Source: Macrostomum hystrix
Lineage: Eukaryota > Animalia > Platyhelminthes
Direction of reading: 5' to 3'
Assembly: GCA_950097015.1 (NCBI GenBank)
Contig: CATNEN010000011.1
Span: forward strand, 3,534,001-3,598,000
DNA length: 64,000 nucleotides
Below the pieces are notes generated by a model, which worked only from the letters and a program-made list of their open reading frames with translations, was not told where the DNA came from and ran no database searches. This document shows, piece by piece, positions 1-64,000 of the stretch (positions are counted from its first letter, which is position 1; each line of letters opens with the position of its first letter). The position numbers and the translations under genes were made by a program.

Positions 1-2850
1 GAAACTGAACTACTCCAGTGAGTGACCACAGTTCAGGTTGCAGCAGCTCGATTCTCAGCACCTCAGGATCAGCTAAAAAGTGTTTGCCGCTAAGTTATAC
101 TTTCAGTGCAGAGAAATCTCCATAGGCTTGGCAGGAGAAAGACCACGGTGAATACATCCAATGAACTCATTTTTCCTTTTTCTGCATCTCCTAATTTTCT
201 GCATTTTCTGCATCTGCATTAGACTTGTAATTCGACCAATCGCCATAAAAATCCAGAGCATAGGCTTAAATGTTTCTCTTTCCAATGAAACAACTTTTAG
301 AACAAAGCATCGGTATCATCGGGATATTCAACGCTTTTTTCGGGGGAGCTGATTGGCAGAAGCCATGTAAAAGCCATGTAGGCAGTTCTTTCTGCTCACG
401 ATATTTCATATGAGACCAATGTTGGCTGTTATTGTTGATAATATTGTATTGATAAAATTTCTATTTTCATTTTTTAACTAATATGTTTTTTCAATGGGAT
501 TACACCAAGCAATGCTAGTTGTCCTTGTCACCAGGGTCTTCGACAAGAATCGCAGAATATCTCGACGATGCTGAAGTCGGGTGGCTTTGAAAGCCAGTTC
601 ATCGTAAAAGGTGTTAATTTTAGATGCAAAGGTGGTCATTCGTATTGAGAGCTATCGTGAAGTTGGCTGTGGTTGTTTGAAATACTACCATGGTCTTTCC
701 ACGGGAAAGAGCAAACAGTAAATTACTCTCACATAGTAATTAACAGGGACCTACACGAAGGCAGTTTTAGATCCTGTAGAGCTGACACTCCAGCAAGTCT
801 ACACTTGATTTGGCGAATGCAACCATTTCTTGATAAACTGCCAAGATGCAATACTGATTTGATCGACTTGTAGCTGTGCGAGTGGTGCGACCACTAAAAA
901 TAGTTTTAGAATTTACGGTTTGAATTTTCAATGACGTTTGAAGTTTTTATGGTTATCAAAACAACAGCGAGTCGCATTGTATCGTACGGAAAATGGAACT
1001 TCGCTTTCAGAGCAGCTCAGCCAAATAAGGCAATAGTCAACATGATAGATGTCGTGGTGCAAAAGCGAAATGAATGTACCATTCGATGCTCTTCCAGTCC
1101 AGTGATGAAACATGGTTTGTATATTCGGTTTGGCGCAATCTTTAGAAATAAACACGCATAGTTTTTTTTAAAGTGATATAGCACTTGCGATAGTAAAAGC
1201 AGTAGAACTTTTAGTAGTTAAACCTGCCTACCTGTGCACAAGCCATCACAAACTGAAAATTGAAAATGAAATCCGGACTTTACAACAACACCATTAGTTC
1301 TGAAGACCAGAGTCACACTGCCAGTAAAGCTTCTCGCAACGTTTCTGTGAGGCCCACCAGTGATGTTAAATATGGATTCGTTAGTCACTGTTGGAAAGAT
1401 CCCATTGAACACTTGCAGCATGTCAAAGCCGCTTTCGGATTCAAACAACTCAATGTTGATATGAACAGTTTGATAACTCTCGGCGTGAATGCTCCATGCT
1501 TCGACTGTGTTGTCAAAATAATGATAATTGCTGAAGCCTGGGTGGCTAGTTCTTTGACCGCTGACTTCCTTGATTATCTCGACTGATGGAGCTGTACAAA
1601 TTAAATGTTTTTTCTATTTGATTATAACTTTTTAAAAGGAAATAATATACGAGTATACTGCTTGTAATGCATGTATGCAAATTATTGAATGAGATTCTTG
1701 TAATGCAAGTGAGTAACTACTCACCAGCTTCATAAATATAAAAAACCTGAGTTTTCTTGGGTGTAGCTAATTACCAGACTTTTTAGCCGTAGTGAATAAT
1801 TTGCTACAAAATTTCTACAAAATACTGCACGATGATAACACCGTGCAAGCGTAGTAGTTACTTTTATGCATAAAATAACAGCGATAAAAACTCACTTCGC
1901 AATGATCCCAATCCAATGAAAGCCACATTAAAAGAAGCAACAGCCCGATAGCTGAACTCAAAGCCTGATATCCAGTTCGCCCCGTTATTCTTGCACCGAA
2001 TCAGAACCGGGCTTGGCAGCCAAAACTCTGACAGAGTTACGTCATCAGGTCTTAGCCTGAAGCGCTCAGTTCTATTGCTTGGCGACACAGTCATCTCATG
2101 CAAGTGAACTGTACGGCAGATGCTGTCAAACATGAAGTACGTCAACTTTATAGCAACAGAACCGTTCGTTCTGATAACCCAGCAGTGATCGAACTCCGAT
2201 CCTGCGCCTCGATAGTTTGTTGCATCAACTGTTGCTCTAGCAGTGCCCGCCGGCTGGCCCAGGTTGGTGTATGTCAAGCATGAACCTGGGTGTGTTTTTG
2301 TGAAGGGAATAATGACAGTATTTAATGAGAATACTTGATTACAGGCCAGTGGTGTGTAGCCAAAAGCCCAGCCGAAGCTATTGCGCGGTGCATCTGGAGG
2401 CTGTGAACGGCTGGTCAGACCATCGACTCAGGGGATGACACTCAGCCTCAATTACCCCAGCTAATGCCGGTACCATTTTGACAGCTGGTTGAATGAAGTC
2501 AACGCAGATGTAAGTTTCTTAAATAAAAATGTGGACAAAGTGTTTAAGTGGAGCCAGGGAATCGAAACCCCGACCTTCAAGATGCTGTAACAGCTTGGAT
2601 ACAACCCCCTTTCGTCAGGGTAAATTGCATGAAACTAATCACGCAATCACGTGGGAATTTCATCAAAACTATTAGCAAGGTAAATTAAGGGATTTTTGTT
2701 TTAAATCTGTCAAATGCTTTGTATTGGTTCAAACTCCGTGGCTAGTTTGAATATCTCTTTTAAAAGTTTCATAACTTCTATATATATTAATAACTCACCG
2801 ACCAGACCGATGGAGCTAGTCATTAACAATACTATGATTTTGGCCCACAT
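1..2850 (-). CDS. CUB-CUB-(Ig-like)n-TM receptor paralogue 1 (3' part runs off the left edge)
   Basis: Exons with canonical GT/AG and matching phases: 2850-2799 (signal peptide MWAKIIVLLMTSSIGLV), 2285-1896 (CUB1), 1591-1232 (CUB2, FESESGFDMLQVFNG...LVFRT...SGF), 1139-988, 893-755 (module 1), 72-<1 (module 2 exon 1). Exon lengths (52/390/360/152/139) are identical to paralogues 2-4. Confidence 0.8.
2337..2610 (-). mobile_element. tRNA-derived SINE, family 1 (intron 1 of paralogue 1)
   Basis: On the minus strand: A-box/B-box head (GGTTTCGATTCCC), central CAGCTG..AAATGGTACC domain and body shared with copies at 5489, 19397, 48150 and 52505. Confidence 0.75.
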
Positions 2851-4787
2851 GGCCAAGTGCAGTGAACTCAAATGCTGTCTCGAAGCGTATTAAACTGTCC
2901 GACTTGTAATATATGAAAGGAATCGTTAGCAATGAACTACAAGGATATCAAGGAAATGCGCGCTCGTTCCTGTGAATATATTTATGGCTTTAGAAACACA
3001 TTTCAGAAAAGACAATTTATCTAGTCGTGTGCAGATTAGGGTAAAAGTATCTTTGCTAACAGTGGCATTTAAAAATATAAGTGAATGTGCCGAATTAAGG
3101 TCACAAGACCAGATAATGATAGCATCACGAAACGAGATAACATCTAGTTGTCAAGCAAGCCACTGTCAAGGACCACTAGAAAGAGAAGGACGCGGGACAC
3201 TTCGTTTCTAGGAAAAATTTTAAATACAGATTTTAACGTAAAATATACTATCGAGAGAGGAAGTTTTCACTTTTTTCACATAAAAATGTTGGCAACTTTT
3301 ATGGAAGCAGAGGCAATGCTGTTCTTTTAATATATCTTGCAAAACATGTAGCTTCACCAGAAAGCTTTATTTAAGAATAGTTGATCTTAATTATGTTTTT
3401 GTAAATTGTAATATGTGTGAAAATCTTGACAAACAAGTCTGTCTGTCTAGGACAAATTTGTCTAGGCTAGACAAACGTGCTGTAGCGTTAAGACGTTCGC
3501 ACATTAACTATTTTCAACACCGGGTTGGGTGTCTTACCATCCAGTTAATAGCAAAGATTATAAATTATAAACACCAATAAAACGTTATTGGCAGTGAACT
3601 TGATGTCCCAACACAATAATAACGAAGACAGATTGAACCCCCCCAATTTAGGCTAATTTAATTTGAGAATATTTATTTCGTTCGATTTCGGCTCTCACTT
3701 TACATCCGCGTTTTCTAATACAAATTTACGTTCTTCGGTGAGTTACACTATAAAGGAAAATTAACTCGACAAATTTAATGTTAGCAAAATAAAACGCGCG
3801 CGCACAAGTTTATGAAAGGATATGAGGATAGAGAAGGTAGCTGACCATATAAAAATAGTATAAATACAATTCCTAAGCTTGCTTAATTCTGCGCCTTACT
3901 CTGCTATACAGGCCACCTATGGTCTGCCGTTTCTGCGAAGTTCGGTACCTTCGAAGTTCGAGATACTCAGGGTCGAGGTCGCATACTCTGCAACAGAACC
4001 TCAGACAATAAAGACTAGGTATGCAGTATAGTATGTACAGCAGTATATACAGTATGTACATAGTTACTGCAAAATTGGCTAGTTGACGAAGTGACCAAAG
4101 TGACCAGTTGACGACCATTTGACGAAGTGAACAGCACCCGATACATAGACTTATTCTAGTTAGCTCTGTAACATGTGCAGTGGACCCTGCAAAGTCTTGC
4201 TGAGCCAAAAGTTGTATTAATGTCTTGCGTAACATAAATTATTAAGAAGAATTACGAAAAGCGACGAGTCAATATATTTAAATTAACTTTTTTGAACAAA
4301 TTAGCGTTTTTATTTTTAGAGTATCGGATGATGATCCAGAACTCTGAGTCAGAGCCAAGATCCGTAGCATATAAAACAATTAAAAAGCGAGCGACGTATC
4401 TTGATTCTTTGAATGGACTATAACGCGCATTATAAATATAAAACAAAACAAATTAGCAAGACGACATATAGAGCTACGATTGCTAAAATGCTTTAAAGAA
4501 CATTAAACTGCTTTTTTAATAATCATGAAGTGATAACGAGCTAATTACAAAAATATTTTAGCCATATCGCACATCCATTTAAAAGAGGTTTCTGTTTTTA
4601 GTATGAAGTCGAAAAAATCTTACGACGACAATTGTTTTCGACAATAGTGTGCTTTATCTATTACAATTCGCTACAGGATGCGTTCAATTACGGGTTTTTG
4701 GACAACCAAATCATCTATTGATGACATTTTCGCTACTCAACACATAATCTTGGCTAGTGTTGCACCACAAAGCATCCAAGCGTTTCA

Positions 4788-5040
4788 AAGGTCAAATTTC
4801 TTGAATAGAAAAGCTCCTCGCCCAGTGCAGCGAAGAATGACAGGACCGGCTAGCCTGAACTCCGACAGAGCAGCCTCTTTGCCTCGGATGAGAAAGTTCT
4901 CCATCTTTGCACATTCAGCTCCGCTCTCTCATGGAGACAAACTGTATCACAAATGCTCGCTTCATTAAATAGAGTTAGCTTGATCGCAGCCATTTGATGA
5001 GTCTTGATTATCGAGCACTAATCTACCTGCTGATAGGCTC
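4788..5040 (-). pseudogene. Decayed, divergent CUB1-like exon
   Basis: Minus-strand translation QQVD*CSIIKTHQMAAIKLTLFNEASICDTVCLHE / ENFLIRGKEAALSEFRLAGPVILRCTGRGAFLFKKFD aligns by eye with CUB1 (SEVDHCWVIRTNGSVAIKLTYFMFDSICRTVHLHE...ERFRLRPDDVTLSEFWLPSPVLIRCKNNGANWISGFEF). Contains an in-frame stop and a frameshift. Confidence 0.7.
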
Positions 5041-5434
5041 CTGTGAGCATAGCTAGCACAGGATCATATAGATCAAATGTAACTGAACGTTTTTGCGGTC
5101 TAAAGTAATTTTTTGATTTATACATGTCTGGAAACGATGAATTTGTGTAGTTTCAGCTTTTACTCGCATAAAAAGTAAGCATATTCTGTTATATTTAACT
5201 CACTGTTCGGAATAAAACATATCGCGGATGAGAAGCATGAAATGAATAAGCATAAAATTAGCGTAATCATGGTTAAGAAATTGAACTTTCTGTCTATTTC
5301 AGCGCCACAAGAACCGCTTGAATAATTTTCAGCGACAATCGACCTTAGGAATTTATAACCTAAAACTGATAATCAAAATATAAATTGACGACTTTAACGA
5401 CTCTATCCCAGTGTATTCACCATTGCCTGCATCG

Positions 5435-5487
5435 CCCAGTGCAGCGAAGAATGACAGGACCGGCTAGCCTGAACTCCGACAGAGCAG
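5435..5487 (+). repeat. 53-nt exact copy of 4821-4873 fused to the 5' end of a SINE
   Basis: Identical sequence cccagtgcag...cagagcag; lies inside the 13-bp target-site duplication attgcctgcatcg (5422-5434 / 5765-5777). Confidence 0.9.
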
Positions 5488-5488
5488 A

Positions 5489-5764
5489 GGTTGTAGCCTA
5501 GTGGTTAGGGCGTCGGACTCACGACCCGACTCCACTGGAACAATTTGCGTCCTTTAGCAAGACACTTAACTGTGCATTGCTTCAGTTCACCCAGCTGTTA
5601 AATGGGTACCAGCATCAGCTGGGATAATTGAAGGTGGGTGTGGCGTCCCCCCAGTCCGTGGACTAAACAGCTGTACTCAGCCTTCAGATGCGCCGCGCAT
5701 TAGCTGCGGCTGTGCTGTCGGCTGCACATCTGACCCAATTGGGCAGGTGTAATCAATTATTATT
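5489..5764 (+). mobile_element. tRNA-derived SINE, family 1 (full length, TSD-flanked)
   Basis: Head GGTTGTAGCCTAGTGGTTAGGGCG, central CCTTTAGCAAGACACTTAA...CACCCAGCTGTTAAATGGGTACC (resembles the CORE/Meta/Nin-type SINE central domains), (ATT)n tail and 13-bp TSD. The empty site is present in the duplicate at ~28255-28275. Confidence 0.85.
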
Positions 5765-6827
5765 ATTGCCTGCATCGTTGCTGTCTATCGGTAAACTACA
5801 CACAACTATCCATACAAAGATTGCGGTCTTAAATTTAGATAGTTTATTAATGAGCTAGAACATTTGTTTACTCCAACATCGGACAGTGACTTATAACTTA
5901 AGGCAATGTACAAAAGGCTGTCAAATACGGTTTAAGAAAATTATAGTCCTAAAATCACACTTACGAGTTCGGTATTATATATCAGTCATTTAAGATTGTA
6001 CAGTACAGGTGATTTGCGAATTCGCTTACGGAGAAAAGTGTTCTTCAAAGTGTTTTTCTATTAAACAAGAGTGTTGCGACCTGCATAAATGTGACTTTAG
6101 TCGTTCTTAGTCGGGTATTGTTTACTTGTGAAAAATGATTGTTGATCTTGAATAAGTAAAAGCTAAAGTATATATACTATAATAGGACCATAAACCAGTA
6201 ATAAAGAGCAATACAGGGAAGCATTTTACCATTTTTACATAAAGATAGACATGTTTAAATTAGTAGAAGTACAAGAAGAGGAAGTCCAAAGGTAGAAATT
6301 TACACTTTTAATTTCGAATCAGAAAATCGTCAAAATATTTTTGACCCTTCCGCTGAATGAAAAGTCAAATTACTGATTAAGTACAAGCTTTGATAGACGG
6401 GGCGGTAAAAAGTCGCTTAAGTATGTGTACATTTTTTTATATTTGTAGTGCATCGAAACAGCGAACAGACTATACGGTTCAAAAAAGATCAGGTATGACT
6501 TGTTTGCTTGTTTTCAAGAACTTTCGTCACCCTTCTTTCAAGAAACTTTTTACTCACGAATACGCTCGAAAAAAACGAACCCTCCCCCGCAGTGGAGAAG
6601 ACCGAACTTTCCATGCAACAGTCATATCAGTGTTCTGAGTTATTCATTGCCACAGTCGAACAACTATAATCAATCAACAGGTCACACAAGTGCAGGTAAG
6701 ATGGACGTCACTCAACGTAAACTTCGTCGAATTTAATCTAAAAACCGATGCACAAATATATTAAGTACTTTTGACAAAACTGTGCAATGTCCAAATAGAA
6801 TTAATTATTCAGAAACACTGCACTCAC

Positions 6828-9800
6828 AGCCGGCCCACACGCAATGGTCTGGTTCGGGTTGAAGGCGGCAACTCGTCCAGCAGCTGGCATCTCCGTTGCG
6901 GTCTCAGACTGACGGTTCGCGGACGGTCTCACGTGCGCTGCGCAGCTAAAAACAATCAAAGCCACGATGACTAGAATCGCAATCAGCAACGAAGTTATGA
7001 GTACTGGCCGCTCCCAGACTTCAGCAACCCTGACGCCAGCTGTGTGCGGTGTTGCAGGTTCGATTCGTTTTATGTGCAGCTGGTGCATTCAGCACACCAG
7101 TTTTCTATTCGCAAACTCACCAGTATTCGGGCTGGGTAGCTTGAGCAGCGCGAAACTGCCGTTGAGCAGTCGGCATTTGATGACTGCCGAGCTGGCGATG
7201 CCAGATGGATGAGCGACGATTGCGAAGTGTGTTACCACTGAGCTCAGACAGCTGGACCCAACTGGATCTGAGACCGTCTGAAAATGTTTGCTCAGATTCA
7301 TATGAATCACTTTGTTCAAGTTTTAATATAAACTTAGTCTAGTAAAAAAAATAAACAAAGTCTTACAAGCAGTCTTACAGTTTCCAGTTGTTTAGCAACG
7401 ATCGGTGGGACGTCACTGGTAGTTGTCAGCTCGCATTGGTGCCTCACAAAAGCACAGGTGGACTCAGACACGACTCGGAACTGAATCACCCGAGTAAGTG
7501 ACCACAGCTCAGGTTGCATCAGCTCAATTCTTGCAGTCTCCGGATCGGCTAAAATTTTAGTGATTTGTGCTCAGATATCGGATGAAATCAACGCAAAACT
7601 TATTGTAATCTTATTACTTAAAGGCATAGTTTTCTTAGCAATATAATTTGTCGGTGGACACATCAAATGCATTCATTTTTCCTTTTTCTGCATTTCCAAA
7701 ATTATTCGATAATCGGCATAAAAATCCAGATAATGGGCCTAAATGTCCCTTTCTTTCCGATGAAACAACTTCCAAGTACAAAGCATCAGCGTAATCGGAA
7801 TATTCAACGATTTTTGTCGGGGGAGCTGAATGGTAAAAGCCATGTAGGCAAAACTTTCTGCTCACGATATTTCATATGCAACCAATGTCGGCTGCTATTG
7901 TAGATAATATTGTATTGATACAATTTCTATTTTCATTTTTTAACTAATATGTATTTGCAATGGGATTACACCAAGCAATGTCAGTTGTCCTTGTCACCAG
8001 GGTCTTCGACAAGAATCGCAGAATATCTGGACGATGCTGACATCAGGCGGCTTTGAAAGCTACGCTCGTAGTTTATCGCAAAGGGCGTTAATTTTAGATG
8101 CAAAGGTGGTCATTCGTGTTGAGAGTCATCGTGAAGTTGGCTGTGGTTGTTTGAAATACTACCGTGGTCTTTCCACGGGAAAGAGCAAACAGTAAATTAC
8201 TCTCACATAGTAATTAACAGGGACCTACACGAAGGCAATTTTAGATCCTGTAGAGCTGACACTCCATAAAGTCTACACTTAATTTGGCGAATGCAGCCAT
8301 TTCTTGATAAACTGCCAAGATGCAATACTGATTTGATCGACTTGTAGCCGTGCGAGTAGTGCAGCGGCTAAAAATAGGTTTAGAATTTACGGTTTGAATT
8401 TTCAATGACGTTTGAAGTTTTTGCGCTTATCAAAATAAACATCAAGTCGCATTGTATCGTACGGAAATTGGAACTGCGTTTTCAGAGCAGCTCAGCCAAA
8501 TAAAGCAATAGTCAACATGATAGATGTCGTGGTGCAGAAGCGAAATGAATGTACCATTCGATGCTTTTCCAGTCCAGTGATGAAACATGGTTTGTATATT
8601 CGGTTTGGCGCAATCTTTTGAAAGAAATGCGCATAGTTATTATTAGACAGTAATATAGCTCATGAAGTAGCAATAGTAGCTGTGATTTTAGCAGTCGAAC
8701 CTGCCTACCTGAGCAAAAGCCATCACAAACTGAAAATTGAAACAGAAATCCGGACCTTACAGATAAGCCATCAGTTCTAAAGACCAGAGTCACACTGCCC
8801 GTAGCGTTGATCGCAGCGTTTCTGTGAGGCCCACCAGTGATGTTAAATATGGATTCGTTTGTCACTGTTGGAAAGATCCCATTGAACACGTGCAGCATGT
8901 CATAGCCGCTTTCGGATTCAAACAACTCAATGTTGATATGAACAGTTTGATAACTCTCGGCGTGAATGCTCCATGCTTCGACTATGTCGTTGAAATAATG
9001 ATAATTGCTGAAGCCTGGGTGGCTAGTTCTTTGACCGCTGACTTCCTTGATTATCCCGACTGATGGAGCTGTACAAAATAATATTTTTTCAATTAGATTA
9101 TAACTTTTGTAAAGGGAATGAAATACTACCTATAATGCATGTATGCAAATTATCGAATGATATTCTTGGAATGGAAGTGAGTAACTGCTCATCAGCTTCA
9201 TACTGTAGCAGCTAATTCACTTTTTATTTTTAACTCCTAATATTTAAAGATTCAAAGGGTACTTTTTGTTCCCCCTTTGGGGTACCTCTAATTTGCCTAT
9301 GGCCCTTGTTATCTTTTGGTTCAGTCGCCCGGTAAGGCTTGAATGTAACCCCACGACAAAACTAAATAAACAAGCACAAGCTTTTGCCGACACTTGAATA
9401 CAATCTAGCAACATTTGTAGCAAACCAGCTACAAAATTGGTAGCTGAGCGTTTCATCATGCCAAAACCCAGGAGACACGAACCAGGCACAGCAGAAGCCC
9501 AGCGTCAACAGCGGCAACCTGATGAAACGCCTAAACGCACGAGCGACAAATCACACAGCACGCAGTCAAACCGCCCGCGTTCTATCGCAAGTCCCCAGAA
9601 ATATGGTTCTGTCAGTTGGAATCCCAGCTCAAGTTAGCCGGCATCGTCAACCCGACAACCAAGTTCCACCACACACTGGCCGCTCTATCCGAAGACGTGG
9701 CTTGCTCATTCGATCTGGATACGGAAAACTATGCCTCACTTAAGTCGTCGGTGCTCGAATCGTTACGCGTAAACTGGCACCAGCGCATCGAAGAGGCACT

Positions 9801-12800
9801 GGCTGCAGTTGAACTCGGCGACCGCCGTCCATCACAACTGGTTAACGACATCAAGCGCAAGTTCAGCGAAGTTGGTCTGCAAGTCGATGATAGCATCGTT
9901 AAGTCTCGGCTCCTGTCGGCATTCCCGACTCATATCCGTTTCGCATTAGTCCGACACGAAGACCGTTGGATGCTTTCTCTAAAACCTCTGACAGCATGCT
10001 GGCGTGTCAGCCAGCACAACGCCGTTCGCCCCAATCAACCGGACTATCAACCGGTCCGCAGGAAACAAGAAAACTCCGTTTCGAGGAGGTAGACTCGATG
10101 ATTTTCAAGCCAACGAAAATTCTCCCCGCCGCCCTAAAATCTGCAACGGTCACCTGTACTACGCCGCGGAGGCCTGGAGGCCTGGTCAGAGGCCTGGACC
10201 GAAGCCGACGATGACACTCGCTAGCCGCCAACCTACTCCAAATCAATCCCGCTCAAGCAGCCCAACGCCGACAGTGACAACAAACTAGTGTGTCACGTGC
10301 CTCGGCTGAGCCGCGACCCCTCCCAGGCCAACACGTTATAACTGTTACAACTCCTGGTCTTCGTAGACCCTACCCTGCATCATTTATCGTTATCGACACT
10401 GCGCCAATACTCGGAGCCGATTTTTTCCTCAAGTTTAGGTTCCTCATCGATCTGAACACACGACGCATACAAGACCCAGCGACATCTCTTCACGCCAACC
10501 TCAGTCCATCGAGTGCGCAACTTCCCAAAATCAGCGCCACAACTCAACTGGAACCGACCACACCACTCAAGAATTTCTCGCGAGTACTGGAGGCGCCGGA
10601 TTACACCGCGCCACCCGCCACATCTGTGCGACACCACATCGAGACGACAGGTGAACCTGTATTCTGTCGACCTCGCCCATTATCCCCAGCGAAGTACGAA
10701 ATCGCAAGGTTGGAATTCGACAAGCTCCTACGCTTCGGTATCGTTCGCCCCTCGGCCAGTCCCTGGGCCTCCCCACGTCACATGGTTAAGAAGAGGGACG
10801 GCTCCTGGCGACCATGTGGCGATTATCGAGCACTGAACGCGGCAACCAAACCAGACCGTTACCCTATTCCGAATATCAATCATTTTCACCATCGTCTACA
10901 TGGAGCGAAAGTGTTCAGCATCCTTGACCTGGTTAAGGCCTACCACTTCATCCCGATGGCAGACACGAAGATATTGAGAAAACAGCGATCTGCACGCCGT
11001 TTGGCTCTTTCGAATACATTCGCATGCCATTCGGCGTGAGAAACGCCGCCAGCACATTCCAGCGATACGTAGATTCCGTCTTTAGCGACCTCCCGTTCGT
11101 AACATCTTTCATCGACAACATCTTGGTACACAGCCAGTCACGCGAAGAGCATCGGGCGCACATCGAAGAGGTGCTGCGACGTCTAAGCGACAAAGGTTTG
11201 GGCGTCAACTCAGAAAAGTGCCGTTTCTTTCGCGATTCAGTGGAATTTCTTGGCTATCTCGTCACTGCTGACGGTATCCGACCGCTTCCGGACCAAGTCG
11301 AAGCACTGCGGAAACTCGAGGCTCCCACTGAAATGCAATCACTACGGCGCCACCTTGGAATGTTAGGTTCTTATCAGCGGTGCATTCCTAACTACGCTGA
11401 GATCGCCACCCCGCTACGGCAACTCGTCACGGCGCCATTCACCATTCAATTGGACGAAGCGACGCGACGATGCTTTGAAAGAACTCCAGGACAGTCTGGC
11501 GAACGCAGTCACCCTGACTTTTCCACAAGCCAATGCCACATTCACAATCACAACCGATGCCAGCGCCACTGCCATCGGTGCAGCATTGCATCAGTTGGTA
11601 GCCGAGCAATCTTCCCCATTGGCATTCTACTCTCGCAAGCTCTCTGACACGGAAGAAGCTTACGGCACCTTTTATCGGGAACTGCTGGCTATTTTTTCCG
11701 CGGTCAAGACATGGAAATACATGATCCAAGGCCAACAAACCAACGTTTACTGCGACCACAAGCCCATCAATGGAGCGTTTAGAAATAGGAAAGAACGGTT
11801 TTCCGATCGACAACAACGCCAGCTCTCCGCCATCACGGAGTTTGTGAGCGAAATCATCCACATCTCCGGCAAGGACAACATCGTAGCCGACACGCTATCA
11901 AGACCGGTCCACCCATCCCAGGACCGGCCACCAGCCACAATTCTACTGCTTTCCGACCTCCCTCCATGTGTGGGCCTGCCAGCCGTTGCACGAGCACAGA
12001 AGGAAAACTCGGAGGATGAAGCCCAGACAGGCCGTTTCAACAACTTCAACATTGGAATCAAGGACTGCCCACTACGATGCGAAATCTCGCAGTCAAACCA
12101 ACGTCCGTCATCCCTAGGACTCTCCGAAGCGCTGTTTTTGACTCGGTGCATGCATTTGCACATCCTGGCCGCAAAGCCACGCAACGATTCATCGTCTATC
12201 GTTTTTTTCTGGCTAGGTATGGCTAACGACATCCAAAGGTGGGTAGCCGAATGTCAACAGTGCAAGACAGGTCGTCACGTTCAACGCCCGTTGCAACAGC
12301 TTCCAGCACCCTCTCAGCGCTTCACGACGGTCCATATCGATTTAGTCGGACCACTGCCACCCCCAGAGTCGACTGACGTTAGTCTAAGTCTAAGACCTCG
12401 CTACTTGCTCACAATGGTCGATGCCTATTCACGTTGGATTGAAGCCGCCCCTCTCATTGACATCACCGCCACTTCAGTCGCGTGCGCCTTCCTAGAATCC
12501 TGGATTTCTCGGTTCGGCCCACCATTGACGCTGGTGACCGATCAAGGCGTACAGTTCTGCGCGGACCTGTCGACACTGCTCGGAATCCCTCACATCCGCA
12601 CTTCAGCCTACAATCCGAGGGCAAATGGCATCGTCGAGCGAACTCACCGAACACTAAAGGCCGGGCTGAAAGCACGCGGCAAGTACTGGCTGCAGCAGCT
12701 ACCCATCGTGCTTCTCGGAATGCGCAGTTTCGCAGACGAGACAGATGCATCGCCATTCTTCATCGTTTCCGGTGAACAACCATTATTCCCACCTGTAGTC

Positions 12801-14421
12801 GCCGACACCTCTGTCAGGGAACTTTCCAGAAGACTGCACCAAATTTTTTTCCGTATCGCCAACCACGAACGCGTGAGGTAAGAATTCATCTGCGAGCAGA
12901 CTTGGCTGCATGTACCCACGTCTGGTTGCGACCAGATCGAGTTCGACGTCCCCTAGAAGCACCCTACTAGGGACCCTATGCAGTGCTGGATAGACACGAA
13001 ACGACATTCACATTGCGAATCAACGGCAAGCCTTCTGTGGTGTCTATCGATCGAGTGAAACCAGCTACACTCCCAGCACCGTTACCAATTAGCAAAGCAC
13101 CAGCAACTACTGTAACACCGGAAATCCCACCAGCAGAAAACATACGCGCTAAGCCGCTTGCCCCGTTCGTTTTTCCACAGATTTATCCGTTAAACAGTTT
13201 TACGCAACTAAACCATTATTAACCTAACTGAAAATCATCGTTTTCTAACTGTTTCATAATGACAATCACTACCTTTGCATAAACTCCGCTTTTGGGTGGG
13301 GGAGTATCTTGTAGCGGCAAATTCACTTCTTATTTTTGACTCTGAATATTTGAAGATTCAAATCGTACTTTTATTCCCCGCTTACCCTGATTTTGTCTAT
13401 GACCCTTGTTATCATTAGGTACAGTCTCCAGGTTAAGACTTGAATGTAACCCCCACGAAAAAAGTAAATAAACAGCACAAGCTTTTGCCGACACTTGAAT
13501 ACACGGAGCAAACCAGCAAACCAGCTACAATGCATCTTAGAACCTGAGTTTTCTTGGGTGTAGCCAATTACGAGTTCTTTTAGCCGTAAGTGAATAAATT
13601 GGCTTTACAAAATACTGCACGATAATAACACCATGCCAGCGCAGTAGTTACTTTTTTGCATAAAATAACAGCAATTAAAACTCACTTCGCAATGATCCCA
13701 ATCCAACGAAAGCCACATTAAAAGAAGCAACAGCCCGATAGCTGAACTCGAAGCCTGATATCCAGTTTGCCCCGTTATTCTTGCACCGAATCAGAACCGG
13801 GCTTGGCAGCCAAAACTCTGACAGAGTTAAGTCATCAGGTCTGAGTCTGAAGCGCTCAGTGCTATTGCTTGGCGACACAGTCATCTCGTGCAAGTGAGCT
13901 GTACTGCAGATGCTGTCAAATATGAAGTACGTCAACTTTATTGCAACAGAAGCGGTCGTTCTGATAACCCAGCAGTGATCGACCTCAGATCCTGCGCCTC
14001 GATAGTTTGTTGCATCAGCTGTTGCTCTAGCAGTGCCCGCCGGCTGGCTCAGGTAGGTGTATGTCAAGCATGAACCTGGGTGTGTTTTAGTGAAGGGAAT
14101 AATGACAGTATTTAATGAAAGTAATTCATTTCACCTGCCCCAATTCGACCAGTTGTATGCAGCCGAAAGCCCAGCCGCAGCTATTGCGCGGCGCATCTGC
14201 GCGGCGTACGGCTGGTCAGTCCATCGACTCGGGGATGACACACTCAGCCTCAATTACCCCAGCTAATGCTGGTACCCTTTTGACAACTGTTTGAAGTCAA
14301 CGCGGATGTAAGTTTCTTAAAAAAATGTTTTGGATGAATTTTTAATAATATTTTTGTATTCGAACTCACCGACCAGACCGACGGAGCTAGTCATCAACAA
14401 CACTATGATTTTGGGCCACAT
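6828..14421 (-). CDS. CUB-CUB-(Ig-like)2-TM receptor paralogue 2 (module 2 deleted, frameshift before TM; possibly secreted or pseudogene)
   Basis: Exons 14421-14370, 14075-13686, 9068-8709, 8614-8463, 8367-8229, 7548-7379, 7277-7121, 7079-6828. The TM exon is 2 nt shorter than in paralogue 3 (CA-repeat), and the last-exon acceptor is CAC instead of CAG. A Gypsy element sits in intron 2. Confidence 0.7.
9204..9433 (+). repeat. 5' LTR
   Basis: TG...CA termini, AATAAA, aligns with 13310-13529 at roughly 80% identity by eye. Confidence 0.9.
9458..13222 (+). pseudogene. Gypsy gag-pol, frameshifted
   Basis: Gag (LESQLKLAGIVNPTTKFHHTLAAL); RT (SPWASP, WRPCGDYRALN, MPFGVRNA, FIDNILV with a catalytic Asp lost); RNase H (TTDASATAIG, ELLAIF, DHKP); integrase (HIDLVGP, TDQG, NGIVERTHRTLK). 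Split over several ORFs by frameshifts. Confidence 0.9.
13310..13529 (+). repeat. 3' LTR
   Basis: TGTAGCGGC...CCAGCTACA, preceded by a polypurine tract. Confidence 0.9.
14130..14300 (-). mobile_element. SINE family 1, 3' half (intron 1 of paralogue 2)
   Basis: Aligns with 2345-2500 at the same intronic position; the head is deleted. Confidence 0.7.
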
Positions 14422-14759
14422 GGCCAAGTGAAGTGAATTAAAATGCTGTCTCGAAGTGTATTGAACTGTCAGACTTGTAATATATGAAAGGAATCGTTAG
14501 CAGTGAACTACAAGGATATCTAGGAAATACGCGCTCGTTCCACTGATTATATTTATGGCTTTAGAAATGCACATCATAAAAGATTATTTATCCAGTCTTG
14601 TTCTGAATACAGTGAAAGTATCTTTGTTAACATAGGCGTTTAAATATTTAAGCGACTGTATCTAATTACAGTTACAAGACCAGATAATGATAGCATCACG
14701 AAACTAGATAGCATGTAGATAACCGTAGCCGCAACTGCGTGATGCAGGTTAATCCCACT

Positions 14760-15700
14760 TGGAAGAAAGGCCCAGGTAGAGGGTCTTGCCCGTTCCCTCC
14801 TTAGCCGTGACCTCCTTAAAAGCCCTGTACCTCCTGCAGGGAGGAGGCGGCCGCGCTTTCTCGACAGTCATCTCAGGGAACTCACCGGAGTCCCAGACGA
14901 TGCTGGAGAGATTGACCTTGGAGGCCTTGGTGCTCCCCGCTGCGGATGATGAGCCAGGATGATGTTGCCGTTATCAAAACGGATGGACTCGACCTCGATG
15001 TTGAGCTGGTCGTTATCCCACAGGAAGTCGTCAACTTTTGCAACGACAGCTTCCAAATGGGCTTCATTTAGCATCCCGCCCGTGGCCCGAACGCAGATCT
15101 TGTGGGCCGGCTCAGCTGCAAACTTGGCAAAGCTGGCATCCTTTCTATTTTGAGCGTTTGGCCGCCGTGGGGGTGGTCTTGTCATCTCCAGCCACTTGCT
15201 AGAGCGAGCATCGCGGTTACACCGCAACACGAGGGTGAAGCCCTCTTTGCCAACACCGCCCGAAGGGCGGAGGCAGGTTTCCCTGCAGCAGGGGTATGGT
15301 GGGCCGAGGGGTTCGCCGCAGAGGAAACCTCCGAGTTGGAGGGCTGGGGATCGACGGACCGGATCAGGTGATTTGTTAGCGTCAATGGGCTTTGGCTGAA
15401 AAGGAGAGCGAATGATGTTTCGATGATTCCCTCCCTGGCAAGGCTCGGGCGGCTCCCCAGTCCACACTCAGCAAGATCAAGGGCAAGGGCCGGAAGCCAG
15501 GGTAGGCGAGCAACGCCAGATCGAGTTGACTGCCAGCGTCACCAGCTTCCCCCAGCTGAACCCGGCACTCGCGAACCTGCGTTGTACCAGTTGCATCTGC
15601 TGGCTGTCGATGGGTGCCCGTTGATGGAGCCCCGTCCATCCCCCCGTGACATGGTGGATGTTACAGGACCCCTCGGTTTGCAGACGCCGTTGCCCCCTAA
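14760..15700 (-). mobile_element. Non-LTR retrotransposon ORF1 (gag-like, DUF4780-like) fragment
   Basis: GC-rich insert; translation [51 protein letters not shown]...[27 protein letters not shown] (with a frameshift) resembles R1/LOA-type ORF1. Recognised by memory, not by search. Confidence 0.5.
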
Positions 15701-18119
15701 TCAAGTATAGGTGTATGTTGAGAACAACGACAAAACATTTTCAATAAAAAAACCATGAGTAGGCCAAGCTGTAGGCTAACTTTATGGCTGATTGGTTACT
15801 ACTGTGTTTCTTTACAAATAACCGAAAGAAATTAAGATCAATTATCTAATCAATTACAAGTACTTTATAAGTGCCCACCTCGCTAGTGCATTTTTGCGTA
15901 AAAATCTGCCTTCAATAATTTTTCCAAGAAAAGAAATGTCTTGTCTTTCATCTAGTGGTCCTTGGCTACTATACGAGCTAATTAAAGCAATAAAAGCTGC
16001 TATTGTTGATTAATTTAATTTTAATAGTTTCTACTTTGTTACTCTGTTGTCCATACTAAACATATAGTCTATAAAAAGTAACCAAATTTCAAATACAAAT
16101 TTAGGAATTGTTTACTTACTTGGACACATCGTGAAGTATATTTAGGCCTCAGTCTGGAAATAGCAACGAAAGCTTCTAGCTGTAATTCAAGTAATTAGAT
16201 GCAATGTTTCTGTGATGTGCCAGTCGGACATATTGATGTGTCCAAACTCAATCCCAGGCCTTATAGAGTATAATTATACTCTTTTGATCCGATTTTTCAT
16301 ACTCATCACCTGCCAGTTTCCCCATTGAATTGTGTGTCAGCCTGGGTGGTCAGGGCACGTGATGACTCGATGAGTCATCGCCTTGATACCTCAGACCTTT
16401 CAAAGCGACCACCCCACATCCGCTTCTCACTGTTCTTGTTCACCCAAGCGTGACGGGAGCTTATCAACAAATGTCCTTTTCATTTTGAAGGACGCGATCC
16501 CCTTAGTGATTTTCCCAAATTTAATACAAAGAATTAATCACCACAATGCAATATTCGAGACAAAGTATTACCATAAGTATAAGTATAAGTATTTCTATAA
16601 GTAATTTACATAATTAATAAGAAAACTCATGATTATTAAGCTGTTGCGTATCTATTCTGTAATATCACCTGCCCCATCTCTCCCCAAGCTTACTATACAA
16701 CGTCGGGCCAATCAGAGCGCGGCAGGGCTTCGTTGTACACTGCGCAGGGCCAAGACTGTGTCAACGGGGATTTTCCATCACGGTTCACGTGCGTGATGCA
16801 TGAAATCTTCCTTCTATGATCTCGTCGTTTTTCCTCCCAAAAAGCCAGACGCTCCGCTAACTTCGGACCCGTAGCGCCCCCTTCGTCCCGCTCGACATTT
16901 TCGGACGTGCTCCCTCACCTATATCCCCCTGCTACTTTCCCGCATAATTATCTTATTCCCTCTTCCCCTAAATCATCTCACCTCCCCTAAATCATGTCGA
17001 GTCCCCAATCCCGAATATATTAATCCCCAATCCCCCGAGTCATCACGGCAAGCTTTCGCCCCTGAGAACAACGACGGTCGACCTTGCGCCCAGCCGCCTG
17101 ACCCTGCAGTACAGCCGTGGCCAGCTGCTATCTGGATGAGCCCGACTCAAGGTATTTGCTGATTTGCTTCTGACCGCATTGAGCAGCAAAATTTCGCCAA
17201 TCGCTTTCCATCTAAACAATAAACAATTGCAAGCGTGGAGCCATTGCTCGAAGGTGTTCGAATCGTTAAATCTAGCACTTTTCCTCTGCTCATTTAAGCA
17301 TGCAGGCTAGTGGGTAAAAGGCGCATGTCACTGTGATTTGAGAGAGGGCGGTTGGCGGATCGAATTGTAGAAGATAATGTAATAATACGATGCGATAATA
17401 CTAATAGCAGTACAGTTTGCACACAGAGCTGCATTTATTAGAGCATAAGGTTTTAACAACGATGAGCGACACAGACCTTGGATTGAACCTTTATATTTAA
17501 ATTTTAGCAAATGCATCATCCCCAGCTAAGGTAGGATCGTGAAAGTACAAAGGAACCCCCTCTGCAAAAGACCCGATCTACTTTAAGTAGTACCTACCCT
17601 AAAACCCGATGTCTAGAATTAGAGTAGACAATGGGACCTTGGACAATGGGACCAGCAAACCAGCTACCAATCATTACTAGGGCGGGTGCCTCTCGGGAAG
17701 TAAAGCCTTTACTCTGTCCCTTACTTTATCTCATTTCACTCTGTTAATCTCTGTCCAACGTTTGCGTGAGTGGGTGATGAATATTGACAACGATAGTTAA
17801 AGAGACGGAAGCATGTAAAATGTGCCTTTTGCATTCGGTGTAAACAAAAGTCATAACAGTACCACTCAGCAGTACTCCATCTTGCCAGTGATGATCAGAG
17901 AAATCAATTTCAGCAGGTGTTTGACGATTTGATCTTTACAAATTTTGACAGCCTTCACTAAGACTTGATGATCTTCACTACACTTAGACTTAGACCTTCA
18001 CTAAGTGGTCCTTGAGGTTTTTTTGACCGCTGGTTGTTCTATTTCATGCTAGCTACTTAGAACACAGGCTTAAAGGCTTTGAAGTAGACCGAAGTGTGTT
18101 GTATTTTTGTCTTTTAGTG

Positions 18120-18420
18120 GACAACCGATAAGGGGTTCCAGTATAGCGGATCCAGCATAGGACTCAGGATGCAAAGGCCAGAGGTTATTTTCCCCGACAG
18201 CACTAGAAAAATTTGCGTCATTTGGCTCTGCACTCTGCACTGCTTCACTTCACCCAGCAGTTGTACCCCAGCAAAAAGCTGGAGTAATTGACGGTGGGTG
18301 TGGCGTCCCCCTGTCCATGGACTGAACAGCCGTGTGCAGCCTTCAGAGAAAAAGCTGCGGCTGTTCTGTCGGCTAGACATCAGGCCTACAAGGGGCAGGT
18401 GTATAGTGAGTTATAATTAT
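18120..18420 (+). mobile_element. SINE family 1, degenerate copy
   Basis: CATTGCTTCACTTCACCCAGC...GGTGGGTGTGGCGTCCCC...CATGGACTGAACAG...GGGCAGGTGTA matches the 5489 copy. Confidence 0.7.
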
Positions 18421-18434
18421 TTTTTGTAATTTTA

Positions 18435-18845
18435 TTAATTATATTTGGTAGTTTTCTGTCGGGCAAACGAAAAAATTCCGACGACGACCAACAAGAATTG
18501 TATGGTGGTCATTTGGTGGCACTAGACCTACAGCCAGCAAGGAGGCAATTCTGCCCATTTCGCTGACTCCCGACAGCACTCCCGATTTCGCTGACACGGG
18601 CGCAGATATTGTACGGAGGCATACGCTCACACAGGTGTGCACATCTGCCCTGACTTTCTCATCGTCAGGCAGAGTACACTTCACTGTGCCTTGGAGGTTA
18701 GCCATATAGAGCGTCAATTGCACGACAAGCGCCCAAGCCTTCTCTCCGCGGCTGTGCCCCAAATAAATGTGGCCTCACCGCGGAATCGAGCTCAAGGACC
18801 TTGGCAGGACACGCAAACACCTAAACCGCTCTGCCACCCACCCTC
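18435..18845 (-). mobile_element. tRNA-derived SINE, family 2
   Basis: Minus-strand head GGGTGGCAGAGCGG...GAGCTCGATTCCGCGG; body CTGCCTGACGATGAGAAA...GAGTCAGCGAAATGGGCAGAATTG shared with 36100 and 49775. Confidence 0.7.
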
Positions 18846-19161
18846 TTCTACTTGAAGCAATTTCGAGTTTAATATAACTTCACTTTTGATAGATATTTTT
18901 AAGGTGTTTGTGAACCTTGTTAATTATCTTGCTACAAATGTAAACACAAAAACGGACCACGACCAACAATTACTATATTGAACAAGTGCTGGCTGGTCGC
19001 GTGTTTACCGACCGCCACAAGCCATAAATATAATCAGTGGAACGAGCGCGCATTTCCTAGATATCCTTGTAGTTCATTGCTAACGATTCCTTTCATATAT
19101 TACAAGTCAGTTAGACAGTTTAATACACTTCGAGCCAGCATTTGAGTTCACTGCACTGGCT

Positions 19162-22100
19162 ATGTGGGCCAAAATCATAGTGTTGTTGATGACTAGCTCC
19201 GTCGGTCTGGTCGGTGAGTTAGAATACAAAAATAGAATTAGGCATTTCAAATAAGTAATTCAACTAGTAAGACTGTTTGAACTGATACATAACATTTGAC
19301 GGGAAAAAAACTCCCTAAATATTACCCTGCTAATAACAATAACTAAATTTCCGCGTGATTGCGTAAAATGCAATTCATGCAATTTACCCTGACAAAGGGG
19401 GTTGTAGCCTAGCGGTTACAGCTAGGTCGGGGTACGTAAGTCGGGGTACAATTTCCCGGCTCCACTGGAAATATTTTTTCGCGTTTTTTATTAAAGAAAC
19501 TTACGCTCGTACATCTGCATTTTTTTACTTCAAACAGCTGTTAAAAGGGTACCAGCATTAGCTGGGGTAATTAAGGCTGGGTGTGTCATCCCCCGAGTCG
19601 ATGGACTGACCAGCCATTCACAGCCTTTAAATGCGCCGCGCAATAGGGCAGGTGTAATCATGTATTCTCATTAACTATTCTCATTATTCCCTTCACAAAA
19701 ACACACACAGGTTCATGCTTGACATACACCAAACTGAGCTTGCCGGCGGGCACTGCTAGAGCAACAGCTGATGCAACAAACTATCGAGGCGCAGGATCTG
19801 AGGTCGATCACTGCTGGGTTATTAGAACGAACGGTTCTGTTGCTATAAAGTTGACGTATTTCATGTTTGACGGCATCTGCCGTACAGTTCACTTGCATGA
19901 GATGACTGTGTCGCCAAGTGAAAGTACTGAGCGCTTCAGGATAAGACCTGATGACGTAACTCTGTCAGAGTTTTGGCTGCCAAGCCCGGTTCTGATTCGG
20001 TGCAAGAATAACGGGGCGAACTGGATATCAGGCTTCGAGTTCAGCTATCGGGCTGTTGCTTCTTTTAATGTGGCTTTCGTTGGACTGCGCTCATTGCGAA
20101 GTGAGTTTTTACCGCGGTAATTTTGTGCAAAATTGATCCTGGTGCTCTCGTACTCTGGCAAGCTTGGATTATCATGAAAGGAAAATCGTGTTTCTTATAC
20201 ACGACGTTAAGTTTCTGAACTGCAAATAGGGATGCAAGCAGTTTTAAAATTCAAAGTCCTTGCCATGAACTCTTTTTAGCTTCTTTGATCCACTAATTAC
20301 AAAAATAGATAGACAGACAGTATAGTGAGCTCTCGCGCACGCAAAGCAGATGAGAGGCTCAGGCGACTTTGGTCTGAGGATTGTGACCCAAAGCGCCTGT
20401 GAGTCAGCCAAAAAACAGTCTGCGAGTGTCACAGTTCACCCTCGGCCACGGCGCTTCCACTTTGTCGTCTGAAGCAGGATGACAAGCGCCAACGGGACTT
20501 GGTCGCAGCGGCCGTGACTCCGCAGCAGTGGTCCAGCAGCATCCAGTGGCGAATCGGCTTTCAGAGCACCACAGAAATTCTTCAGAAGCGACCTTTAACA
20601 GGCAGATGCGCTTTGAGATCACCGGCAAGAAGCAAGATTGCGGGATGGAATTAAATTTAGCAGGTGGCCCGGGGTGTCTTAGAAAGCCTAGCCTCGGTCA
20701 CTACAGGATTCTTGCTGGTGCAGGGGCTGTCGAGCCACAAACACAGACAACATGCCGGCGCCTGTCCTGTCCAAGGCAAAGACCAAAGCGCTCAGAGGGA
20801 AGTCGGATGTCCAGGAGGGCTTTGCAATCAGAAAGCCAGCTCCAACGCCTCGGAGATCTGAGGACCAGCTTGGTCAGCTCCGACGGATGACTGAGGGTGC
20901 AGGCGTCGAACATGAGCCGAAACTGAGCCGGATCACGTTACTAAGCTGGTTATTTTCTCATTTATAATTTCATTTTTTATTGGGCCTCGTTTGATTGTAA
21001 GTGCGCAATACATGTAAACGGACAACTGAGAAAGCCAGAAAAATCACTATTTAAAGACCCGCCAAAAACGAAGCGATTTTGAGAATAACCACAGCCATTT
21101 AGAAGTTACTCCATTGAGTTTAAATAATCTCATCTGATGATTTTACATGAATTATATGTTATCTTGTTCCCTTTACAAAATTAATAATCATATTGAAATG
21201 GTTGGGAGTTTTTAAAGCCACTGGCCTGCCCTCGTGAAGGGTGGGAGCTTGGAGACAGGCTATAGAGTCGATTGTCTATCTGCCTAGCTACTCGCGAGAT
21301 GCCGCGGAGAGAGGGAGGGAGAAGGGCGGAGATGAGGAGGTTCAATGGCTGCAGGGAGTTGTCCTATTTGCCTCAGGCTGGCCAGTCCCACTCGTCCCAT
21401 AGGCCACAGGCATGACTGCCGTGCCTACCCCAAGCTGTGCTCGAAACCGGCGAAAAGTCTAAAGGGGGCGTCGGATTATCCGGAATCGGAAAAGACAGGG
21501 CTAGGTAGCCTACTGTCGTCAGTAGTGCGGTGCGCCACCGACTCCTAGCCTTGGTAGCGGTGGTCGAACCGGTCTAGGCTCTTGCCACAGAACTGCGGAA
21601 AGGCTATCGGCAAAGCGGATAGATGTTCTAGGGTAGCGCCACCACCCAATGCGCCTACGTTGCCACCGCAGGCATTTGGGAACTTGGGTCCCCGGAGTAC
21701 ACAGCTCCTAGTTTATCACGCAGATCTAGACAAGCCGAAAATAGGGCATTACTGCAACTTCCGTTTTAGACTGGGGTGAGAGCCCCAGAATGGATCGAGA
21801 CACGCCTCAAAAGGGGATTCCTGAGTTTGCGCTACAGGGGTCTAGAAAGGTGGTACTAAGAACTTGAATGAGAATCCATAGCCAGAATCCTACTCATAAC
21901 ACATCAGACACATTCCATAAATTAGACTGCAGCCCACTAACAACTAACAAATCCGAACCTGTGTGAGTTGAGGAGATCAGAGGCTGGAGAGATTAAACAG
22001 AAAAGCTGGCTGAGTGATTATGCAAGCGGAAGATTATTAGATCATCACTCTCGCTTCCGTGGCCGCAGTTGCAAAAGGGGGACAGGGGGAAAACTCCATT

Positions 22101-25100
22101 GGAAAGGGAGTTCGACACGTACACTTTGAGGCCGCTCAACAAGAGGGAGAAGGAAAGCCGGCCAAGGTTTCCCCCAACGCCCTGGAAAGAAATGCACATG
22201 CTACACTCCGCATCTGCTTGCAACCCCTAGCTCCTTATTTACTCTCGTGCGCGCTTACAGTTGTCTTCCTGCCGCAGCCTTCAGCTCGGCCTCGCCAGAG
22301 CCCACCCCCTAGTGAATTAGCCGCTCATAACTGAGGGCTGTCTATGACAAATAAATAGAAGAGAACAAACAAGGATGAGGTTTAAATTGTAATTAAGTTG
22401 GCCTAAAGTATAACTGGCTAAAATGATCAGTTTATTCGCCTAGGAACCCAATGCCCGCTTCCCGCTATTAAGCCGCCTAACTAGCAAATCGGTCCCTTAG
22501 GAATAGCAATTAAAAGAAACCGCTACGCGGGTTACTTAGCTGAAATGCCGGTCGCGTGCTGCAGGCAGGGCAAGATCAGCGAGGAAAGAGAAAGGGGAAG
22601 GCTAACGGTGAGCTGGCAGGGGCCAACACACTGGTGGGCGCGGAGCGCAATTTGAGAGCTCACCTAAAGAGGTGGCTTGCCCTATTCGGGGCTTATAGAC
22701 AGGCAATGGGCCTGTAAGCGCTAGCTGAGCTTAAAGCTCTTGGGTCTAAGCCTTAAGTTGGTGGAGTTAGACTCCGAAGTAGGTAAAGGGACTCGGCTTC
22801 AGGAGTCCGCGGACTAAGGCGAGCCCGCGGGTCCGAGGCAGTCGCACGTTTGCGGAGGGAAGGTCCGAAGGGTCCGGTTTCCGGGGGTCTGGTCTTGAGG
22901 GAGCAGTGCAGCGCTCTTGCTTAAATAGTCCTGCAGCACGCCAACCTCGATTTTCATCAAAATATCCCACATCCTCGCCGGCCTGTCAACGAGGAATCGG
23001 AGCGGCGATGGGCCACCCCGATTACCCAATGAACCAGCGGCGAGAAACGACAGATGCTCCTTTACGAGCAGCCGCCGGCAGTCGGCCAATAATTGCTACT
23101 CCGCCAGGACAATGGGAAGCGCAGGCGCCGACCTGCCTACAGTGACATTACATGTATCTTAAGGGGAAAGGTCATATAATCGAGCTGCGCTCGGATTACA
23201 CTAAAGAAGTGGGTGGGGACATAAAGAATTATCGATCACTCATAATGCCTGAGTGATTTCCGATATCTGATCGCGGTTTGGAGGGGAATTATGACCTAAA
23301 CTAGCTCATACAGTAACGTTATGGGCCCGCGATCAGTCATTCCTACAGGGGTCAAGACAGATTCAGGGAGAGGGGATCCATGGCTACTTAATTCACCGCC
23401 GCCCCAAAACCGGCCCTAATATTAATGATCTTGCTTTTGTGGCCAGCTGCTATTTGGGTCGCGATTATTAATTGCTTAAAATTTCGAAAGTTTGGCTGGC
23501 TCACACCCTCACTCGAGTCTCTTAGTACACTCCACATCAATATAAAAAACTTTTATTTTGTACAGCTCCATCAGTCGAGATAATCAAGGAAGTCAGCGGT
23601 CAAAGAACTAGCCACCCAGGCTTCAGCAATTATCATTATTTCAACGACATAGTCGAAGCATGGAGCATTCACGCCGAGAGTTATCAAACTGTTCATATTA
23701 ACATTGAGTTGTTTGAATCCGAAAGCGGCTTTGACATGCTGCAAGTGTTTAATGGGATCTTTCCAACATTGACTAACGAATCCCTATTTAACATCACTGG
23801 TGGGCCACACAGAAACGTTGCGAGAAGCTTTACTGGCAGTGTGACTCTGGTCTTCAGAACTGATGACTCAGCTATAAGGTCCGGATTTCGGTTTCAATTT
23901 TCAGTTTGTGATGGCTTGTACTCAGGTAGGCAGGTTTAACTACTTTAATCACAGCTACTATTGCTACTTCATGTACTAAATTACTGTCTAAAATATTCTT
24001 CCAAAAGATTGCGCCAAACCGAATATACAAACCATGTTTCATCGCTGGACTGGAAAAGCATCGAATGGTACATTCATTTCGCTTTTGCACCACGACATCT
24101 ATCATCTTGACTATTGCTTTATTTGGCTGAGCTGCTCTGAAAACGCAGTTCCAATTTCCGTACGATACAATGCGACTTGATTTTTATTTTGATAACCACA
24201 AAAACTTCAAACGTCATTGAAAATTCGAACCGTAAATTCTAAAACTATTTTTAGCCGCTGCACTACTCGCACGGCTACAAGTCGATGAAATCAGTAGTGC
24301 ATCTTGGCAGTTTATTAAGAAATGGCTGCATTCGCCAAATCAAGTGTAGACTTGCTGGAGCGTCAGTTCTACAGGATCTAAAATTGCCTTCGTGTAAGTC
24401 CCTGTTAATTACTATGTGAGAGTAATTTACTATTTAGTCGTTCCCGTGAAAAGACCACGGGAGAATTTCAAACAACCACAGCCAACTTCACGATAGCTCT
24501 CAATACGAATGACCACCTTTGCATCTAAACTTAACGCCCTTTGCGATGAACTGGCTTTCAAAGCCGCCCGATGTCAGCATCGTCGAGATATTCTGCGATT
24601 ATTGTCGAAGGCTCTGTTGACTAAAAATTCGCTGTATATTTTTTTAGAATGTATCATAGTTAAAAAGAGAATATAAAAATATAATCCATACAATATTATC
24701 AACAATAACAGCCGACATTGGTTGCATATGAAATATCGTGAGCAGAAAAGTATGCCTACTGTCAGTCAGCTCCCCCGACAAAAATCGTTGAATATCCCGA
24801 TTACGCAGATGCTTTATTCTGGAAATTGTTTCATGAGAAAGAGAGGGACATTTGAGTCCATGCTCTGGATTCTTATGTCGATCATCGAATAATTTGATAG
24901 CTGCAGAAAAAATAAAAATGGGTTCATTGGATGTACCCACCGTCGTCCTTCGTCTGTCCAGCCTATGGAGATTTCTCTGCACTGAAAGTATAGCTGAGCT
25001 GCAAACACTTTTTAGCTCATCCAGAGGTGCTGAGAATCGAGCTGCTGCAACCTGAACTGTGGCCACTCACTGGAGTAGTTCAGTTTCGGACAGTATCTGA

Positions 25101-26911
25101 GTCCGCATGCCCCAGTGTGAGACACGATTGCCAGCTGAGCACTGCAGATGGCAACTCGTTAAATGCCTCACTTATCGATCTGGTTAGTGCTGATCTCTAG
25201 TCAATTAAGTTTGTCCCCATTCAGACATGGTAAAATTCATTACCTTTCAGTCAATCTCTGAGCCTCATGGACCAGCATGCTTGAGTTCAGTGGCGTCTCG
25301 CTTGTCAGTGGTCGCCCAGCTATCGACCATTGCTGGCTCAACGATCAAATGCCGACTTGTGAATGGTGGATTTCAATTGTACTCAGTCCCACTGCTGAGC
25401 TGTGAGTAGCCTAGTTTATTTCAATCACTTTACAGTCGTTCATATTTGGATGACGCCACTGTTGAAACTATTGCCAGGGTCTCATGACATACAACCAGAC
25501 TTTTCACAATGGACTGGCAGATATTCACAAACTGCTTTTAATATCTCTGTGAGACATGCAGCAGACCTTTCACTACTGGCTGAATGCACCTTGCAAAATC
25601 AATGTGGAGGCGTTGAAGAAGCAAGGATGAGTTCAGTAAGAACATATTGTGCATTTAACACGGTTCTCAAAAAGCCTTTGGCAGTTTCCTATCTGAGACT
25701 TGAATGTGTACAAAAAGCAATTTTACTGTAGATGCGGTCGAGAACATCCAATAAATTTACGACAACGTTCGGATTTCAAAAGGCGTCGTTCAGCGCTTGC
25801 ACTCGAAGTGTGAATTGCAGCTTTTCAGCTGCAGGACTGCAAGCGGTAACAAGGTCCTTCTCTCCTCCAACAGGTTAGGGTCTTGTTCATTTCTCCTACG
25901 AGTATGTTTTGTGCTCTAAACAAGCTATGGTGACAGATTATATTGCTAAGAAAACTGCGACATAAGTACAGGAAAGATTAAAAAAAGTTTTGCGATTGAG
26001 TTCATCCGATTTCTGAGCACAAATCACTAAAATTTTAGCTGATCCGGAGACTGCAAGAATTGAGCTGCTGCAACCTGGGCTGTTGTCACTAACTGGGTTG
26101 ATTCAGTTCCGAGTCGTGTCTGAGTCCACCTGTGCGTTTGTAAGGCACCATTGCGAGTTGACAACTACCAGTGACGTCCCACCGATCATTGCTAAGCAAT
26201 TGGAAACTGTATGGGTGCTCCCAAGACATTTTTATTATATATTTGTTTGAGTAAGTTTAAATTGAAACTTTAATAACGTGATTTACATGAATCTGAGCAC
26301 ACATTTTCAGACGGTCTCAGATCCAGTTGGGCCCAGCTGTCTGAGCTCAGTGGTAACACACTTCGCTATCGTCGCTCATCCATCTGGCATCGCCAGCTCG
26401 GCAGTCATCAAATGCCGACTGCTCAACGGCAGTTTCGCGCTGCTCAAGCTACCCAGCCCGAATACTAGTGAGTTTGCGAATAGAAAACTGGCATGCTGAA
26501 TTCAGCAGCTGCAACTAAAACGAATCGAACCTGCAACACCACACACACAGCTGGCGTCAGGGTTGCTGAAGTCTGGGAGCGGCCAGTACTCATAACTTCG
26601 TTGCTGATTGCGATTCTAGTCATCGTGGCTTTGATAGTTTTTGGCTGCGCAGCGCACGTGAGACCGTCCGCGAACCGCCAGTCTGAGACCGCTACGGAGA
26701 TGCCAGCTGCTGGACGAGTTGCCGGCTTCAACCCGTACCAGACCAGTGCGTGTGGGCCGGCTGTGAGTGTGTTTGAGAATTATTTATTTTTTTGGACTTT
26801 GCACAGTTTTATTAAATGTTCATGATCCATTTCTGTGTCGATTTTTAGATTAATTACGACGAAGTTTACATTGAGTGACGTCCATCTTTCCTGCAGTTGT
26901 CTTCCAAGTAG
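19162..26911 (+). CDS. CUB-CUB-(Ig-like)3-TM receptor paralogue 3, apparently intact, ~670 aa
   Basis: Eleven exons with consistent phases and no internal stop: 19162-19213 (signal), 19711-20100 (CUB1), 23566-23925 (CUB2), 24008-24159 + 24255-24393 (module 1), 25016-25182 + 25251-25401 (module 2), 26039-26208 + 26311-26467 (module 3), 26506/26509-26762 (TM LITSLLIAILVIVALIVFGC + tail), 26897-26911 (LSSK*). The last exon is the least certain. Confidence 0.82.
19397..19662 (+). mobile_element. SINE family 1 (intron 1 of paralogue 3)
   Basis: GGGGTTGTAGCCTAGCGGTTA head and family-1 body at the same intronic position as 2337-2610. Confidence 0.75.
20390..20960. repeat. Unclassified GC-rich insertion in intron 2, shared only with paralogue 4
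   Basis: Reverse complement of 33100-34040 (internally deleted here); absent from the equivalent intron of paralogues 1 and 2; no open frame conserved. Confidence 0.65.
21200..23540 (-). mobile_element. Probable decayed LINE 3' portion (private to paralogue 3, intron 2)
   Basis: About 2.3 kb absent from paralogue 4. Minus-strand LLLSGLKVYVSNSLSNGVFPLSPFCNCGHGSESDDLIIF resembles the C-terminal SPxCxCG..E...H..F zinc knuckle of LINE ORF2; HWVP resembles RNase H. Weak. Confidence 0.35.
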
Positions 26912-27538
26912 ATGGCAAGGACTACTAGACTAGATATAACGACGTATTCCAGTGGTCCTTGATTGATGGATTATAATTTATCTTTTGTGGAAATGAATAA
27001 CACGGAACACTGATGACAGTCGCATGGAGAGTTCGGTCTTGGCCACTGCGGGGAAGGGTTCGTTTTGTTTTCGAGTGTATTCGAGGTTCTAGAACGATGG
27101 GTGACGAAATTTCTTGAAAACAAGCAAACAAGTCATGCCCGACCTACGCCTTATTCGCTATTTCAATAAGCAACAACTATCAATAAAAATGTACACATAC
27201 TTTAGGCGAGTATTGGCTGCGCAGTATGTTACTTACCGCCCCGATTGTCAATGCCTGTACTCAGTCAGTAAGTTGACTTTTTATTTATCGGTAGGGCATA
27301 TAGGGTCAAAATATCTTTTAAACAAGTGACGATTTTTCGCTCGGCAATTAAAATAGTAAATGTCCTTGTTTGGACTTTCTGTTCTTGTACTTTCACTAAT
27401 TGAATTATCTCTAGCTATAGGTCAGAGCAGTACAAATATCACGTACTTGTACTGCCCTTTATTCCAGGTTCATACTACATATATTTCGTTTTTTCTTCAG
27501 CTGTTACTTATTCCAGAACATCATTTGTTTTTTTACAA

Positions 27539-27855
27539 GTAAACACCACACTCCCAGGCACGAAGGCAGACAGAGACAGCAGATGCGACACAGCAGAGAG
27601 CGAACGAGGGAAGGGCACCGTCTATGGCCCACATACGATATATTTGCAAATAAATTATTTCAAAGGAAGTATTCAAAATGCACACAAAAAGGCAAAAGCA
27701 AGAAAGAAAAAAGGAAGCAAGGAAAAAGAAAAAAATTTCACACCACGCAGCGCGAAGAGACAAGGCTGGGCAGCACGGGGGTGCCGGCTGAAATACAACC
27801 CAGCTAAGAGCGGAGGGGTGGGTGCCTGGGGTGGGTGCCTGGGGTGGGTGTTTAC
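27539..27855. mobile_element. MITE-like element
   Basis: Imperfect ~21-bp inverted termini GTAAACACCACACTCCCAGGCAC / GTGCCTGGGGTGGGTGTTTAC; not seen in the duplicate region near 6.1 kb; no clear TSD. Confidence 0.45.
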
Positions 27856-28667
27856 ACCCAATCAGCGAGCGCCGATTGGACACTAAAACAATACGCAAGG
27901 AAGGACGAAAAAAGTCACATTTATGCAGGTCGCAACACTCGTGTTTCATAGAATGGCGTTTTGAAGGACAATTCCCTGTAAGCTATAGCGCAAGTCACCC
28001 GTACTGTGCTACCACAATCAGTAAAATGACTCATATAAAAAGCATGCAGTACTCGTAACAGTGATTTTATAGGACGATAATTTATTTGTGGCATTTTCTT
28101 AAACCGTACTTGACAGTCGCTTTTACATTGCCTTAAGTTATAAGTCACTGTGCGATGTTGGAGTAAACAAATGTTCTAGCTCATTAAGCTATCTAAATCT
28201 GAGACCGCAATCTTGGCATGTATAGTTGCATATAGTTTACCTGATAGACAGCAACGATGCAGCAATGGTGAATACACAGGCAGGAAGTAATAAAATCAGT
28301 TAAAGTCACCAGTTTATATTTTGATTAAAAGTTTTAAATAATATATTTATTATGGTTGATTGTCGCTGAAAATCATTCAAGCAGTTCTTGTCGCGCAGAA
28401 ATAGACAGAAAATTCAATTTCTCATCCATGATTACGCTAATTTTATGCTTATTCATTCATTTTGCTTCTCATCCGCGATATGTTTTATTCCGAACAGTGA
28501 GTTGAATCAAACAGAATGTTTACTTTTTATTTGATTAAAAGCTGAAACTACACAAATTCATCGTTTCCAGACACAGTACGAGATCAATCGTAAATCAAAA
28601 ACTTACTTTAGACTGCAAAAATGTTCAGTTACATTTAATATTTATGATGTGCTAGCTATGCTCACAG

Positions 28668-28920
28668 GAGCCTATCAGCAGGTAGATTGGTGCTCGATAA
28701 TCAAGACTTAACAAATGGCTGCGATCAAGCTAACTCTATTTAATGAAGCGAGCATTTGTGATACAGTTTGTCTCCATGAGAGAGCGGAACTGAATGTGCA
28801 AAGATGGAGAACTTTCTCATCCGAGGCAAAGAGGCTGCTCTGTCGGAGTTCAGGCTAGCCGGTCCTGTCATTCTTCGCTGCACTGGGCGAAGAGCTTTTC
28901 TATTCAAGATATTTGACTTT
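28668..28920 (+). pseudogene. Decayed, divergent CUB1-like exon (duplicate of 4788-5040)
   Basis: TGAYQQVDWCSIIKT*QMAAIKLTLFNEASICDTVCLHE... Same frameshift as the 4.8-kb copy but a different stop codon. Confidence 0.7.
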
Positions 28921-29436
28921 TGATTCGTGTATGCTTGGAGAGAGACTTTTAGAGTGCAGTTTATTAGCATTGTTAAATTTCAAGTTGGTAGATCCTTTTT
29001 AATGTTTATTTTGTTTGGCATTGCCATCTGCAGATGTAAATGAAAGCGATCACCACACATCAGGTCCACCAACTAAAGTTATAAAAGGAAGTGGCGGTAT
29101 TCGTTCTAGTACCATATTCTGCGTATTGGCCAACAATTCTGACTCAGATCAACACAGGTGTTGAGCATACAACCGGACGAGCTTGGTTTCACTTCGGCAT
29201 GGAGTCGGCCTTTCTTAAAATAATGGCTGGACCACACAAATGTTACTGAGAGTAATTAAAGTTACGCGTAAAACAAAAGGCAACTTGTTAATTAATTTAA
29301 ATACGGGCTATATTGCTAAAGTGTAGAAAAACTGAAAAAAGGCTGCTGAAACACACTCACAGCCGGTCTTCAAGCACTATTCTGGTACGGCTTGAAGGCG
29401 GCAACTCGACCAGCAGCTGGCATCTCCATGGCGGTC

Positions 29437-32400
29437 TCAGACTGGCGCTACTGATGGCCGGACACGCGCTACGCAGCCAAAAACAATCAAAGCCACGATG
29501 ACTAGAATCGCAATCAGCAACGAAGTTATGAGTACTGGCCGCTCCCAGACTTCAGCAACGCTGCCGCCAGCTGTGTGTGCGGTGTTGCATGTTCGATTCG
29601 TTTTAGTTGCAGCTGGTGAATTCAGCACACCAGTTTTCGATTCGCAAACTCACCAGTATTCGGGCTGGGTATCTTGAGCAGCGCGAAACTACCGTTGAGC
29701 AGTCGGCATTTGATGACTGCCGAGCTAGCGATGCCAGATGGATGAGCGACGATTGCGAAGTGTGTTACCACTGAGCTCAGACAGCTGGGCCCTACTGGAT
29801 CTGAGACTGTCTGAAAATTTGTGTTTAGATTCATATAAATCACGTTATTTAAGTTAAAATGTTGACTTATTTGAGTAGTGAAAAGAAAATAAAATGTCTT
29901 GGAAGCACCCATACAGTTTCCAATTGCTTAGCAATGATCGGTAGGACGTCACTGGTAGTTTTCAGCTCGCATTGGTGCCTCACAACCGCACAAGTGGACT
30001 CAGACACAACTCGGAACTGAATCACCCTGGTTAATGACCACAGCCCAGGTTGCAGCAGCTCAATTCTTGCAGTCTCCGGATCGGCTAAAATTTTAGTGCT
30101 TTGTGCTCAGAAATCAGATGAACTCCTATCGTAGTGAGCTGCTTGTTTCTTGGCTTAGCAGCTAGCTCCCACTCCTGCAACTACTTCGTAGTTAGCCATT
30201 GTCGCTGTATGTTTAGTTCAGTTTAACTCTGTCTCTAATCCATTAGTTAGAAATTAGTTGGTGTCTTTAGTGTGTCTTTTTAGGAGAACTGTCGCCGCTA
30301 TTTCCATGGATTTTCCATGGCAGTTTGGCACTCCCGCGGATTTTCCGTCTGCCTAAATCTTTCCAGCAAATGAGAGCCCGTGGAAGGCGCCAGCCAATGG
30401 CAGGACAGGAAGGAGGTCCAGCCGTCTATAAATACGAGACAGACGCGAGCCCAAAAACTCAGATCCTGCCCCGAGGCCCACGCAGCCGCGCGAAACTGAG
30501 TTTGGATAAGCTCAAGAAACCGACAACTTGAATAAGTTCACTCGGAGTCTCTAGGATAAGAGTTTTCATCTAACTTGAAGGACAAGGACTACAAGACTCT
30601 CTTGGATAAGAGTTTCCTCCTAAATTAGGAATTAAGTAAAGGACTTGTTTGAATATTTCTATGTTATAGAAACATACATTTGAAAGGACTCTCTTGGATA
30701 AAATTTTTAATAAAAGTTTCCTTCAGACCCCATGCAGGCTTTAGAAATGACTCTCTTGGAGAATAATTTCCTTCAGCTAAGTAAATTACTTCAGTCAGCA
30801 TCGTTCAAGCAGCATTGTATTCGTTGTGGAACTTGTCCACAGACAACTGTCTCAGAGTCTCGACTTTCAGGTGTTAATTATTTTCTGATAGGTCTAAGGC
30901 GTGAGAAGTCTCATGAGACAATCGACCCTTCAGACCACGGTGGCAGCCAACCTACCGTTTATTTTAGGAAGTCTACACCAGGTGTTTTTTTAGGAGCACG
31001 TCGTCAGATCGACATCTGAGCGTCACCCTGCTTGTCTACATCAAAAAATTCTTGTAGTAATCTCAGTACCTGGAGGCACAGTTTTCAATGTAAGTGGCAA
31101 TATAATTTGTCACTTGCTTGTTTAAAACATAAAACATACTCGTAGGCGAGACAACCAAGACCCTAACCTATTGGAGGAGACAAGGACCTGCAGCTGAAAA
31201 GCTAGCTGTACTTCACACTCTGAGTGCAAGAGCTGAATGACGCCCTTGCTGGCTGGCTTCATCAACGCCTTCACATTCACTTTACTAGCAAAGAAATTTT
31301 GCAGCCAGTACTGAAAAGTATGCGGCATGTCTCACAGAGATATTAAAAGCTGTTTGTGAATATGTGCCAGTCCAGTGTGAAAAGTCTGTTTGTATCTCTG
31401 TTTGTATCTCTGTTTGTATCTCTGGCAAACTCTGTTTGAGACCATGGCAATAGTTTCAACAGTGGCGTCATCCAAATATGAACGACTGAAAAGTGATTGA
31501 AAGAAACTAGGCTGCTCACAGCTCAGCAGTGCGAGTGAGTACAGTTGAAATCCACCATTCGCAGGTCAGCTTTTGATCATTGAGCGAGCAATGGTCGATG
31601 GCTGGGCGACAACTGACATGTGAGACGCAACTGAACTCAAGCATGCTGGTCCATGAGGCTCAGATTGTTTCTAAGATGATATTTACGCTTGTATTATGCT
31701 TTTTTTTCATTTTTCAACTAATATGTTTTAGCAATAAGTATGTACTGACAAATTACGTCTTGTCCTTGTCACCAGTGTGTTCGGCAAGAATTTGTGAATC
31801 TTGCATATGGTGGCAATGGCAATCTAGCATATGGTGGACTTTCACGAAAATCGGTCATTTGTTTTGCGAGCTATCGTGAAGTTGGCTGTGTGTGTTTGAA
31901 ATTCCCCCCTGGTCTTTCCCCAAATGGAAACATATAGCGTCGTCATCGTACTGTTAGCAATAAGCAATAATCTAACACTGTAATTAACAGGGACCTACAC
32001 GAAGGCAATTTTAGATCCTGTAGAACTGACACTCCATAAAGTCTACACTTGATTTGGCGAATGCAGGCATTTCTTGATAGACTGCCAAGATGCACTACTG
32101 ATTTGATCGACTTGTAGCCGTGCGAGTAGTGCGACCACTAAAAATAGTTTGAGAATTTACGGTTTGAATTTTCAATGACGTTTAAAGTTATTGCAGTTAT
32201 CAAAGCAACAGTGAGTCGGATTGTATCGTACGGAAATTGGAACTGCGTTTTCAGAGCAGCTCAGCCAAATAAGGCAATAGTCAAGATGATAGATGTCGTG
32301 GTGCAAAAGCGAAATGAATGTACCATTCGATGCTCTTCCAGTCCAGTGATGAAACATAGTTTGCATATTCAGTTTGACGCAATCTTTTGAAATAAATACG

Positions 32401-35005
32401 CATGGTTATTTTTAAAAAGTGATATAGCACGTGCGATAGTAAAAGCAGTAGAGCTTTTAGTAATTAAACCTGCCTACCTGTGCACAAGCCATCACAAACT
32501 GAAAATCGAAACCAAAATCCGGAATTTACAACTGAGTGATCAGTTCTGAAGACCAGAGTCACACTGCCCGTAACGTTGATCGCAACGTTTCTGTGAGGCC
32601 CACCAGTGATGTTAAATAGGGATTCGTTTGTCACTGTTGGAAAGATCCCATTGAACACTTGCAGCATGTCAAGGCCGCTTTCGGATTCAAACAACTCAAT
32701 GTTAATATGAACAGTTTGATAACTCTCGGCGTGAATGCTCCATGCTTCGACTGTGTTGTCAAAATAATGATAATTGGTGAAGCCTGGGTGGCTAGTTCTT
32801 TGACCGCTGACTTCCTCGATTATCTCGACTGATGGAGCTGTAGAAACGAAGGTATTTGCAATATGATTATTAAACTTTTTATAGGGAATAAGATAAAATC
32901 TTATAATGCATGTAAAATCATCAAATGAGATTATTGTAATACAATGGAGTAACATCTCAAAAGCTGTGGTGATTCTTAAAATCGCTTCGTTTTTTGGCGG
33001 GTCTTAAAATAGTGATATTTCAGGCACTTCTCATTTGTCCGTTTACATGTATTGCGTACTTGCAATGATACACTGCCCAAGAAAAAAGTATAATTATAAG
33101 TTAAAAATCAATCAGCTTATTAACATGATCCGGCTCAGTTTCGGCTTATGTTCGACGCCTGCACCCTCAGTCATCCTTGGGAGCTGACCAAGCTGGTCTA
33201 CAGATCTCCGAGGCGTCGAAGCTGGCTTTCTGATTGCAAAGCCTCTCCTGGCTTCCCTCTGAGCGCTTTGGCCTTTGCCTTGGACAGGACAGGCGCCGGC
33301 ATGTTGTCTGTGTTTGTGGCTCGACAGCCCCTGCATCAGCAAGCATCCTGCAGTGACCGAAGCTTTCTAAGACACCCCGGGCCACCTGCTAAATTTAATT
33401 CCATCCCGCAATCTTGCTTCTTGCTCAAAGCGCATCTGCCTGTGCAGTGATGTTAAGTACACAGGTCGCTTCTGAAGAATTTCTGTGGTGCTCCGAAAGC
33501 CGATTCTGCCTATTATCTGTCAAGGTTCGCCTAGGCTGCGCTATTAGGCAACTCCCGACTTTCCTTGGCCTCAACGGGCGGGTCTTCCTTCTGCTCCTTC
33601 GCTCTCCAGACACAGCGCTGAGATCCTTACCCTAGACTAGTTTGCTGACTCGCTCACCCGCTCGCTCACTTGCTGTTGAAAACGCAGCGGCCATCCTGTC
33701 AAGGTGGAAAGTTAAGCAACCCAAAACGCTGTGACAAAAATCCGGCCCGGAAATCGTCCAGCCGATTCAGCAGGTGGTGCCAGCTGCGCTACGCATTGGT
33801 CCTGCACTTCCCCCAGACTTTGCCCTTCAGAGACCTGATGGCACGTGCCGGCGTTCCAGACGTGAGCGTCACCAAGTCCCGTTACCCTTCTACATCAGTC
33901 GACGGAGTGGAAGTGCCGTGGCCAAACGGCGAACTGTGACACTGACAGACTGTTTTGTGGCTGACTTGTAGGCGATGGGTCTCAGTCCTCAGACCACGCA
34001 CAGACGCCTGCAATTCCCGTCTGTTTTGCTAGCGCGTGAGCGCAAGAACTGACTATAGCATTTGCGATTCTCTATCCCTCTATATATATTTTATTTGTGA
34101 ATAAAAAAATTCCAAAAAACGAATTTATTGCAAGTATATAAGAAATACGATTTTCCTTTCATTATAATCCAAGCTTGCCAGAGTACCAGTGCACCAGAAT
34201 CAATTTTGCACAAAATTACCGCGGTAAAAACTCACTTCGCAATGGGCCCAGTCCAAGGAAAGTCACATTAAAAGAAGCAACAGCCCGATAGCTGAACTCG
34301 AAGCCTGATATCCAGTTCGCCCCGTAATTCTTGCACCGAATCAGAACCGGGCTTGGCAGCCAAAACTCTGACAGAGTTACGTCATCAGGTCTGAGTCTGA
34401 AGCGCTCAGTGCTATTGCTTGGCGACACAGTCATCTCATGCAAGTGAACTGTACGGCAGATGCCGTCAAATATGAAGTACGTCAACTTTATTGCAACAGA
34501 AGCGGTCGTTCTGATAACCCAGCAGTGATCGACCTCAGATCCTGCGCCTCGATAGTTGGTTGCAACAGCTGTTGCTCTAGCAGTGCCCGCCGGCAGGCTC
34601 AGATTGGTGTATGTCAAGCATGAACCTGGGTGTGTTTTATTCAACGGTTAGTTTAGGGCAGATTTGAGTTTTTTAAATAAAAAAGTGAAATATTGTTCCA
34701 GTAGAGCCAGGGAATCGAACCCCCGACCTTCAAGATGCTGTAACTGCTAAGCTACAACTCTCTTCGTCAGGGAAATTGTATAACTTATGCACGCTACGCT
34801 CGTATCACGCGTGAATTTAATTATTACTCTCAGCAGGGTAACTCAAAGGAATTTTGTTTAAAATCTGTTAAACGTTTTGTATCGTTTCAAACAGCCCTAC
34901 AAGCTGAGTATCTCATTTGAATTGTTTCTGAATTTTTTTGTATTCTAACTTACCGACCAGACCGACGGAGCTAGCCATCAACAACACTATGATTTTGGCC
35001 CACAT
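29437..35005 (-). CDS. CUB-CUB-(Ig-like)2-TM receptor paralogue 4 (module 2 decayed, tail truncated)
   Basis: Exons 35005-34954, 34625-34236, 32837-32478, 32383-32232, 32137-31999, 30084-29915, 29810-29654, 29612-29437 (stop 10 aa after TM). Module-2 exon 1 is missing, and exon 2 (31670-31520) has TGA at 31568-31566. Confidence 0.7.
30290..30732 (+). mobile_element. Solo-LTR-like insertion
   Basis: Starts TG after a purine tract and ends CA; contains CCAAT (~30391), TATAAATA (~30428) and AATAAAA (~30710) in order; absent from paralogue 3. Boundaries are tentative. Confidence 0.4.
33100..34040. repeat. Unclassified GC-rich insertion in intron 2 of paralogue 4
   Basis: Inverted, longer copy of 20390-20960. 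Confidence 0.65.
34690..34770 (-). mobile_element. SINE family 1, head only (intron 1 of paralogue 4)
   Basis: GGGGTTCGATTCCCTGGCTC B-box region; the body is deleted. Confidence 0.6.
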
Positions 35006-35631
35006 AGCCAAGTGCAGTGAACTCAAATGCTGTCTCGAAGTGTCTAACTGACTTGTAATATATGAAAGGAATTGTTAGCAATGAACTACAAGGATATCTA
35101 GGAAATGCGCGCTCGTTCCACTGATTATACGAGTATTTATGGCTTTAGAAACACACCCCAGAAGAGACTATTTATCCAGTCTTGCGTTGATCAAGGTTGA
35201 AAATAACGCTATTAACGTGTTAAAGCCCTGCACGGTACTATTGTACGAGCTAATTATGAATTCAGCTCCTATTTAGACGACCAGTTTTCTTATATAAATT
35301 TATAGCCTATTGAACGCAGAAAATGTTGCGTTTATTTATTAATTTACTTGGACACATCATGAAGTATATTTAGGCCTTGATTTGGAATTGATTATGGAAA
35401 TAGCAACGGAAGCTTCTAGCTTTAATTAAAGCAATTATAAGCAACTTTGTCGTTTGTCTTTATAGCTAGCAACATGTTGTAGAATAAAATGTATTTGGAA
35501 AATTATTTAAATGAAATGCTGTCCTTACTGCGCCTGCGTTTGGATTCGATTCTGGCAAATTTTTTTGTTAGCTGCGACGTTTGCATGTCTATGTAAACTA
35601 GCTCGTATATGATTAAACTTGTCAGTTTGTA

Positions 35632-35908
35632 ACGGGTGTCCCAAAAAGTTTCTGACAAAAAGAACTTACAGTTGTCGCATTTTTAAGCAAAATATTGTCT
35701 ATGGCAGCTGTGTAGGCAAAGCTTGGCAGAAAAGCTAGCGTACACTTCTGTGCTCAATAACTCGCCTCTAGAGCAATTTTTCGTAACCAAATTTTTGTGG
35801 GAAAAACTTACATATGTTTACTGTAGACCTGTTAAATTACTGGGCTATAGGCCTAACTGCTCACTCACAGTGAGCGCACAAAGTGTTACCCTTTTTTGGG
35901 ACACCCGT
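35632..35908. mobile_element. Tc1/mariner-type MITE
   Basis: TIRs ACGGGTGTCCCAAAAAG / CTTTTTTGGGACACCCGT flanked by a TA duplication (35630-31, 35909-10). Confidence 0.8.
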
Positions 35909-36099
35909 TATTTGTTCGGTTCACCCAAAGGTATTTGCTATTTCGCTTCGGATCGCATTGGGCAGCACAATAACTTTCTATCTCAATAAATATAATTGCC
36001 TGCGTGGAGCCATAGCTCGCGACTGTTCGAATCGCTAAATCCAAAAGCTGCGGCTGTGCTATGTGCTGGAAATCTTGCCAAAGAAGGGAAGGTGTGGTC

Positions 36100-36475
36100 G
36101 ATTATTTTATTAATATTTTTAGTAAGGTATATTGTCTTTACTTTGACTGATGCACGAAGCTTATTATTATTTGTAGAAGGGTTGTGGGCAATGGCACATA
36201 ATGTTGTGCCACTGGACCCGCAGACAGCAGCGAGGAGGCAATTTTACCCATCTCGCTGACTCCTGAGCACACACTGAGCACATTCTGTACGCAGGAACAC
36301 GATCACAAAGGTGTATACATCTGTCCTGATTTTCTCATTATAGGTTGGCCCTGAAGAGCGTAAATGGCACGCAATGGCTGCTTGCGCCCCAAATGAATGC
36401 GGCCTCGCCGCGGAATCGAGCTCAAGGACCTTGGTGCGAGAGGTAAATACGTTAACCGCTCTGCCACCCACCCTC
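36100..36475 (-). mobile_element. SINE family 2
   Basis: Homologous to 18435-18845 including ~150 bp of flank, so it is part of the segmental duplication. Confidence 0.65.
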
Positions 36476-37830
36476 TTATGCTTGAAGCAATTTCGAGGTT
36501 AGTATAACTTTACTTTGATAAAAATTTCTTGTGATATTTACTTCAACCTTGTCCTGCTTTAATTATCTTGCTACAATTAAAAGCATAGTTAAGAGTAACT
36601 AAAAGCAGACCAGGACCAGCAATTACTATATTTAAAGTCGCAAATAGATTTGCACGTTCGGTTGATTGCACAGACGAACTGAACCGGAACTCTAGTTAGC
36701 TTGCTGCTAAGTCTATTTCAACTTTAAGTAGCGCTTGTGTTGCTTAGATTTTTGGCCTCCATTGAACTCGTAATGCTCGCTTAGAAATAGCCTAATTAGC
36801 CTGAGTACCTGTAAATTAATAACAGCAAATTACATTACCAGCATGCGCTTACATTAAATTCGCAATTTAAAAGAACGCACACAATCCAGTAAAACAAGAG
36901 CAAACATTTGTTTATTTTTGCGCGTTTTTCCTCCAGCAGATGAGAAACAGGTCGATATTTGCAAAAGTATAATAATTTTACTCTGAGAAACACATTGATG
37001 CGCGCAGTGCAGCGAGGTGAGAGGAGCTGAGGACTCATGCGAGTGTAGTATGCGAAAAATTCCCTGTTCTTGGAACAGTTTCACGTCGACCCATGAAACT
37101 TTGTTTTGAATCATAATTGCGTCACAAAAAAATAAAGGAAATAAATAATAAATAATAAACAATGGTTTATTTATGAGGCTCAACATACAAAACAAGGAAA
37201 TAGAAACATAGGAAACAGTAGAAAATGGTGTGGTCGAAGTGACAGCAATTCACTAGCAATAAGTAAGTTGAAACTCAACTTAACTCCAGAGAGAAAAGGA
37301 TAGTTAACTTGCCACATACTGAATTGGCATGACTGGTTGTGCTGTTGTGTGTAATGCTGAAAATATTACAATAGTTAATTACAAATGACAAACGCATGAA
37401 TCGACTAACTTGTTTTTGACTTCTATGCTCGAACTATGTAGCAATACAACTATGAAACAATAATATATAACAGAAAAGTAAAAACACTCTGCTCAGAACG
37501 AAAAAGTTTCAGCCGCATGTATCACAATTAAAATAAATTCAACAGAATAAACCGATACATAACACATTCTGGAAAAGTGAGATTTTGTGTGCTGGATTCT
37601 GTGTGTTGGTAAATTGACTAAATATTTAATCCTGTTTTGTGGAATTAAAATCAAACTGCCAATGGCGATATTGACTGCAATTTAATTACTCAATTTCAGT
37701 TACTTGTCGACAGTGTCCACGGATGTTGTAATTCGATTAAAGGAAATCGCTTCTAGGAAAATCAATTACATTGTGCAAAAGAATAACGTGCAGAAATTTG
37801 ACCACTGCCTACTAGTGCTATTTTGACTCA

Positions 37831-39255
37831 TCAGCAGGCGCTCTTCCAAATCTTAGTAGATGTTGCTGATGCTCCGCCTTCAGTGGACGATCTCGTTAGT
37901 GGCTGCGTCAGAGGAACAGATGCAGTAGCTACGACCGCAACGGATCCGGAGCCCTGACTGCTGTTCTTCTGGTGCCTGCCTGCCAGCAGACGACGGGCTT
38001 CTCGACCAGCTGCTGTTGAAGATGTCCCAGGTGCCAAGTCATCCTCATCGGAGGTGTCGTCCAGAGCTCGGTTCGTGAAGCTGAGTCGGTGCTGCAGCGG
38101 AGGCACCTGTGCTGATGACACCTCGCGTCGAGTAAAAACGCCTCGACTGCCGCGCTGCTGCTGTTGCTGTTGCTGCTGCTGCTGCTGTTGCAGTTGCAAA
38201 GCCGTTGCAGATGGCGGAGGCGGTGGAGGGGGTGGTAAAGCTCTGGCAGGCTGGAAAAATATGAAATCATCGTCTTCATCTTCGAGGTAATGGCTACGTC
38301 GGCTGCCTTGCATGAAGTAACTCACCATTGCCACGTCGTCATCGTCATCCTCTTCATCATCGTCGAAATTATCATCTTCGTCATCTAGATCGATGAGCCG
38401 TTTTTCTGGCGGCGGTGGTGGACTGGGTACGGACGTTGGTCGATAGTCAACTCTTCCAGAGATGTCAGTAGGCACGCCAGCATAGTCTAATACAGTCGCA
38501 TCAGCATCCTGCTCAAGGTAGTCTTCTTCGCTGCACTCGCCACAATCGTTCTCATGAATTTGGGCATGGGTCACACGACTGAGGCTGGTGGCGACAAAGG
38601 AGCCGGTTGGAGACCGCTGCTGACAAGGATGACTTCGTTGCTTAATGTTGCGATGACGGTTGGCCCCTGCTGGGTCGGCAGATGTCTCATACGTTGGCGA
38701 CTCGGCATGGGACTGAGTACGCACCATTTCTATGTCAGGCGTAGATTGCAGACTCTGTTGAGGTCCGATGCTCTGAGTTAGGTAACGATAAGTGACTCGC
38801 TTGGGCACTCGCGGACCCAGATCGCTGTAGTTGCGCGTCAGCGACTTGCGTTGCTGACGCGACTGGCAGTCCTGCAGGATGGAGCGAAGGCCAGCGAGAC
38901 CCGTTGGAAGATGCGGATGGTGCTGCAGCTGGGGTTGGCAGTTGGGCTGGGTGTCGCTGTCAACACTGCCCCCGCCGGAGGAGCTAAGAAGTGGACGAGC
39001 GCTGCTGCTGCTTACGCGCGCACCACCCCCGCCGCTGTCGCCCCCTTCGCCACCTCCGCCGCCAGCATCATCGTCTCCACCGCCCTTTCCACCACCACCA
39101 CCACAACCGCCGATTTCGCCTCCATTTCCATCCCCATCAGGATTTTCAGCGTCGCGAATAGCAGCGATAGGTCCACCATGGCTGCAGAACACTGCTCGCC
39201 TGTCCTCTTTGTACATGTCGATAAGCAGCTCAAGCTTCCGCTCAATGTCTTCCAC
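37831..39255 (-). CDS. KCNQ: KCNQ terminal exon (helix D + long low-complexity tail)
   Basis: CTTAG|GTG GAA GAC ATT GAG CGG; open for 474 codons; poly-G, poly-D/E, poly-P and poly-Q tracts; TGA at 37833-37831. Confidence 0.9.
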   Translation of the reverse strand: MEDIERKLELLIDMYKEDRRAVFCSHGGPIAAIRDAENPDGDGNGGEIGGCGGGGGKGGGDDDAGGGGGEGGDSGGGGARVSSSSARPLLSSSGGGSVDSDTQPNCQPQLQHHPHLPTGLAGLRSILQDCQSRQQRKSLTRNYSDLGPRVPKRVTYRYLTQSIGPQQSLQSTPDIEMVRTQSHAESPTYETSADPAGANRHRNIKQRSHPCQQRSPTGSFVATSLSRVTHAQIHENDCGECSEEDYLEQDADATVLDYAGVPTDISGRVDYRPTSVPSPPPPPEKRLIDLDDEDDNFDDDEEDDDDDVAMVSYFMQGSRRSHYLEDEDDDFIFFQPARALPPPPPPPPSATALQLQQQQQQQQQQQQRGSRGVFTRREVSSAQVPPLQHRLSFTNRALDDTSDEDDLAPGTSSTAAGREARRLLAGRHQKNSSQGSGSVAVVATASVPLTQPLTRSSTEGGASATSTKIWKSAC

Positions 39256-42200
39256 CTAAGTATCGAGATAAGATGCTCAATTTAAATAACCAAGGAAGTC
39301 AGTTTTAATACTTTTGTGAGTTTTCACCGAAGTTCCGTCAAATGTAAAATCTGCAATGCTTACTGATCGTTCCACCTTGACGATTCGCGAAGCCAAGCTG
39401 ACTTTGCTCTCATACGCATCCTTGTCTTTGCTGCCTTGGCGGCCCAGTATTTGGTCAAGCCTTATTAAAAAATGAGTTTTATGTTATTTCCTTATGCGTT
39501 TTATGCCTGGTATTAACTAGGTAGTTTTTAATTACCTGAGCTGCAAGACTTTGATTCTTGCCAGCATGTCAACGTGTCCAGCAGAGTATTGCTCAATGAC
39601 ATCTTTAACATCATAAGGACGCAGGGCCTCTCGGAACTTTCGTCTGGCCACAAAATACTTCACTTTTCGTATGACCCGTATGGCGTTCTTGTGCATCTCG
39701 GTGAGCTTCATCGGCGTCTCTTCGTCTGTGGTTTCAGAATATAAGCAGTACTTTGACAGTGCATTTTTCGACGAATAAAAGAACGAAGGAATTTAATGAC
39801 AAATGAAGTTACGTTCTGATAAGTCTTCTGAGTGACCCTAAGCGGTTCTTACCATCATCCTTCTGAGAAATGGACGTTAGAGACGGCTGCTGTTCTAGAG
39901 TGCCTCCTGGAGTATCGGCTATGGCGAGAGAGACGTGGCTTCTGTAACGGGGAAGTGTTTAAAACAAAAATTAGGATTTTTTTCAAGTTGAAACATAAAA
40001 ATATGACAAAAACTCGTTTAAAATGTCTCGCATAATGAAACAAAAGTGTCGAGTACATTTTCTATTATGGCTTACAGCGAAAGCTTAGCAGTAAGAAATT
40101 AATGACCTGTTTAAATAACTCCATTAGCGTTTTGCGGTAATGTTTTGCGCCAACTTATTTGCATTAAAGCATCTGCAACTCAGTCAAAAGCTATTTACGA
40201 GCTAGGAGTTATTTGAATCTATGATTACTCAGAAGCCTTCTGTTGCGGTGAAACTAAGTAGTTTACAGTATGTGTACTCAAAATATGAAAATTGTTTATC
40301 TAGATTAAAATTCGGTGCTACAATATAAATTATAATAGTTTTGTTATTTACGAGATTTTGCTTTACATGGAGCTGCAATACATGAATGTACGACTAAAAA
40401 AATGTGCCCGAAAACTTTGATTATTTTACATGTAACTGGGGAAAGATAAATTTGAAATCGCGACAAACTTTCGGCCTCATTATAACCGAAGGCGCAGAAA
40501 AACACTTTTTAATAAGTTCGCAATCGCATTTGACACCCTTACAATAAACTGAAGTGATCACTGAATGCAGCAAATAAGCTAGCGTTGCTGCTGCTTACTG
40601 TCTTTCATAAATAGTCTAGACCAGCTCTAAACTATTGGTTTGTCACATTTCAATAAAAAAGTTTTTCTCAATCGCTCTCTAGCACGCATAAACGAGCTAT
40701 ATATGATTAAATATATATAGTTATAATAAATGCGTAATAAATGTTATAAGGTAAACAGGTAAGGCGCAAGAGTTAATAAATAGACTGTGGCTATTCTAAA
40801 TAATCAAATGCAAGGAAAACTGCTGCTTTACGAACAACTATAAACTGATAGCGAATGAGGAAGGATAACAAATATTTGTAAACATGACTGGACCGGGGAT
40901 GAGCTGCATTCTCCCTCTCTCTGAACTCAAGCAATATCATGGTCGATTTCTTAAATCTAAGATCAACCTCCTGATCACCTAAACGAGGTGGCGAGGTCGG
41001 CAAACTTGCGGATGACGGAACGTTTCCGAGTTTTCGTCAAGTCTCGCCTGCGCTGCATCTCAGCGTCTTCGTCAGCCAGCTGCTGGGCTTCGTCTGTTGA
41101 TGACGCCTCACCGCTGGAGGGCAGGCGAGCAGCCGCCGAGTCACCAGCTGTTGCCTCTGCGGCTGATGAGGGACTGGCGGCGTTTTGTATAATAAAGAAA
41201 TCGAGCTGCAGTTTTCGCTTAATTATGTTTTTCTCTTATTCGGCAGGGTTGGAGGGAGAGTAAAGGACGAAGCAGAACGTGTTTCCTTCATGTTACATTT
41301 GGCACATATATCTATGCTAGGGACCTTAGTAGGCGGGACATCAGTAGATTCTAAACATACCTAAGAAGGTTCACATTAGCCTGTATTGGCTTCATCTAGC
41401 ACGCTTACCAAACTCGCCGAGGTGAATAATCTCGCTTGCGCCATGCTCAGACTTTAACAAGTTACAAAAAGGTGGCACAACACTGCTACGTTATGATCAT
41501 GTTGGGACACTTGATTAGTAGAAACGAGTTAGTAGTCATAAAAGTTTGACCTTCAATGTCAGTAGAATCACTTCTACGCTACATAAACAGCTACTCCAGA
41601 TTGAGATTTATTTATTCGTAGCTAATCGAATCATTTGTTTATTCGAAGAAGTGGATCTTTTGCAAATGAAGGCCCTTACAAGTACGCTGCTACTTCAAAG
41701 ACACATTAATTTTTTCTAGAAGGGATGCTTAACGAAAATCATTTCTAATATCAAACCAAAATTCTGTAGAAATTCACATTCTACACAATAAGTGAATAAA
41801 CAAAATAATCTATTTTTTAGGTTAGTAAATACAAACGAAAGACTTACAGAGATAATGGTCAGTGATAGGATTTACGATATCTTAGGATTTTGGCAAGAGT
41901 CTGATTAAAAAACAAAGCAACTTGTTCCCTCAACTAGAGCCACTGTGAAGCCTTGTTGTGAAGCTCATTCACAAAGTCGTTGTTAAAATAGATAGCACTT
42001 TTATAGCCTGATGTATAATTTGAATAGTAAAATCTCAGCACCTTGAGACGATAATTACAGAATATTCTCAAAACGTTTCAATACAGTCTAGCCCTTACTC
42101 TCTAGTCTACATTACGAACATTCAGATGACAATATTTTTGTACTTTCGGGATCAACGCATCATGCACTTATCCAATTTGATTTGCAGTAGTATTTTATCT

Positions 42201-45200
42201 ATATGTAGAACGATGCAAAAGATTGAAATTGCACAATCTTTACATTACAAGCTGCGCCCATTCATCTTAGTAAAATTATATAAGTTTCGAGCGAACTCAC
42301 TTTCCACCAGACGAAGACGCTGCGCCCGCTTCTGCCACTACAGAGTTCGGGCTGCTAGGATCAAGGTCGGGCATGGCGTTTCTTCGAGACGGCATGTAGC
42401 CGCCTGAGGTACCGCCGGCGTTGCCACCGCTGCCACCGCCCGTGCCGCCACTTCTGTCACAGGATCGCTCGGATTTGTTTCGCTTCATAGTTGGAATGCG
42501 GCCGAATTTGCTGTCAATTGGAGTTTTTGTTGGGCTTAGTGAGGACTCTACGAATCTTTTTAATAAGTTGAAGCAAAAAGTTGTGAATAATGCATATTTT
42601 CTTGAACGCAGGTGTTAAATAAGGTCTTTTAAAGCAATTTTTAATCAAGTTGTACCAAAGCCAGTTCCATATCATTTCTTTTATTAAAATAAGATATTGA
42701 GACATTTCTAACTATGTTTAGATCTACAGCTCGGAAAAATTATTCCAATAAACTTTATCTAGCTATTAGAATAAAAATTAATCCGGATATTGTGAAATTT
42801 AGTGAAATTTTAGACAGCAAACAATAGTGCGGCTAAGATCTTGTTTTACAGGAAAGTAGAAAGCTGAACTGACAAATCAAGTTTCAAAATTTGAAAGCAC
42901 TAAATAAATGTGACCAATAGAGTCAGTACCATTTCCGCCATTCATTTCTAGTACTCGTACTTGTCAGTCCGTTGACCCATTAGTTTTTTAATGATGGTGC
43001 AATAACACAATAAAAAACCATTTGTGATGATTTTTAGCTATTTATTTCCCGTGACAGGATAAAATTTTCCCGTGAAAAAGATAACGCTAAGTTCTCTGGT
43101 TAGAGCACTATCAAAATTAGGGCAACGTTTGCAGTGCTCTAATTGAGCTACCTTCGCCAGGCGTGACCCGGACTGGCTTGTTCGCTACTAGCCAGGTGTG
43201 GAAATGGAGGTCTGAAAGATTCGATTATTGGTAGAAGTGCTTTTAAACACACAAAACTAATTGTCTCACAAGAGGCAACTGGCACACTCTACTGCTGTCT
43301 CTAACTGCTGCAAAACAATCCCATTAAAATAGGCATTGTACGGCTTCAAAATAATTTCTTAGAATTCAAAGCTAAATTCGTGAGTAGAAGCTTTAAGCAT
43401 TGTGGTTGCAAACGATTAATGAATTAGTGTCGGTCGAAAGCTGTAGAGTTTTTCATACATTAGTAAAATTTTTGTCAAAATGATTTCATAAATATATATT
43501 TATTTTATCTAGGCTCTTTTTAAACAAGCTCGTAATTTTGTAAAATTCAAGCGAACCAAAAAGTTTAATCAGTCCAGTAAAATGACATGCTCACCCAAAA
43601 AAGATTACGAGCAAAGTAAAAGAAGATTACAGTCTAAGCATTAAGCAAGTAAAAAATAGTTCCAGCTGCCATACCTAAATGATTCACGGTCTAAGCTGAA
43701 GTTAAGAAAACCCAGTAAAGATGCCAACAAACAAAGAACATGTAAAACTGGAAGATAAAATGCAAAAATAAATATAGAAAGCTTCGAAGCGAACAAAAAT
43801 GGAAAGGAAAATACATGACGCAATGCAAGTATTAAAATGGGTGGACCAGAAAGCTCTCTGAGCGGATTTGACGCACGTGTACACGATGCCCAGTTACTGA
43901 TACCTCATTGTTGGACATACCGTCTAAAGCTTGAAGTGCTCTCTTGATAGAAGCTTGCTCAATTGTGCAGATCATTTTTAATGATGCCAAGGAAGATGTT
44001 GGCGAGCGGGAGAATGGAGTGGTTGCGTGAATTCACTTTGTCTTTAAAATGTACAGTAAATATAAAAACATGTACATGAAGACTTTTACGGTTGTAATTC
44101 GGTGCATGCTAATAATAAGATATGTTTTGCATTAGAGAAATGCGACTCTTAAAACTCGATGAAGATTCCTTCTTAGTGATGAATATATCATAAATAAACA
44201 GCTATAAATAAAACAACAACTTAATAGGCAGATAGTTGGAAATTAAAACGAAGGTTGTACACGTAAGCTGGCGACAGTAAAGACTATAGGTCTATAACTC
44301 ATACTTTCGCTACGAAACTAAAATTATTATATTCACTACTACAAGTAGCATTAAATTAGGCATTAGAAAATGAAATCATCGCTTACGTGCTGGGTGATCT
44401 CATTGGTCGCATGTGCGGCTTCCAGGTGGCCACCGAGGTGCTCGATGGGTCGGCGGCGTAGCAGCGCCACAGCGATTGAATCAACGTCGCGGCCGGCACG
44501 CGCCGCCTGATGAGGTGTTTCTGACGCTGATGCTGCTGAACTTTTAGGGCGAAACCAGAGCCGAGAATGCCCTGAAATTATATTGAACATTGAAACAGAG
44601 TCACATCAGATAATCAGAAAATACCAGCTATAAGTGCTTCTAGTCTAGAAGAAAATTAGATAAATGCATGCACTAAAATACTGGTGCACAACAACCAAAA
44701 ATGCTAGCGAATAGAGGCTATAAAATAAATGATAACTGACACTGAGTGTCGTGAGGGAGTTACATGAAACTGAACTCATATATTTGACAATAGAAGGACC
44801 ATTTTAAATATACATGGGAGATATTTTAAATAACCTCATCATCTTAATTTTTTCTATGTCGGACTACTTTTAAAGCTAGTTCATCGTAATGGACGGAACA
44901 TTTTAACTCATAAGGTGGACTTTCACGAAAAATCGGTTTATTCGGCTTTGGAACTATCGCAAAGTAGGCAGTGGGTATTGGAAAACCCCTGAGCTATTTT
45001 TAAGGGGTAATTAGTGTGGTCCTTTTACTGTTAACCGTTTATAATCTCTCCCATGTCTAATCTTTCCTGTGTGGAATCTCTCCCGTATCTAATCTGTCCC
45101 GTGTCTAATATCTCCCGTGTCTAATATCTCCCGTGTCTAACATCTCCCGTGTCTAATATCTCCCGTGTCTAATATGTCCCGTGTCTAATCTCTCCCGTGT

Positions 45201-48200
45201 CTAATATCTCCCGTGTCTAATATGTACCGTGTCTAATCTCTCCCGTGTCGAATCTCTCCCGTGTCTAATCTCTCCCGTGTCGAATTTCTCCCGTGTCGAA
45301 TCTCTCCCGTGTCGAATCTCTCCCGTGAAGAATCTCTCCCGTGTAGAATCTCTCCCGTGTAGAATCTCTCCCGTGTAGAATCTCTCCCGTGTCGAATCTC
45401 TCCCGTGAAGAATCTCTCCCGTGAAGAATCTCTCCCGTGTAGAATCTCTCCCGTGTCGAATCTCTCCCGTGAAGAATCTCTCCCGTGTCTAATATGTCCC
45501 GTGTCTAATCTCTCCCGTGTCGAATCTCTCCCGTGAAGAATCTCTCCCGTGTAGAATCTCTCCCGTGTAGAATCTCTCCCGTGTAGAATCTCTCCCGTGT
45601 AGAATCTCTCCCGTGAAGAATCTCTCCCGTGTAGAATCTCTCCCGTGTAGAATCTCTCCCGTGTAGAATCTCTCCCGTGTAGAATCTCTCCCGTGTAGAA
45701 TCTCTCCCGTGTAGAATCTCTCCCGTGTAGAATCTCTCCCGTGAAGAATCTCTCCCGTGTAGAATCTCTCCCGTGTCGAATCTCTCCCGTGAAGAATCTC
45801 TCCCGTGTAGAATCTCTCCCGTGTAGAATCTCTCCCGTGTAGAATCTCTCCCGTGTCGAATCTCTCCCGTGAAGAATCTCTCCCGTGTCTAATCTCTCCC
45901 GTGTCGAATTTCTCCCGTGTAGAATCTCTCCCGTGTAGAATCTCTCCCGTGTAGAATCTCTCCCGTGTCTGCTAAGAAAATCCAAATTTATCAGTGCTGA
46001 TAAAAAAGGAGAAATTGAAGAACGCAAAGACAACAAGCTGGTGAGCAGACTAGTGACAGCGGTACTGAGTAGGCAGGCTGCGATCCATAGCATGAGCTGC
46101 TTACAGCAGGCAGGGCAAAGAACGATATGCCGGCAATGGAACAGAAAGAGGCAACAATTTTTCCGCTCCAAGTTTTCGGGGTCACGTCGCCATAGCCCAC
46201 TGTACACAGGGTGATCTGCAAACGGGGGTGTTTTTTTAGTTTTTTTTGTTTTTTTTCGGCTCTCATTGCAACCTAAATTGCGGGATTTCAGTTTGTCAAT
46301 AGAAGCCCTGTGTTTATCAATTTAACATAAAATCTTCATAAAAAACGACACCCTTGGTTGGCAGAACTGACACCCTGTGCTGGCACAGTTGGGCTATGGC
46401 TGTTAGTAAAGTTCAGCACTTTCTTATGAAAACTTGCGCTTAGCGATCCGTAATTATTGTACTTTTACGACTGTACAGTAAGTTATCACAGTAAGGGGCA
46501 TAAGCGTCAAACATAAAGAATAATCAATTTAGAAAAAAATTGTCAGAAAGACTAGACAGAGTATGGCAGGGTATTTGATTAAACTCCCTCTCAATTGTCG
46601 AACAGTTCCTTTTTTCGCTCCCCAAAGACCCACTTCCTTTCCAACTCACTCCGTTCTCAACTCACCCATTCTTCAACTCACTCCGTTCTCAACTCATTCC
46701 ATTCTTAACTCACTGCCTTCGAAACTTACTCCATTCTCAACTCACTCCATTCTCAACTCACTCCCTTGACAACTCACTCCGTTCTCAACTCACTCCGTTC
46801 TCAACTCACTCCATTCTCAACTCACTCCATTCTCTACTCACTCCCTTGACAACTCACTCCATTCTCAACTCACTCCATTCTCAACTCACTCCATTCTCTA
46901 CTCACTCCCTTGACAACTCACTCCATTCTCAACTCACTCCGTTCTCAACTCACTCCATTCTCAACTCACTCCATTCTTCAACTCACTCCGTTCTCAACTC
47001 ATTCCATTCTCAACTCACTCCATTCTCAACTGACTCCATTCTCAACTCACTCCATTCTCAACTCACTCCCTTGACAACTCACTCCATTCTCAACTCACTC
47101 CGTTCTCAACTCAATCCATTCTCAACTCACTCCCTTGACAACTCACTCCATTCTCAACTCACTCCGTTCTCAACTCAATCCATTCTCAACTCACTCCTAT
47201 TACCATTTCAAGTCATTATTTTTTCGAGTCATTCAATTTACATTAGAAGCTATTGTAAAGATGCGCCATTAGGTATTACCACTTTAGTTTTTCTATTCTA
47301 GGTCACACAAAAGTTTCGTAGAATTTAAAAGGAAGCAGGTAAAAAAACAAAAGCCTATATTAATTAGTTTCTTTTATTTATAGCATCTACTACGAGAGTA
47401 CAAAGGCAAGGATTGATAGCATAGCAACATTCAGCTCACATACTATAAGTGCAAGCTATGAGGATAAGTACGCATTGTTTAAAGTGCATTTCTACACGAA
47501 ATTTTGTTATTCTCTAGTCAAAACTTTCCTGTTAAACTCGAGACGACAGTTAAGAAACAAAGTTTCAGAAGTATTCGTAGGAACCGGTTCTCGTTTAATA
47601 TTTCCGCAAACTAATTTTTTCCAGTTAGTTTACCGTGAAACTTTGTCTCTAAAAACTGTCAAATGAGACCTCCTGGCTTCGTCCTGAGACAACTCACCGG
47701 CGGCAAGGCATAGAAGCTAATAATAGTGAGACAAGCGGCTGAGCAAGCCAGTTTGCCAAGGTAGGAAATTGGTACGGTCTGGCCATAGCCCACTGTACAC
47801 AGGGTGGTCTGCCAACACGGATGGTGTCACGTTAGCCAAATTTTTTACAAAATATTTCTCTACGAATGATCCATTTGCAACAGACTACTTACGGTAGTGG
47901 CATGAACATGTAAGTAATAAAATAATTCGATTTAAAATGCGATTTGCGTGACTGGTAATTGATGCCGCTTTCTATAGCATGTTAATTGACTTGCACTTTT
48001 AATAATTTATTACCCTACCTTGAACAGCAAGAATCAAAAGTTAAATTCAATGCCAGTCACGATCCTAGCTGCCTCAATTATTGATGTTAACCTTTTGTAT
48101 CTAGCCGTAGATTGAGCCAGTGTTGAAAGTTTCTGAGAGCACTGAGCCAAGTGTGCAGCAGAAAGTACAGCCGCATCTATTGCATGGTGAATCGGAAGGC

Positions 48201-51200
48201 TGCTTACAACTGTTCAGTCCATGGACTGTGGGCACGCGAAACCCACCTTCAATCACCCCAGCTGGTACCCATTTAACAGCTGGGTGAACTGAAGCAATGC
48301 AGAGTAAAGTGTCTTGCTAAAGTACACTAATTGTTACATTGGAGTCGGGAATCGAACCCCCGACCTTTTAGGTCGTGAGTCTGAAGCTCTAACCACTTGG
48401 CTTGGCTCTAAGCCCATATAACCCTTAGCAAAAACGCATTTACATCAGGAAACGGGCTTGTTATTCAATTAGTTTTACTTTGTAAAACCATTTTTAATTA
48501 GTTACTAATGTGCTCCGACTGAAAAGTAGAAACAGACGCTTGACAGGATTTTTACGCAATTTGTATCGACATGTCCATCAACCGACTGTCATTGTCGTCA
48601 GACATTGTTACGAATACGAGTATTATGCGAATAAATCAAGTTTAAATTATTTATTATAATATTCTATTATTATTTTCAATTTCAATTCTGCTCAATATAA
48701 AAAATAGTACTCACCACACCCCACCAGAGAGCATCCGCATAGTTACTAATCTGAGTGTCCTGCTCGTCCTTCTCGATCAGGTACATGACGAATGAGCTGA
48801 ATATCAGGCCGAGAAATCCGATGTACACTGTGGTAAATAGCTCCTGAGGATTTCGAGGAAATATAAAAATCTGCGTATCTAATTTTACTTTTTTCCTACT
48901 TTTCAGTGTGGAGCATAGATTCCCATGGTTGATATTGATTACATTTAGTCATATCAGTTTATGTCATAAGCGACAGATGGCTTCGTTGAAAAATGGTTCA
49001 AGCCTCGATCTAAAAAGCATTCATTGACTAAAATAACAACTCATGTGCTCATCTGTCTAAAGTTTTAAGCTTTCTATCTCAAACCTTCTCTCTGCAGATC
49101 ACTTTCAACTTTTCATGCTTCGAAGGCTCTTGAGCATGGGGGTGCTCGGGTGAGATCTCTCGGCGTTTCTAGTCGACTGGATTGACCAGTGGCTGATTTC
49201 AGCCATTTTCGTTCGATTGCTTGACTCTATATTCTAGAGTATTAAGTTGACACCAAACAAACCTCGAATTTTTTTCTAAAAAAGCCTAGTTTTAGGTGAC
49301 ATATTACGTTATTGAAAGCAAATCAACTGAAGTCGGTGAGCAAAAGTGCATACTACCGACCTGTCTGTGCGCCCACACAACAGACGCCAGAAGCTTCCAG
49401 CTGCCGCCCCGCCGGTCCATGCGAATCATGCGCAGGATCTGGAAGAAGCGAAGGCCGCGTAGCGCCGAAGCTGCAAACACCTGCCGGTCACTGCCCAGGG
49501 CCAGCACAATCACCGAGGCTGTGATTACGATCAGGTCTGGAAGGAGTGTCAGACAGGCATGGAGGATTAGAAACAATTAATTCTCGATTAACGCAGCTTG
49601 CTTATATTCAAAGGCCTCCTAAAGTCCCTCTGCTCCGATAAGTTTCTAAGAAGCGACTTTTTGGATCGATAAAAATAAATTATTTTAATTTTAATTTTAA
49701 TTGCCAGAAGGCCGTACACACTGACGCATCATTCGTTGACATTACGGTCAACCCTGTAGCCATAATAATAATAATAATTGCAGGAGGACTGCGGACAATG
49801 ACACATCGTTTGGTGACACTAGACCCGACGCCAGCGAGGAGACAATTCTGCCCATTTCGCTGACTCCTGAGCACACACGCACACAGATACTGTACGCAGG
49901 CACTAGCTCACACAGGTGTACATCTGCCCTGAATTTCTCATCGTCAGGCAGCGTACACTTCACACTGCATTGGAGGCGTAAATTGCACCCCAAATAAACG
50001 TGAACTCGCCGCTGAATCTAGCTCAGGGACATTGGTGCGGGAGGCAAACGCGTTAGCCACTCTGCCACCGACCACCTGAAGGCTTTAAACCGCCGTGTCG
50101 CTTCTCAGCGTCAGCCACCACCGTTTTAGTACTAAATGAACTTTGGTACAGCTTTTTATCTAGACGCCATTTTGTCAATTCGAACTTTTGAGAAAATTTC
50201 CTTTCCAAGAATGTGCGGAGTGCAGATGTGCTGTCGGTATGGTCTCAGCTGGAAGCCGAAAATTGGTTTTCCCGATTCAATGGCTTGATAAAAGAATCCT
50301 AAAAGTGGGAAAAATGAAAAATGATTACAGCCAGTCATTGACAAATGAAGACACTAGGGCAAGCTTCTCAAATCCCATGAAGAATTTTCCTTTACCCCTT
50401 ACCCAACTTTTTTCCCTACTCAGTCCCAAAAATGTATTATTTCTTATTTTATTTCGAAGCTGCCAAATAGGGAGGCAACATGCAGCACAGGCCACAGGCT
50501 GTGATAAGCTACACCCACCACTGACGCGAGAACGACTGGACAAGCGAGAACACTGTAATCTGACACCCATCAAGATAGAGAAAGAGAGAGAGGGAGACAG
50601 TGAAAGTTCCGACACCTCCTATATCCCCATCGCGCCCCCTAAGGCTCTCCTTCCCCCTCTCATCATCTCGCTGCCTTTCGTTCGGAGCCACGCAGGGGAT
50701 CTGGGTGGGAGTTGGTCGGGGCAGAACATCTTCAAACATCTCTGCATGGGCACTTGGCCTGTGCGAGAGGGGGCACTTCGGGGTTGACAGGTCCTGCAGC
50801 AGGGAGAGACGATAGCGATGCAGGGGATGGGAGGCTGGTTTCTGTGGGATGCAGCTGGCTAGCTCTCTGGGGACGGTTTGGTCTGGAGGTCTTCTTTGCG
50901 GCCTCATCTTTGAGGCCTCATTGCTCAGACTCACAAGCGGAGGACGGCTGGGCGGGACAGACACCAAGCAGTCTGTTGCTAAGGGTTGGTGGAAGCCTTT
51001 GCGACATCTGATGAGAAAATTTGCTGCCTTTTTGTGTGGGATTCTTCTGCTAGCCCTCTGTTCTTTTAGTTTTTCTTCTATGCTTTTTTCAGTGAGGCAC
51101 CTCATTTGGTTTGACACTGGCATTCTTTATAGACCACACCCGATAGCGCCTGAAATATCACCAATGTGTTGACCGAGGGGTTTTTCGCAGTCAAAAGCGT

Positions 51201-54200
51201 TGAAAAAATGTGGACAAGCACCAGTGGAGCAATATACCACGCCCTGATTTCTCAGGATCTCTTTCGCGAATCTCCCATCTAATTATTTGGATGCTTGCGA
51301 GATCATTATTACAGTCGACGGACAGTATTTAGCCAAATTGTGTTTTACGATCCACAGACACATATTTTCGCCACTATAGGTTAGATTTTTCAGAGAAGCT
51401 GGTTTTTAGTGACCGACTAGAAGATTAAGAAGCAAGCAAGACCCCCTCACCCGATGCAACTGATTGGCGGTAATGCAAACATGCGAAAAAGGCGAGAGTA
51501 AATTTATGCGAGCGAGTATATCTAGAAGAAAAATGTGCACTCACACAGATAGACAGACTGGCACACACGCGAACACTTATTCGGACCGCGTGTGATGCCC
51601 TGCTTGGCTTAGAATCCCCATTCACTTTCAGCTCCCCATAGCCGACAATAAATCACTGCCTAGCCCGCTGCTCAGCTGTGTAGAAAAGGCGGAAAGACGG
51701 GGCCTGGGCCTCCATAACTCGCCACTGGGTGAGCTCTGGGGTTAATCTGGCGGCCGCGCGCAGTCTGATCCTCTCAATCTCGATTCTCCATCTCCTTCTC
51801 CTTCTTATTCTCCTTTTCCTCTCTCCCGGGCTGCTTTCTACCCTGCCCCATCTGTCAGGTGGTCTCAGCAAACGCGAGCACACATCCACACACACTACGG
51901 CCTCTGCGAGGTCTGAAAGCTAGAGACCGATAAGAGGAAAGCGGGGCAGTTGGTGTAGCCCGCTATAGGTTGGACTTTATCCTCAATCAGCCAGTTTGGT
52001 CTTTTTGTTTTCCAATTTCTCCAAAAACGTTTCCTCGTCACTGAAGCTGCTACTTGATTGTGTGATAGGTACATTCATTTGCCTAGCTCTGTGTCAACCA
52101 TAATGCACATAAAATATTAGCATACATTTATGGTAGACATCTGTTCACTAGATATATTAGCCAAATTATTGGGCTACTGACTTCGCATATTTTTCACTGT
52201 AATTTTCTAATCCCATTCTGGGGAAGGAAACTAAAGGGATCTACTGGTATTTTTAGAACCTGTGATTTCTAAGCTTCGCCGACAGTTCATGACTTACTAA
52301 TTATAGGATCATATTTTAGGTTGAAGCAACTTCTGCCTACAAAAAGACACAACTGATTATAGTAGATTAAATTTGATTTGCCTCTAACTATAGCCGTTAG
52401 ACGCAGTAAATCTTGTCATTAACATGAAATTACACACAATTTAGTCTAAATTTACTACGAGTAAACTCAGTTAATAGGTGCTTCTAGAAATTTTTAAACC
52501 TCATTGACTACACCTGCGCAATCGGGCCACATGTTCAGCCGACAGCACAAGCCGCAGCTATTGCGGGGCGCATCTGAAGGCTGCGTACGACTGTTCAGTC
52601 CGTGGACTGGCGGGATGCCAAACCCACGCTCAATTACCCAAGCTAATGCTGGTACCCATTTAACAGCAATGCAGAGCTAAGTGTCTTGCTAATGGACACA
52701 GGTTGTTCCCACGCAGTCTGGAATCGAACCCGGAGCTACAAGTCAGTCCGAGTCCTTTAGTCCGGCACTCGAACCACTAGGCTAAAACCGCCAGCAAGTC
52801 TCATTATCATGATCACCAGCATTGTAACTGAGTCACCAGCAGCTCACCAACGATGCAGAATGGTCGTCGGGCGAACAGCAGCCGACCACGCCAGCCCTGA
52901 TAGCGGCTGCGGCAGCCGGCAGACCACATGCGAAGGCAGTACTCGGTGAAGAACCAGAATAGCATGCCAGTCTCCTGCATGGAATTAGCCAGATGGAATT
53001 CGATGAGATCTTGTCATTCTGAACCTATAAGAACCATTCAAATCAACCATTCAAATTCAAGAACCATTCAAATCATGATGGCTTTTTCACTCACCATATA
53101 GAAGAGAATCTCGCTGGCGATTTCATTGTGCTTAAAGGCTACCTGGTTCTTTCCGCATGTGGTTGGCGGCGCGCCGCTGGCCACCTTGGCGTCCTTGGTG
53201 TCCCTGTGATCTCGGACACAGTTAGTCATTGTTGACAGCACGGAGAACACGAGACAGATAAACACGGACGCGAAGCTGCAGATGTTTAGGGATGCGGAGG
53301 GAGGTAATGAGAAAAGTCTTCTATTTCAAAGAGGGTGAAGCAAATTAGGGAAATTCGCAATTGAAATCCTGAGCCAGCTGCACTTCAAAGTCATCGGTAA
53401 TTCAAAACCTGATTGATCAATAGAAATCAGAAGTATTTCGATGCAAAGAAAGCTTCTAATTAATCTATATTCTAATTAGAACCAAAATTTGAGGTACCAA
53501 ATCAAGATATTCAGACTGTGTAGTCCGATGCCAAAACTTCCCTCGGTAAAAGTCGATGTGTTTTGTAATTTTTTCAGTTGAATAAGAAACTGGACAGGAG
53601 GCAAAGAGTCTATTCATACGTACTCAGCTGGTTTCGTTAATAAGTTTAAAGCGCAACTTAAAAACTAAATCAACAAAAGAGTTGGCCTGTAAAAAATGGA
53701 ATTTTAAGGAATAAATCTGTTTGTCTGTTCCAGGAGCCACGAAACCATCTAGGATCAATCAATCATTTTTGCCTAGCTCTGTTTGCGTTGGAGAGAAGTG
53801 CAGAATACGAGCTAGTTCGTTGAGTGAGCGAGTTGCTTAACTCAAGTATAGTGCTTAATTCAATTGAGTGGATGTGGGATTATACGCATAAAGTTCATGT
53901 TAGTCAAGGCACATGCCACACTAAAACTGTCATTAATTAAGCATGGTACAGGGCCGGCAGATCGGCCAGTTTCAAGTTTTGGGAGCTCGTTAAGTTGCAG
54001 AGAAAAATCTTGTCTAGCTTAGGCGAGCAGTTTTCAAGTATCTGGTGGCTGGAATTAGTACAAACTACTCGCATATATAGCTGAGTAAGCAGCACTCAAC
54101 TAAGCCGAGGTCCCCCGACAATTAGTTGGCTGTGGAGACGTATCTAATGCAAAAGGTAGAACTATGCCTCGGGCAGGTATGAGCCTGCGTGAGAGGGGCT

Positions 54201-55188
54201 CTTCATAGTTGAAAAGTTTTACATGCAGGTTAGAAATTATCGTCACGTGACTGAGTGGCGATGGGATCGATGAAAAAGTGTGATAGAGAGAAACGAGATA
54301 CACACTTTACAGATAACTTACAGCAATGAAATTTTACACCGAGGAAAACACGAATGTGTTTCCGGTACAGAGCAAACCCGCGTATAGTGTGTGGGCATGC
54401 ACAGCTTGACGTAGTCGGGGTCAATAGTCAGTCTGAATGCACTTAGTCAGGCTGAACAGCCATGGTCTGATTGTAAAATACAGCAATTCGCTATGAGAAG
54501 TCGCTAACGACTTGACGATTAGGCATAGGGGATAAACTGGGAAAGGTAAATTGTGATGTGAGACCCAGGGCAAACACAGATGAATAGATATTTGCTATTC
54601 AGCGTGTGCATGGGTGTGCATGGGTGTGGCGCGAACTAGGCGCAAATATTCCCATAATGAGTAAATAGAAATCGGTAACACGAGCCAGATACAATCCCAC
54701 AAATACCCTGTCCTGAACTTGTGAACCTGCTTGCAGTCTTACATTCTAGCACCTAACACAACATAGAAACTAAAGCAATTGGGCGAAACATTTGATTAGT
54801 ACTCACACAATCACGTGATAAGTGATGGACTGCCATGTCTTCGGCCGTTCCAGGAAGTTGTAGACCCTGGCCTGCAGGCGCCGATACTTGGCGTCCTGCC
54901 GGGAGTTCTTCAACCCCAGCGGCTTGCCCAGAAGCGACATTCGAGGCTTGGCGTACCGAGAACTGCTGCTTAAGGCCCGCAGCCGATGGTCGTCGATCGA
55001 CGAACCGACTCCGCCCTCCTCGTCGCCGCCGTCATCACCCGACGCGCGAAGGTTCCGACGATTTCGTCGATACTGTGTAGAAGGCTGCTGTTGCGGCTGC
55101 GTCGGCTGCTGCTGCTGAGGTTGCTCCAATGTAGAATCAGGTATCGAGCTAATTTGCGAAGCCGAAAACAGGACTTGATCTTCTCGAT
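37831..55188 (-). CDS. KCNQ: KCNQ (Kv7) voltage-gated potassium channel, >=1090 aa, 12 coding exons identified plus one alternative pore exon
   Basis: MSLLGKP...[15 protein letters not shown]; S4 [25 protein letters not shown]; pore [17 protein letters not shown]; S6 [18 protein letters not shown]; IQ helix A ([11 protein letters not shown]); helices B/C ([37 protein letters not shown]); helix D ([19 protein letters not shown]). All exon phases are compatible. The true start is not determined. Confidence 0.96.
39364..39460 (-). CDS. KCNQ: KCNQ exon (C-D linker)
   Basis: AG|[33 protein letters not shown] |GTAAG. Confidence 0.92.
39536..39725 (-). CDS. KCNQ: KCNQ exon (helices B and C)
   Basis: CAG| [64 protein letters not shown] |GTAAT. 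Confidence 0.93.
41112..41173 (-). CDS. KCNQ: KCNQ exon (A-B linker, 62 nt)
   Basis: The splice-site pair found in this GC-rich patch (CCAG|T...AGC G|GTGAGG) that joins the phase-2 upstream and phase-1 downstream exons. Confidence 0.6.
42301..42510 (-). CDS. KCNQ: KCNQ exon (A-B linker)
   Basis: GACAG|[27 protein letters not shown]...SSGG AA|GTGAGT. Confidence 0.8.
44387..44571 (-). CDS. KCNQ: KCNQ exon (end of S6 + helix A)
   Basis: TTTCAG| [42 protein letters not shown]...ATWKPH |GTAAG. Confidence 0.94.
45050..45970. repeat. 16-bp minisatellite (AATCTCTCCCGTGTAG and variants)
   Basis: About 57 tandem units in the intron downstream of pore exon A. Confidence 0.95.
46105..46215 (-). CDS. 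KCNQ: KCNQ pore/S6 exon A (canonical)
   Basis: TGCAG| [37 protein letters not shown] |GTAAG; 111 nt, phase 0-0. Confidence 0.95.
46341..46400 (-). promoter_or_regulatory. Intronic sequence complementary to both pore exons (candidate docking/ECS element)
   Basis: The plus strand reads GACACC..GTTGGCAGA..CACCCTGTG..ACAGT.GGGCTATGGC, which is the exon-sense sequence, so the pre-mRNA carries its reverse complement. The sequence match is certain; the function is inferred. Confidence 0.55.
46640..47200. repeat. 16-bp minisatellite (TCAACTCACTCCATTC and variants)
   Basis: About 35 tandem units between the two pore exons. Confidence 0.95.
47698..47808 (-). CDS. KCNQ: KCNQ pore/S6 exon B (duplicated, divergent; candidate mutually exclusive exon)
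   Basis: CTAAC branch point...GTTGGCAG| [37 protein letters not shown] |GTGAG; 111 nt, phase 0-0, no stop. Confidence 0.8.
48150..48400 (-). mobile_element. SINE family 1
   Basis: AGTGGTTAGAGC...GGGGTTCGATTCCCGAC...TTTAGCAAGACACTTTA...AAATGGGTACC. Confidence 0.8.
48715..48843 (-). CDS. KCNQ: KCNQ exon (S5 + pore helix)
   Basis: CAG| [43 protein letters not shown] |GTGAGT. Confidence 0.95.
49361..49536 (-). CDS. KCNQ: KCNQ exon (S3-S4)
   Basis: CCAG| [59 protein letters not shown] |GT. Confidence 0.95.
49775..50075 (-). mobile_element. SINE family 2
   Basis: GGTGGCAGAGTGGCTAACGCG head, family-2 body and (ATT)n tail. Confidence 0.75.
52505..52790 (-). mobile_element. SINE family 1
   Basis: TAGCCTAGTGGTTCGAG...GGGTTCGATTCC...TTAGCAAGACACTTA...AAATGGGTACC. 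Confidence 0.8.
52848..52974 (-). CDS. KCNQ: KCNQ exon (S2 to start of S3)
   Basis: GCAG| [43 protein letters not shown]|GTGAG. Confidence 0.95.
53095..53275 (-). CDS. KCNQ: KCNQ exon (S1 + long S1-S2 loop)
   Basis: GCAG|[17 protein letters not shown]...EILFYM |GTGAGT. Confidence 0.92.
54807..55188 (-). CDS. KCNQ: KCNQ N-terminal exon
   Basis: ...[46 protein letters not shown] |GTGAGT. The acceptor at 55189-90 is likely; the first in-exon ATG is at MSLLGK, so either an upstream coding exon exists or translation starts there. Confidence 0.85.
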
Positions 55189-56354
55189 CTACGAATGGGC
55201 GTTGGAAGGTGAGGTAAAACAATAGCGGTAGGAATCAAACGACTAAGGTATTGTTTGGCCCAGAAAATAAGCGATCGCGACTGTTTAGTCGGGAGCAGAT
55301 TTCCAGACGGCTGGTAATGCGGGATGTATAGACTGGGCGCCGAGCCCAACCCCCGCTGCTTTGATTATATTTCTCCCTTTCCTCTCTCTGTCTGTCTCGC
55401 TGCCTCTTTCTTTCTCTCTTCCCACTTCTCCCACCCTCAATCCGACCTCTCCGCCACTTTTGGCAGGCCGTCCGCAGCCTCTCGGCAACCATATGCGGGA
55501 GAATCTTCCCCTTACTAGATCTTCCGTCTCTCTCCAGTTCTCAGTCCTCGGCCGCAGATCGGTGCAATGGCTTCCGGGCCGGCCCCAATGCGGCCGTGGG
55601 GCGGGCGGGAGGAACGGTGGAAGAGGAGAACGGGGGATTTTTTGGTCGCCCGGGATCTGAACAACAATACCTCAGAGGTACCTCAGCTTTGCTTTGGATC
55701 GGAGCACGGGACAGAGAGAAGCGGGGCAAGAATCGACAGCTCGCGTTGTCCCCACCCCTCGCCGCGGTGAGTTCTGTCAATGGCCCTCATTTCCTGCTTT
55801 CCCCTCGCGCTCACTAGCCTCCTCTTAGCCACCCCGGGCAGCAACCGAGGCGCCTAGCCAACAGCAGCGAGGAGCTCGCTGGCCTGCGTGTGAAGAGCCG
55901 TCAGCGGGGATTTCTTGGTTTTCCCCGCAACTCGCGAGCGGCTTTGCCAGGCTTCTCCTATTGAGCTCAATGGGAAATGCAGAGCGGAACATTGTTGGAG
56001 AGCTTTGCTCTTGTGATTTTTTTCAATTTTGTTTTCCTGTTAGTGTTGCAGCGCGCCAATTTGTTTTACTTGTTCTCAATTGGGGGATTTTGGCTCGTAA
56101 CGATTGGGAATATTCTTCCCAGAGACTATATCAGCCGACTGGTGTTCTTTGAAGGGCTTTGTTTTGAGCTTCTGAGTTTGCTGGTCTTGCTTTATAATGA
56201 CTATTTACTATGCTTTTGCATTTTATATATGTTTCAGCTCATTTACTTTGCTCTTCTTGATCATTGTTTATTATTTTATATCCATCAAAAATTGTAGGGA
56301 AAATAATAGGAAAAGGGAAAATTCACTTTTCCCTTTTGATTCTCTCCAAATCTA

Positions 56355-58230
56355 CCTCACACTGCCTCACTCTGCCTCACTCTGCCTCACTCTGCCTCAC
56401 TCTGCCTCACTCTGCCTCACTCTGCCTCACACTGCCTCACTCTGCCTCACTCTGCCTCACTCTGCCTCACTCTGCCTCACTCTGCCTCACTCTGCCTCAC
56501 TCTGCCTCACACTGCCTCACTCTGCCTCACTCTGCCTCACTCTGCCTCACTCTGCCTCACTCTACCTCACTCTCCCTTACTCTGCCTCACACTGCCTCAC
56601 TCTGCCTCACTCTGCCTCACTCTGCCTCACTCTGCCTCACACTGCCTCACTCTGCCTCACTCTGCCTCACTCTGCCTCACTCTGCCTCACTCTGCCTCAC
56701 TCTGCCTCACTCTGCCTCACTCTGCCTCACACTGCCTCACTCTGCCTCACACTGCCTCACTCTGCTTCACTCTGCCTCATTCTGCCTCACTCTGCCTCAC
56801 TCTGCCTCACTCTGCCCTCACTCTGCCTCACTCTGCCTCACTCTGCCTCACTCTGCCTCACTCTGCCTCACTCTGCCTCACTCTGCCTCACTCTGCCTCA
56901 CTCTGCCTCACTCTGCCTCACTCTGCCTCACTCTGCCCTCACTCTGCCTCACTCTGCCTCACTCTGCTTCACTCTGCCCTCACTCTGCCTCACTCTGCCT
57001 CACTCTGCCTCACTCTGCCTCACTCTGCCTCACTCTGCCTCACTCTGCCTCACTCTGCCTCACTCTGCCTCACTCTGCCTCACTCTGACTCACTCTGCCT
57101 CACTCTGACTCACTCTGCCTCACTCTGACTCACTCTGCCTCACTCTGCCTCACTCTGCCTCACTCTGACTCACTCTGCCTCACTCTGCCTCACTCTGCCT
57201 CACTCTGCCTCACTCTACCTCACTCTCCCTTACTCTGCCTCACACTGCCTCACTCTGCCTCACTCTGCCTCACTCTGCCTCACTCTGCCTCACACTGCCT
57301 CACTCTGCCTCACTCTGCCTCACTCTGCCTCACTCTGCCTCACTCTGCCTCACTCTGCCTCACTCTGCCTCACACTGCCTCACTCTGCCTCACTCTGCCT
57401 CACTCTGCCTCACTCTGCCTCACTCTGCCTCACTCTGCCTCACTCTGCCTCACTCTGCCTCACTCTGCCTCACTCTGCCTCACTCTGCCTCACTCTGCCT
57501 CACTCTGCCTCACACTGCCTCACTCTGCCTCACACTGCCTCACTCTGCTTCACTCTGCCTCATTCTGCCTCACTCTGCCTCACTCTGCCTCACTCTGCCC
57601 TCACTCTGCCTCACTCTGCCTCACTCTGCCTCACTCTGCCTCACTCTGCCTCACTCTGCCTCACTCTGCCTCACTCTGCCTCACTCTGCCTCACTCTGCC
57701 TCACTCTGCCTCACTCTGCCCTCACTCTGCCTCACTCTGCCTCACTCTGCCTCACTCTGCCCTCACTCTGCCTCACTCTGCCTCACTCTGCCTCACTCTG
57801 CCTCACTCTGCCTCACTCTGCCTCACTCTGCCTCACTCTGCCTCACTCTGCCCTCACTCTGCCTCACTCTGCCTCACTCTGCCTCACTCTGACTCACTCT
57901 GCCTCACACTGCCTCACTCTGCCTCACTCTGCCTCACTCTGCCTCACTCTGCCCTCACTCTGCCCTCACTCTGCCTCACTCTGCCTCACTCTGCCTCACT
58001 CTGCCTCACTCTGACTCACTCTGCCTCACTCTGACTCACTCTGCCTCACTCTGACTCACTCTGCCTCACTCTGCCTCACTCTGCCTCACTCTGACTCACT
58101 CTGCCTCACTCTGACTCACTCTGCCTCACTCTGCCTCACTCCGCCTCACTCTGCCTCACTCTGCCTCACTCTGACTCACTCTGCCTCACTCTGACTCACT
58201 CTCCCTCACTCTACTTTACTCTTTCTCACT
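56355..58230. repeat. 10-bp minisatellite (TCTGCCTCAC)n
   Basis: About 185 units with scattered variants (ACTG, TCTGACTCAC, +C insertions). Confidence 0.97.
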
Positions 58231-60029
58231 TTCCCTTACTATCTCGGAAGACACATTCCTATAGAAAAAATATTATTATATTCCCCTGCAGTGATAATTT
58301 TTTCTTGTCCTGAAAAACATGCATATAGCTAGCCGCCAGTACCGGACGAGATTTTTTATCGGATGTAATAATTAATTATAGTCCACAAATTATATTACCG
58401 TTAGCTTTTGCATCTATTTTTCGATTTACTACTTCCTAACCGAATCATTCCGAAATCATTCGCTCTTCTCCTTCTGATAGTAATTATGTGGCCTCCGCTA
58501 CATAATTTTTGTGCTCAATAAGCCATAGTTCTCATCGATACCATTATAAATAAGACCAACACACTCATTTACTAATACCTAGGAAACTGGGTGAGTATAG
58601 TGTGCTACACGAAGCTCAGGTAAAGCTGCATAAAAACTTGAACATTGATTAACTATCGACCATTAGACGATAGAGCACTACTAAGTATAGATTAGCCTGA
58701 GCTAGCGAGAGTAACTCCTACGAGTATAGATCAATTGACAAGCATGGCAAGGCGGTAATGAACTAATGAACTATAACTGTGAGACGAGGACTCAAACTGT
58801 GAGTCCTAGATCTGAGAGAAGATTTCACGCTCGAATCGTCCTGTGAGACTATAGGGGGCCTTTTGGAATTTCTATTCGATTTCATTTGTACAGGAATTGC
58901 AGCTAAAATTGACCGGTCGTCCAGTTTCTCCGGTGCATTCTATTAGCGTTATATAACCAGATACTGTCCAGGTTAGTAAGAAGCTTTAGGCCTAATTAGG
59001 CAGGTATACTGGCATTTCTTCAACTTTTCTTCTCCTTTCCGATCGAGCGTATCCTCATCTTCGTCCTTCCTGTCTCCAATTTGGTGGAACGATCCACACA
59101 GTAGATCAGTGTATAGCAGTAGCTTAAAGTACATTTGACAGCATCCTATTGAATTTGGCTTAAGAGAAAAAAAATTAGGAGAATTAAGTCAACTCCGCCT
59201 CAACCGATTCGCTGCATCATGCTAATGAGCTCAACAGAATTCTCAACTAGGCAGCGCGCATCCTGGGTATCTGAATTGTATTTATTTGTTCTTCGTCAAC
59301 TAGTACTGACTGTCTAGCAAGTGATCAACGCATTTCATCAATCCATGCAAATCGAAAGACACTGACAGATCGTACCGAGTAGATAAAGCCAGCCAGATTC
59401 AAATCTTACAATGCTAGCCTTCTGTCCTCTTAATAATGATCGGCGTAAAAAGGGGGTTCACTGAGATTGAACAAAAATGGAAGAGGGAATTGCCCTGCCA
59501 TGTGTCGCCTGTCCGCCCTAGCAGACCCCGCCGTCTGCAGGCGGTCGATCCCCTTGGGAAATAGACTTGCAGAGTTTTCTAATTCCGAATCCCAAACTGG
59601 GCGGTGCGCGACTTTTTAGTTTTTTTATTTTTTTATCATAGCATTCTACCCGGTACCGGCTGGAAGAACCTCTGCCCCTTCCGCACACTTGGAAATCCTC
59701 TCGCTCTCGCTCTCCCACCCGTGCGACCTCTGAATCCCATGCCCAGAAACCGCCCGTATTCCCCCTCCTGGTCTTTCAATTATAATTCAAAGTTGTTCAG
59801 TTCACCACCGCATTGAGAGCTGGTGCCAGTAGGATTAATTCCCAGAAAATAAGACCTGCGCGCTTCTTTCCATAATTAAATGCGGCAATGGTCCGCTATG
59901 CGATACGAGCTAGAAATTAAATGAAGTAACAAATTTATATATTGAAAAAAAATCGTAAAACTAGGGGAAAATTTCCGGACGCAAATATTTTTACTTTAGT
60001 TGGCTTTAAATTCAATTGGAACAGAAGAC

Positions 60030-60125
60030 TGACAACTGTTCAGTCCATGGACTGGAGGACCATCAAAAGCACCCGCACTTTTTACCCAAATAGTAAGGGT
60101 ACCCATTTCACTGCTGACTGAACAG
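60030..60125 (-). mobile_element. SINE family 1 fragment
   Basis: AAATGGGTACC...CAGTCCATGGACTGAACAG remnant. Confidence 0.5.
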
Positions 60126-60479
60126 GAGTTTCGCATTACCTGATTTGGCACTTCCTTAATAATTTATTTGACAAAAATGGTTCTCAGTTGCGTGCGTTGT
60201 CAAATAATTCAGATACTGTTCTGATCTTGAATGTATAATAAGCTATAGACCCTATTATTTCCCAATTTTCCCAAAGTTAATTAGTCATTTGATCTGAACT
60301 AAAATCAACAGGAGATTAGCTGAGCCTAGAGTACTACGAGTACATACACTTGTAATTTAATGTAGATCAACAAACAGAAGTAAGAGCATTGCTTCTGGGA
60401 CATTGTAGTTTGTGCTTTGCTTATCTAGGAAACTGCTTCTAGGACACAGTTCTAGGATCCCTGATCAAATCTAATCAAT

Positions 60480-62555
60480 GTCTACCTCTCACCATTCTAC
60501 TGTCACTAACCTGTCAACCTCTCACCATTCTACTGTCACTAACCTGTCTACCTCTCACCATTCTACTGTCACTAACCTGTCTACCTCTCACCATTCTACT
60601 GTCACTAACCTGTCTACTTCTCATCATTCTACTGTCTCTGATCTGTCTACCTCTCACCATTCTACTGTCTCTGATCCGTCTACCTCTCACCATTCTACTG
60701 TCACTAACCTGTCTACCTCTCACCATTCTACTGTCACTAACCTGTCTACCTCTCACCATTCTACTGTCACTAACCTGTCTACCTCTCACCATTCTACTGT
60801 CACTAACCTGTCTACTTCTCATCATTCTACTGTCTCTGATCTGTCTACCTCTCACCATTCTACTGTCTCTGATCCGTCTACCTCTCACCATTCTACTGTC
60901 ACTAACCTTTCTACCTCTCACCATTCTACTGTCACTAACCTGTCTACCTCTAACCATTTCACTATCTCTGATCTGTCTACCTCTCACCATTCTACTGTCA
61001 CTAACCTTTCTACCTCTCACCATTCTACTGTCACTAACCTGTCTACCTCTAACCATTTCACTATCTCTGATCTGTCTACCTCTCACCATTCTACTGTCAC
61101 TAACCTGTCTACCTCTCACCATTCTACTGTCACTAACCTGTCTACCTCTCACCATTCTACTGTCACTAACCTGTCTACCTCTCACCATTCTACTGTCACT
61201 AACCTGTCTACTTCTCATCATTCTACTGTCTCTGATCTGTCTACCTCTCACCATTCTACTGTCTCTGATCCGTCTACCTCTCACCATTCTACTGTCACTA
61301 ACCTGTCTACCTCTCACCATTCTACTGTCACTAACCTGTCTACCTCTCACCATTCTACTGTCACTAACCTGTCTACCTCTCACCATTCTACTGTCACTAA
61401 CCTGTCTACTTCTCATCATTCTACTGTCTCTGATCTGTCTACCTCTCACCATTCTACTGTCTCTGATCCGTCTACCTCTCACCATTCTACTGTCACTAAC
61501 CTTTCTACCTCTCACCATTCTACTGTCACTAACCTGTCTACCTCTAACCATTTCACTATCTCTGATCTGTCTACCTCTCACCATTCTACTGTCACTAACC
61601 TGTCTACCTCTCACCATTCTACTGTCACTAACCTGTCTACCTCTCACCATTCTACTGTCACTAACCTGTCTACCTCTCACCATTCTACTGTCACTAACCT
61701 GTCTACTTCTCATCATTCTAGTGTCTCTGATCTGTCTACCTCTCACCATTCTACTGTCTCTGATCCGTCTACCTCTCACCATTCTACTGTCACTAACCTG
61801 TCTACCTCTCACCATTCTACTGTCACTAACCTGTCTACCTCTCACCATTCTACTGTCACTAACCTGTCTACCTCTCACCATTCTACTGTCACTAACCTGT
61901 CTACTTCTCATCATTCTACTGTCTCTGATCTGTCTACCTCTCACCATTCTACTGTCTCTGATCCGTCTACCTCTCACCATTCTACTGTCACTAACCTTTC
62001 TACCTCTCACCATTCTACTGTCACTAACCTGTCTACCTCTAACCATTTCACTATCTCTGATCTGTCTACCTCTCACCATTCTACTGTCACTAACCTGTCT
62101 ACCTCTCACCATTCTACTGTCACTAACCTGTCTACCTCTCACCATTCCACTATCTCTGATCTGTCTACCTGTCACCATTCTACTGTCTCTGACCTGTCTA
62201 CCTCTCACCATTCCATTATCTGTGATATTTCTACCTCTCACCCTTCTACTGTCACTAACCTTTCTACTTCTCATCATTCTACTGTCTCTGATCTGTCTAC
62301 CTCTCACCATTCTACTGTCTCTGACCTGTCTACCTCTCACCATTCTACTGTCTCTGACCTGTCTGCCTGTCACCATTCTACTGTCTCTGACCTGTCTACC
62401 TCTCACCATTCTACTGTCTCTGATCTGTCTACCTCTCACCATTCTACTGTCTCTGACCTGTCTACCTCTCACCATTCTACTGTCTCTGATCTGTCTACCA
62501 CTCATCCTTTCTACTGTCACTAACCTGTCTACCTCTCACCATTCTACTGTCTCTA
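60480..62555. repeat. 33-bp minisatellite with 198- and 495-bp higher-order structure
   Basis: Unit AACCTGTCTACCTCTCACCATTCTACTGTCACT; the diagnostic variant CTTCTCATCA recurs at 198-bp (61211/61409) and 495-bp (61211/61706) spacing. Confidence 0.97.
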
Positions 62556-63009
62556 ACCAGTCTGAAGCTATTTCGGAATCTTCTAAATCAGTTGCACAAC
62601 ACAATTGCTTCTCGCTATGTCAAGTCAAGTCGGTTCTAGTTTTCTCGCAGATGAAATCGAGTAAGCACGCACCTGTCAACGGTCAAGGGCGGGTCTTCCT
62701 TTACCAGGTCCTGCGCGTAAACACAAGACAGAGACAAACAAGTGACTCTTGTTTTGAGGAAAAAAAATTTTAGTAAAATGCGCGCACTTGTTAAAGCAAA
62801 AGATTTCGGAAGTTTGGCGGGCTGAAAAAGATTTTAATCTTCTAGCAATGTCGAAAGGATTAGGCAAAATTTACAAATCAAATTGTAGCATTTCTTTAAA
62901 AATACTGTCTTTGTGTCTGACCGATAGATGGGGACAATTTACAACAGGACGACTAAAACATACAGGCAATGGCAGGTAAAAGATGTCCGAAAATATGAAA
63001 ATAAAAAAC

Positions 63010-63925
63010 ACATCAGAGACAGACACATCAGAGACAGACACATCAGAGACAGACACATCAGAGACAGACACATCAGAGACAGACACATCAAAGAGACAGA
63101 CACATCAAAGAGACAGACACATCAGACAGAGACACATCAGAGACAGAGACACATCAGAGACAGACACATCAAAGAGACAGAGACACATCAGAGACAGACA
63201 CATCAGAGACAGACACATCAGAGACAGACACATCAGAGACAGGCACATCAGAGACAGACACATCAGAGACAGACACATCAAAGAGACAGAGACACATTAG
63301 AGACAGACACATCAAAGAGACAGACACATCAGAGACAGACACATCAGAGACAGACACATCAAAGAGACAGACACATCAGAGACAGACACATCAGAGACAG
63401 ACACATCAGAGACAGACACATCAGAGACAGACACATCAAAGAGACAGACACATCAGAGACAGACACATCAGAGACAGACACATCAAAGAGACAGAGACAC
63501 ATCAGAGACAGACACATCAAAGAGACAGAGACACATCAGAGACAGACACATCAGAGACAGACACATCAGAGACAGACACATCAGAGACAGACACATCAAA
63601 GAGACAGACACATCAGAGACAGACACATCAGAGACAGACACATCAAAGAGACAGACACATCAGAGACAGACACATCAGAGACAGACACATCAGAGACAGA
63701 CACATCAGAGACAGACACATCAAAGAGACAGACACATCAGAGACAGACACATCAGAGACAGACACATCAGAGACAGACACATCAGAGACAGACACATCAG
63801 AGACAGACACATCAGAGACAGACACATCAGAGACAGACACATCAGAGACAGACACATCAGAGACAGACACATCAGAGACAGACACATCAGAGACAGACAC
63901 ATCAGAGACAGACACACCAGAGACA
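63010..63925. repeat. 15-bp minisatellite (CATCAGAGACAGACA)n with 17-bp variants
   Basis: About 60 tandem units. Confidence 0.97.
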
Positions 63926-64000
63926 TCTGAAATATAGAGGCACTTAAATTGCATCCCAGGTCTAGCATGTGTCCGCAGACATTGCTTTGCAGTCTCTGAT

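Follow-up and report, generated by a model that had tools for sequence, protein, structure and literature searches.

An intronic element complementary to the starts of both tandem pore exons in a KCNQ-type gene of Macrostomum hystrix

When a gene carries two homologous exons in tandem, what could cause a transcript to include one and leave out the other? The question is raised by a potassium-channel gene of the KCNQ (Kv7) type that lies on the minus strand of a 64,000-nt stretch of Macrostomum hystrix DNA (contig CATNEN010000011.1, positions 3,534,001 to 3,598,000; hereafter the window, in whose coordinates positions are given). The stop-free frames of this gene encode the N-terminus, S1, S2, S3-S4, S5, two pore/S6 exons, an exon with the motif GILGSGF and a long C-terminal exon (Table 1). 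The two pore/S6 exons, B and A, are tandem, homologous and equal in length (111 nt); they share one reading phase and carry TLCTVGYG...ALP in register. An AG precedes both, and the donors are GTGAGT after exon B and GTAAGC after exon A. The earlier note on this DNA had identified both exons but needed correction at their starts, which lie at 46215 for A (acceptor AG 46216-46217) and at 47808 for B (acceptor AG 47809-47810). Exon A is 75-84% identical to the same exon in other animals. The pyrimidine tracts at both acceptors are poor compared with those of other species, and regulated exons commonly have poor pyrimidine tracts. Because both exon lengths are multiples of three, nonsense-mediated decay (NMD) cannot enforce exclusive use of A or B, and a structure would therefore be needed.

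Table 1. Features of the KCNQ-type gene and of the intronic element, in window coordinates.
Feature	Position	Strand	Basis or remark
S3-S4 exon	49360..49537	-	spliced RNA contigs
Constitutive S5 and pore-helix exon, upstream	48715..48842	-	spliced contigs, runs X2 and X4
Pore/S6 exon B, 111 nt, ends SFYALPP	47698..47808	-	open frame, AG acceptor, GTGAGT donor
Selector B: exon B start (27 nt) with its acceptor region	47782..47830	-	duplex -69.2 kcal/mol
Possible weak extension of the inverted copy	46401..46462	-	includes GAAAACTTG, matching exon A +37..+45
Intronic element ('docker')	46341..46400	-	gapped inverted copy; duplex energies; z 7-8 against shuffles
Selector A: exon A start (27 nt) with its acceptor AG, a weak pyrimidine tract and the candidate branch-site motif CTAAA; wholly paired with the element in the predicted hairpin	46189..46239	-	
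Pore/S6 exon A, 111 nt, ends SFFALPA, canonical	46105..46215	-	translation and RNA contigs
Next exon, predicted	44386..44571	-	stop-free frame and KCNQ motif

In the pre-mRNA the S5 exon is followed by exon B, an intron of ~1.3 kb with a 16-nt minisatellite, the intronic element, a spacer of ~105-125 nt and exon A. Two distinct 16-nt minisatellite arrays, at 45200-45970 and 46600-47200, flank exon A and the element; a scan of 45900-48100, which covers part of the first array, reported no inverted repeat between them. A stable hairpin (-39.2 kcal/mol, z -3.8) is predicted in the intron at 47530-47670 on the minus strand, ~40-160 nt 3' of the exon B donor. Elsewhere in the window, the minus-strand stop-free frames at 60517-62535 (RDSRMVRGRQV...) and 62900-64000 (DVSVS/LMCLS...) consist of tandem repeats; they are satellite arrays with strong GC skew and not genes. 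A phmmer search with the 474-aa last exon against 1.8 billion representatives gave no match, and no homologue of exon B was found among short ORF products.

The candidate for such a structure is the 60-nt element between the two exons. The earlier note had described its plus strand as a gapped copy of the exon text, and alignment bears this out: read on the plus strand, 46341-46400 gives a gapped alignment with the sense sequence at the start of each exon. The element RNA is thus complementary to the acceptor region and initial 27 nt of either exon. With exon A the plus-strand text has in common the blocks AAAAAA, ACACCC, GCAGA, CACCCTGTG, ACAG and TGGGCTATGGC; with exon B it shares GACAC and GTTGGCAG, the latter spanning the acceptor AG, in addition to the same exonic blocks as with exon A. 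It differs from the exon B text by ~1 substitution and ~7 small indels, the extra bases in the exonic blocks lying on the element side. The sequence GGGCTATGGC has three occurrences in the 64 kb, one each in A, B and the element, where 0.04 would be expected by chance, and the 25-mer CACCCTGTGTACAGTGGGCTATGGC is present only in exons A and B. Membership of the element in a repeat family of the window was ruled out, and no decayed second copy of it was found upstream of exon B.

The strength of this complementarity was examined with RNAduplex, using 1000 dinucleotide shuffles of the element as the null. The energies were -63.3 kcal/mol for element:A and -69.2 kcal/mol for element:B, compared with -27.8 ± 4.4 and -32.7 ± 4.3 kcal/mol for the respective shuffles, of which none (0/1000) reached the observed energy. 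Folding against shuffled controls, one of the checks that the earlier note had set out, thus finds the duplexes with both exons far stronger than any of 1000 shuffles. A pairing-aware local alignment against the 4 kb flank gave z = 7.0 for A and 8.0 for B, exceeding every shuffle, and the element was the top match for both exons in that flank. Three helices, of 10, 5 and 10 bp, take up all 25 exonic nucleotides (25/25) and are interrupted on the element side by bulges of 1 nt and 4 nt; the predicted pairing runs on through the acceptor AG into the upstream tract (46216-46236 for A, 47809-47845 for B). The distances given previously also hold, with a loop of ~105-125 nt to exon A and the element ~1.4 kb downstream of the exon B acceptor. 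A continuation of the inverted copy past +27 was considered as well; its similarity is suggestive and not significant alone (p ~0.06 for A, 0.1 for B). The sequence feature is real and highly non-random, and it is probably under RNA-level constraint. That it serves as a functional RNA structure, of whatever type, we regard as likely.

Folding of longer segments indicates which partner the element would take. The 251-nt local fold is the element:A hairpin, with -78.5 kcal/mol and z -5.7. When the whole 1771-nt region is folded, beginning upstream of B and ending with A, the minimum free energy (MFE) is -450.6 kcal/mol with the element paired with A. An MFE fold also lengthens the element:A hairpin into 46401-46462. 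Blocking the exon A site in the fold makes the element pair with exon B, and blocking the element itself costs 41 kcal/mol of ensemble energy. In a nascent RNA ending just 3' of the element, the MFE structure pairs 46341-46400 with 47782-47845 over 48 bp. By stage of transcription, the predicted dominant partner is thus B first and A later, and the models suggest that exon B has a kinetic head start and exon A a thermodynamic edge. In both predicted structures the pyrimidine tract, AG and exon start all lie inside the duplex; the A duplex also takes in the candidate branch-site motif CTAAA. Sequence and folding therefore agree with the proposal that one element serves either acceptor: the same 60 nt pairs with the acceptor and filter codons of A or of B, but not with both at the same time.

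We propose that two RNA structures may compete in the KCNQ pre-mRNA, with the element as their only docker. It would form a bulged duplex of ~45-50 bp with either exon, taking in the first 27 nt, the acceptor AG and the weak pyrimidine tract before it; the acceptor inside the duplex would be hidden from the splicing machinery and the remaining exon would be spliced in. Transcription reaches exon B first, the element next and exon A last, so the element could first clamp B. A clamp on B would yield the exon A isoform, the one seen in RNA, whereas the thermodynamically favoured short-range element:A hairpin would favour exon B instead. The equilibrium model favours this hairpin, that is, it hides the exon that is actually used, and it is on kinetic grounds that we infer clamping of B first. 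Likewise, we infer that the structure may form in vivo, that it may occlude a splice site and that exon B may be used at all.

This logic has a direct precedent. In human ATE1, one inter-exon element is contested by two similar regions, each of which overlaps the 3' splice site of its exon, 7a or 7b (PMC7797038). The choice there was shown experimentally to be made by hindrance of one 3' splice site, through R1-R3 versus R3-R4 pairings (Kalinina et al., NAR 2021, PMC7797038), and masking the middle element leads to double inclusion (PMC7797038). Single-element occlusion, the mechanism that the earlier note had put forward, is not new, having already been demonstrated experimentally for ATE1 (PMC7797038). 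Like ATE1, the KCNQ locus has tandem homologous exons, similar sites overlapping the acceptors and a single complement between the exons. Unlike ATE1, its pairing enters 27 nt of coding sequence, comprising selectivity-filter codons, and the predicted duplex far exceeds that of ATE1 in length and strength; a second long-range module was not found in KCNQ; and the gene and the animal differ, with the KCNQ case known from sequence and folding. Our preferred but tentative reading, a real possibility that falls somewhat short of probable, is a switch of the ATE1 type, in which competing structures decide between exons A and B by occluding the 3' splice site of one of them. If correct, the KCNQ switch would join this already known class.

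Comparison of the two exons with each other provides a second line of evidence. Across the shared block, A and B show no differences (0/25), including at 8 synonymous sites, whereas 56% of the other 84 nt differ; over 81 of these 84 positions, the differences number 14/27, 13/27 and 18/27 at the first, second and third codon positions. The same block was compared among 65 distinct orthologous exons, all encoding TLCTVGYG. Among ortholog pairs at least 10% diverged elsewhere in the exon, 0/1981 had an identical 25-nt block, and the mean was 4-7 block differences; coding constraint alone is therefore insufficient to account for the A/B island. The island, the paired region and the well-kept part of the inverted copy all coincide. 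Since no similarity is detectable between the introns flanking A and those flanking B, the duplication is old. Judging from its sequence, exon B would be a coding exon currently or until recently, as a long-dead exon is unlikely to keep 111 nt, its frame, AG/GTGAGT and the register.

These observations bear on the possibility that the element is a relic without function, left when a short inverted copy of part of the exon start landed in the intron, with the A/B island kept by short-tract gene conversion together with coding constraint. The text of the element does look like an inverted copy, maybe one extending weakly past +27, and the genome abounds in repeats and minisatellites adjoining exons; exon B, moreover, is unseen in RNA in two assemblies. 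Gene conversion could maintain the identity of the A/B island, but it requires flanking homology, which is now lost. An old relic should have decayed as the A/B introns did, in which no similarity is left. For a young one, ~7 indels with ~1 substitution would be unexpected, although a complex template-switch event perhaps made small insertions at its birth. Neutral decay usually yields the opposite ratio of substitutions to indels. The observed ratio fits a helix preserved with bulges, unlike neutral decay, and the exact match between the well-kept part of the copy and the A/B island also speaks against a relic. We consider a relic somewhat unlikely.

Expression of the two exons was examined by aligning RNA runs of unspecified tissue to 47215-49650 in the form of assembled contigs, from which rare variants are lost. 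In runs X2 and X4, both from the same organism, a contig joins 49537-49360 to 48842-48715 and continues with 'AT' plus 25 letters fitting 47806-47782. Exon A starts with 'AT' and exon B with 'AC', and the fit ends exactly at the point where A and B diverge; the X2 and X4 mRNAs therefore use exon A. Joins from S5 to A are the only exon content of this kind seen in contigs of the two runs. The body of exon B had zero coverage in these two assemblies, in which the neighbouring exons had a depth of 15-19 and rare forms are dropped. The intron piece 47451-47660 was covered at depth 4.4 in run X2; it is the sole intron piece assembled in that run, and the 47530-47670 hairpin sits inside it. For the related organisms B and C, RNA coverage on 47215-49650 was limited to a repeat. 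A short interspersed repeat at 48190-48370, which occurs in the two related organisms as well, reaches word depths in the thousands among the RNA-run contigs of the source organism, and many contigs continue into unrelated sequence.

The same contigs bear on RNA editing. An ADAR editing-site complementary sequence would form a duplex that recruits ADAR to the I/T codon, the ACA Thr or the TAT Tyr of A and/or B, and the earlier note had raised A-to-I recoding of T or Y in TVGYG. As in an ADAR-type substrate, the predicted duplex is imperfect, extends over at least ~20 bp and contains exonic adenosines, with all 25 exonic nucleotides paired. It thereby resembles the GluA2 R/G duplex and the Kv1.1 I/V hairpin (RF00485), in which a channel exon likewise forms an imperfect duplex with a complementary sequence. 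The GluA2 R/G editing site adjoins flip/flop and lies in an exon-intron duplex. Planarian flatworms possess an ADAR2 that edits mRNA (PMC8797187). The prediction of editing was not borne out at the majority level: the X2 and X4 contigs equal the genome across 'AT' and the 25 nt of exon A, with no A-to-G in the block, as read from majority contigs that cannot show minor editing. Exon A also gives a match to Rfam RF00485 K_chan_RES at 46092-46200 on the minus strand, at 36.7 bits against a gathering threshold of 51, and a similar weak match was found on the homologous exon of a KCNQ locus from another animal (L041). We rejected K_chan_RES identity, as the match is below threshold with many broken or non-canonical pairs and most likely reflects pore/S6 coding homology. 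The KCNQ duplex is thus unlike known editing duplexes in showing no consensus-level editing and in having an Rfam match that is sub-threshold and not structural. Furthermore, recoding T or Y in TVGYG would harm selectivity, and editing does not require a duplex that spans the acceptor. A role in editing appears very unlikely.

To place the element in a wider context, 89 comparison KCNQ loci of other animals were assembled, 9 of them contigs obtained through an ORF search with exon A and 80 through a metagenome scan. Their exon identity to exon A is at most 84%, no close relative having been found in the protein and contig collections, and none of the 89 has a second pore exon at E <= 1e-3. No complement as strong as the element was found in these 89 loci, the best reaching z = 4.7. 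The second-best complement to the exon start among the other loci (z 4.7) lies ~1300-1360 nt upstream of the pore exon of locus L042.

A distant clade with a single pore exon, comprising 11 loci with 10 distinct sequences, has a conserved intron element of ~55 nt, whose distance downstream from the exon ranges between 50 nt and 4.7 kb. These loci (L041, L051, L054/L058, L061, L065, L068, L077, L082, L088 and L089) are metagenome-derived animal contigs; in L089, for example, the exon is at 1528-1638 and the element at 1704-1780. The core of the clade element is TCGTGACCAGTGCAAGGGCGTG. An independent RNAalifold run places this element in a helix with the pore-exon acceptor and the opening ~35 nt of that exon. 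By a separate count the helix has 31 pairs and is 96.5% paired, compared with 26-58% when the partner is slid, and two pairs show compensatory changes. When the clade elements were permuted among species, the observed value was reached in 17/2000 trials. Support for the clade helix is moderate, as most changes are wobble-compatible. The clade element has no match to an Rfam family.

These results indicate that a helix over the KCNQ pore-exon start can exist without exon duplication or exon choice. The order in the clade, exon and then element, is the order of exon B and the element in the window, and the single-exon clade is a possible ancestral, unduplicated state. Homology of the window element to the clade element is not demonstrable, both being constrained by pairing to homologous exons. 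The clade helix also lends weight to a hairpin that serves one exon only, either as a local stem tuning the inclusion or skipping of exon A or as a long-range clamp permanently silencing a harmful pseudo-exon B, with no regulated A/B choice in either case. The local element:A hairpin is the MFE structure and exon A is the only one of the two seen in RNA, as would be expected of such an arrangement. It leaves the A/B identity at synonymous sites unexplained, however, along with the intact splice sites and frame of exon B, which a single mutation would silence. We regard it as quite unlikely.

The competing-structure reading also invites comparison with docking systems in insects. Like Dscam1 exon 6, 14-3-3zeta, Mhc and srp, the KCNQ locus has one docker with mutually exclusive complements, which may decide the tandem exon that is used. 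In the insect docking/selector systems, an exon is activated by the pairing that selects it, and the sites are confined to introns, outside the cluster or beside each exon; the predicted KCNQ pairing, in contrast, would repress, covering the acceptor and the exon. In the literature searched, we found no paper joining docking-site/selector splicing with Platyhelminthes. Duplication of one arm of a stem-loop has been proposed to create competing structures (Ivanov & Pervouchine 2018, PMC6071210), and as in that model, two copies of one arm, here the exon starts, face a single other arm. The KCNQ docker lies between the copies, unlike that of the model (PMC6071210), which is outside the cluster. 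In its fullest form, the proposal would be that exon duplication in this lineage turned an acceptor/filter-codon helix like that of some single-exon invertebrates into a bistable occlusion switch between a canonical GYGD and a non-canonical GYGQ/PPG pore, with the pairing forcing the 25-nt filter identity. We consider this complete scenario unlikely.

Should the structure prove not to be real, the locus would serve as a caution that a highly significant inverted repeat beside duplicated exons is insufficient without RNA evidence. If the switch exists, ATE1-type splice-site occlusion would extend to an invertebrate ion channel, and the locus would offer a tractable case of exon duplication generating mutually exclusive splicing, as well as a natural worked example of its origin from a duplicated stem arm. 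RNA structure would then constrain synonymous sites within the most conserved codons of a potassium channel, and the gene might encode a channel isoform whose filter, GYGQ, is unusual.
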